Shown in pieces: positions 1 through 64,000 of a DNA stretch of 64,000 bases. This DNA is from Octopus vulgaris (taxonomy: Eukaryota): assembly GCA_951406725.2 (NCBI GenBank), contig OX597825.1, positions 88,536,001 to 88,600,000 on the forward strand, written 5' to 3'. The translations under genes were made by a program, and so were the position numbers. Below the pieces are notes generated by a model. The model ran no database searches. It saw only the letters and a program-made list of their open reading frames with translations, and was not told the DNA's origin. Every line of letters starts with the position of its first letter. The first letter of the stretch is position 1.

Positions 1-329
1 CCATCGTGCTCTTTCATCAGTAAATTACTTTTTCTACTAATATTTTTCCAAAATAACGGTCACTTTCCATAACGCAGAAAATTAAACCAAAACACAAACA
101 TATTCTAACCGCTTAATTTTCTACATATTCATTAACAAAATAATTCAGTTCCAGATTTAGATGAACACGAAAGAAATGTTGCATTAAAAATAGTTATTGC
201 TCGCTGTTCGTTATTTTCAACAAATAACGACCACTAAAAGAGGAATCAAAGAACTCGATTCTTCCTTATTAATAAAATCAGACAAACAAGTATGACGAAT
301 TTTCGTACAGTTACACATTCACAGATGCA

Positions 330-331
<2 letters not shown>

Positions 332-380
<49 letters not shown>

Positions 381-414
381 CATACATACATACATACATA
401 CATACATACATACA
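332..414. repeat. (TA)n-(TACA)n microsatellite
   Basis: Seen directly; explains the YIYI/YVCM ORF 246..539. Confidence 0.95.
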
Positions 415-1231
415 TTAACGCAAATAAATATACACACGCGTGCATGATCACACACACACAAACAATTCCTGTATGCATTTATACTGGCAGAGATGGATAT
501 ATCGTAACGTTCCTGAATACTTCTTTCTCTTTCAAGCATGCTATATTTAAGAGATAATAAGTTTGACCTTCTTTTTGTTATTGAAAATGATTAATGTTTT
601 CTCATTGGTTCATTAAGTTTTAAAGACGTGGCCAGAAAGATCTTAGAATCTCCATCGTTATTTTACCAAACTAAATAATAACAATGAAGTGAAAATCAAA
701 CATAAAAAGCGGATGGCCGACGATTAAGTGGTTCTGTCATAAAATTAAAAAAAAACATGAAAAAAAAACATATTCTGAGACGAATATAACAGATATAGCT
801 CATATTTAATGCACACATCGTATAAAAGAAAAAATATAACTTGACAATATTTAAATGAATCACAGAAAGTACTTTAAGTACCAATATAAAATATAATTGC
901 AATAAGAAATGAATCATTTTGCTACATCGATCATATGGTTATAATATAATTGTGATAATCGTGCATTAGAACCCAAAGCCAACCGATCTAAAATAAACCA
1001 TTCTGTCAGTATTTCATTGTGAGAGAAAGTTCAAATAGCTATGAATTACTAATATGTTAATTAACTAATTTATTTATTTAATTGATTTAGGAGACTAATA
1101 TCAAACATACAGAGAGTGACAAAGAAAAATGGAAAATATTTTGGAAAAAAATTATAACCCTTTGCGTAATGAAGTATGTTTGACGCATAAACTCCTCTCG
1201 GCAGATTTGTACATATATTAACACATACAAC

Positions 1232-1440
1232 ATGGCGGAATCGTTAGCTCACTTACAAAATGCTTGGCGGCATTTCGTCCGTCCTTTCGTTCTAAGTTCA
1301 TATTCCTCCGCGGTCGACTTTGCCTTTCATCCTTTCGAGGTCGATAAAATAAGTACCCGTTGAACTCTTGTGTGCGATGTAATCGACTTAGTCCTACCCG
1401 TGAAATTGATGGCTATGTGCTAGAATATGAAATCAATATC
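1232..1440 (+). mobile_element. tRNA-derived SINE family A (octopus OK-like), decayed
   Basis: Head GGCGGAATCGTTAGC and central GGTCGACTTTGCCTTTCATCCTTTCGAGGTCGATAAAATAAGTACC are shared with copies at 8295, 17680 and 18150. Family name from recall. Confidence 0.8.
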
Positions 1441-1487
1441 AATAATGCAGACCCACACACACATGCATAAGAGAGAGAGACTAAACA

Positions 1488-1534
<47 letters not shown>

Positions 1535-2074
1535 CATACATACATACACTCTTTGAGTAAAGATTATTCTCAAGAAAATCCAGCAAACGCCGGAACGTAG
1601 GCGAGCAAGACAAATGAAAAGATACAAACTATAAAGATTAATCACAAACCAGATTTCATTGTTACCACATACGTAATACTTACCTAAATGTCTGCAATTC
1701 ATCAGTGTGATTCTCAGAACAAAATATAACATGCAGAACTATAAACGGGACGTCCGCATGGGAGTGAATATTGAGCATTGAACGTAAGTATTACGTAAGT
1801 GGTAACAATGAAACCGGATTTGTGTTTAATCTTTATATTTTGTATCTCTTCATTTGTCTCGCACGCCTATGTTCTGGCGTTTGCTGAATTTTCTTGAGAA
1901 CAATATTTTCTTAGTGGTCAGACAATATGGAGTCTACTTCTAGCATAATGGATCTCCACTTAGTGGTCATCCGACTTATATGTATGTAATATAATTTTTC
2001 TGAATCTTCAGATTTTTCAATAGGCCACTGGCCTTAAATTGATATTAACCAAATTAATATTCAATTTTCACCTT

Positions 2075-2199
<125 letters not shown>

Positions 2200-2200
<1 letters not shown>

Positions 2201-2360
2201 GCGAAGTGTTACTTTCAGTATCCGCCAACGAAATCCACTCATAAGTCCTTGGTCAGCGTAAGGCTAAAGTAGATGGCAACTCTTGCTAAAGGTGCCACTC
2301 AGTGGGACTGAACCCAAATCTAAGTGGCTTTGAAGCAAGCTCCTTACTACATAGTCATCC
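2200..2360 (-). mobile_element. SINE family B 5' half, decayed
   Basis: AAATCCACTCA...GGTGCCACTCAGTGGGACTGAACCC is the reverse complement of the head of the 16011 copy. Confidence 0.7.
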
Positions 2361-2399
2361 ATCTCCCCACTTCGTAAAAACCAGTCGCGTTTTTTTCCC

Positions 2400-2575
2400 T
2401 ACGTTTTCCCACCTCGGGATCTTTCTTTTTCTTCTCTTATGTTTCCGACGAAGAGCTCCGCTCGAAACGTCATACCCTCCTTCTTTCCTTTTTCCTGAGC
2501 GCCTAATAATAATACTTTAATTGTTCCACCTCCTTGTGTTGTTATTTTGTCTATTTTCCCGTTTGGATTAACCTT
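2400..2575 (+). mobile_element. short repeat with hammerhead-like motif (Penelope-like terminus), family H
   Basis: CCGACGA-A-GAGC-TCC-GCTC-GAAA-CGTC at 2445-2471, then CCTGAGCG...TAATAC...; similar to 40550-40705 and 51590-51745. Confidence 0.55.
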
Positions 2576-2866
<291 letters not shown>

Positions 2867-4811
2867 AATCATATTTGGAAAAGGAGGCGTGGGATTCGAT
2901 TATATAATAATATATAAATATATAAATATATGCATATATACATACATATAAGTACATACCTACATATATATGTATATCTGTATATATACATGCATTGATG
3001 GGTAACAGAAAACAAAAAAAAAAACGTTGAACACAATGCGAAACGAAAACATAAAAACAAAAACATGGAAAACAAACTTTATTTTCGAACAACGAAAAAA
3101 ACAGAGAAACACGACATGCAACATAAAGAATGTTCCCCTTCATCAGTTGCCAGGCAAAGAAGTACAGAAATTATAAACACATTCAAAGCTGCCTCTCGCC
3201 TTTAGCTTTAAATAGAAAACGACAAACTCCACCTAACATTCGATTTTGTTTCTTTTCAAAGACTATGTTTTGGTCGTCATCGTATATAAGTGTATTGCCA
3301 ACCATTACATGTTGGCGATGGCTGAAAGGAAACCAGGCTGGAGTGCATACCGATTAAGATGGGATGGGCTGTGGAGGGTGTACGGCTGGAGCCTAAGATC
3401 TCAGAGAGGAGGAGGAAAGAGTGTGATGCCAAAGGCACTCCACTCTCAGCTGCTGGTTCCATTGTGTGTGTGTGTGCATGTTTGTGCGCGTGGAACGTGT
3501 GAGGTGTGTATTGCTTATATAATTTTCGTTGCTGTTATGTCTAATTAGAACTTCGTTAAATAATTAAAGTACTTTAAGTCCAAATATATCCCAAATTACG
3601 GATATGGAAGGACATTTACTTTCATAATTTTCCTGCTATGTTCAGTACAGACTGCGATATTTTGGAAGCACTGGAAATAGACTATATTAATCACAAGTTT
3701 AACCGGAACACGTGACACAATCGATAACAGTCTATTAATTCGGGTTTAAATCCATACTCGAAGACATCGGTGGTTATGAAAGTATATCAATTTTCAAGTC
3801 GAAAATTATAGAACTTTGAAGATTGTGATGTCAATGAATGTCTCTATAATCTGAAGCATACTTGAGAAAGAAAAGTATCATGAATTCGTGACATATGACT
3901 TTTTCTCAATTTATATTCTTTAATCTGCAATATTTTCATTTTCAGAGTTATAAAAGTTGTCTTTTTTATGTAGAAGTGAGTCAAGAAGCATTCTGCGCCC
4001 ACGACCATTGAAAATATCGACTAGCAAATGTTTGTTTGTGCGGTTGTATAGTATTACCTACTTCTAAACCGTGGAAGGTAGATAGTCGTCGATTAGTGTA
4101 TTTATTCGCCAAATTAATCCGTTATAATTACTGCTGGATTCAGGATACGAAACATAGTATGCACGACAATTTGAGGAAAGGCGGATTCGAGAAGGGGTAA
4201 TGGCTAGACATGGTATATTACGTTGTATTTCTAAGAGTAATTAATATAGGTAACACTGTTAGATGAAGTAGATATAAATAGCTGTCTAGTAGCACAAGAT
4301 ATGTAAAGTTGTGGTGAGAAAAGGTTTAGTCTGAACCTAAACCAGTACATCATTGCAGGGGCGTTAAATTATGTGAATTTATATAGGCCACAGTCATAAA
4401 CTAGTATCAGAGACAGCGTGCAATCCCCGCCCATACCATCTAATTAATTGGCTGGTATCTTGTTACAACATCTGCCAGCGGTCTCATTAATGTTTCGTGT
4501 ATAATAGTTTAATTAATGCTTTGCTTTTTTTTAACTCATCGCAGCAGAAAATGGTGTTGTATGAATATTTCTATGAACTGCCAAACAGGTTCTTGGAATA
4601 CAATTTTAGTTAATATAGAAAGGCTAATAATTGTTACGCCAAGGGAATACTATGTACGCTTTGAAGTAATTTAAAATTTCCAGATAGAAATTTAGATAAA
4701 TATTTAATTTATAACTGAAATGTGCCTATAATCCTATAACTCGAACCGAATAGCCGAAATTTTAATATTTTGCTTTTAAATCCAAGAAGTATATTCGTAA
4801 TAGAAAATATA

Positions 4812-5691
4812 GGATCTTTGTCTTTTCAACGGCAGTTTTCAACACAATGTTTAGTTAACTAAACACTTTTAAACTTCGTATACTGGTAGAATGTGTTTAT
4901 AAAACATCATTTTTTCTTGGCTTTATTGAGAAAATTCTATAGTTTGTAACATATTTCCACTTTAAAATCGAGTATTTCGGCAATTTTAACCAATCAAATA
5001 CGTCCATTTGGAGTCAAAACATACCCTGCTGTATGAATATGTCCTCGTTTAAGAAACAGATTGGGTTTATTTACATTTGCGAAGAAAAAAAGATACCCTT
5101 CCCGCACCCCTAGCCCTAAACCTAACCCTAACCCTAACCCCAACTCTAACCTTAACCCTAACTCTAACTAAACCTAACCCTAAAATAGATTGAAATGCAA
5201 AGATCGATACTAGGGTTATAATTATGGGTGACATTTTGATTTGACACCGCTAGAAAAAAATCCCATTTTCTGTAGCGGTGTCGTATGAAATTGTCACCCA
5301 TAATTATAACCCTAGTATCGATCTTTGCATTTCAATATATTTTAGGGTTAGATTTAGAATTATGGTTAGGATTAGGTTTAGGGTTAGGGTTAGGGGTGGG
5401 GGAAGGGTATCTTTTTTTCTTCGCAAATGTAAATAAACCCAATCTGTTTCTTAAACAAGCGACATATTCATACAGCACGGTATGTTTTGACTCCAAATGG
5501 ACGTATTTGATTGGTTAAAATTGCCGAAATGCTCGATTTTAAAGTGGAAATATGTTACAAACTATAGAATTTTCTCAATAAAGCCAAGAAAAAATGATGT
5601 TTTATAAACACATTCTACCAGTATACGAAATTTAAAAGGGTTTAGTTAACTAGAAATTGTGTTGACATATGCCGTTCAAAAGGAAAGATCC
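4812..5691. mobile_element. foldback/MITE DNA transposon, nearly fully palindromic, with telomeric repeats in the arms
   Basis: Termini GGATC...GATCC. 8-bp TSD AAAATATA at 4804-4811 and 5692-5699. Arms about 440 bp, centre about 5260. (CCCTAA)n-like tract at about 5108-5183 and (TTAGGG)n-like at about 5342-5396. Confidence 0.92.
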
Positions 5692-6175
5692 AAAATATAT
5701 CTTAATGCAAAGATAAAACATTCACACCATTTGTTTGTAACCAGCATAATCTCATGAAATATAGAGTTGTTAAATTCTTCAAATTATTCCAAAACGAAAC
5801 ACTTAATAAATTAAAACTTGCATTTAAATAATTTCATTCATATATTCAATAATAATATTTGTGTATGTTTGCGCATGTACATACGATTTTGTCGTGACCC
5901 ACTTTATAAGTTAAAAACTTTTTGGAGAAATAAATCAGAGACAGGAGGCATCAAAGTTTGAGTAAGAAAAAGTGTAATAGGGTACAGATATGGCGATATA
6001 AGAGACTTGTCTCCCAAGCGTCTAGCAAGAGACCGATTTAATCTTATTTAGACTTCACTGATATTTAACACATGACTAAACCTGGTGACTATCGGTAAAT
6101 CCTAAACAGAACGTATCCAAATCAATAAACAGCTGGCCAGAATCTTCCTTTGAACTTAATCAAATAACATTTTAC

Positions 6176-6216
<41 letters not shown>

Positions 6217-6295
6217 TATGTATGTAGGTGTATATATGTATATATATATAGATATGTATGTATATGTGTACATATAAGTATATATGTATATGGGT

Positions 6296-8062
6296 GGACA
6301 GCAATAATGACAGGTAAAAATGGCCCACACTATTTGCAAAAGAAGCAGAATAAAGTTCGCCTAATATAAAAACTGGTTTTGAATAAAATTTACTTTCTTA
6401 TTTTATACCTGTATAACCTCCATTTCTTAATATAGATATTTAGACCTGGAAACACCGTTTTATATCAACCTTTAAAACCCGAATTTAATAACTAGAATCT
6501 TATGTTGTGACCAAGTCCACGAAACACTTGATCACGCTTTTCCCTTCCCCTAGTGTAGTCTTTGCATTAATTCTTTATTCTTTGTTGTAGATCAACATTT
6601 ACTTTGTTTGTTTTCTTCCTGGGTGGCACCCCTATTGAGTCCTTCGCTATCACTGCACTCACAACAGCCTCTTCCTTCTGAATCGTTCTTATAAGTTTCA
6701 AGATAGATGGGGACTGGTAGCCAACAACATGATAAAAGTTGTTCCAGCCATCACATAGGTGGTTGGTTCTTGGACAGTCATTAATGGTAGCTTGATGTAC
6801 GTTCCAAAGTTCTTGCTGGAATGCTTGGCTAGGAGATCCGTATTCTTATCTGAAGATATGTACTAGAAACATAGATTTCATCGACGTAGTCTGGCAGGGG
6901 AGCAGCGTCAACAGGGCATTTGGCCTTGATTAACTGCATTTCCGCTGGACCAGCTTCAGTTGGTATAAATGACAATCAGTCAATCTGTCCACAGATTTGA
7001 CGTAAGTCCTCACTCTCTTTGCAGTGGTTGGTGAGGTCAAGGTCCTCTATTTTTTTCCGGGTACTCTGTGTCAGGTAGTAGAAACAACCTTGTATGCGTG
7101 TTTCCGGTTCCAAAACATTGTTGATAGCTTGCATGATCCCCTGCTCAAACTCAACAATTATGGTTGTTGGCTCCTGGTAGAGCTCAGTCACGTGGCCACG
7201 ATCCATGACTGCTTGCAGCAGGATTTCATATTCATCTCGTGTTCTGGCCTGCAAACAAGCAACAACAGTAGAAACTACGTAATACTGCAAAGCTGTAGAA
7301 ATCCTAGTGGAGCCATTGCATAGTGGCCATCCATCAGCCGAAGCAGGCAAACGCAGTGATTCACCAGGACCAAACACAATGATGTCGCTTCTAGATTCTC
7401 GTCCATTATTGAAAAGCAAAAGTAGTTTGCGCTTTGGTGGTGCAGTAGTTGTCCATTCTCCAGTTAGTTTCAGATCCTCGAGTATTTCTGGTACTTGTCG
7501 ATAGAGTTTTACCTTTGGTTACGCAAAGTTCTCTTTGTGATGTCCTCACTTGGAAGTAACGTCTTTCTTTAAGCTGATATGTCATTCAGGTTATTGCTGT
7601 AAATCTGGCTGAGTTTATCTTGTTTCTGCTGCTTGTCTCTTCATGTTCATGATGCATTTCGTGGTTGAAATATCTGCAGAATCAGGTGCGTGGTTGTGGT
7701 CATTCATTAGCTGGACAAGAACAGTCGTATCAAGGCTGGTGGACATCTCCATCTGAAAGTAGTTGATCTAAAAATCTGTTTTATATACATGTAGCCATAG
7801 AAGCAGATATCTTTTCCTTTATATTACTCGCTATGCCTTCCATGATGTTGTGATAGAACCACTGACATAAATAGCAATCAGAGTTACTGCTTTCGTATTT
7901 ATTTTGGTAAGGACTCATTGGGATAGCTTGATATACGTTCCAGAGTTCACCAAGCTGTCCCAATGTACGTTCCAAACTTTTCGAGGTAATCTTGCATATT
8001 GTGCCATTTTTACCCATCTTTTCATTTGTGACATTTGCACCTGTGCCATTTTACCTAATTCC
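6296..8062 (-). mobile_element. Mutator-like (MULE) DNA transposon, decayed
   Basis: Subterminal inverted motifs AGGTAAAAATGGC (about 6312) and GCCATTTT(T)ACC (about 8003, about 8045). Flanked by direct repeat ATGTAT[A/G]TGGGTGGA at 6284 and 8063. Contains a transposase relic. Confidence 0.7.
6640..7760 (-). pseudogene. MULE transposase pseudogene
   Basis: ORF 6976..7419 has IIVEFEQGIMQAINNVLEPETRIQGCFYYLTQS (MULE DFE...GCxFH-like). Other frames give PRTNHLCDGWNNF...PSILKLI (TNNxxEGW-like) and an N-terminal NDHNHAPD. Frameshifts and stops present. Confidence 0.8.
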
Positions 8063-8294
8063 ATGTATGTGGGTGGATGTCTGTATGTGTGTGTGCACGC
8101 GCGTGCTTTTAAGTGCGCGTGTATGTGTACGACGAAATTTCTTCACTTTCCGTTTACCAAATCTATTTAATTAGGATTTGATCGACCTGGTAAGTACGCA
8201 AATTGCAGCAAAGACGGACGGAAACGAAATTGGTAGCCAGCGTTTGAAATTCATAATGCATGGAGATTAGGTTTGTCTCAATATTTACATGCTA

Positions 8295-8528
8295 TAAGGC
8301 TGTCAAATGGCAGAATCGTTAGCACGCTGGGCGAAATGCTTAGCGCTAATTCTTTTGCTGCTACGTTCTGAGTTCAAATTCCGCCGAGGTCTATTTTGCC
8401 TTTCATCCTTTCGGGGTCGATTAAATAAGTACCAGTTACGCACTTGGGTCGATATAATTGACTTAATCCGTTTGTCTGTCCTTGTTTGTCACCTCTATGT
8501 TTAGCCTCTTGTGGGCAATAAAGAAATA
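8295..8528 (+). mobile_element. SINE family A, full length with TSD
   Basis: A-box-like TGGCAGAATCG, B-box GAGTTCAAATTCC and conserved central domain. About 15-bp TSD AATATTTA[C/T]ATGCTA at 8280 and 8529. Confidence 0.88.
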
Positions 8529-8715
8529 AATATTTATATGCTAGCAATGTATTATTAATAGATTTATCTACTTCGGCTTCTACTTCTACCGTTAAAATAC
8601 GATTTCATATGTGCATATGTGTGTGCATGTGTGTGTGTGTGACTGTGTGACTGTCTGTCAGCATGCAGTGGTATGTGAATGTGTATGCGCTTGATGGAGA
8701 GAGAGAGAGAGAGAG

Positions 8716-8746
<31 letters not shown>

Positions 8747-9400
8747 TTAGATATGTATGCATATGTAAGTTGCTTGGAACTTCGATTTTGTTTGAAATTT
8801 CCATGTTCATCAGAGTCTCAACAACTGTAAGAACTTCTTAAAATGTTTCCGGGACCGACTTTTGAAAACGAACCTCGATGTTTTTAGACCTTGCAATATT
8901 AGAACGTAAATAATCGATGCAACTCTTTCCCGAAAGAGACGAAACGATAACATTTCATCGCACACATAAACACTTACATATACCACTCTGATACATAATA
9001 GTATATATACTCACATACACGCACATATGCACCCAGCCAATCGATGCACAAAATGTTATCAATATAAAATGTTTCATACATTTAGACAATCTGGAAAACA
9101 TCTACCATATAAACAGTAATTGAAAATCATTTAACGAAAAGTACTTCGGGTTTCAAATTTCGCAGCACAACCATTTAGATTCATAATTATATAAAGAAAA
9201 CAATCGTTATCAACAGACATATCTAATATGTAAAAGGCGACACAAACTACTGAAATAACGTTTGAAACTATTTATAGAATTTACCTCCAACATCTTGATA
9301 TGAAAGGAAGAAGTATATATGGTATCTAATTTGTCTGTGATAATATGAAGCAAAAATGGCAACAGACAGGTTTCAAACATTACAACAGTTCAAATGTACA

Positions 9401-9455
<55 letters not shown>

Positions 9456-9769
9456 GTCATCATCATTAGCTAGTGACAACTGACGGTGTATTGCCATTCA
9501 TCTTCACGGGGACTATAGTCTCTCTCTTTCTATTTTCTTTCTGTCTCTTTCTCTCTCCATATATATGCATACATATTCACATAATACATACATATATAAA
9601 CACACACATATATATACACAAATACATACACATACATATAAATATATTCATACATGCATTAGCAAAATCCTCCTGTAACGGGACACAATATCGTTGCCAC
9701 CTCTGCTTTGATTCATTATTTTGCATACATATGAGTGTACGTTTGTGTGTGAATGTTGATATATAAAAA

Positions 9770-10250
9770 CGACGAATGCTCATGCAGGGATAAATCACAA
9801 TGTCCTTTGATGGATCTCTGTATGTGTACAAATCTTGTATATAAGTGGCCCGTGCACACAAGGGGAGGGCCCTGCGTTTGCATTGGGCAGACGGCTGATT
9901 CATTTAAGAATCGTTATCGTAATCATGTCACCAGCTTTAGGTCAATCAATAAGAAACATTCGACTCCTTTGGCAGATTTTATATGGCGACTGAAGGAGGC
10001 TAATACGAAATAATACGTCACTTAGACATGCAAAACCATACAGTGCAATTTCCAGGAGATGCCGTCTCTGCTCCGAAGAATCCCTGTCTATTCTGTGGAC
10101 TAACGAAAAGATTCTTAATAGAATTTCCGAAAGACTATCGAGATGCCTACACGCATATAAATGTACTTTCGCACAATGCAGTGAGAATGAATTTTGAGCA
10201 ACCGTTAATTTTACATATCTGTAATTTTAAGGTATGCATGACTTAAATTT
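9770..10250 (+). pseudogene. Penelope-like element GIY-YIG endonuclease relic
   Basis: CSCRDKSQCPLMDLC...LVYK...CIGQTADSFKNRYRNHVTSF...LADFIWRLKE, then AKPY...RRCRLCSEE after a frameshift; typical PLE endonuclease C-terminus. Confidence 0.85.
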
Positions 10251-10586
10251 AATTTAAACTTCCCCGTTCACCTAAACACCTACTCAATATCTAACTCGCT
10301 TTGTAATTACGAGTGCACCTAACCTCGCGTGTGCGTGTACGCACATTTTGCTATATATATAACAGAATGAGATAAAGATCCAAGGCTATAAAGATTTCAG
10401 AACATTTATATAAACAGAAGTTCTTACAGCTATTTCCGGGATATTTTATATATCCCTTCATCGTAGACGGCGTGAGAAAATGGTTAAGCAATAAATATGC
10501 TATATAAGATATGAAATAGAGAGTGAAGTGGAGGAATGAAAACAGACGGGAAATATGCAGGGTATTATATCTCCATTCCATTAATT

Positions 10587-10639
<53 letters not shown>

Positions 10640-10669
10640 TTATACGAGTGAAAGGTCGAAAGAAAGAAC

Positions 10670-11586
10670 GACGCACCCAAGACTTTTAGTAGGTCGATAC
10701 TATTATGTTTTAAACAATGTTCAGACTTTGTTTAATATTCAAACGCAAATGGGAAGAGTATATACTTGATGAAACGGAACGGGAAAAGATATTTTTACTA
10801 CCAATAAAGACAACAACAGATAGCAAGTTATGATGGTTCCAGTTTAGAATTATACACAATATTTTACCTACTAATTCTCTATTGTTCAAGATTAAACTGG
10901 CCGAAAGCAACCTGTGCACTTTTTGTGAACGTGAGGTGGAGACGGTGTCACATACTTTCTGGTATTGTGAATATGTACAAGTCTTCTGGCAATGCTTCTT
11001 AGATTTGCTGAATAGAAAGTGCATACATGTTCGCAACATGAAACTTGACCCACAGCTCATTATATTCGGATTGAGAAAAAACACACATACTGATGGCATC
11101 TTTTGCTAATATTATTAGCAAAATATTTTATATACAAGAGCAAAGAGGCAAAAAACACTGTCAGCTTCAAAATGTTTAGAAACTTTGTGCACGACAGATA
11201 TCTAATTGAAATAAAAATAACAGATCATACAATGAAAGCAAGCAAGATGAATTTTATAAAACACGGAGGCTCTACTTTGAGTTTGTAAACACATGGCAGT
11301 CCTCTAGTGTAATTTCTTGTAGAACTGTATTCAGATTCTATAAGTGATTGACGATTGAGTTTGTAGTCTATTTTCTTTTCTTCTATTTATTTATTCTTTA
11401 TTCATCCTGTTCCCCTCTATTCTCTTTTTTGTTTTTTTACTGTATTAGTAATTTTCTTTCGTCCTCTTAAAAAAGCGGTCCTGTTCTCCGTTAGTTCTAT
11501 ACAAAACTTCATGGTCCCCTGGCCGTGCTGTTTCATATTATAACAGGAAAAACTGGAAATAAAAAGTTAATTTAGAAAAAAAAAAA
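10670..11586 (+). mobile_element. L1/Tx1-clade LINE 3' end (zf-RVT region, 3' UTR, polyA)
   Basis: WFQFRIIHNILPTNSLLFKIKLAESNLCTFCEREVETVSHTFWYCEYVQVFW is a CxxC..H...C zf-RVT motif. AATAAA followed by an A-tail at about 11558-11586. Confidence 0.85.
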
Positions 11587-14500
11587 TTTTCTAAAACGGT
11601 TTGTTTCGGCGGCTTAAATTTTCGTAGGTTTCATACAAAGCCTAGTTTGTGCAGGCTTCTGAATGGATGGGCGCAGGTAGTCCGTGATGGCGGCTGGAAA
11701 ATGAGCAGGTCACATGATGTCAGAGTAATATCGACGATTCAACGACAGCAATATTGAAGCTATCTCTGCCACATGCAATGTGACAACAGGCATCATTCAG
11801 CAACCGACGAACGAACATCGACAAAAGTAGCCACATGACTAAACGCTACAAGAACAGGACCAGCAGCTCATTCTTTTGTTCGACTGACAATAAGAAGCGA
11901 TCTAAGCAAGAGCCACACGACGGGAAACGGCAGATTCTATGAGTGAAAACAAAAGACTTTTCGTGGTGAAGGGGCGAAAAGTTTCTTACAGTCATCAGTT
12001 GACTTAAAACTGAAATACTAGAGAAGGGTAAAAGCGACAGGGTTTAAGTTGCATAGGTATAGAAGTTTCGGATTGTCAAATTGGAATGTGGACGACTTAA
12101 AACCTATCAAAGTACGAAATAATGTGTGGATATGAACAGGAATATCCTCTAGAAATAACATACAGACAGACACTCTAATATCCTGTAAAAATGGCAGGAA
12201 TTCACACTTTAACTGACATGGATCGTCGATTTGATGAGAGGCGAATGATGACTTATCAGAGGTAAATATATGTATCGTTGCAGAAAGAGAAAATTCAATA
12301 TTGGACGGGAAGAATTACTGCTGATCTGCATTTCGCTGGGGAGTCCTGATATCTTTACACTTGGGAAGGAGGGCGAAACTCGCTGAGAAAACTGATCTCC
12401 AAGATAACGCATTAAATCACGTTAGAGTAGAGGTTATGCACCGAAAACCAACATAATATATTCTATATACAATTAATTCCAAACAACACTGACCGGCCGT
12501 GCTGTGACGACAACATTGTAGCCACAACATCAACAATTGTAACTCATTAACGCTGCCGCAACATCTCAATTATTCCAGCAGTAAGAATGTCTGTTCAACG
12601 ACGGTTACGGATACTCTTAAGGATTGTCGAAAAACCTGTAAAGTGAGGTCGAGGGAAAGATTAAATATGTTGCCTGTAAACATTACCAAACTCGTGACAC
12701 AACAACAAACTCATAGAAACAATAATCAATAAACCCCAACTTTCTCCTCCACCCACCTCATGGGAGACGAAAACGATTAATGCTATATGACCATTTCTCA
12801 TAATTACAAAGATTGAAGGATGTCCAACTCTTACATACTGTCAAAAGTAAACAGAAAATGAAAAAGCAAACGATATTCATGCAACGCAGTAAGAGCAGTT
12901 ATTAGGCTTGGCGAATCATACGCTGGCACTTGAGAATTTGAAATCATTATGTTGAAAGGTTGCAAACCAAGTAGATAAAAGGTGTCAAGAGAAGGCCAGT
13001 TGTGTGCACTCTAAGCAAGAATTGACTGAGAGAGTGGGGGGAGGTGTCTAATTGATAAAATGCTATATTTGTGTAAGTGTTGACACCAATTTCATACTAA
13101 CGATAATATCTATTATTTAAGTACTTCTCGTATGTAATATAATATCCGTTGTCCATGCTATTACCATTGAATATGAGTAGAGTAATTCAACATTTTATTT
13201 TTTGTTCATCCCATTAAGATAAATTAAAGAAAGAACATTATTGTCTTAAACGGCACACAATATTGATTTGATTATATTTAATATATATGTAGGTTCTTAT
13301 CTTAGGAAATCATATTATTTACATAAATACATCGATATTTTTCATAACGTTTTAATTCAAGGACATTGTAAAAAGTAAGTCACTATCTATATAATGGTTT
13401 GAAGTCGAAAGAAGAATAGGTCTTCATTGTGCATCTACACAAAGCCACCTTTCGTTTATTGAAGAATTATTTTTTGATTATAAAACCAGTGTAATCTTAA
13501 TTTCGACAACGTTTCAAAAATAATGAAAGAAGGTTTTTCTGGTAGATTAAAAATTAGACAATCCATTCAATTCTGTTAGAAACAAAGGTTTTTTGATGGT
13601 AGAAAATATTTCTTGATATTGAACACAAAGAAACACAGTTTTCAACTTACTTGTGTATGATTGTGTGTGTGTATATATATCTACACACACATGTGTAATA
13701 CATATATGTATAGATACAATATACATAGTCATACAAATGGGTATATATATATATATATATATATATGGATGTGTGTGCGTGTGTGTGTGTGTGTGTGTAT
13801 GACATGTAATGCGAAATAATAAATCTAGAAAGCATTCAGTTGTTGGATAGACTTGGTTAACTCCATCAAGCGATCAGATACCAAAATATGCAAATAGAAT
13901 TAACAGCCAAGGATAATTCTCCGGTATGAGTAAATCCAAAAGGCGCTGAGAAGAATGCCAAACATCCAGTGAATATAATTAAATTCTGAAAATAATCGTC
14001 CGCTTCCCTTATGTGCGCATATATTTGATTCATTAGTATTTTGAGCCTCTACTTAGACACCAGAAGATGCTGACACAGCGGAAACGATCGTCGGTCCTGT
14101 GTGGTGTAATCTTCATTCTTTTTTGCTGTGTACATACTCATACATGCGCACACTCACATATGCATAGGCACACCTGCATATGTACATGCACATTTACATA
14201 CATGAATACACACATTTATACATTCACACATACATACATCATGTATTTTGTGCTATTCAGTGGTTTATCTCTATGGTGAAAAGTAAACATTATTTAATAA
14301 ACACAATATGTTTTGCATATGATATGAGCATCTCAGAGAGTACATTTCAACACCTCTGGTATCTCAGCACAAACTTCAGGTACTGCCACATAGTATAACA
14401 AACTAAAAAGGAATGATAGGATGAGAGAAAATCTAGAATAGGCGAGAAAGGAGCAGATATAAAAGGTCAAAAGTTGAAAGACCGTAAAACGAAAAACAAA

Positions 14501-15253
14501 ACATAACGAAGTGAAACCGGGGGCGGAGAATTATTTCCCCTGTGATTGTAAAATATAAGGCTGAAAATATAGTGGCTTAGAGTTTGTGCTGCAGATGTTC
14601 AGTCTGGAGAAGGTAGCATTTTCCAATTTGCCAACAGGAACCTAGCCATATCCTTACAACTGCTGAAAATTCCGGGTCTACAATTCAGCACTGTGTTAGA
14701 ATTCTTACATATATAACTCATTCTTAGTTGTAAATACATGGTTGTGTTTCAGATATATTGGTCTTTACACAGAGTGATATACATGACAATGACAATTATT
14801 TATGCCTTTTCTTAAACATACATACATACGTGGACAGAACGTGAACGAAGCTGCACACAAAATTATGCCCGGTTGGATGTGCAACTGTCCAGACACAGCG
14901 CAGTATAAACATGTGTATGTCGTAATAACCATAAAAAATATGTTATGAAATTGTAGAATAAAGAGAAATGAATTTTGAGGATGGCCATCTCTTCATTTTC
15001 TGTATCGTTAGAGTTATTGCTAATATGTGATCCAGAAAACATTACCATCCAGAGAAGCGAGAATGAAGTTACCTATCGGAGAAATTTACAACTCATAGTA
15101 GTGATAGATGTTAAATAGTAAATAATACGGTTAGCTCTAACCTGGACCATAACTGAGAGCCACCACGGTTTACGCCCGGATAATATATCCTTCTAAACTC
15201 ACTATACGCACACATACATACGTACTCATACACAGCCACAGCCCTACACACAC

Positions 15254-15294
<41 letters not shown>

Positions 15295-16010
15295 ATACAT
15301 ATATATGTGTGTGTATGTATGTATAAATATAACCGATAGAAAAACTGAACTTCATCGTAGATGAATTGGATACTCGGTGATTTGCCGTGTGTTACGATAA
15401 TATCGGGATGATCAATATGGCTGTCTTTTAACATATTTAACAGGAGATGGGTTAAAGTAGACAGGAAATTAAATTTCAATATACAGACGAAACACGTCCA
15501 TATTACAAGCCTCAGGTAGCTGTCAGATACTGAAACGATAATTAATGATATTCACATTTCATTTGCTGATAGATTTACTTTCAATCGAAGGGAAGTTTTC
15601 ATAGCGACAAAATTTACAATGTTGTTTTGTGATATAAAATAAAGAAGAATGTCTGATGAGAAAACATTTGCATAACTTCAAAGATTGGTCTCATGCATTT
15701 TCAGAAACATAAAATAAACATAAAAGGAACTGAAGTTAACCACACATCCCCACCTGAAACCGAGATATAGGGGCTAATAGTGATGTCTCTTTTTAGAGTT
15801 GTCTTTTTCTCTTCAGAAAAATTAAACTGCATTTTCTTTATCGGTTGCATGGTAATCGAGAAAGAAATTTTATGCCATTACGGGGGATTACCTTCACTTC
15901 TCAACGAGGGGTTCACATTTGGAATTAAGACGCTTATTTATGTGTCGATCGAAGCGAAAATAATTGTTGAATGGTATTTGGTATACATCCGTTTATCCTC
16001 ATATATATTA

Positions 16011-16174
16011 TAGGCGCATGAGTGGCTGTGTGGTAAGTAGCTTGCTAACCAACCACGTGGTTCCGGGTTCAGTCCCACTGCGTGGCATCTTGGGCAAGTG
16101 TCTTCTGCTATAGCCCTGGGCCGACCAATGCCTTGTGAGTGGATTTGGTAGACGGAAACCGAAAGAAGCCTGTC

Positions 16175-16260
<86 letters not shown>

Positions 16261-16461
16261 TTGTCCCCCTAGTATTGCTTGACAACCGATGCTGGTGTGT
16301 TTACGTCCCCGTCAATTAGCGGTTCGGCAAAGAGACCGATAGAATAAGTACTGGGCTTACAAAGAATAAGTCCCGGGGTCGATTTGCTCGACTAAAGGCG
16401 GTGCTCCAGCATGGCCGCAGTCTGATTGAAACAAGTAAAAGAGTAAAAAGAGAGTAAAGAG
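16011..16461 (+). mobile_element. tRNA-derived SINE family B (octopus OR-like), full length
   Basis: Head TAGGCGCATGAGTGGCTGTGTGGTAAG, B-box-like GGTTCAGTCCC, CORE-like CTTGGGCAAGTGTCTT, internal (TA)n(TG)n and (GAGTAAAA)n tail; similar to the 19234, 34061 and 37486 copies. Confidence 0.9.
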
Positions 16462-16489
16462 TATATATATATATTCATTTTTTCATTTA

Positions 16490-16790
16490 TTATTTTACTT
16501 GTTTCACTCATTTGAATGCGGCAATGCTGGAGTACGACCTTTAGTCAAACAAATCGTCCCTAGGACTTATTCTTTGTAAGCCTAATACTTATTCTCTCGG
16601 TTTCTTTTCTGTTGTCAAGCGATGGTGAGGGGACAAGTACAGACAAACAAATACGAACGTATATATAAATGTATATACGTCGGGCTTCTTTCAACTTCCG
16701 TCTACCGAATGCACTCAGGAGGCTTTGGCTGGCACGAAACTATAGTAGGGGTCCAAAGTGCATGGGGTCACATTACGGTCGGAACTCCCC
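16490..16790 (-). mobile_element. SINE family B, older inverted copy
   Basis: Reverse-complement similarity to 16011-16461, e.g. TTTTACTTGTTTCA and GGACTTATTCTTTGTAAGCC. Confidence 0.8.
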
Positions 16791-17679
16791 AGCATTGGGG
16801 AAGCATATTGTTGATTTAATCTCTTTGTTAATCGTTGTTTGTTGGTTGTTTACACTTTAACCTCGCTGTCTTTCGTATGTTTTATTTTCGGCCTTTGTGG
16901 CCAATAAAGAAAGAATTATTATTAAAGTAGTAATAATAATAATGATAATAATAATAATAATAATATATATAGATAATAATATATATAATTATATATATAT
17001 ATAAATAACGTATATAAATAGAGCCAGCCAACGATACCCAGTATCTAGTTTCTCTCACGTGTAGTATATTATAAACGCCTTTATTGGTGATTTTATATGA
17101 ATGGGCCGAGATATCAACATCAAAATTCACGGCTGCTTTGCTGCGATATTGCACAATTCGTTGAAAGAAGAGAGTCTTGTGAAGTTTCGTTTACATTAGG
17201 ATATTTAAAACCGCTTCAGTGTTTAGTGTTTACTCACGGGAGCAACCTAGCAAGAAAAGTGCATTCGGGTCGATAGTGAATCGTAAGATGATATAATTGA
17301 TTATGATTATTCGGTTATCAGCAGAAAATATTTGCTTTTGATTTGAGTATTGGGAATCACGAACCCGTATTTAATAGAAACATACCGAAACTACAATAAT
17401 TATTTTTCAATTTTCCTACCATGTTATTCTCAAGGTATTGTGTTAAACGGCGCACTTTTCAATTTTACCAAAACTCTGACAGAACAAAGCATCATCGCAC
17501 TTGGGATTCTAGTGAAATTGCACACTTGCTGCTTTCGTTTACATTACATAGTCACATGCATGCACACACCAACACCCATTCCAGTAGACACACAGAGGGG
17601 TAAATACATACTGAATCTGTATCTATGTGTGCGTATCTGAATGTTTTATAGCAAAGCGATGCGGCTGTTATAATTTCCT

Positions 17680-17827
17680 TTTATTTTCTAAGTACAAGGC
17701 CCGAAATTTCTGGGGAGGTTGGGCAGTCGATTAGATCGACCCCAGTACGCAACTGGAACTTAGTTTATCGACTCCGAAACGGAGAGAGAGAGAAAGTCGA
17801 CCTCGGCGGAATTTGAACTCAGAACGT
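17680..17827 (-). mobile_element. SINE family A, 5'-truncated
   Basis: AAAGTCGACCTCGGCGGAATTTGAACTCAGAACG is the reverse complement of the family A B-box region. Confidence 0.82.
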
Positions 17828-18149
17828 TTTAGTTAATATCATTAAAATTTGCAACTCGTGATATATTGATTGATGGTGCTGTAAAAATGTAAAATGCTGA
17901 ATATGTCGTAGTTTCACAATCAAAAATAGCAGGTTATAAGTTATAAGTACCTCGAAGTAATGACGCTAACATGTGTGTTAATATTAGTATTTGAGGAATA
18001 CTTTTCACGCTGTGCGAAAAGATTTGGTTTCAGCAGAGGGCCTCACATTAAGAATCAGCAGTAAAATAAACGACAGGCAAAGAGAAAAGCGAAAAAGAAA
18101 GAAAACTGTTGCAAACTGGAACTGCTGAGGCTGTAATATTTTAAAGTTT

Positions 18150-18377
18150 ATAAGGCGACGCGCTGGCAGAAACATTATCACGTCGGGTGAAATGCTTAGC
18201 GGTATTTCGTCTGCCGTTACGTTGTGAGCTCAAATTCCGCCGAGGTCGACTTTGCCTTTCATCCTTTCTGGATCGCTAAATTAAGTACCGATTACGTACC
18301 GCGGTTGATCCAATCGACTACCACCCGCTACAAAAAAAAGAAAAGAAAATTCAGGCCTTGTGCCTTGAGTAGAAAAC
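18150..18377 (+). mobile_element. SINE family A, full length with 15-bp TSD
   Basis: TSD AATATTTTAAAGTTT at 18135-18149 and 18378-18392; tRNA-like head and central domain. Confidence 0.9.
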
Positions 18378-18559
18378 AATATTTTAAAGTTTCATTAAAT
18401 TAATGTATTCTTTTTCTTCGTCCTTTTCCTCTTACTCAGTAGTTTGGAGGCTTCTGTTTACAAAATATAACAAAGCCACATTGGAACTGATACATTTTGG
18501 AAATACTAGCACATACATATATAAAAAAGTACATACGTACATATAGATAATTGCATATA

Positions 18560-18641
<82 letters not shown>

Positions 18642-18989
18642 CTCCTCCTGGGAAGAATATATCGTCGGAAATCAAAAGCAGAGTAGATAATAGCGGGCAA
18701 CTGATTCGAAAACTACCCAGATAATAAATACACATTATTCTAAATAATTGAAGCTCTTACTTTTGTGAGCAAATACCGAAATGACTTTCTGGATGAGCTA
18801 AGGTTTTTACACATTAGAAATAGAGTCTATAAGTTCAGTAGTAATTATATGCAAAACTTTTCTAAAGTTCAAAATGAGAATTTGATTTTGTTACCTATTT
18901 TCCACGATGAAGCCTTGTACCATGTCTAGAAACTATCCCTTTGCCCCAGAATAATATCTCAAAACAGAAGATAACATATGTGTGCATAC

Positions 18990-19230
18990 GTACCAGGTTG
19001 AGTGAGAAGGTTTTTCTTATCTCAAGCTTAAGTCAATAGTCACAAAATTACATACGAAATGCGTTTATTCACCAAAATATATCCCATGGTATTTTATTGT
19101 CTATGGTTACCATTGTGCCAGAATCTCAATTCCACGCTTATAATATTTGGCTTGTTTCGAGGCAAAAAAACTCTCTAAATCCGTTTCAATATTCTCCACA
19201 TTATTGAACCTCCATCCATGCGGGAAATAT
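18990..19230 (-). pseudogene. mariner transposase C-terminal relic
   Basis: Minus strand reads GWRFNNVENIETDLESFFASKQAKYYKRGIEILAQW; bordered by a SINE at about 19234. Confidence 0.7.
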
Positions 19231-19233
19231 GCT

Positions 19234-19612
19234 AAGGTTGTGTGGTAAGTAGCTTGCTAACCAACCACATGGTTCTAGGTTCAGTCCCACTGCGTGGCAT
19301 CTTGGGCAAGTGTCTTCTGATATAGCCCCGGGCCGACCAATGCCTTGTGAGTGGATTTGGTAGACGGAAACTGAAAGAAGCCTGCCGTATATATATGTAT
19401 GTGTGTCTGTGTTTGTTCCCCTAGCATTGCTTGACAACCGATGCTGGTGTGTTTACGTCCCCGTCACTTAGCGGTTCGGCAAAAAGAGACCGATATAATA
19501 AGTACTGGGCTTACAAAAAGGAAAAAGTCCCGGGGTCGAGTTGCTCGACCACAGGCGGTGATCCAGCATGGCCGCAGTCAAATGACTAAAACAAATAAAA
19601 GAGTAAAAGAGA

Positions 19613-19613
<1 letters not shown>
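19234..19613 (+). mobile_element. SINE family B
   Basis: High similarity to the 16011 copy, with a short internal microsatellite. Confidence 0.9.
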
Positions 19614-19651
<38 letters not shown>

Positions 19652-19654
<3 letters not shown>

Positions 19655-20218
19655 GAGGAGGGTGTATCAAAGTAATGCCATTTTGTTTAGAACAAGTATA
19701 ATTACCAAAACAGGGATATGTATCATACATCAAAATGAAGCTGGTACCTTGTGAATTACATCCCTACTGCTCAATATAGTTCCCATTTCTCTCAATAGCA
19801 ACGTTCCACCTTCGAATGAGAACATGTACCTCTACCCCGTAAAATTTTGTTGATTCTTCTTTGAGCCACTTCTTCACTACAGCTTTCAGTTCCTCGTCAC
19901 TGAAATGTTTGCCTCTCAATCCCTCTCTCATGGGGCCGAAAAGTTGATAGTCTGAAGGCGCTAAATTATTCCAGTGACGAGGAAGTGAAAACTGTAATGA
20001 AAAGTGGCTCAAATATAAGTCAACAGAATTTTACGGGGCAGAGATAAATGCTCTCATAGGAAGGTGGAACATTGCTATTGAGAGAAACGGTGACTATGTT
20101 GAGAAGTATGGATGTGATCCACCGAAGACCAGCTTAATTTTGTGTATGATACATGTTCTTTTGTTGGTAATTATACCTGTCCTAAAAAAATGGCATTACA
20201 TTTTGACTCCCACTCGTG
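19652..20218. mobile_element. mariner-derived MITE made of two inverted 3' ends
   Basis: Termini CACGAG...AAGTAATGCCATTT and AAATGGCATTAC...CTCGTG; follows TA. Left arm (-) encodes LAPSDYQLFGPMREGLRGKHFSDEELK...RWNVAIERNGNYIE. Right arm (+) encodes SSDEEVKTV...RWNIAIERNGDYVEK. Confidence 0.85.
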
Positions 20219-20655
20219 CAGATGCATGTATCTATGTATGCATCTGTACATTCTTTTAAATCATAATGTAAATGAATTTGCCTAGAAGTATTTGTAAATT
20301 GCAGTTACAAATCCTTTTTTTTGTTTTCACGTGCAAACTTATTGCAATGTGACCGCATTACCAGGAAAATCTGAGGATTCCGACGTATTCAAAATATTCC
20401 TAACTTACAGAATCGTCCATTAGAAAACGCAAACTTGGAAACACTCAAATTCTATTTCGAAATAAAAATAGGAACATTCAAACAATATATACTTTTAGTG
20501 AATTTCTGCCAAATCAATAAAGTCGATAACTTCAGAGATATTGATTAATGTTAGTGCAAAAGGTATTGCATAGATTCTATCAAGTTAGGATTGATATGAT
20601 TGAAAATATTGAAACAGGTATAATTGTTAATGTTAGTATTATTTAGTTATTATTA

Positions 20656-20699
<44 letters not shown>

Positions 20700-20899
20700 G
20701 TAATAGTCTAAAACAGTATTGATCTCTGGAGTGGAAGAGTGGCAAACATTGATAAGAAAATATAAAATAAAAACAATGCAAAGGAATTTATTAAAAAATT
20801 TAAACAAAACGTTTGCCTGTTGTATCTTGTGGTCTTGTCATATTTGATGTTTCAATAATTTAATCTAGAAAACATTTGAATTATAATAATTGCTAACTG

Positions 20900-20961
20900 C
20901 AAAATTTCGTTGTCATCCACCGAGGACTTCACTGCGGAAACATTTCGCCAAACACCCAAAC

Positions 20962-21025
<64 letters not shown>

Positions 21026-21190
21026 ATACACACACACATGTACATAAATTGTGCGCCTTCCACGTAAAAAAAGCTTTGTCAACTCGGGGCTATAGTAAGA
21101 GGTACCAGTCGAACCTACCACTTATGAGACTGAACCCAAATCCACGTGCTTGGGAAGCAAGATTCTTACTAGTAAGCCAAGTCTGCACAC
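20900..21190 (-). mobile_element. SINE family B, decayed, with expanded (CA)n
   Basis: GGGGCTATAGTAAGA and GAGACTGAACCC...GGAAGCAAG resemble the reverse complement of family B. Confidence 0.55.
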
Positions 21191-21213
21191 ACATGCGTGC
21201 GCATGTGTGTGTA

Positions 21214-21575
21214 GTGAAGACATAGCTCAGTGGTTAGAGCGTTCAGTCACAATCATGAGGTTGTGTGTGTTGTGCTCTTCAGCAAGATAATTTCTTTTAT
21301 GTTACTCTTTTACGTTACTGAACTGTAGAAATGAGTTGCGACGTCACTGGTGTCCAGCTGTATCCTCTTAGATAAGATTGGTTGTGTGGAGAGGACAGAC
21401 TGCTATGCATGGGCGACAACTCGTCTTCCTTAAGCAAATTTTCCCAGACTTGTGTCTGAGAGTGGAACATTCTAGGTGCAATCCCATGGTCATTCATGAT
21501 CGAAGGGAATCTTCAACTTGTCCAGCATGGCCGCGGCCTTTCGGGCTAAAACATTTTAAAGGATTTTAAGGATGT
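21214..21575 (+). mobile_element. tRNA-derived SINE family C, followed by a SINE 3' tail fragment
   Basis: A-box TAGCTCAGTGGTTAGAGC, CORE-like TTCAGCAAGATA, and 3' TCCAGCATGGCCGC as in family B. Confidence 0.6.
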
Positions 21576-23698
21576 TATATATACACCCGTAAATATCGAA
21601 CAATGAGATTGATTACTCAACACCACATTAGTTGATTAATGTTCTTTATTTGTGTATCAAGGCTACCATAGGTTTCATTTTACGACATACTTCAACGATT
21701 GTCAGGCCTATCACATTCGACATCGGTGTTTATCCCTTTACGCCAACCATTCATTACCCGTGATTTTTAAAGCTTTTGGAACATGTAAAATGTTTATATA
21801 TTTCATCAGTCTGATGTGAACACCATTTTTTCTTCTAAAAATGAAGAATATATGCACGAAATTGTGCTGCGTGTACAAAGTTTTATTCCTGTCTAAGAAA
21901 TATTTAGGATTAGTGTCATATAATGTGCAAATCCTGTCACCCATCATTGGTTGGTGACAGGATCATTGGATTAGATAACCACATTGATAATTTTATATAT
22001 TTTCAGTGAAATAGAGATAAGCTAATACGATTTCAATCCACACTATACACAGCACTGTATTGGTTGTATCACTGAATGCATTAAAAGTCCTTTGTTATTT
22101 TATCGAATTTTGATGTTTTCAGAAAGAAATCGTTTATCATGATATGAACGTGCGTTGAGAAAATTTAAGAGTAAATTTTATTAAATTTTTGGAGGCAAAT
22201 AATCACAATTCGTGTTGCAATATGTCAACTGAGATAGATTATAATATTGTGGCTTTGACTTGAAAATTGCTTTTATGCGCTCAAACATTTATTAAGATGA
22301 TGCGTTAGACTAGAGACATTAACAGACTAATGTTGATATATCTGAGATAAATTGTATGTATAACTTAGATAAGAATCATGGAGAAAATAGTATGTACTGG
22401 GCAGCTAATGTACTAGCTTCAACAGGACATTAATCTAATAACACGAGAAGACACGGTAATCATGTTACATACGAAACACGCTCAATAACTCATAAACTGA
22501 TAAAGACAGAAATTGGAACACGGACATGTTTATAAACTCATATAGAGAAACACCCATATCTACACACTCACATTCTCTATATAAGTATATATATTATACA
22601 TGTTTGTGTGTGTGTAATTCTCGCAATCCCTATTAACTACGAAAATCAAGAATATGATTTTTACAAACATACAAACATACATGTCAGAAGAATAACATTA
22701 AAAAAAATCAGTCACACACACACACACACGTGCACAAGTAAACTCCCAGTTTACGAGTGTGTTTACGTTTGCATATTTATAAACCGTGTTTTACACACAT
22801 ACACACACACACACACATATATATATATACACGTGTGTCATTTGGTGACCATATTGATGATAGATGGTGTACGAATAAAACAAACACCATCTATAAATCT
22901 AATCATGTAAACAATTATAGGCTCTGAATATTGTATTTTGTTTTATTTATGATGTCTTTATCTGGACGTTAAAAGCTTCCGGTAAAGATGCATTAGAATT
23001 TTGCAAGGATGTGAGAGAATATTTACGATATCATAATTCCCTTCTTTACAAATGTGCTTCCTTCTGATCAGCCATTTTATAGCGTCTGTTTTGAGTTATT
23101 TCAACGTTAAACGCAATCCTCCTTTTTATATCCAGAAACGATTAACTCCCTCAGGTATTTCTTTATAAACTCTAACTGACACGTTGCGTGATTATCCGCA
23201 CGTTATTTCGAGATTTACTTACACGCATACATACGCAAACATAGAGGCACACGCAAATACACGCACACACATGCATACCTTTATAAGAATATACATATAT
23301 CAATAAGACAGAAGCGAATGAGGTATCACTTTATAGAGAGACATAAAAACAGTGGATTGTCCTTAGGAAATTTAGAATGCAGTTTAATTTGCTTCTATGT
23401 TGTTTAGAATTGAATAGATACACTTTGAGAGACAGAGACTGACTGACCGCTTCCAGGTAAGAACAATTTAACCTCTATCATTTAGTGTCCGTGCACTTTC
23501 CCAATGCTTCCATTATATGTTCTACGCATATATATATTTTCCGAAGTGTACAATATTATTTACTTATCATCGCCAACATTACCCGTCAGTTTCGCGCTGG
23601 GGATTCAACGGAGTATTATATAACAATTCAACTATGTAACCCTGCTCTCATCAAGGTAGCCGATACGGAATGAAATATGGCGACTGCTCTCTGTAGAG

Positions 23699-24938
23699 AG
23701 CATTTATTTATTTATTTATCTGCTATCTCTTTATTGTAGGCTCAAATCTATTCCAGGGGCACTTTTAGGCGCGTTCCTTGTCGTACTATATCAATCGATT
23801 GATTGATCGACTGAAAATATAGGGAACGACTGTTACAATGATATTTTCGTCAGAGACACACAAAGTCAATAGCCCTGCCCCCCACCACCACCACCAACAA
23901 CAACAACAAAGACGTTGGAATTGGTCAGTGTGGAATTAATACAGAACTAGGTCGCTTATTTCTCGCCATCAGCTGATTTCTAAATAGAGCAGTCGTCGTA
24001 TTTCATTCTAAACCGGTTACTTCTGATGAGCTCTGATGAGTGCAGAGTTACATAATCGAATTGTTACTTAACATTCCGTCGAATCCCTAGCGCGAAACGA
24101 ATTGATGAGATCAGGCAGCCGTAATGGATATATACTACTGTACAATTCGGATAATATTCCCACTCTATTGACAGATACACGAGTATACTTTTCCTGACTT
24201 ATAGACTCATAGACGACTCAGACAAACAACACGCGCACACATAAACATCCATCTTTGTTGCTTCTTTTTCTTTGGGTTTTAATCGATTCTTAATCATCGT
24301 CACTTAGCACCCGTCTAATTTACTCTACTAACTTATTTAAGATTCCTAATGACGCCTGGGCCTATAATTTATGATCGCATATTTTCCTAGTCCTGCTGTT
24401 AATTTATCAGTTATAGTTTATTTATAGCTGATTACGAGTTCTAAATATTTCTGTCAACTGTTTTGTATTTGATAAATTCCTGCTACTTAATTAGATATTC
24501 CCAGTTTACAATAATTTATCAGTACCACTGATGCCTTTCGACTTATATATGTACAAATACTTCGTCCTCACAGAATGTTCAAATAAATAGTAGTAAATGC
24601 CAAAAGCCTGCCGCTGTCTTTAAAGAAGTTGTGGAATATCAAATTCCTTTAATGGATAACAATACTATTCACTCGTGGTAACAGAGAACAAAAGCTTAGT
24701 TGATGGCTAGACGTAAGCGACCTGGTTGTGTATTAATGCCATACTGACCAAATGCCAACATCTTTTTTGTGGAGGTGGTGGGGGCCGTTGACTTGGTGTA
24801 TCTCTAACGAAGATATCATTGTAAGGATCGTTCCCTATATTTTCAGTTGATCAAGCGACTGATATTATAGAACAAGGAGCGCACCTAAATGCGCCTCTGA
24901 AGTAGATTTGAGCCTATAACAGATAAATAAATAAACGC
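23699..24938. mobile_element. element with about 270-bp diverged terminal inverted repeats
   Basis: 23699-23985 is the reverse complement of about 24690-24938 (TAGGCTCAAATCTA/TAGATTTGAGCCTA; CTGAAAATATAGGGAACGA/TCGTTCCCTATATTTTCAG). No TSD recognised. Confidence 0.7.
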
Positions 24939-24989
24939 ATATAACCAATTATTTACGTCTATATCATATAGATACACACATATGTACAT

Positions 24990-25011
24990 ACAGAGAGATA
25001 TATAGATAGAC

Positions 25012-25045
<34 letters not shown>

Positions 25046-25120
25046 GAGAGAAACAAAAAGACAGAGAGACGGACGGACGGACATACACAGACAGACATAC
25101 AGACAGACAGACAGACATAC

Positions 25121-25209
<89 letters not shown>

Positions 25210-25210
25210 C
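24990..25210. repeat. compound (GA)n/(CAGA)n/(TAGA)n microsatellite
   Basis: Seen directly. Confidence 0.95.
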
Positions 25211-25339
25211 TCGTGCAGATTTTCGAATATATGATCCATAGTACGAAGACTGCAGGATTCTTGTAATATCTGTAAAATATGTACATATTGTAATTTTAGA
25301 TAAAGAGAGAGAGAGATTGCACCCGTGAATGTGGGTATA

Positions 25340-26160
25340 AAGTGGTAAGGTCGGTTGGTTAATATTTAGGGACACGGAGAACTGCTTGGATCGTCAAAAG
25401 GAGGTTTCAGCCTGCACCGAATGGGAACGTTGCAGGGAACTGCAAGGCAACGGATAAGAATTAGCACCGTGACGACCGAGACATGGGTCCTCTCAAGGAA
25501 GTCTTCCCAGTAGACCCTGCAAGTTAGTGAAACATTACCGAAGCAAGAAGCGGAGTCTACATATCTCCGGTGCGTATTCGCGAGTAATGGGAAACAGGAG
25601 ACTAAATTGTCTTCTTGGACTGAATGTGCTGGTACAGCAAGGCATCAGCTCTAGCATTTGAATCTAAGAAGAGGAGAGATTGGCAAAGAAGCAAAACTTA
25701 CTATCTTCCATTTCATCTTCGTACCTATCCTCACCTATGATAATGAGTGCTGGATGAAAATAAGAGAGATTTCGATCGCGAATACGAGTGACGGGAATGG
25801 GACGCCTTCGAGAGATCGTTCGAATAACGTTACTTGACAACAAGCTTAGCTCGGTTGAATCCAGATGGAGCCACTGTTTTGCTACACAAAAAGTCATACG
25901 TACAGTATAATGGACAGTTGATTAGAATGTCGAAGGAAAGAATGGCAAGGAGGATGTTTAAAGCTGAGCTAAACGGCAATTGACCTCGAAGTAGACGAAT
26001 AATGAGATGTTGGGATCATGGCCATAGTTTTCGTTGGTCATGCTTGGGAGGAATCCAGGTGGAATCCAAGAGTAATGGCAGTTACTTCTGACTGAATCTT
26101 ATGTTGAAGGTACCTGAAGACCCTATCCCCACGATACTCCCAGCAATAGTGGTGGATGGA
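25340..26160 (+). pseudogene. RTE-clade (Expander/Rex3-like) LINE RT C-terminal relic
   Basis: Fragments read TYLRCVFASNG, AKLTIFHFIFVPILTYDNECW and LIRMSKERMARRMFKAELNG..PRSR; heavily disrupted. Confidence 0.75.
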
Positions 26161-28986
26161 GAGGATAAATGTATGCTTATTCCCACCCAGCATTAAACGG
26201 TCAGATTCTTAAGGAGTTAAGAGCGACTTCACTGGTGGCTAGCTTTACAAGCTTTTCATTACTGAACATATCACTCAGTCTTCACAAACAGAAAGAGAAA
26301 GAGGGAGAGAGAGAGAGAGAAGGGGGAAGGAGAGAGGGAGAAAAATATTGCTTACTCATTCTAAAGGACAACATGGACAATGTGATGTCTTTTGACTCAG
26401 TTCTCTATTTGTATATTCTTTGGCGTTACATCTATAGATTAAGGTAAATAAATCTTTATATTTTCAATGATTCAGTAAATCTTATTTCCCGCAGCACAAA
26501 AACATAATGTCATTGTTCTACCAGACTATTTCTAATTCGAAGAGAAAAAAAGCTCCAGGGTTCGCTAATGCACGACCTTAGTTTCTTCAAAGGGTGCTAA
26601 CGGATATGTTCTGTCTCAAATTCTCTCATTAGTTTCCAAACTTATGAAAATTGGTCAGTGGGATTGTATTGGCCGAAGAAAATAGTTGCGATCCAATCCG
26701 TTTGCAAGTGAAATTGTATAGTTTGACCTTATATTTGCACACAGAGAACTTTATTTTGAGCAACTAAACACACGATTTATTCACAGACTAATGATTTTAA
26801 GAGTAGTTGTAAACAAACCCATGGAAGTGTATCGTCCTGTATATCAAATAATTTCTCGTCCTTCAAGAGAAACAAATGTCTTTTTCCAAACCAATTATAA
26901 GCAAAGACCAAAAAAATGGCAATTTATCGTTATCGTAGAATCCTGCTGCGACGACAAGCTTTGAAACAGAGCTACATTTCCCTGCAAATTGCATCGAATC
27001 AGGTCTCAAGCAGCTGACATTCGAATGCATGTCAAACTGTATATTTAGGTGGTTGTATATTGCTATGACACTTGACGTCATTGCCCCAAATATGCTGACA
27101 GCAGTAAACGATGAAAATAATTTGAAGTAAATTAATGTACTGTAACTTAATATTTTTTGCAACCAAAAATTAATGATCTCACCTTAAGTATTATATATAT
27201 ATATATATATATATATACAAACACACATATATATATATGAACATATAAATGTGTGTGTGTGTGCGTGGTATGTGTGTACGTGATGAAATGAAAGGCATAT
27301 TGCTCGTGTGGAAAATGTGAAAGGTAGTTCTGTTTACTCAGAATAAGCAAGTGGATAGAATATGTTATCTTTCTCATTTATTCCCCGTTATATTCCCTCT
27401 CAATCTCACTCACATTAACTCACCGCTAAGTTGCAGTTGAGATTCAAGTACATAGCAACCATCGATAAATTTCCAAATGGTATATCGGAAATAATTTTTA
27501 TATTTATTATAATCATATTTGCTAATCAATTATGGGACATCAAAAATATAACAACTAAAAAAACAAACATATTCATAAATTTTACTGGATGTTGACTTAT
27601 ATTTTATGATTATTGAATGTCTAAATGCTGCTACGCCTTCTTCCCTAATACATCAACCAACTGAGAGCAGATTTTCAGAATATTAATAGCATGTCTATAG
27701 TATTAATATGCCGTGGAATATCTTACTCTCTTTCGAAAATTATATATATGTGCGTGTATGAATTGGTTTTTGTGAATGCTGATATATGAGTGCGCTTGTA
27801 TGTATGAATAATTTGATGAAAAATCTTGCAGTATTTGTTTCAAAACTTACGCTATGAGTTCAAATACACCCGAAATCAAATGCGGTCCTGGAGGTTTGGA
27901 GTTGTTACTAAATCAGAAAGAAGAGTTCAATGATCAGCCTTTAGATAACGATGCTGTTGCTAAAATCCATCAGACAGCTTTTCCCATAGACAGAGCAATG
28001 GTAGCACACATAGATATTTGTAGACACGGACAACTGTTGCTCTACGATATGGGTACTAAAGTTTCTCCAAGTCTGTGCACCTTCGGGCAGAAATTTACAG
28101 ACCCTTTTGCTAACAAGAAGTCTTAATGCTGTATGAGTCAACTAATAAAGAAATAAGCAGCAGAAATACCCTATCATAGTGTACACACATATGTTTTTAT
28201 TGTTGGTAATATATTCTTAAATATTTTACAGTTTTCCGAGAGAAAAGCACAAATGAGCATGACTTATGTAACATACGTCTTTCAAACTGCACCATTACGT
28301 AGACTAACTTATCCCCTTTAAGGATACTTCACCCTGTACTTGCCAGCGTGCTGGAATTGCCGACAAATAAATGATTTAGGTTTCCCAACGTTCACAAAGA
28401 TGTACAGATTAGATGCGGAGTTAAGCCAATAGGAAATCCCAAAAGACACAAAAGGATGAAGAATTTTAAAGAAGAGGAAACCAGCGTTTAAGAAGAACAA
28501 TTGAAAGGAGACTGACTATAATGTATGACACAAATCTTGCGTCAATGAATGAATTTATTGGTGCAGACAAAAAGCACGCAATCCCTGAGCTTACAGCGTA
28601 AACGGACTGCGGTCAAAATACTTTATAGACGAGGCAAGACTTTGGTAGACGACGGAGAGGATATCTCAGCAGTGGACACTCGATTAGGGGAGAAGAGTGG
28701 AAACTTACTCTTCTCTGTGGGGGAATGAAATGTGCAAAAGTTAGATTGATTCGGAAATAACGGATCGAACTATATTGAATCGTGTCACACATCGTGTCCA
28801 GAATTTTCCACATAAAGTTATGGCGATATTTTTTGTGAGTGACACCACCCACCTTCTCCTTGGTATTTTGGAGTGTTACTGTACCGTGAACAATGGCGTG
28901 TTGTACACGTTTCGTGATGTCCTGTGCCCACGTATACATATGTATTTACCTATAGATGTAAGTATTTACATATACGTAAGTATATA

Positions 28987-29057
<71 letters not shown>

Positions 29058-29798
29058 GCGTGAGAATATGTCATTTCATTTATACTGACATTTTCTCATT
29101 AAAATAATTTTAAATAAGGAATACAGACACAAACGCGCGCGCACACATACACAAACGCGCGCACACTCTTACACACACACAAACGCACGCACCCACACTT
29201 TTACACACAAACAGAAAACACACACAAATATGAACTAATGTTTTGTATACGAGGAGAATATTTCTGCCTTTACAACCGAAGGAAGGCAAATGTAAATGCA
29301 AAAAGTAGTAAAACGATTATCCGAGATACTCCATTGATACAGGCCTTCTACACATATCAATGCTGTGATAAGAACAGCCATGCAGCCAGGCAGAAAATCT
29401 CAGTCAAGCCGCAATGACAGTTTTATTTCTACGATTGAAATAATTACGTTTGAAGTTTTTAGCGAACAATAAGTCACATTTCCGTGTTATAATACTTGAA
29501 TGGAGGAATATTATACAATAAATTAACTTTAAATATATACAGTTTTCTGCAGAACGTGTGATCTTTTTCTGGATACATTTTGCCCCATATCCTAGCACAA
29601 ATCAATACGTCTCTTACTAATCGATTTCTTACGGTCAGTCACGTGTTGTAATAAAATTGTCACATAATTCACTTATATTAACAACTTTACAATCAATCCA
29701 AATACCTCATTTCTCCAAAACAACTACAAAAACGGCATATAAAACTCTGTGTGTGCGCGTGTGTATGTTTGTGTGTGTGTTTGTGTGTGTGTGTGTGG

Positions 29799-29830
<32 letters not shown>

Positions 29831-31624
29831 GTGCACGAACGTGCATTCTGTATATAAATACGAGAGCAGCCGAGCGCTCAATAATGACAATGAGTCTTTT
29901 ACTAAACTTAGTGATAATTACGTTTTGGGTTGTATGAAAGAATATTCGATTTTTCCAGTCGGCGATATTGTTGAAAATTGTACAAGATGCAAGTTGCTAC
30001 TAAGGGTGTGTCGATGTAAATAAAAATGCAAAAATAACCGCAAAATAAGCAAATTATGTTTATCATTAACCAAAATATTATACAGGCTTCAATTACTTTT
30101 AATATGTGCAGTATGGTGTAGTCAATGAGTCACACTTTATTCTACATTGTGTTATTCTACAATAAATACTCCTGCAACTTCCACAACCGTACGTGTCTGT
30201 GTGTCCTCTACCACAATCAACGCATATTTACACATGGATAAATTTGTTTCCAGACAAGTTATACACATTTTTCAAGCGACAGCAGATTTACTTTATGCAA
30301 AAACAGCACATTTTCAAAATTTCTGACATATTGTATGCAAAATCTATAAATGTTCGTAATAAGCATTATTATTTACGTAGAGCAAAGCGGTGAGCTGGCA
30401 GAATCGTTACAGCGAGGCGTCGAAGCCACAATTAATTATAATCTTAAAGAAGTCAATTTCCCAGAAATTGATATAAACATTAGTATAGGAAAATATTTTT
30501 ACTAGTTAGAATTTACCTGCAAAAATTTATATCTTTAGGAATATGTAATCATTATCATTTCCTTTAGGGTTTTTGGAGTAAAGCTTGGCGAAGTAGATGA
30601 ATGTTTAGGCTTTAAAATAAATCATTGCTAAGCTATTAAGTTAACATGTTCTTTTGTGATATTGGATTTTAGCAGGGTAGTCAATATGAAAGAGAAACGT
30701 AAATCATGTGTATCATAGACACTTCGATAGACACAGAGTGTCTAAATGTAAAATGCAGGTACCCCTCCATAGATTTATACATATAACATGACATGATATC
30801 GACTGACATTTTACGTAAGAGTTTATTACGGATCAAGTCTATCGCAGCAGTTGCGAATTAAATATAATTAAAGAATTATTCCCACATCCATGAGAAATTT
30901 GACTGGCGACTGTCGGTGCTACCGTCCACGGTTGCTTTTTAGGATGAAGAGAGTTTGCTAATAGAGGAGAGGGAGAAATTTCCCTCAAGGGGAGAGACCA
31001 ACTCCGGGTAGTTTTTTTTTTTTGCTTTATCATTATGCGATGTCTTTTTCTTATGCGTGAGAGAACATATGAAAAAATATTTCTCTCTTATTGGAGAAAG
31101 TTGGGATCATGTATCTAGATGGTCTATGTTCATTTTCATTTAAAACATAAGGAATTATATATACGATCAATTTTCTCACCAAAGAAATAAATAAAATCAT
31201 ATCTCTTTCTCTCTCGTTCTCTCTCTCTCTCTCTCTCTCCCTCTTTCTCTCAAATAATAGTTTAATTGATGAAAAGTTGTGTATGAATGGTGAAATATAT
31301 AAGGGGAATTTACTCAATCGTATATTTTAAGCAGAATTTACAGAGGTAAAATGAGATACGGAAAATGAGATACCGAATTTTTGATTTGGTTAACTCTTCC
31401 TTATTCAATCCATCGCCATTTATTTTCTCAGCTGACAGGCGTTGTTTTTTTGCTGTCCCACTCTCTTTTATATTGATTACGAATTAGGGACGCATTTATA
31501 AATGTGTATGTATGCAACTACATGTGGTCTTTATTCCTAACGAATAAGATTAATTGTATATTTAAGCAGTGATATATGTATCTCTTCAAGTTGTATATAT
31601 AACTGTTACTCCATCGAAGGTTGC

Positions 31625-31661
<37 letters not shown>

Positions 31662-31786
31662 TTCCGTGCACACGATCTCAGACCAAGTCATTTGCTTTGC
31701 AAGTAAATCCCCGTAAAAGAAAGATTATTTCTATGAAATTTTGTATAGTTTTAATCGAAATTAAAACAATATTTCGCATCGACACA

Positions 31787-32235
31787 GACCAGCCCTCACG
31801 TACATACAGTGTATTTAATAACGAGCCTAACGCGGAATACACAACACACCGTGAGGCATATACATACTCATACACTCGCACACATACCTTCGCTGACAGA
31901 TACACCGTCATATGCACGATGTGACGCCGTCATCGTGGTTAGAATTAAAAGTAAAATGTGATAGAGTATATTTAGTAACGTACCTAACGCGGAAAGGTGC
32001 ACACACCGTGTATTATAAACACATTCATATACTCATACACATACATTCAAAGACAGATACATAGTCATATACAAAATGTGACGTCGACTTCCTCGTCTTT
32101 GCTTAACCAGCTCTCACATACATGTTGTATATTTAATAACGTACCTAGCGCGGAAAGGCACATACACACTGCGAGGCATAGACGCACTCATACACTCACA
32201 CACGTCGTCGATATGGTTAGAATTGAAAGTATAAC
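31787..32235. repeat. degenerate tandem repeat, three units of about 160 bp
   Basis: TATTTA[A/G]TAACG..CCTA[A/G]CGCGGAA recurs at about 31812, 31969 and 32130. Confidence 0.75.
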
Positions 32236-32479
32236 TATAAAGTACAATATATCACATTACAATATAGAATTTATTATTTCGCTTTTATTCTTTGAGTTTT
32301 GACACGTAATACGGAACCAGTGCCAATGTTGTATTATTTTAATCCAAAGAAATTTACATGTTGATACTCACGGGGTCTGATAGTATTTCTATGTAAAATT
32401 TAATTTGATTTGGTTGAGCCATTTGAAACTGCATTGCGAACAGATAATAAGAGAGACGAAGGAAGGAAGGAAGGAAGGA

Positions 32480-32590
<111 letters not shown>

Positions 32591-33759
32591 AGCTTCTAAA
32601 TTAAGAACTAAGAAGCAGAGAATGTACTTAAACTGTTTTTATCTCACGGGAGATGTTAAACTAAATGTACCCTCTTTGACTTTTCATGAAGTCCTTCACT
32701 TCGAGTAATCTTGATTACAAAATTCTTGCAGCTTCCTAGTTTTTGTTGTACAATAAATATTAAAATGCCTATTGGTCAAACATTTGTCGAATAGTTATGA
32801 TTAGACGAGTAATAATGCTTCTCTTCAATTAACTCTTTCTTTCATATTTATTTTCAAGTCATATACGTTCAAATCATCTGTAAAATTACTATGGAACACT
32901 TTTAAAATATCCGGCTAGCAGTATTTACATCGCTGGAAAAGTCATGCATGCCATATGAATACAGCTCTGTTTTGATATGTAGAAAAATAGTTTAATATTA
33001 CGACGTCGAATTCGAGCCTGGATTGATCGAAGACATTTTCCCGCTGTAAGCATATGCTTAATGCCACTCATTCAACGCGTGAATGAATCTTGATTCTGAA
33101 AAGCTGTTGGTGAATAAACGTGTCTCGAGACAACACACCAATTTGTGAGACCTGAGACCATTAAATATGGTTGCTGGCCGAATCCATCATTGGTTTGCTT
33201 AATGTTCGTGGTGTGAGCAGTATCACCTAACTAGACACATGCAGCTCAGATATCGTAGTAACTGCAGAGACACACCTAAACAAAAGCAATACACATTTTC
33301 CCTATTACTTCAAATACTTCGGAAGCTGTTTATAATTGAATTGGCATAATTTTCCTCTAACAAAACATTTATTTATGCTTCTGGTAAACATTGCTATGGT
33401 CTAGACATGTTAATCGCCTTGTACTTAACTTCATACATCATAAACATTTTCACCGCTTCTGAGTGCCGTCAAGTAGGATTTGCAGAAGAATAAATCGCTT
33501 CATTTGGCTTTTGTTAATGCAGATATTAAACATCGGAAATAATTTAATTGCTTTACGTAAAATGACAATTATTCAATAATGTTTGTCGTTGTTCCTTATT
33601 CGTTTATGAGCTTTCAGATGAAAGCTGACGAATAGAAAATAGACACCTAAATCCGTTCGTTACTGTACTCGTGTCTTTTGATTATTTTAGCTACAATGTT
33701 AGAATTTTACGAAAAAGCATTTAGCAGCAACACGGATGTATATAGTTTGTAATCATATA

Positions 33760-33920
33760 TACGATGAACTATTTTCAGTTTCCATCAATTAAATCAACTA
33801 AAAACCCTTTCGTCGACCCGGGACAATAGTAGAAGACATTTGCCCAAGTTGCAAAGCAAAAAGACTGAAACCGAAACCATGTGATTAGAAGCAAATTTCT
33901 TATCACACACTTAGGCCTGT
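33760..33920 (-). mobile_element. SINE family B 5' half, decayed
   Basis: TTTCAGTTTCC and TAGTAGAAGACATTTGCCCAAG...GACTGAAACCGAAACCATGTG. Confidence 0.65.
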
Positions 33921-34060
33921 ATCTATACAAACACACACACACTCATACACACAGACACACGCACACTCATAGCATTCTTATTCTTTGTTTGTTGAAAAAT
34001 ATATTATCTTTATAATACATTTAAATAACCCATAATATATCGAAATTGTCAGAGGAAATA

Positions 34061-34256
34061 CTCTTTTACTTGTTTCAGTCATTTCATTACGGCCATACTG
34101 GAACACCGCTTTTAGTCGAGCAAATCGACCCTAGGACACATTTTTGTAACCCTAGTACTTATTCTATCGGTCACTTTTACCGAACCGCTAAGTTACGGGG
34201 ACGTAAACTCACCAACATCGCTTGATAACCGATGTTGGTGGAACAAACACATATAA

Positions 34257-34325
<69 letters not shown>

Positions 34326-34490
34326 TATACGACAGGCTTCTTTCAGTTTCCGTCTACTAAATCCACTCACAAGGGTTTGGTCGACCCGAGGCTATAGTAG
34401 AAGACACTTGCCCAAGGTGCCACGCAGTGGGACTGAACCCGGAACCATGTGGTTGGTAAGCAAGCTACTTGTCACACAGCCACTCCTGCG
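34061..34490 (-). mobile_element. SINE family B, full length
   Basis: Reverse complement of the 16011 copy from tail (CTCTTTTACTTG) to head (CACAGCCACTCCTGCG). Confidence 0.9.
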
Positions 34491-35611
34491 GTAGAAATGT
34501 ATGTATAGAGATTCGACAAAAATTAATATTTAAAATATAGATATTTATTGAACAACATGGCCGCAGCTCTGAGCTGAAACTACAGAAAAATTAAAAGACG
34601 GAAAACTGAATAAACAATACCATCCGTGCGAACCCATTCCCTGGCTTTTCTTCCTCTTTGATTTCAGGGTGCATTTGGATAACCCGAAATTGCCAAAGTT
34701 ATAATAGCGTTTTACTACATTCACTTAATGACACTTATGAATAAAAGACGCAGGTGTGCGAATTAAATAACTTCATTATAATACCTGAATTTCTTTTATA
34801 CCTCTGACTGATTAAAACAAATTTATACCGTATATTACTAGGAAGTATATGCAGTTTAATTGCATGGAAGCGAATCACAGACATTCTCCTATTTTTGACC
34901 GTTTAACTCAAGTCATTATATTTGTTCCTTTTGCAAAGAATGAGAAACCGGAATTATATTCCTTAGGCTTTTAATCTCAACCTTGTCATTACAAATCTGA
35001 AAGTAACGATTTTCTTTTTGAATAGATGTGATTAACATAATGAATATTTATAGAATATAAGGTATTCATAATGAATATTCATTGAACAACAAAATGAAAT
35101 ACACACCATTAACTAAAGTAGGCCCCAAAGTGATGCTGTAGCAATGTAACAGACGAATACGAGTTTATTTAAAAATACCTATTTTCATAATAGTTTACAT
35201 TGTGAACAGAAGTAAAAACTGTGAATATAAAATGTTAATGAATAATTATTCTAGAAATGATAATGAACATATCACATGCTTGTTCATAATTATTTTTCTA
35301 ATATTTAACATTTAATATATTAGTCTGTTGTTTTTCACCGACAGATCAAATTTGATAAAGAAGTTCAACCGAGCAGTTGGTGGATGGGGGTTGAGGTTGC
35401 GATTGTTGTTACTTTCGTTGTTTCCTCCTTCTTGATAAAAATCCCAAGTTAGACGTGTTTAAACTAATTCAAAAACTGCCTTTGAAAATATATTTATATG
35501 CCTTCCTTTTGCTTGACTTTATGGTAGACAAATATAATGTTCAATATGTACCATACATTATTTTACATTATTTACATTCGACGGATATTTGTCCTCATCT
35601 TGTTTGTTGTT

Positions 35612-35658
35612 AACACAACGTTTCAGCTGATATACCCTCCAGCCTTCATTAGCTGTCT
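35612..35658 (-). ncRNA. minimal hammerhead ribozyme motif (antisense copy, core mutated)
   Basis: Minus strand reads GACAG-CTAATGA-A-GGCTG(loop)CAGCT-GAAA-CGTT-GTGTT. Confidence 0.6.
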
Positions 35659-35660
35659 TG

Positions 35661-35732
35661 GGCATATGGTGTAGTGGTTAAGAGCGCGGGCTACTAACCC
35701 CAAGATTCCGAGTTCGATTCCAAGCAGTGACC
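35661..35732 (+). other. tRNA-like Pol III head (pseudo-tRNA, ACT in anticodon position)
   Basis: A box TGGTGTAGTGG at 35667 and B box GTTCGATTCC at 35712; GGG-CTACTAA-CCC loop; acceptor stem imperfect. Confidence 0.75.
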
Positions 35733-35803
35733 TAAACAATAATAATAATAATAACATCGAAGAATACTTTAGGAATGAGAACCCAGGTTCGAAATTTCCT
35801 CAC

Positions 35804-35850
35804 GACACCTGAAGAAGACTGGAGGGTATATCAGCCGAAACGTTCTGTTA
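35804..35850 (+). ncRNA. minimal hammerhead ribozyme motif (sense copy)
   Basis: GACAC-CTGAAGA-A-GACTG(loop)CAGCC-GAAA-CGTT-CTGTT: CUGANGA and GAAA cores with a palindromic AACGTT stem III. Confidence 0.7.
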
Positions 35851-36339
35851 ACAACAAACCAGATGAGGTCAAATATCCGTAGAATGTAAATAATGTAAAT
35901 AAGGTACATAATTCCTCATCTCTTAAATGTAGAACTGTCTGTACCATACATTACAGAAGCTAGAGAATATATTTCACACTGCGATAAACCATGAAAAGTC
36001 TTATGATCTGCGTTGTGTTAGTATAAATATGTCTCACACTCTGCACACTCCACTCAATTTCATTACGTATGAGTTTATGTTTATTGCTGTTTTTTCACAT
36101 TCCCTCGTCGGTCATGGCAAGGCAGAGTTGTGATTATGGTGAAAGAGTAAATTGCATATTTCTCAATCGTAATGTGCTGATTGATCTCTCTTAAAAAGGT
36201 ATTCAAGTGCACTTTGAGGAACATTTGACTGTTATTTCTGGTAGGCTGAGCGGCTACTGACCGCCTTTCATTGATACATACGTCCGAAATTTGTGGCAAC
36301 GGCTCCATGGGAAGAGAGGTAGAGGGTAAACGGGGAGAA

Positions 36340-36763
36340 AACGCATACCCGCCATCAGACACCTACCATATTCTGAGCGCCTTGTTTCCCTGGGCATGGA
36401 TTCACTGAAGCTCCGGCGTCTGGCGACGGACTTGGTAGACACCCACAAGGTTATCAACCACCTCACCAACAACAACACTGAACACCTTTTTGATCTCCAT
36501 GTGTCTAACACACGTGGACATGCCTACAAAGTCAGAAAACAGCAGAGCTCCCATGACTTTCGGAAACATTTTTTCAAGCTCAGGGTTGCTGAAGCGTGGA
36601 ATAAACTGCCTGCATCAGTTGTTGACTGCCATGACACTGCATCCTTTAAGGCCCTCATGCTTCCCGAAATCCGTCGAAACTACACCTGATTATATATACA
36701 CTTTAGATGAGTTGTAGTGCACCTGAGCACTGTACACAATGTTTATTATAATTATTATTATTA
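36340..36763 (+). mobile_element. CR1-clade LINE 3' end
   Basis: RHLPYSERLVSLGMDSLKLRRLATDL...TRGHAYKV...RKHFFKLRVAEAWNKLP...SFK is a typical CR1 ORF2 C-terminus; short UTR and (ATT)n tail. Confidence 0.88.
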
Positions 36764-37038
36764 AAACTCATGTCTTCCGTAATTATTGATTTCGTGAGTC
36801 CAATAGATGACCTTCCCATTTAATGAGACTAATTGTCCATGTGTTATAATCGAATGAATGTTCTTTGATTGTCCAAATTTTGTTTAAATGTGATTACATT
36901 GAAATGCTTGCTACATATATGTATAAAGGATTCTTACAATGATCAGAATCACGACAATTGTGAAATTATCATTTTAGTCACAAAAAAAACTGATTTTGGA
37001 ATTAGAAATACAAACCAATGTTTATAATCGTTGAAATG

Positions 37039-37126
<88 letters not shown>

Positions 37127-37321
37127 CTTATGAAAGACATAAGTAGAATGTGGTAATCTTAGAGTTCATGCATGGGAGTATAATTAAGAAGTTATGTTGG
37201 TAACAACGTCATCGTGAGTTCGATGCAATAGCGGTACCCCTTGTGCAAATATGTTGATTTATTATGACAGTCAATTGTTCAATGTCCTAAAAATGACCGT
37301 TGCAAAACAAACCGTTGACGC

Positions 37322-37356
<35 letters not shown>

Positions 37357-37363
<7 letters not shown>

Positions 37364-37640
37364 TAAACGACCACTGATGAAATTTCCACCATATTGCAAA
37401 TTATATATATGTAAAATCGCAGTATATGCATTTTGACATTCATGTAATATGCTTTAGTGTTTTCGACGTTATATATATATATATAGTGGCTGTGTGGTAA
37501 GTAGCTTGCTAACCAACCACATGGTTCGGGTTCAGTCGCACTTCGTGGCATCTTGGGCAAGTGTCTTCTGCTATAGCCCCGGGCCGACCAATGCCTTGTG
37601 AGTGGATTTGGTAGACGAAAATTGAAAGAAGCCTGTCGTA

Positions 37641-37695
<55 letters not shown>

Positions 37696-37922
37696 ATGTT
37701 TGCGTGCCTCTGTGTTTGTCCCCCTAGCATTGCTTGACAACCGATGGAGGTGTGTTTAAGTCCCCGTCATTAGCGGCTCGGCAAAAGTGACCGATAGAAT
37801 AAGTACTGGGCTTACAAAGAATAAGTCGTGGGGTCGATTTACTCGACTAAAGGCGGTGCTCTAGCATGGCCGTAGTCAAATGACTGAAACAAGTAAAAAA
37901 GTAAAAGAGTAAGAGTAAATAT

Positions 37923-37953
<31 letters not shown>

Positions 37954-38065
37954 ACACGCTCACACTCACGCGCATCGGCAAAATTCGTCAATTTCTTCAA
38001 AATGGGGTCATAACCCCGAAATATTGACTGCAAGATAAGTCATCATTAATTCACATATTTGTTTT

Positions 38066-38113
<48 letters not shown>

Positions 38114-38312
38114 TAGAAATAGAAAGATAGGTAGCTAGACAGCCTGACAGACAGCTGCCACTTTGCAATAGTAAACCAATAAACATGTGCGCTTGAACAT
38201 GCTAGTAATATGATATTAAAAATAAAGCTTCTATTGAAGTTACCGTGAGGAGCCTCAAAATAATTTCAGAAAACTTTCCGTGAATTTGTATGAATATGAT
38301 GGTGAATCGAAG

Positions 38313-38388
<76 letters not shown>

Positions 38389-38500
38389 CGTCGAAAACTC
38401 AAAAGCATATTACATGAATGACAAAATGTATATACTGCGATTTTACATATATATAATTTGCAATATGGTGGAAATTTCATCAGTGGTCGTTTAATATAAT
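37357..38500. repeat. about 115-bp inverted repeat pair (37357-37472 and 38385-38500)
   Basis: TTATATTAAACGACCACTGATGAAATTTCCACC...TTTTCGACGTTAT and its reverse complement; the peptide IKRPLMKFPPYCKLYICKIAVY appears in ORFs on both strands. Confidence 0.88.
37486..37918 (+). mobile_element. SINE family B
   Basis: Near-complete copy inserted in (TA)n. Confidence 0.9.
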
Positions 38501-39428
38501 GTGGATCAACTTCTACAAAAACACCTGTTTTTTCCCCATTTACGTATATAATAACCGAACGCATACATGAACACTAAGTCATTAATGATTTGAAAACGTT
38601 CGTTATTTATAGATGATTGTTGCAAAAAATATCTGCAATAATTTAAAGAGCGATTTTTTCTCATCTTCAGATAAATTATGTAATTATACCCAAGATTATT
38701 GCTAAAGCAAAAATATTTCCAAAGAAGTGCAAATAGATGTTGTTATATAACTGTTCGCTCTCGAGATAGAAACAACATTATTCTGAAATAATTTCTTGTA
38801 TGAAGAAAACCATCAAGCAAGATTTATTGTGTAATGAATCACAAGAACTTTATCCAATATTCAAGAAAAAGTAAAACCCGTGTTGCCATTCATTCTAACT
38901 TAGGTGTAAGTAATTATATTTCCTATTAACTGTTCTCGACGTTTTGACAATTCCATTCTAGCAACGCTACTCTTCAACACTAAAAAAAAATAATAATAAC
39001 TCGTCGTTGATTGCTTCTGGTAAGGTATTTTAAATTACACTACATTTTAGTAGCATTGGCCATCAGAATGAACCGTAACTGTGCTCTCATTGGCAATATT
39101 GAGGCACTGATTGTCTCACACTTCACCGTCGTCAACCTATTTGCTACACAAAAGACTTTCAAAGAGTCATTTCTTACACTCTCGCCCGCAACTTGACACC
39201 ACCTTCTGCGTTAATGATTTTCACTCTGCTTTAGAATTCACATCATTCTTCATTTTCCCCGTCAGTATCGATCTCCCAACCTCAGTCATTCCCATCATGT
39301 GTAACCCCTAGTGACTCACCTTCTTTCGTTCAGTCCATATGATTACGAAGACAAACATTTTCGATGCCACGCATTAGGTATGAAACCGGAAAGATGCTTC
39401 TTACCCCAGATTCACGTTTGCATCTATA

Positions 39429-39464
<36 letters not shown>

Positions 39465-39819
39465 TTATATTTTTCTTCTTTTACATTAGTTTTGTTTTCC
39501 TTCGTATTTCGATTTGCTATATTACTCACAATTGGGTCTGATATCGCAGACAATTTATCTGAATAATTCATAAATAAAAGGCAATCCGTATTTCAGGTAA
39601 ATTTAATGAACAAAAGTAATAAACAGATAAAATTCCCACAGGGAATTTGTATAAGATTTGTATCAGATTTTAATTTTTTGTTTACCATCGAATACGATAA
39701 ATTGTAATAGGTTCATAATAATTATTTGAAATGAGAATCTTAAATTAATTCCTAATGAAAACTGAAGTTAACATATCTAAACTAGCTCGAAACTCATACA
39801 AATTCTTTGTATGTATGTA

Positions 39820-39899
<80 letters not shown>

Positions 39900-40549
39900 A
39901 AATTTATACTAATGGTTCCTTCTGTTTGCATTTGAAATGGATATATCTATTTACGAATAATCATTTTATTAAAATGTATATATTATGTGGCATTTTCTCT
40001 ATTTGTAGATTAAATGAGGATGAAAGATTAATAAGGTAATTAAAATGAGAAAAAAAGTGCAGTATTATGAAAGCGCTTCAAATTAGATAAACAGAGATTA
40101 GAAAATATTTCAATGATTTTATAATTATAAAAAATTATTTAAAGTAGGCGATTTTCAAACTAAATTCATGATTGTATCTTTTATTATATTTTTATGTGCA
40201 CAGTGATTTATAAATATTAGTCTCATGTGACGAGCTGTAGTTTGGCTTAGCAGAATACAATTCTGCCCATTAAAGTATGAATGTCTGGTCTGATGAAGTG
40301 ATTAAAAGCATTTATCTATGAATTAAAATCTCTATTACTTTCAAACAGACCAGAATTGTGATTTACTAACTTTCAAAATATTGTCCACAGCAATTGGCGT
40401 AGATATCATTAGAAATCGGATTTTATTGTTTAGATGCGGTTCTTAGTGGCACACATATACTTTGTAATACTCGATATATGGCGAGGGAATATGATAAATA
40501 AGATATTACCAATACACACACACACACTGAACTCAACACGTTTTTTCAT

Positions 40550-40705
40550 TCTCTCTTTGTTTATTGCCTCTTATTCGTTTCCCTTGAAGAACGTAGGCTC
40601 GAAACGTAGAAGACTGAATTCTTTTTTCCGAGCATTAAACTAATACACTTGTTTGTCGTTCCTACAACTGTCTTAAACTTTATTTTTCTATAAATTTGAA
40701 CTATA
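40550..40705 (+). mobile_element. family H hammerhead-like short repeat, decayed
   Basis: CCCTTGA-A-GAAC-GTAG-GCTC-GAAA-CGTA at 40581-40608, then CCGAGC...CTAATACA...TTGTTTG. Confidence 0.5.
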
Positions 40706-40726
40706 TATATATATATATATATTTAC

Positions 40727-40773
<47 letters not shown>

Positions 40774-40869
40774 TACACTTCATGCTGAAAGTGGTGGCCA
40801 TTATTTCCAGGCTATTATTAGTACGGCAATCTACTGCGTAACAATGTTGACCAAGGTGACGAGTGGAAT

Positions 40870-41810
40870 TTCCGCCTTCCACCCTAAGAGTGACACCGAT
40901 AGGCTGTAATTATTGAGAAGAAAGTGTGGGGGAGGTTTGATTAGTTGCCAGGATGTGTCGAAACAGAAGAAAACAGCCTACATTCAAATGCCGCGGAGCC
41001 AATGTTGAAACACACGAAGAATGCTGGTGTCATCAAAACTGAAAATTGTGTAACGAAAGAACAATTTAGACAGAAATTGAACAAAAATAATAAAAAAGAG
41101 AAACACCATGAAATGAAAAGAAAATGCACGGCCAGTTTGCAAGAGATGTGAATACAGAGGAGAGATGGCTATGGATGGAGCGGAGTGACTTGAAGATAGA
41201 AGCAGCAGCACTCAAACGCTCAGCTCAGCAACAAGCGTTAAGGACCAACTGTATAAAGTGGAGAATAGATAAAACTCCGAGTAGAGAAAATGCAGTATGT
41301 GTGGTGAGAGGGGTGGCACATCGTTAGAGAACGCCCGAAATTAGCAAACCATTAATAGGACATTAGTCATAGCAATGTGGCAAAATGATCCATTGGGACC
41401 TCTGTGGAAATCACGGCTTACAAAGAGCAAATACATGGTATGACCCCCCCCCCCCAAGGAGTCACCGAAGACGAGAACTGCAAGATCCTGTTGGATGTAA
41501 TGATCCAGTGTAACATCGGAAATTGGACATTGTTTTTGTGAATAACAAAGAAAGAACTTGTATGATGATCGACATAACATGGCCCGTTGATAAGAGGATC
41601 ATTGGGAAAGAAGGAAAAATAAATACTTATGATGATTTGAAGTGGGAAATAGGAAGGTTGTGGCCAATGAAGAGAGTTGACGGGAGAGCAATTGGTGCAT
41701 TTGGAAGAATCGGCGCTCAACTACCAACATGGCTAAAAAGAAATCGGTGCAAAACTCAGCATTGCTTGGAACTGTAAGAATTCTTTTTAGGGTTCTTGAA
41801 GAATAACCCG
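40870..41810 (+). pseudogene. R4/Dong-like non-LTR retrotransposon 3' relic (restriction-like endonuclease)
   Basis: MHGQFAR, W..SDLKIE...AQQQALRTN, IHWDLC and DIVFVNNKERTCMMIDITWP...YDDLKWEIGRLW; frameshifted. Confidence 0.82.
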
Positions 41811-42279
41811 TAAGGAGATATGCACCTGCTATTACATACAAACTGCACAATTACGGAAACTGCACACTTCATCAACACTTCAAAAAATCAAAGAAAATAT
41901 TCAAAAATTCAGCTCATAAACTTGTATATTGATGATTATTTTTACTATCAGTAATTAAAAACAGAAGAAGGTAAGTTGGTTCTTTCCAAGGCCAAGGTCA
42001 GCGCTCTCATTGATCGCTAGTTGTAGTAAACACATTTGATCTCTGTTGACCGCAAGGGTGTGATGCTTCATTGTCTCCGGATTGCACAGGGAAGCGAAGC
42101 ATCATTGTTGATCTTCTCACCATCTGCCGAACCTATTTAGAGACCTGTGGAATATGGTCTATTTACGAAGCTGCTACTATTATTTCTAATACCCTCTCCG
42201 ACCCTCACATATTTATGATTATCTCAAGTACAAGACAAACGTCGAAACTAAATGAAGATAAGACAGACACACACACAAA

Positions 42280-42890
42280 ACTGATGGCTAAAAGTGATTT
42301 AAAAGCGGAAACAGAGGCTCTAATCTGCGCTGCCCAAGAGCAAGCATTAAGAACGAATTACATCAAATACAGAATAGACAACACAGCAGAAAGTGATAAG
42401 TGCAGAATATCTTAACAAAATGATGATACCGTATGGCATGTTACCATGCCACTAGCCCAGAAGGAATACAAGAGTATGCCACTAGCCCAGAAGGAATACA
42501 AGAGACGTCATAACAATATAGCAAGCAGTGTATATTGGACACTTTGCAACAAGTATGGACTTGATAGAGCAAAAAATAAGTTGTACGAACATAAACCCGA
42601 AGGCATAATCGTAAATGATAAAGCAAAGATCCTATGGGAGTTTATGAGTCATTGCGACCATGAGATACGGAATAGGAAGCCGGATATAGCTTTAATTCAG
42701 AAAGAAAGAAAGCTTTGCTGGATCATAGATATAGCATGCCAAACTGAGAACAATGTATGCGATAAGAAAGAAAGAAAAGTCAATACATAAGACAGGTTAG
42801 CTTGGGAGTTTAAAGCAGTTGTGGTCACTGAAAAGGTGGTAGTAGTGCCAATAATTTTTGGAGCCCCGGGAAGTGAGTAAAAATCTTGAT
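42280..42890 (+). pseudogene. second R4/Dong-like relic
   Basis: SDLKAETEALICAAQEQALRTN...DKCRI; LAQKEYKRRHNNIA...YEHKPE...KILWEF...RKPDIALI...CWIIDIAC (RHN and PD..D motifs). Confidence 0.85.
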
Positions 42891-43053
42891 ATAACATTAA
42901 TAGATGTGCAATAGAAGGATGCGTCTCTTTGTTGTACATCCAGTAATGGAACAAATTTGTAGTAAATTTTCAATGTTTATATTAAAATAGATTCACCAGT
43001 TTTCTCCATCATTTTTATCTATATATGTATATTTCTTTGTATGTATGTATGTA

Positions 43054-43100
<47 letters not shown>

Positions 43101-43375
43101 AACTCGGTGATCAAATGCATTAGATTCAGATATGCCATGCAACTCCCGGGTGCTGTAATATTGGAGGTTCTAAATAAAACGAATTGAATTATTCGAGTAA
43201 TGCAGTTACTTCAAAAGGGACACCTGGTGTCTGTCACGTAGCATTATGATTGTCTCGTTACAATCCAGTGTCTTCTCTATCGCGCACATGAGGTCATTCA
43301 GTCGAATGTTATCTGCTGTAATAAATAATGCAAAAAAGAAGGCAAAGTCAGACGTGTATATATATATATATATAT

Positions 43376-43688
43376 TACGGAGATGTACTTGCATAGCGAG
43401 TGACTTGATCTGAGATCGTGTGCTGGAACGAAAACAATTACAGTGTGGTAGGTGTTTATAAGCCACTTAAGAAGCACACAAAAACCGTTAGATTCACTTC
43501 AACTTTTAAATTTAATTTGTGTCAAAATATTTTCGTCGCTTTCAGGCCGCGAAGTTTGTCAGTGAACATGTCGTGGTCTCAAAGCGACGAAAATATTTTG
43601 ACAAATTAAATTTAAATGTTGAAGTGAATCTAACGGCTTTTGTGTGTTTCTTAAATGGCTTATAAACACCTTCCACGCTGCGATTGTT
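43376..43688. mobile_element. palindromic repeat (about 120-bp arms, 18-nt spacer) with one-sided tail, inserted in (TA)n
   Basis: 43433-43552 is the reverse complement of 43571-43688; extra 43376-43432 on one side only. Confidence 0.8.
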
Positions 43689-43698
43689 ATATATATAT

Positions 43699-43750
<52 letters not shown>

Positions 43751-43786
43751 GTATGCATGTATGTGTGTATGCAAATGTATGTATAT

Positions 43787-43960
43787 GTGTAAGTCAGAGA
43801 GTGTGACAATCGGGTCGTTTGAATTACAGGGGTAACTCACTTTTATCCTCTGAGGGGAATGTGAAATAAAATATCTTGCTCAAGAGATACAACACGCCTC
43901 CGGGACACGAACTCAGGATCGTGAAACGAATACTCTAATCACTAATAACGGTGCCTTTAC
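43787..43960 (-). mobile_element. tRNA-derived SINE fragment (family C-like)
   Basis: Minus strand reads TAGTGATTAGAGTATTCG...GAGTTCGTGTCCC...TCTTGAGCAAGATATTTTATTTCAC. Confidence 0.6.
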
Positions 43961-44951
43961 GAAATAAAGGATATAATTTCGAAATTAATTGTTTCATATT
44001 GATCTGCAATCCTCAATAGAAAAACAATTCAAAATATGTTCAGATCCATCGAATTAACAGACATTTGTCCAAGATGTTAGATAAAGTTTAGAAAAGGATT
44101 TATATTTTTGTAGTTTCCGTTAATCCGAAGGCTTATCCGGTCTTCTCTTTTGCTGTCTGATCTGCGCCTGAGTGCAGGTGAGGTAAGTCTATTGCAAGTA
44201 TTCGCGTGAAAGCTCTATTGTAAGTACAACTCATTGTGTTGCGCCCACCCGCAAATCACAGAGCGCAGACAATTGTAAATTAAACAGAAGATATATCGTG
44301 GTCAGTGTAAAGAAGATTAAATGAAGATTACATATGTTTGTATTTTAATATTTATTGATAAACTTAAATGGAATATTATATGTGTATATTAGCATCAGTC
44401 GAATATTGAACTCAGATTAATAACAGTCAACACATATACTGGTACGCACTGTATTTGCTTTTTTTTTATATCTTTCATTACACTCGGTTATATTCCGGTA
44501 TAATTCATAAGAATATATCAGATCGTGTAATGAATAAAATATTGCATCAATATTCAAATTTGGGATATCAGTAGCTGCGAGGCTTGTAAAATGTTCTTGA
44601 TATTAGAAGCAAATTGAGGTATATGACATGTTTACAAAAAGGAACTTTCATGTCTGGTAATATGTTTTGTAGATTATCAGATTAAATAAGAATTAGATTA
44701 AATGTATGATTGAGTCACTTTAGTCCATCTTTGATTATTAATACACTTCGGCAAAACAATAATTTGTGAATTATTAAATACGAACAAATATAGAGTTTTG
44801 CAATAAAAGAAATACGATTTCTGCTATACTTCATTTGTAACACTGAACATGATGCCATAACTCAGTTGTTAACTAATCTCTTCGCACCATCAAAGGTACG
44901 GTTGAGTACACCGTGTTCTCAGGAAAACATTTCATCTATATACATGTGTGC

Positions 44952-44997
<46 letters not shown>

Positions 44998-47900
44998 GTG
45001 TGTGTATGTATGCATACACACACACATACACGCACTATACATACATGTATGTGCGTGTATATGCATATACTTACACACAGTCATGTATATGTTTGTGCGT
45101 ATGCAATCTTATTTTTGCGTTACAAGTTTTGTTTAATACATTGCATAATAACGAAATTATTATAATGAGCCTTACAGACATTGTACATACGAAACTGAAT
45201 GTTTACACATCTCCTTACGCCCCGCCCCTTTTCAATTTGGATCGGTTTATTCACAATACGTTCACATGAAATGCTCTGTATTTCACGTTTGCCGCATTTT
45301 CTATAAAAGTGTTCGTGTTTATAATAACTTATATGTATTCTGTATCGGAACTGTCTTCCTATCATTCATCAACTTCTACAACAAGAAGAACACGATCTTT
45401 CATAATAAAATTTCCACAATTCTTTAGAATCTGCTCCTAGTTATCGAAGATTATTACGTATCAATAATGATTTCACAGCCATCTTTGGTGTTCAGTGAGC
45501 GGAACAAGGGAGGAAACTAAGAGGCCTTCTTCCATTTATACCAATTTTACAGAAACTAATCAATTCATTGCTAAACTTCATTAATTTTCCTTTTCTTTAG
45601 AATACTTCTTAATAAATTGTAAAATTCTTAAAGACCAAACGCCATTATAAATTGAAAGGATTCTCAAGTTTCTTCTATATGGAGTGATCAATCTGAACGG
45701 ATTTGAATATCAGTGTTGGACAAAAAAAGTATTAATCATATAACTGATGACGCAGTTGCCTAATTTGATCCGGCGCAATCGCTCTTCACGAAAGATTTAG
45801 TCGTTATTTTCAGTGTTTTATACTGTAGGTTAAAGAGAAATTTCAAACGAAAATGATAACAGTTATATCCACCAAACTGGAGCAAAAGGAGGGCCTAAGA
45901 AGTAAGAACTACATCGTTCATGAGTAGCAAAGAAAGAAAAGAGGGTTTAACAGGCTGTGTCAGGTCTGAAGTTACATGGCAAGATCTGACAAATAGGTAG
46001 GTCATTAACAATATAATATGAGGGTAGATTTCATCTCTGAGAATATACAAGTTTATTTGTTTAGCATGTCGGTTCATGTATATGTGTGTGAGTGGGTGGA
46101 TATGAGCTTGTGTGTGTGGTGAGCTTCACTGGCATTATTATAATGATCCTTAAACACCAAGATATTTAAAAACCGACTGCGATACCATTATTTACAGACT
46201 ACCGATCGCTGAAACAATCAACAGAAAGTTCGGGAAAAATATTTCACGGTTTCTCGTTCTCTCATGTTACGATATCTTTCATATTTCACGTGTGTTTTAC
46301 CAATGAGTCAAAGAAATTCTATGGTTGCTATGATTAATTATATCTTCTAAAGTGTTTACACAGAAGAGACAATGTCCAATAAAAAAAGGGCGTATATAAA
46401 TCTCTATACACATACGAAGAAGACCACGATTCTGATTAACAATGAAACATGCATAATAAATAGAAGCTGCTACAAAATGAAACAAAATAAAAAGCCAATA
46501 TACTATCAAGGACACAAATAAGGACATAAACCTCATCTATAAAAATAATCAACAAATTCCACAGTTTTTTTTTAGATAAATAAGGTTGGAATATATTATT
46601 GATAATTACTTTGCCATACATGTAGCCATAAACGCAACATTCGTCGTTGGAGATAGTTGGACAGAACAAAAAGGATAGCATGAAGCTTTATTTCTCTATC
46701 TTTACAAGACATCACATATATCGCCCGCTACTGTCTATAACTCGATGCTACATATCAATATCTTTGCTAATATGTATTTAGCCATTAGTTATTCCATAAT
46801 GTATACATATTCTATATTACCCATTAAATAACCATCTTCTTTCGTACTTGATCTATTTAATAAATACACCTAAAGGAAATTTCGCATTTCAATTAAAAAA
46901 ATATGTATATATTTATGAAAACCAAATTTTGTGTTTCTTTGGAAAGTTATCCGTAACGAAACCGCGAAGTTCAGATGTAAATTGTTTTCAACATTAGCTG
47001 TTTCATTAGATATGGAGTTGAAATGCTTTTGATGTTTATGAATGCTTTATTGTAGATCTAGATCTGAGTCTTTGATTAAAGATAATAAAATTTGTCGTGT
47101 CTAAATATAGCTAAGCCTCTTATAATATGAGGAGATTATTTGAGCGTCGTGCATTATATTATTCATTTCGTTGGTGATTTTCAGATTCGTCAGGATATTT
47201 AGCGTGATCCTAAACCAATCTCTCTTGTAACATTTGTAGTTCAAACAAATCTTCATAGCAAGATCTCTTTGAACTCATTTCTTTTTATTTCATAAATATT
47301 GCAGTATCTTGTGCAGGAATTCCTATTACTTAAAATATGCCTGCATGTATTGTATATTTTTCTAACCTTATTCGTGTTTACTAGATTTTTAGAGCAATTG
47401 GTATGATTTTCTTTCCATTCATAATTCTTATCAGCCCCGTCTCTACGCTATATGTGTTCTGGCTTATTTCTTGTCCTATATAGATGTCTCTATAGACATT
47501 CAACTATTTGACATTTAGCAGTTGCGATCAAGCTATCGCGTCTATGTATTTTGTAACATACACTGTTTCTTACGATTGTCTATGGCAGTACTTTAGATAT
47601 TGTTGGGGCAGAGTCAGCCAACCGCCACGAGTGAGCGCGGGCGTATTAATTGAACCGTGGTTTCCAGAAATGCCTTGTCTGCTTACGGTCTCCTGAGCCG
47701 ACATCGTAGCATTCTCATTCCTATCACATTTAAATAATGAAAACATTTAGATTGTGACATCTGAAGAAAGGTTGGGTTCTACCGGCAACATGCGCAGATT
47801 AGAGCAACAGGAAATGATGCGCCACCCTAACATGGAATAGAGCTTACAAACTTTTAATCATGTGCCAAACGTACGAATCACTAATGCACAGGTCTTTACT

Positions 47901-49092
47901 GAATGTTATAAAGTATATCGTCTTCTGTGCATTACACTGCATTTATATAGTGATACCATATTTATGCTTTTGATGGATTTAGCTTAAATATTTCCGTAGC
48001 CAGTAAACGGCAAGCCACACGAGTTAAAATTGAAACCTATTGTATTTGTTTAAAACATTGATATGATGTTAATTGATTGTACAATATTTCCAAGTATTCG
48101 TTCTATTTAATTGATGACAATTGAGAATTGAAGCACATCAGATCATAAGAAAATGTTTGTGCGTTGGCAGATTCTAAGAGAACATTTCAACAAATGGTTT
48201 ATATCTCCCTGTCAAGATGGTGTCTCTGGGTGGTTGAAGTAATATACCACATATTTCTATATATTACTCTCAAAAATGCGTCTCCGATATGTTGAGTGAT
48301 TTCAAGTCACTGAAATATCTTTAGTTATTATTCATACGATTGATTATTCAGCGAGCTGCAATGTTGATATTCTGGAGTGAGAAACGGATACCGTTGAAAT
48401 GTCTTCAGCCGCGAGCCTTCCAGTTTTATTCACTGCATATGAAATACTTTGTTTTTGCTCGAAGGAATATGCTGACAAGAATTAATATTCCAAATATTCA
48501 AAGGTGAAATAAAGATTCATATTTATGTCATTCATGTAAGTTTTTATGACACTTTAGGGAGCGTTGTGCCTTAAAATTTGAACCTTAATTCAATTTTATA
48601 TTTCCACTATGAATATTATGTTACATAAATTATTTGTGAAAAAGAAATTTTATAAAAGCAACAGTACTTAAAATGCATTGATATATCTGTATTCTAGAAA
48701 TAGCTTAGCCTCTGATAGCTTAGTATATGTATTCTAGAAACAGAATACAGATTCTAAGCTATCAGAAGAATATTGCTTGAGCATTTAAACAATGCCATGT
48801 GGTCATATTCGCATGGTGTTTTAAGAATTCAATAACTATTTGTTATTCATGTGTGACAGTGGTTAATTGGTGACCTCATAAACACACAATCAAACTGATA
48901 TGATGCAGCTTGATTATTCCTTGATGACCGATGGCTTGAGTCTTATGGCGTTCGGTTATTCAAGATTCGCAACAAAACCAACTGAGGTATTCGAACGATG
49001 ATATTTCGGAGAAAAACAGGCGATAATATCGACGGACGTATCAAAACTCGCCCTCTCTCTCCTTCTCTCTCTCTCTCACTCTCTCATAAATA

Positions 49093-49148
<56 letters not shown>

Positions 49149-49292
49149 TATACAGAGAGAGAGAGAGAGACGGAGAAAGGGGGACAGAGAGATTGATAGA
49201 TAGATAGATAGATATAAAACCCTGCCTGGGCAGTAACATTGATAATAATTTACTGATAGGTAACTGAGTTTGCTTTATTTCCAATCTATTGT

Positions 49293-49389
<97 letters not shown>

Positions 49390-51229
49390 AAGAGAGAGAA
49401 AGAGAAAAGGGAGAACTAGAGCGAAACTGGGTGAAAATAAAACGGACAGAAAAAGGAGACAAAAAAACACAATGGAAGGAACATTCGATTCCGACTTAGT
49501 CATCAGTTGGTAGTTGGTATCACTATGACGTCACGGGGTCGGTGCCACTGGATTTGCATTCTTTCGTCCTAAGAGTATATTTTAATAGATACAAAGTTTT
49601 ACGTCCAATGTACACCTGATGCTAAGTAGAAGTGAATGCACCCATTCTTTAGTTCATTGTTTTGCCGCATTAGTCATATATATTTATGATTGCCAAAAGT
49701 AGACTGGCCCTCCTGTCACTACATGTTCCAGTGTAACATTTCTTTGAAGTTGAAGATTTTAATCATCAGCACGTACATCATTCCGATTCTATCAACCGTT
49801 AAGATACGATAAATGAAGATAAACCCAGTGATACAGGAAGACACAATTATATATTCAGTTAGCTACTTCGTTATTAAATCATTTTTGTATCGCACGTTCC
49901 TCAAATAGTGAGCAGTTCACAGCATGACCGATTCTTTATGAAATAGTTAAGAAAAGAGTTGCAGATGTTTGACTTGAGTTACTTCTAAATAAGTAACTGA
50001 CTTCTCGTTTGACATTTCTCTTTAAAATACAAACAAAACATACAAAATATACGGAACACTAACAGAATTATTTTATATGCTGTTTTTTAATAGAGTGTCG
50101 TAACATTATCTAAAATTTATGAATTTTTTGTTTTTCTTATAAACTGACAACTTTAAACTTAATTATGCCATTTAAATCTAATTAGCATTCATTCACACAG
50201 ATGTGCTGAGCGTAATCAATATTTTTTGATAATGAAAAGCATTTTTATAAAAATGGAAATGCAAGAATGTATTCAAAATACTGGAAAATTAATAACCTAT
50301 AACATTCATTTAAAAAGACGGGTTATAGAATAAATTAAACGCGAAAAAGAAGATATTGAGTAAATTATAAGATGGTATATTATATTTCTGTAAGATAATG
50401 TAATGCAATTTGGAAGACATTAATTTCTGTCGTTTTCACATGTTTCTAATTGAAAAATAGTATTCTTTACAATAACCATTGTATTTTGAGCAAATTAAGA
50501 TGTACAGACATTCTTCTGAATATAATAAATATGACACTTAAATTTTATCCATTCACAATATGGATGTAAGTTGCTTAATTATCCAATAAATCTGATTGAC
50601 TTTTATTCAGGATTCTTATCAATTACGTCTGATTTCTTTTATATAAATAAAACATATATCTATTAGCGAATTACTGCGCTGTAAATTGTCACACTCGTCA
50701 TGAAAAGTACACTGTCTCCATGTTAATCCAGATAATGAGAGATATTAATTGGTTTTCCTAATTATTTGTATTACTTCATTACTATATTTCTAAAATACAG
50801 CTTCTAATATTGCAAAGAGACTTCACTACCCGCTGCCACCTGAAATAACGAAGACGTCAGGAAACGAAGCAGTTCACTATCGAATAAGAGACAAATCCAT
50901 TTCGTAAGCGGGGCGTCCTTATTTAAGGTGCTGTTTGAAATAAATCCGGCTACGGTTTCTACGGCAAAGAAGAGAGAAAATATTACCTCCTAACAATTTA
51001 ATAAATTTCTAACAGCGATAATTATTCCAGGATTACTATTCGTTCCAATTATACCTATTTGTTCAATGTCCTTGTTTGGGATTTAATGAACGAGTAGATG
51101 GAATAAAAGAACAATCCCATAAATATAAGCAGAACTTCCGTGTAAATATTCCATATCAAGAAAATCACCCACTCATACTTTAATTTCCTCCAGCTCAAAG
51201 CAACCCAAATATTTTCCATTTCCTAGTAT

Positions 51230-51530
51230 CTATATGCAAAATTCATTAGCCCCATACGTAATTCAAGCTTACAATACAAATACACTGCAACACAATTTCT
51301 TTCTCCCAGCTCTATTTAACATTATCCCAAAACAAAAAGGAAAAGATCCCGCTTCCTTGAAACGCAACCCGGACAAATTTCTTCAATGGATAGCAGATAA
51401 GCCACCTCTACTTGGTACGTCTCTGTCAACAACTGGACCATGATATCACAAAACTGACTTAACGGATCCGATCATGTGGTGCTATCAAGCTAAATGTGGC
51501 CGAGGTAAATCTTCGGACGCAATATATCTA
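51230..51530 (+). pseudogene. CR1/L2-group LINE 3' relic
   Basis: NTLQHNFF..PALFNIIPK...SLKRNPDKFLQWIADKP resembles the LFNxLP...FKxxLDxFL..IPD.P C-terminus. Confidence 0.6.
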
Positions 51531-51589
51531 AGATATCTAAGTTACATCATCTGTCTGTCTATCTATCTATATGTATATGCATATATACA

Positions 51590-51745
51590 ACTATATAGGG
51601 GATGAATTCAGGACAAAAAACAAAAGACGAAAACAGGTGGTGTAGAAAACAAACAAATATATTAGTATAACGCTCGGGAATTGAAAAAGTCTTTAACGTT
51701 TCGAGCCTACGCTCTTCCACAGAAAGGAACACAGAAAGAAACAAG
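51590..51745 (-). mobile_element. family H hammerhead-like short repeat
   Basis: Minus strand reads CTTT-CTGTGGA-A-GAGC-GTAG-GCTC-GAAA-CGTT-AAAG at about 51727-51691. Confidence 0.6.
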
Positions 51746-51768
51746 TTGTATATACTGTATATGTATGA

Positions 51769-51816
<48 letters not shown>

Positions 51817-51839
51817 GTGTGTGTGTATGTGTCTGTATG

Positions 51840-51890
<51 letters not shown>

Positions 51891-52523
51891 GCACTTATGC
51901 GTACACACATGCTTATAAATGCATGTAAGCCACAATTTCTTCTTTTTCTTCTATTTGTTAAATCATTTATTTCTAGAAGAGGACGCCTGGTTTCTAACAA
52001 ACAAAGAAATGCACTGACAATGAAGTTTGGATTGCAACAACGATAACTGCAATAAAATGATGTGTAAAGTTTATATTCCATATTTCGTACTCCTCCACTC
52101 TCAAATTGTATCTCCAAATTTCTTAATTACCACTTTTTTTTCTTTGCCAGATTGTGGAATAAGCATATTTACATACAAAACTGATTGTACCAATTACGAT
52201 TGGCATGAATGCAAATTTATAAGAGAGGAAGAGAGAGAGAGAGAAGGGGGGGTTGCAAACTTCAAAACTGTTGTCCATAAGCATCTCCGCCGCATTCGGT
52301 GGCTGTTCGTGACTTTTCAATTCGGTCTCAAAGCGATGTTGTCGTCAGATTCATCATATTTACACTTGCTGCAAGTTTCAGAGGTGCATTTTATATTTCC
52401 AGAGAAAAGCATCCTGTCTTATGTGTGTATGTATGTGAATGCATGTGTATATATGTATATATGCATGCAAGTACGCATACAGACGCGAACACACATACAC
52501 AGACACAAACACGCACGCACACT

Positions 52524-52585
<62 letters not shown>

Positions 52586-53170
52586 TGAATAAAGAAAGAA
52601 ATATACATGTGTGTGTGTGAGCCATTTTCGATTTCCCAGAGATTCAGTATGGCAACGCACATCTTCCTCTGAGGTTCATAGCGAAATCTTTAAGGTAACA
52701 GTAGATAGAATATATGGAGAAAGCGAAATCCACAGGCTTCACTTTGACCAATAGAGTGACAGGTTACTGTTGCAGAAAATGCGTGGGATTGAAGTTAGAG
52801 ATATTTCATTAAAAAATCCGTTTAAACCAATGTTAAATCAAACTGGAATTAACACATATCCATATAAGCACAAATACACATTATGCATATACTTCCAAGC
52901 ACATCTACACACATACACACGCATGCGCGCGCATAGATAAAGTGACTTGCACTCACGCAACACACACATATATACGCAACGCTGAATATTTGTAAGCACG
53001 TACACACAAGCATACACGGATACACAGTTGTGTGCAGATGTTTTCATGTTCGAACTCTGTCATACCCTCACATGCGATCAGTCAGAACCACACGCCTACG
53101 AATATGAGTTAACAGATGTGGAATCATAAAGGAAAGAACCACAATGAGAGACAATTAGGAAAATATAGAA

Positions 53171-53353
53171 TTGGAGGAAATATTGTTTGCCAAAATAACA
53201 TAGCAGTCCTGGCTTAGGAAGAATGTTGCTGTAATTTAGCCCCAGGAGGCATCGTCTCCAGCTGGTTATACGATGTCTCCTGTGGCTAAATTACAGCAAC
53301 ATTCTTGCTAAACTAGGACTGCCATGTTATGTTGGTAAATAATCTTTACTCAA
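53171..53353. repeat. hairpin / small MITE-like palindrome with about 85-bp arms
   Basis: AAGAATGTTGCTGTAATTTAGCC pairs with GGCTAAATTACAGCAACATTCTT; loop of about 14 nt near 53263. Confidence 0.85.
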
Positions 53354-54243
53354 AAGTACTGTTGCTCAATATCTCTCGTTGTGAGATTTACAAATAGTAA
53401 TTTTCTAAATGCAGACTTGTGAATGCAGCAAAAATTTGATTGAAAGACAAGAATAGTTAATGATGGAAAGGTTCGCGGTTTATGAAATTTAGCTTCGTTT
53501 CGTGATTGATATTAAACGAGTGCAGAATAGAAAAAAGGCATGTAATAATCAAGCCCCGGGATTTTGAAGAGACTTGATTTAATCAGTGAAGCGAAAATAA
53601 TACGAAATTGAAAATAATTATTTAAAGTTCAGAGTTTATACGTAGCCATTTATTGTAGCTCTCCCGAGTCTTGCTCTCTATTTTGAATTTCAGTACCATG
53701 TGCCCTCACCATCAAAACTTAAAGGATTTAAGTTGAAAATTCAATGAAGCAATACATTCTGAATTATTAGGATATTTACGAAGAACCCAAACAGGTCCCT
53801 CTATGTAGAGGAAAACCACTGAAATGCGCAAAGTGTATATCTGATGGAATATATACATGCAGTCTAGTGGTGCAGATCACTGCAGCCAGCCTTGCACGCT
53901 AATGTATGGATTGTATTACCATGTGATGTGCATCAATAGAATAAAAGGTATGTGCATATGCTATCAGAGATGCGAATGTCAGTGGCATTACTCTATCGAT
54001 ATAACAAAAACTAGAGAATCGGTTCCTGTCATCAACTGTTTCATAGGGAATTCACTGTGTATAGAGTTGCCTAGGAGAGTCTTTAACTTTGCCAGCACTA
54101 CCTCAATTTGCTTTCTCCTAGTGTGCAACTTGTTATTTCCACAAATTTTTTTATTTATTTATGTGGACAATCTATAATGGATTTGCCACTGTATATGTGG
54201 TTGAAAGGAGCAAGAAATTAGGAGGAATTAATTATTTAGTGCA

Positions 54244-54290
<47 letters not shown>

Positions 54291-56154
54291 AATGATGCGA
54301 GATTATTATTGATTTTACGTATCGATTATGAACAAGGATTTCATACTGGAATATCTATAGTTCTCTAAAAATGATATTCACGTGTCTAATTCAATAATTT
54401 GTTTTACATGTTCACTTCCACGCCAAAATATAATCGCTCTCAATGTTTTGTCTTATATTTTATGCAGACGATATCTAGCGTTTGCCCCCATCTTCTAAAG
54501 AACCTTATGTCTTTGTATAACTTTAGTCTTCTTCAACTGCTAGATTAGTTTGCCAATGAATTGGAAAACGTTTTGTTAACTAGATAGTCTGCGTATATCT
54601 GGCTTTGAAAGGATTATCTTCAATGGTAAAATATATTGTTCTGTGTCACAGGTGATTCATAAATCGGCAATTTCGCTCAATTCGTTCAAAGAGGTGTTGA
54701 TGTCTAAGAGAACCTAAACAGTATTTCACGATTACAAAATCCCGAGAGTTGGATGAATTGTGTAACTAAATATTCTACAGTTCTAAACCAATCCCCTTTG
54801 CTGCTAAAGCATTCGGGTCTTACTATAAATCTATCTCGTTGGGATTCTTTTCTCACATGATCAAATCTACCATTCGTAAACAACATAATTCGTCATATCA
54901 ACACGCATGAATATTTTGCCAATATTTTGAAGGCTGTTGATTGTTAATTTTATTCATTTTGAAAATATTACTGTAATTATAGATTCTGGGGCTTTTATAA
55001 GCATGATTAAGTTGTCTTCAAATATTTCCGGCTTTGATTTGTGAGGTGAGATTTTTATTGTTTTGAAGTCTAATTTATCATCCTTACAGGGATTCACACA
55101 TCTTTATCAATTTCTTCCCCTTTGTCTCAACATAATTTAAGTTTTCAGATTTACCGGAGGGGGAGACAGAATCTTTTTTTTTCCGTGATGCGTCGATATT
55201 TTCATCGAGCGTGTTTGTGATTTTTTTTCATTATTTATTGTGATTCTCAACCATATTTATGGAGAATATTTGGTTTCCAGCTGCACAGTATAAATGGATG
55301 ATGTTAGGTTAGTTGAGACGAAGAGGATAGTGATTAATGTAAACGAGCAGTAGATTATAATAAATTGATTTGGACGAGCTATTTCTCATGCTGTGAGACT
55401 TTGCACATGAATATGCACCATTAAAGGATTTTCATAGCGAAAACTAAACAAATATATACACGAATATACATGAGAGAAAACACATTTCACATAGGCAAGA
55501 CAAGTCTTGCATTAATTAAATAATAAAATCACAAACCAAAACAAAAGAGCAGCTGGTAGGTTCTATACGTTTTCCTTGCCAGTTAAAGGTTGCTGGCGTT
55601 TCTCATATATTTCTATTTCATTTGGAACTAAATGATGTGAATTATTCTCAAACGGAAATGGATTAATGTCCAGAGATTCTCATGCTTTATGGGATTCAGT
55701 AGAAACTTGTACACGGTCAGGCTGATGCGGACTAAATCATCATCCTATTAAATCTGTAACATCACCGAAGTTACGAAAGTTATTAACATTTCTGCAGTAA
55801 AAAGAGAAGACACCAGTTGTAAACAACAAGTTGGAAGCCAGTATTTGTTGAACGTTCCTCTGTTAACATTGCACGGAGGCACAAAAACACCAGTGATGGT
55901 GGTCGACCGAGAAGGAAATCGGGCTTGAGAGGAATTTGAAATGCCAAGATTTTATAAGAACAATTGTCTTGAACGAGGATATGCTGAAATAAGAGTCGGT
56001 GGGGCGGTATTTAGATAGGAGTACGTCCACTAGCGCTGGCTGTGGGTGAATGCAGTAATATTGTGAGCCATTCCTCTGCTAAATTCAGATTCAAATAGAT
56101 TTGAATAACAAAAACTAGGAAGGGAAAAACAAACGTTGTTCCTATTCTGTGGTT

Positions 56155-56442
56155 TTGGTATCACCGTGCCCACTGTGACCAACCAGGCTATCAGCTGTTG
56201 CTACACATCACTTGTCACAATGCGCTTGGCATTGTTTTAGCCTTCAAATGACGTCACCCCACTGGCTAAGGGAGCAGGCCAACAGAAGAAAGAGTGAGAG
56301 AAAGTTGTGGCGAAAGAGTACAGCAGGGATCGACAACGCCCCCCCCCCCTCGTATTTTCGTTCAATAAACACTCACAACGCCGGGTCTAAGAATCGAAAC
56401 CGCGAGACCGCTGCTCTAACCACTTGAGACTTATGCAGTTCC
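56155..56442 (-). mobile_element. tRNA-derived SINE (family D)
   Basis: Minus strand head CTCAAGTGGTTAGAGCAGCGG...GGTTTCGATTC gives A/B boxes; GC-richer body. Confidence 0.65.
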
Positions 56443-57229
56443 TTCACTTGTACATGAGAAGTGAGCATTAGCTGCAATAATGCTTACCTGATCACCAGTG
56501 CAGAACACGTAACTGCTGACGATCCTCCTAATTTGCTGACCATTCTTTGGCCAAATTAATGTTTACTGACTTAAAGTTTTTCCAAACAAAATATAGCTTC
56601 ATCAACGAGAATTACTTATTTCGTAAGAATTTAATCTAATATTACAGCAACAAGCGTTACTACACAGATTGCAGAATACTCATGTTTTCCACCTTGCAAA
56701 GGTTGAACCTTAGTTTGTAGACCGGTGCCATCCTTTGGACTCAGTGGCTAAATACTCCCATGAGTTGACAACCCCCACCCGTCCTGCTTCAATGAGATTT
56801 CATTTGATGACATACTCATCACGCCTTCTCATACGGCTTCTAGTTTTAAATGTCGCTATGCAATTATGATACTTGTATACACTGCAAACACCCTCACACA
56901 CCCACAGCCATACAAGCGCGCATATATACACACACACATGTATAAAAGCCAGTAACTGAAAATCACTAATAATATAAATATTAAAAAACCAAAAACGGAA
57001 CGACAAAGACCTTTCTGAATGACGTTTTGCATTGTGTTAAGTACTTTCACAAATTACAGTTATTCTCACACGTGTCCTAAGGCAGCCATTTCTTTTATAT
57101 TTATTTTATTTTATTTTTTGTGTATGTATGAACGTCAGGGAAACAGATCTGGCTTGGCACGTACCCAATGTGTCACGGGGTGGGTCAGGCCGTCTTCCTA
57201 CCACTGTGTTCAAACTATCTTCAAGACGA

Positions 57230-58620
57230 AGACAGAATAAATACCCTCTGAATTTTGGCTGTTGGAATGTGCGCACAATCTTAGATGATTATTTTAAAAG
57301 AAGATCAGAAAGTCCTACTGCACTTCTTGCACGTGAGTTCAAAAAATTATTCGTTTGATATTGTTGCGCTCTCTGAAAATCGTCTCTCCTGTGAGGGACA
57401 GTTAAACGAACCTACACATGGATATATTATCTTCTGGAGAGGGCTACCTGAGGGTCAGCGTAGAGAATCTGGTGTTGGGTGTACACTCAAGATTTCCTTG
57501 GTATCCTTCATGGTATCCTCTGCAAGTGGTAAATCTGAACGACCTATGTCATGCGACATAAAACTAAAAAATAGGTTGGTTTCTTGCCGTTGTCAGTTTT
57601 TGTGAACCAACAAAGTCTCTTCCGGATCTTTTCCTTTTGAACGGCAGATGTCATCACAATTTCTAGTTAACTAAACACTTTTAAACTTCGTATACTGGTA
57701 GAATGTGTTTATAAAACACCACTTTCTCTTGGTTTTATTGAGAAAATTCTATAGTTTGTAAGATATTCCGTCTAAAAATCCGAGCATTTCGGCAATTTTA
57801 GCCAATCGATTACCTCCATTTAGGTAAACAACATTTGCTGCGTCTAAAATTGAGATAACATCCTGTAACTAACCCTTACCCTCACCCTAGCCCTAACCTA
57901 ACCCTAAATTTTTTTCTTAATTGTTAAATTAATTTAATTGTTACGCGTGTAAAAAAACTAAAGCAATGGAAAATAATTTAAACAATTAACATACAAAATA
58001 ATTCTATTTTATACACACGCTTTCCGTATACGTACGGAAAGCGTGTGTATAAAATTAAATAATTATTTTGTTTGTTAATTGTTTAAATTATTTTCCATTG
58101 CTTTAGTTTTTTTTACACGCGTAACAATTAAATTAATTTAACAATTAAGAAAAACAAAATTAGGGTTAGGGTTAGTTACAGGATGTTACCTCAGTTTTAG
58201 ACGCAGCAAATGATTTTTGCTCAAAAGAGAGCATAGGATTAGTTAAAATTTGAAAAATTAAACTACGTTAAACAAATAAATTACAATTTTCTCAAGAAAG
58301 CCAAGAGAAAAAATTGTTTTATTTTGATACATTCTACCAGTATACGAAGTTTTAAAATGTTTAGTTAACTAGAAATTGTCTGCCGTTCAAAAGGTAAAGA
58401 TCCTCTCTTCCTAATAAAACCGTAGTTTTGTGATGAATCAGCACAATTATTAATGAAAGGACAAATTTCTGGTCATATTGGAAGATTGCAATGCACGATT
58501 TGGAAATGTCTACATTTCATGGCCTCTTTTAGGACGACATGAGATGGGAGATGTGATAAAATGGAGAAGTGCTTTTGACATTTTGTACTGATAATAATCT
58601 GCTGTTACGAACACTTTGAT
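57230..58620 (+). pseudogene. RTE-type LINE AP-endonuclease relic split by a foldback element
   Basis: LNFGCWNVRTILD...TALLARE, DIVALSENRL.CEGQL.E..GYIIFWRG...ESGVG and VVSFCEPT before 57624; LVILEDCNARFG...LGRHEMG...LLTFCTDNNL after 58411 (WNVR, QE-like and GDFNAR-like motifs). Confidence 0.85.
57624..58403. mobile_element. foldback/MITE of the same family as 4812-5691, with telomeric repeats
   Basis: GGATC...GATCC termini. 8-bp TSD TCTCTTCC at 57616-57623 and 58404-58411. Outer about 200 bp resemble the 4812 element. CCCTAA-like tract at about 57870-57907 and TTAGGG at about 58160-58175. Centre TTCCGTA-TACG-TACGGAA. Confidence 0.92.
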
Positions 58621-58639
58621 TAAGCAGACAATTAAATAC

Positions 58640-58830
58640 AGAACCGCAAATTACCTGGGAAACATTTAGTAGAGCCAAACCATTGAGTAGTGGAAGCAAA
58701 CGGTGTGAATTATGTGTTAAAGAAATTCCCTAAATACATCAAAATACGAATTAATAAACCATAGACTTCAGTGAGCAAACGTTGTGTTCATTAGTTAAAA
58801 CATATATTTAATAGAATTAAGTGATTGAAT
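58640..58830 (+). pseudogene. Penelope-like GIY-YIG C-terminal relic
   Basis: ITWETFSRAKPLSSGSKRCELCVKE resembles the I.W...A.PY....C.LC..EK motif, as at about 10030. Confidence 0.65.
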
Positions 58831-60347
58831 GAGGTGTAATACTAAAATTCGAATGGAAGTCAAGAAAACAATATCAAGTAGCGTAGCTGATTAAATATAA
58901 ATAAAAATAAACTTAATGAATATTAAACAGGAAAAAGGGAACATAATTAACTATATGCATAAATTTAATTGTAAAATTAGTAAATGAAAAAATAGAACAA
59001 TAGCTAATTATTAACAATAACATTAATAAGAGTAGTAATGAGAGCAGCAGCGATGGGGACGATAACAATAGTAACGACAATAACATACACTAAGTAACCT
59101 GATAATAAATATAATACCATTCACCACTCCAAGGAAAAATGCATTTGGTGATGACTGACCCATTCTTGGACAGCCGGTCACTTGGTTTTCTGAAGGTTAT
59201 GTTTAGATTACTTCTACCATTTGTATGGCCGTTTTGGTTGTACAACTCTTTAGTTCAGATGGATTCCAAAATGGTGTATTTAATACCCCGAAGAAGCGAC
59301 AAGTAATACCAAAATACACACCAAGAAGCAAAATTTTGTAGAGTGCACGAAATTGCTGTAGAAAACATATGTAGATGCAGAAATCGAAAGGTACGATTGT
59401 CAGAAGAGTAAAACTGGATATATAAATCTCTGTTCGCCTTGTTATTAATTTATATATGTCTGTATGCGTGTATGAATACACACACGCACACATATAGTTG
59501 ACGGAAATGATTATATATTGCTCCTATATATATATTGAAATCTTACATGTAATAGATTAGCGTGAATTCTTTTCGTATATTTATCATCCTCTAAATATTT
59601 ATTATTTTAATCATGTCACTTGAAACTTTGAATTTAATATTTTCAGTTTACTTTGCCATCATAACTCTTGAGTGCTTTGTTTTATTTACTTATTCAGAAC
59701 ACTCTATACAATATCCATGCGCATAATTTAAGTGGCTCCTCATAAAATGTATCTCCTACCTTTCCTTTATAATATTATTTTAATACCTACATGTCTTCAC
59801 ATTTTAACACAAGTTACATTAATTTCCTTTCGCTTTAAGCTTATTTATGTTGATTATAATTTTTGTTTTAATGATTTAATCTGTTCTTTTATTTAATATA
59901 ATTATAAAACAATTTACTTAGATCATATACTCCAAAACATTTATTATCTTGTTTATATATCAACGCATTAAAAATAGATCCCTAATCACCCTTCCAAAGC
60001 TTTTAATCTGCTAAGACATATTGATTAATCAATTTCATATTTCCTCTACCTCCATATTCTCTAGTTTTATCTCCAAAATCTTTTTACGTAAGTTCATTAA
60101 CACGATTAATTTCGGCTTCAGAATTATAATCCCCTTCATTTCAAACTTGTCCAATCAAACTTTTTCCCATTTAACCATCACATAAAATCTTCATTCAACA
60201 CGTTTATTTCTATTCGCCAATCTGCTTCTCCTCCTACTACTACTCACATATTCTGCCTCCTAATTTTACTTACTGCATTTTTATATTATTTTCATGTAAT
60301 GCATTTTCCTACTCTCTAGATTATATGCCTCCCCCCACCTCAATCCA

Positions 60348-60382
<35 letters not shown>

Positions 60383-60665
60383 AGAAGCACAGTAATCATA
60401 GTCTTTCAATCTTTCATGAATTTATCCTGCAACAAAATTCATAAGCGTTTTTACCTCTCAAACTCCAATTATTTATAATATCTATTGGCAGATCCACAAA
60501 TATATACATGCATTTGGCCACACACAGACAAAGACACTCTCGCGCACAGATATGTGTACGTAAACACATGCATACATAAATGCAATCACACACATGTATA
60601 TGCATACATACACACACACACACACACACAGATAGAGGGATAGATAGATAGATAGATAGATAGAG

Positions 60666-60709
<44 letters not shown>

Positions 60710-61312
60710 GCATACATATATATATATATATATCTCTGTGTGTTTGTGTGTGTGTGTAAGTGTGTGTGTGTGTCCAAAATTAGAGAATGGAGTAGATATA
60801 ATCCAAGCTACTTATGTCTCATCTCTAGCGGAACCTCGGAAGTCGTCATTATCCAAAACCGTGAGCTGCTCTTCAGGCCAAGGATGCCGTGATTTCATGA
60901 CGTTTACATTGTTGTTTAAGAGATGGCGTTTTAACTCGATGCCGAATCGACCGAAATGCTTAGAAAGCACAGTTTGAGAGGAAAACGTATTTGTGAAGAA
61001 GTAAAATAAAAGAAATATATATGGGAGCGTGTTAGTTTGTTATGGAGAAGAAAAAAGAATACGAGTAAAGTGGGACGGGTGAGGAGAGAGGGATTCGTAT
61101 ATAAATTTCAACACTAATCCTACTTGCCGCACCCGCCTCACATTCCTGTTTATTTCTTCCTTCCCTTTTTTTTTTTTCCTTTTCATATTTTTCACCAATT
61201 ATCATATTTACCACCCTCTGCGCCTGCGTGCTTATATTTGGTACTATTCTGGTCACGTGATCGAAGTTTGAGACTGATCGCATTATTTTTCCTTCAGACT
61301 TTATAGTATAAG

Positions 61313-61600
61313 CATGGCTGCTCCACAAGCAATGTGCACAAAAGAACAAAGCGCAGTGGTCCGATTTCTCTGATAGGAAGGTGTGTCAGGTGCTAAAAAT
61401 CGTTCACACGATTGGCTCCGCTTCCATAAAGTCTATGCAAGATTAGTGCCAAGAGAGTTTACTGCGGAACAAAAGTGCAAACGTCGTAAGTTTGTCGACG
61501 TTTACTCGATCGCTTCACAAAAAACGGACGACAATAGACTTTATAATCACCGGGAATGCATCGGAAGACGTACGCAAGAGAGTTACCTCTTGTGCTATAA
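61313..61600 (+). pseudogene. mariner transposase N-terminal relic, internally deleted
   Basis: MAAPQAMCTKEQSAVVRFL**EGVSGA, then HDWLRFHKVYARLVPREFTAEQK (WVPxxL-like linker). Confidence 0.7.
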
Positions 61601-62854
61601 AGCGGTTCCTCTCTAATAAATTTTTGAGATTTATCATTCCAGTTTTACAAGTAGAGTCATAAAAATCATAAACTGAAACACACACAAAAACATTTCTGCA
61701 CACGTATACTCTTATGTATGTACAGAAACAAAAGAACTGGCATAAACAGCGAGATATTATTGCTGTTATCTGACAAAAAATTTATTCAGATAATATGAAT
61801 TCAGAACCAATACTATGTCAATAAATGGGGTTCGTATTTCTATAGGAAAATCTATCAATGGAAACTCTTTATTTCAACGATAAATCAATTTATCGAGGAA
61901 AAGTGTCTGGTGTTAGTGTGAATAGTTTCCAGAAGGGGAACGTCCTTATTCGTGTACTTTTAGGCTTATCAAAATTAATTATTCATAAATTATACAATTG
62001 AAAAAAAAAATTTTGCTATAATAATCAGTAATTACTAGGCTAGTGTCACATTTACTCAGAATACAAAGGTCAAATCACTTTATGATCAATCTATTCTCTA
62101 TGTTTCCTTATTAATGATTGTCTTCCATGAGAATTCAATGCCATGAATATTGGCCTACATTCCGGCTTGGTTTCTATAAGAAACTGACCGAAGATGAATA
62201 CGAAAATATACATGAAGATGAATATGAAACAACTAGATTTCTTTATAGATTTCTTCAAAATGAATTTCTTTTAAGTTTTTCCTTAAAGGACACTTTGTGG
62301 AATTTAAATATTCTTATATGATTTGGCTGAGAAATATTTTCTGCACTGACGTAAAAGGATATAGACAATATGCACATATAAAATTCAAATGCACAGTCAC
62401 AAGTACAGTGCATTCCTTCTCTGACATGTGCACAAACACTTTGACATACGTACACACGTTCCTACACTAACATATTTATGATAAGAGGTGAATAAAGCAT
62501 GTTGTCTCGTCCAGATTACGTATCGTAGTCGCATTCTTAGAACGAATGCGACTACTGAAGTGGATTTATGAATGCGGGTGTCATTTGTGTGAATGTTTGC
62601 ATTGTATACAAATACACGTAGACTTCTATATTTTAGTCAGATGAGTAAACAGATCTCATGGGCAGTATAGGGTCCTCGAGATGTGTCAGTGTGAAGGAGG
62701 TTTCCCTCAAACTGAAAACAGGGCTTAATTAATAAATGGACTTCTATTAATGTGGCCAATGTTCCAGCTGAACCATAGAGAATAGTAAATTTACTAACAC
62801 CTACTCACATGTGTGTTTATATTCGTATGTACGTAAGTATTTCAATGTATGTAA

Positions 62855-63008
<154 letters not shown>

Positions 63009-63745
63009 GGAAGGGTGAGGTGTATGCTACGCAGTATAGGAGAATTTGCCTTTGCAAATGCAACTGAATTTGAAATATATGTACTTGTTTTTTTAAAAGA
63101 TTTATTTACATAAATACCAAACTAATTTCAACAATCTTTTTTTTATCAATTGTGTGCAATTATATATAAAACAATGGGATTTTTAGCATTTTTAAAATTA
63201 CGAGGTAGAAATCGAAGAAATGATCAAATGTTCACATAAAATTCATTGACAGAGATTGAAAGATATCAGCATAAATGTTTGGCGAAAAGTAAAATAAATG
63301 TACATTACTAAAACTTCGGTCACATGGATATTTTATAGAATCGGTGGACAAGAGAGAGAAAAAAGAAAGAAGACTGTAAATATAGATTTTTTAGTCCTGT
63401 ATGAAGTTCTTTTTTAAGTCACGTATTAATCTTTGGGAATCAGACAATCTTGTATAAATGTTTTCACGTGAAACGATCTAATTTTTGATTCGTTACGATT
63501 TTGATGACGCCTTATTCTTTCTGCTTGATGTTTTTGGTCAAAAAATAGATTTTGTTTTGGCGTTAGAGTTTTGGTTGGTTGGTTGGTTAGTTGTTTGGTT
63601 GGTTATTACCCTGTACAGAAGAGGTTTTGATTGGTAGTCGGTTTCGTGATGTCACTTTTGATAAAGAACTTGTTTTTGCCTTGGTCAAGTTTGGGCGTTC
63701 TGCTCGGTTGACATATATATATGTATATGTATGTAAGGTATATGC

Positions 63746-63776
<31 letters not shown>

Positions 63777-63826
63777 TATATATACATCCTTAGATACATT
63801 TATATATGTGTTTATGTGTATATACA

Positions 63827-63905
<79 letters not shown>

Positions 63906-64000
63906 GTATATATGTATATGCGTATATGCATATATGTATATGCATATATATAGATATTATATACGTGATGCACGCGCTCACGCACGAAAACACATACATG

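What the first reader, a model, noticed from the sequence alone, without database searches (positions are those of the whole stretch)
4804..5699. Palindromic transposon carrying outward-facing telomeric repeats
Seen: an 880-bp element that is inverted repeat from end to centre, with GGATC termini and an 8-bp TSD. The left arm has degenerate (CCCTAA)n and the right arm (TTAGGG)n, the same polarity as the two ends of a linear chromosome around a hairpin core. A second member at 57624 also has them despite a different inner sequence, so they are a family trait. Known: TTAGGG is the widespread metazoan, including molluscan, telomere repeat; 8-9-bp TSDs with G-initial long TIRs occur in Merlin and Mutator/Foldback. 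Inference: the family disperses interstitial telomeric sites. These might bind shelterin, form G-quadruplexes or cruciforms, or seed telomeres at breaks.
Basis: partly seen in the sequence, partly recalled or inferred. Interest (0 to 1): 0.75.

Follow-up and report, generated by a model that had tools for sequence, protein, structure and literature searches.

The report
Merlin mini-transposons spread telomere repeats
A common family of small, gene-less jumping-DNA elements in this genome carries a few copies of the chromosome-end repeat TTAGGG and accounts for most of the short internal copies sampled on one chromosome, but the repeats are short, decaying and most likely passive cargo rather than working telomere seeds.

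Summary
The element is 4812-5691 (880 bp), with GGATC ends, an exact 8-bp TSD, palindromic arms and outward-facing CCCTAA/TTAGGG tracts; the sister copy at 57624-58403 is also as described. The family is a set of non-autonomous Merlin elements: its terminal repeat lies 380-575 bp upstream of decayed Merlin (PF12762) transposase genes in 10 of 14 loci examined, and 46 of 77 paired copies have an exact 8-bp TSD. The tracts are a family trait (43 of 48 copies found by their ends), and TTAGGG is this genome's telomere repeat. This family and a related GG-ended family hold 42 of 46 sampled internal (TTAGGG)4 sites, so dispersal is supported. The chromosome-like polarity is not general: several subfamilies carry one tract, and the pair follows from arm duplication. 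Tracts are short (longest perfect run 3 units or fewer in 127 of 138), decay about as fast as their flanks, and were not seen in the coding relatives. They are most likely cargo captured in one or two founder derivatives. Shelterin binding and telomere seeding are untested. The scan noted a similar Merlin and telomere-repeat pairing in another genome (e1-7141006).

The parts
4804..4811 (+). left target-site duplication, 8 bp
   Evidence: identical to 5692-5699
4812..5691 (.). non-autonomous Merlin element (MITE), palindromic subfamily A, 880 bp
4812..5008 (+). part of the left arm homologous to the terminal repeat of Merlin coding copies
   Evidence: positions 1-197 are 81% identical to the right terminal repeat of coding locus L343 and 72% to the left one of L349
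5108..5183 (+). degenerate (CCCTAA)13 tract, longest perfect run 2
5184..5341 (.). central hairpin core, partly derived from inner terminal-repeat sequence
   Evidence: DNA fold; matches to subfamily G
5342..5395 (+). degenerate (TTAGGG)9 tract, longest perfect run 3
5381..5407 (+). canonical G-quadruplex sequence motif (five G-runs), part tract and part fixed G-rich flank
   Evidence: pattern match only; folding not tested
5692..5699 (+). right target-site duplication, 8 bp
57616..57623 (+). left TSD of the second copy
   Evidence: identical to 58404-58411
57624..58403 (.). second family member, subfamily B, 780 bp, AT-rich palindromic core
57869..57907 (+). degenerate CCCTAA tract of the second copy
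58160..58175 (+). short TTAGGG tract of the second copy
58404..58411 (+). right TSD of the second copy

Best explanation
The element is a gene-less Merlin DNA transposon copy with an 8-bp target duplication, and its telomere-type repeats are most likely passive cargo that one or two founder copies probably picked up where the transposase gene was lost and that then spread with the family. Shown: GG ends, 8-bp TSD, the same terminal repeat beside decayed Merlin transposase genes, tracts in most non-coding copies and no tandem tract in the coding loci examined. Inferred: the copies were moved in trans by that Merlin transposase; founder tracts of about 2-3 units came from telomerase-type filler at a DNA break; unit number then changed by replication slippage; a fold-back duplication of one arm made the palindrome and with it the outward-facing pair; the copies are now old and decay roughly neutrally. 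The net effect is thousands to tens of thousands of short interstitial telomeric sequences, with no demonstrated function.
For: TSD: 46 of 77 paired copies exact 8 bp and 10 more with one mismatch; in subfamily E, 10 exact and 8 with one mismatch of 25. Partner: of 14 best-matching loci of one Merlin lineage, 10 have the family terminal repeat 380-575 bp upstream of the ATG, pointing at it, and 3 have it downstream; the L343 ORF matches PF12762 at E 5.6e-9, over the cut-off. No tandem hexamers in 11 coding loci. In subfamily E the tract starts at position 282, just after homology to the coding terminal repeat ends at 280. Subfamily G shares 408 bp (89%) with the right end of a coding copy and then carries the same tract module as the window element. 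Single-tract subfamilies exist. Longest perfect run: 0-3 units in 127 of 138 tracts, 4 in 10, 5 in 1. Type-A tract divergence is 6% per base by units or 9% with indels, against 9.5% in the flank. Fresh telomere-repeat insertions of 62 and 21 bp into otherwise intact SINE copies show that this kind of filler occurs in the genome. The element's junctions are shared with runs labelled organisms B, C and D.
Against: No coding copy with both intact ends and a TSD was found; L348 has both ends but a damaged left terminus and no TSD. Coding copies are decayed and may have lost a tract. Tracts recur in at least two sequence contexts and in a second family with other ends, and the tract-bearing derivatives, not the coding copies (20 first-look candidates for their leader), are the ones that amplified; this would also fit an advantage. 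All 33 two-tract copies are outward-facing, although they descend from few founders. The flank figure mixes subfamilies and is inflated, so slight conservation of the tract is not excluded. The 6+8-bp mixed unit of E and F is not a clean telomerase product. 30 of 48 copies keep a G-quadruplex motif.
Confidence: 0.78

Rival explanations
1. The tracts are a selected cis-element: they recruit the host's TRF-type telomere protein or fold into G-quadruplexes, and this helps these non-autonomous copies transpose, survive hairpin processing or escape silencing.
For: Present in 43 of 48 copies found by their ends, in subfamilies A, B, D, E and G and in family F. 38 of 48 have at least two TRF-type half-sites (motif recalled, counted). 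Molluscs have a TRF (PMC8653790, passages). A similar pairing was noted in another genome (e1-7141006, an unchecked note).
Against: No tandem tract in 11 coding loci; 5 of 48 paired copies and several G copies lack it yet have ends and often TSDs; unit number runs from 1 to 30; position and orientation differ among subfamilies; decay is near the flank rate.
Confidence: 0.13
2. The tracts arose inside the element as an ordinary microsatellite from a chance one- or two-unit seed, and match the telomere repeat by coincidence.
For: Minimal E copies have one perfect unit, and E and F tracts mix 6- and 8-bp units. Internal tandem repeats are common in Merlin elements (PMC8101967, passages and supplementary table).
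Against: The unit is exactly the repeat at a real chromosome end of this genome, it occurs in at least two contexts, and de novo telomere-repeat insertions are seen elsewhere. Slippage explains length variation better than origin.
Confidence: 0.15
3. The copies act for the host as spare telomere seeds or fragile sites that shape the karyotype.
For: They supply most short internal perfect repeats sampled. ITS tracts can seed telomeres or template end repair in yeast and nematodes (PMC6410037 and PMC9071541, passages). Long palindromes can break (established knowledge).
Against: Perfect runs are mostly 2-3 units; arms are about 5% diverged; none of 20 contig ends sampled showed the family joined to a telomere array, although only 1 of 20 had an array (those ends were counted for hexamers and three were read, none was aligned to the family library).
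Confidence: 0.07
4. The family belongs to Mutator/Foldback or Zisupton rather than Merlin.
For: Long terminal repeats and 8-bp TSDs occur there too (Zisupton 8 bp: PMC12730594, passages; Mutator recalled). A MULE remnant lies 0.6 kb from the element.
Against: No family sequence in the 30 best MULE loci of 66; a direct terminal-repeat link to a Merlin gene in 10 of 14 loci.
Confidence: 0.03

Closest known systems
Merlin superfamily of DNA transposons (IS1016/IS1595-related); PMC8101967, passages and supplementary table read
   Same: GG termini, 8-bp TSD, terminal repeats within the 24-462 bp range, DDE_Tnp_IS1595 transposase in the coding relatives, non-autonomous derivatives, internal tandem repeats.
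   Different: The internal repeat is the host telomere hexamer and is shared across many subfamilies. The passages read have no occurrence of 'telomer'. Merlin-1_Aplcal (a mollusc) has a 6-bp repeat of 39.5 copies whose unit the table does not give.
TBE telomere-bearing elements of Oxytricha (PMC4724952, passages read); Tel-1 of Tetrahymena (recalled)
   Same: A DNA transposon that carries the host's telomere repeat in its inverted arms.
   Different: TBEs are coding Tc1/mariner elements with a 3-bp ANT TSD and a fixed repeat at the very tip. Here the repeat lies 230-350 bp inside, varies from 1 to 30 units, and was not seen in coding copies.
Short interstitial telomeric sequences (s-ITS) of vertebrates and nematodes (PMC6410037, PMC9071541, passages read)
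   Same: Short dispersed tracts of 2-25 units; insertion at repaired breaks is the proposed source, and 4 of 46 sites here look like that kind.
   Different: In this genome most sampled sites were multiplied by transposition, not inserted one by one. The review names transposition only as a possible route, for heterochromatic ITS.
MITEs with hitch-hiking simple repeats (insect GTCY MITEs, Xenopus Xstir; table in PMC6947457, passages read)
   Same: A simple repeat rides on a MITE and varies in length.
   Different: Here the repeat is the telomere unit.

Membership tests
Merlin superfamily | Termini 5'-GG...CC-3' | tested here: met
   both window copies and nearly all of 77 paired copies
Merlin superfamily | 8- or 9-bp target-site duplication | tested here: met
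   46 of 77 exact 8 bp, 10 with one mismatch, 2 of 7 bp, 1 of 9 bp, 18 without
Merlin superfamily | Terminal inverted repeats of 24-462 bp | tested here: met
   about 26 bp (subfamily D), about 280 bp (E, G and coding copies), up to whole arms of about 430 bp (A)
Merlin superfamily | Shares its terminal repeat with an element coding a DDE_Tnp_IS1595 transposase | tested here: met
   10 of 14 loci with the repeat upstream and 3 downstream; PF12762 at E 5.6e-9; acidic residues in the three Merlin-type motif blocks read by eye in the L344 frame
Merlin superfamily | An intact autonomous element with both ends and a TSD | tested here: inconclusive
   none among the 14 loci extended to 10 kb or held whole; only 40 of 184 candidates were scored
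Merlin superfamily | Mobilisation by that transposase | not testable with these tools
   inferred from shared ends and TSD length
Mutator/Foldback (MULE) | Terminal repeats shared with a MULE-domain transposase | tested here: not met
   0 of the 30 best MULE loci (of 66 matches) hold family sequence within 1.5 kb
Zisupton/KDZ | KDZ transposase in the genome with these ends | tested here: inconclusive
   no PF18758 match, but the control was silent too
Telomere-bearing elements (TBE type) | Telomere repeat at the tip of the terminal repeat, Tc1/mariner transposase, ANT TSD | tested here: not met
   tract 230-350 bp inside, 8-bp TSD, Merlin partner
Short interstitial telomeric sequence | Unit equals the organism's telomere repeat, at internal sites | tested here: met
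   102 CCCTAA in the first 2 kb of contig C22 (1 of 20 ends sampled); internal sites
Short interstitial telomeric sequence | Bound by TRF/shelterin or able to seed a telomere | not testable with these tools
   needs ChIP, EMSA or a seeding assay
Catalogued repeat family (Dfam/Repbase) | Already listed with this structure | not testable with these tools
   no repeat library is on hand

The most novel reading that the evidence does not exclude
Non-autonomous Merlin lineages repeatedly capture the host telomere repeat because it gives them a transposition or survival advantage through the host's TRF-type protein or a G-quadruplex. They thereby become the main source of interstitial telomeric sequence in animal genomes and seed tens of thousands of telomere-protein sites along the chromosomes.
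Probability: 0.13. Interest if true: 0.75.

Novelty: new variant of a known kind. Interest (0 to 1): 0.42.

Why it matters
The origin of the many short telomere-type tracts inside animal chromosomes is an open question (called a mystery in the PMC9071541 passage read). For this genome the answer is concrete: about nine in ten sampled perfect tracts ride in Merlin-type MITEs, so they mark neither ancient fusions nor breaks healed at the spot. That matters for reading telomere searches and FISH signals in such genomes. It also gives a large natural series (1-30 units, one or two tracts, several ages) for testing whether short tracts bind telomere proteins or affect transposition. If the tracts are neutral cargo, as seems likely, the finding is a tidy but modest piece of repeat biology.

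Tried and rejected
Metagenome scan with the terminal motif: one match, not a family member. Extending 20 apparently unpaired ends by 10 kb gave 3 short complete copies and 17 truncated ones, no coding partner. The 30 best Merlin hits and 20 further ones have other termini, or only chance neighbours from the family; the partner came from a weak hit among 20 loci fetched later. MULE loci: no link. KDZ and TRFH profile searches found nothing, with silent controls, so they say nothing either way. A pogo-like remnant beside a family-F fragment (L183/L272) had no Pfam transposase match and no shared ends, so it was rejected as partner. Tract-versus-flank divergence for subfamilies B and E (0.18) is invalid because fixed non-hexamer letters were scored as edits; only type A is used. 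Raw reads of X21 gave one laid read and are uninformative; summed contig depth is not used as copy number. The empty-site comparison for the L187 insertion was not made because no comparison loci were obtained. The sequence look-up in earlier findings gave nothing. Paper searches listed no paper whose title or abstract describes Merlin elements or octopus MITEs with telomere repeats; one search (Merlin, non-autonomous, TTAGGG, transposon) found 0 papers. The original Merlin paper is not held, and subscription journals and Repbase reports are not covered.

Full report
Observation. The element runs from 4812 to 5691 (880 bp), begins GGATC, ends GATCC and is flanked by an exact 8-bp duplication. 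Its outer arms are 284/299 identical, the inner arms 61/66, and 91% of bases pair in the DNA fold. The left arm has a degenerate (CCCTAA)13 at 5108-5183 and the right arm (TTAGGG)9 at 5342-5395; 0 of 20000 shuffles of the left arm reached its 5 perfect units. The second copy, 57624-58403, has the same ends, its own exact 8-bp TSD, another core and shorter tracts.

Setting. The window lies on contig C12 of G000, a 2.8-Gb assembly that earlier AI notes call an octopus genome (not tested here). TTAGGG is its telomere repeat: the first 2 kb of C22 hold 102 CCCTAA; 1 of 20 contig ends sampled had such an array. Contigs of runs labelled organisms B and C cross the left junction of the window element, and one from organism D crosses the right junction; no empty-site joint was listed. 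The insertion therefore predates the split of those samples.

Family. Exact patterns give 237 matches to a 29-base terminus, 1201 to a 35-base arm segment and 3255 to a 20-base tract edge (30 of 30 loci examined were family members). First-look candidates were 1735 for the E arm and 540 for a G segment. Twenty fixed 10-kb stretches held 2 family loci, one of them cut by the edge. That extrapolates to roughly 28,000 copies, with a wide range (my Poisson arithmetic: about 3,000-100,000). Of 77 paired copies held, 46 have an exact 8-bp TSD, 10 one mismatch, 3 a 7- or 9-bp match and 18 none. Subfamilies: A, palindromic, 720-880 bp (the window element); D, about 410-460 bp, one long arm with a tract and a 26-bp right end; B, 580-820 bp (the second window copy); E, two 280-bp arms around one tract of 1-30 units mixing 6- and 8-bp units; G, 870-1070 bp, with none, one or two tracts.

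Tracts. Among 48 paired copies found by their ends, not by their tracts, 33 have a perfect hexamer in both arms, 10 in one and 5 in none; all 33 face outward. But the longest perfect run is 0-3 units in 127 of 138 tracts, 4 in 10 and 5 in 1. Type-A tracts differ from the pure repeat by 6% per base counted by units or 9% with indels, against 9.5% for the flank. The flank value mixes subfamilies and is an upper figure, so I read this as roughly neutral decay, not as proof of it. A canonical G-quadruplex motif is in 30 of 48 A/B-type and 11 of 25 E copies, including both window copies; part of it comes from a fixed G-rich flank.

Share of internal telomeric sites. A pure (TTAGGG)4 search gave 13,740 matches. 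I took the first 46 distinct sites listed on C1, dropping 4 overlapping loci and counting 3 close pairs once. With tracts masked in the library, 39 matched this family, 4 a second family F and 3 nothing. One of the 39 (L186) is a weak neighbouring hit whose tract lies in a SINE, so the count is 38 + 4 + 4. Family F has other 25-bp ends that also begin GG, a single tract and 1239 first-look candidates; 7 of its 21 paired loci show an exact 8-bp TSD (two of these look like duplicates of one insertion) and 4 more one mismatch. Its arms resemble those around another Merlin lineage at 69-86%, and its tract edges resemble an E variant. Two of the four F sites were used to define F. Of the isolated sites, two are clean insertions of 62 and 21 bp into otherwise intact SINE copies, the classic short-ITS pattern. 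The sample is one chromosome.

Superfamily. The genome has at least 150 Merlin and 66 MULE matches. The best-scoring loci of both have other ends. A weaker Merlin hit, L342, had a family arm 0.7 kb downstream. A search with its gene gave 184 candidates, 40 scored. In 14 of the closest loci the family terminal repeat lies 380-575 bp upstream of the start codon, pointing at it, in 10; downstream, pointing back, in 3 (one locus has both); and is absent in 2. The more distant loci (71-73% identity) showed no flanking terminus. The L343 frame matches PF12762 at E 5.6e-9; L344 is a frame of about 285 codons with three internal stops. All copies seen are decayed, the leader search found only 20 candidates, and none has both intact ends and a TSD. 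With GG ends and 8-bp TSDs, as defined in the PMC8101967 passages, this files the family as non-autonomous Merlin.

How it likely arose. None of 11 coding loci has tandem hexamers. In E the tract starts two bases after homology to the coding terminal repeat ends. G keeps 408 bp of a coding copy's right end and then the tract module found in D and A. D's inner end and A's core match inner terminal-repeat sequence. The simplest path, inferred, is: coding element, deletion derivative with one tract, then fold-back duplication to the palindrome. That makes the outward-facing pair a by-product. Filler of telomere repeats at a break is the likely source, because such insertions occur here and are the proposed origin of short ITS (PMC6410037, passages). 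Shared tract edges among B, E and F suggest one or two captures followed by module exchange rather than many captures (by eye).

Function. Molluscs have a TRF (PMC8653790, passages), and 38 of 48 copies have two or more half-sites by a recalled motif, so weak binding is possible. Nothing here tests binding, cruciform extrusion or seeding. Runs of 2-3 perfect units in 5%-diverged arms make a strong role unlikely (inference).

Literature. Seen as passages: PMC8101967 (part 1 of 2 of supplementary file 5), PMC12730594, 10.1101/2022.01.04.475009, PMC6947457, PMC9071541, PMC6410037, PMC8653790 and PMC4724952. Other papers were seen as search listings only. The original Merlin paper was not available. 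Tandem repeats in Merlin elements and transposons bearing telomere repeats (TBE) are both known. These searches found no description of Merlin MITEs as the main carriers of short ITS. Repbase and Dfam could not be checked, and two alignment supplements of PMC8101967 could not be read; Merlin-1_Aplcal's 6-bp repeat may prove to be the same thing. From memory, and untested, some fish GG-ended MITEs carry similar tracts.

Verdict. Real, well characterised, a new variant of a known kind. Interest 0.42.

Noticed in passing
window about 6300-8050, minus strand: Decayed MULE transposase (PF10551 at E 6e-7 for 6979-7518), 0.6 kb from the element; no shared ends with the family.
   Followed up: partly
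window 1556-1911, 19731-20142 and 37357-38500: Three other inverted-repeat elements without telomere tracts; not classified.
   Followed up: no
L273-L302 (for example L282:1476-2086): Family F: a second abundant GG-ended MITE, often with an 8-bp TSD, carrying a single TTAGGG/TTTTAGGG tract; its arms resemble those around Merlin loci L058 and L318.
   Followed up: partly
L452:990-1055 and L186:1500-1524; also L180 and L187: Isolated perfect telomere-repeat insertions, two of them into intact SINE copies and one into an LTR-retroelement-like sequence; the classic short-ITS type.
   Followed up: partly
L246:1-760 (start of contig C22): A true terminal (CCCTAA)n array followed by a subtelomeric repeat; the other 19 contig ends sampled lack one.
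   Followed up: partly
L303:3050-3940, minus strand: A Merlin transposase frame of 319 codons without stops that clusters with no other of 50 Merlin loci and has no clear terminal repeats; possibly domesticated.
   Followed up: no
L031-L060, L303-L322: At least 13 Merlin transposase clusters coexist in this genome, several with 305-350-codon open frames.
   Followed up: partly
L011, L081, L094, L225, L376, L391: Family copies with nested inserts (LINE end, SINE, other MITE pieces, an LTR-like piece splitting a tract) that keep their outer TSD in most cases.
   Followed up: no
L014, L015, L022, L023, L025 (contig C29, about 21-22 Mb); L075, L079, L080: Copies multiplied by segmental duplication within C2H2 zinc-finger gene clusters, recognisable by shared flanks.
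   Followed up: no
L272:6600-8300, minus strand: A pogo-like transposase remnant (likeness by eye, no Pfam match) next to a family-F fragment.
   Followed up: partly
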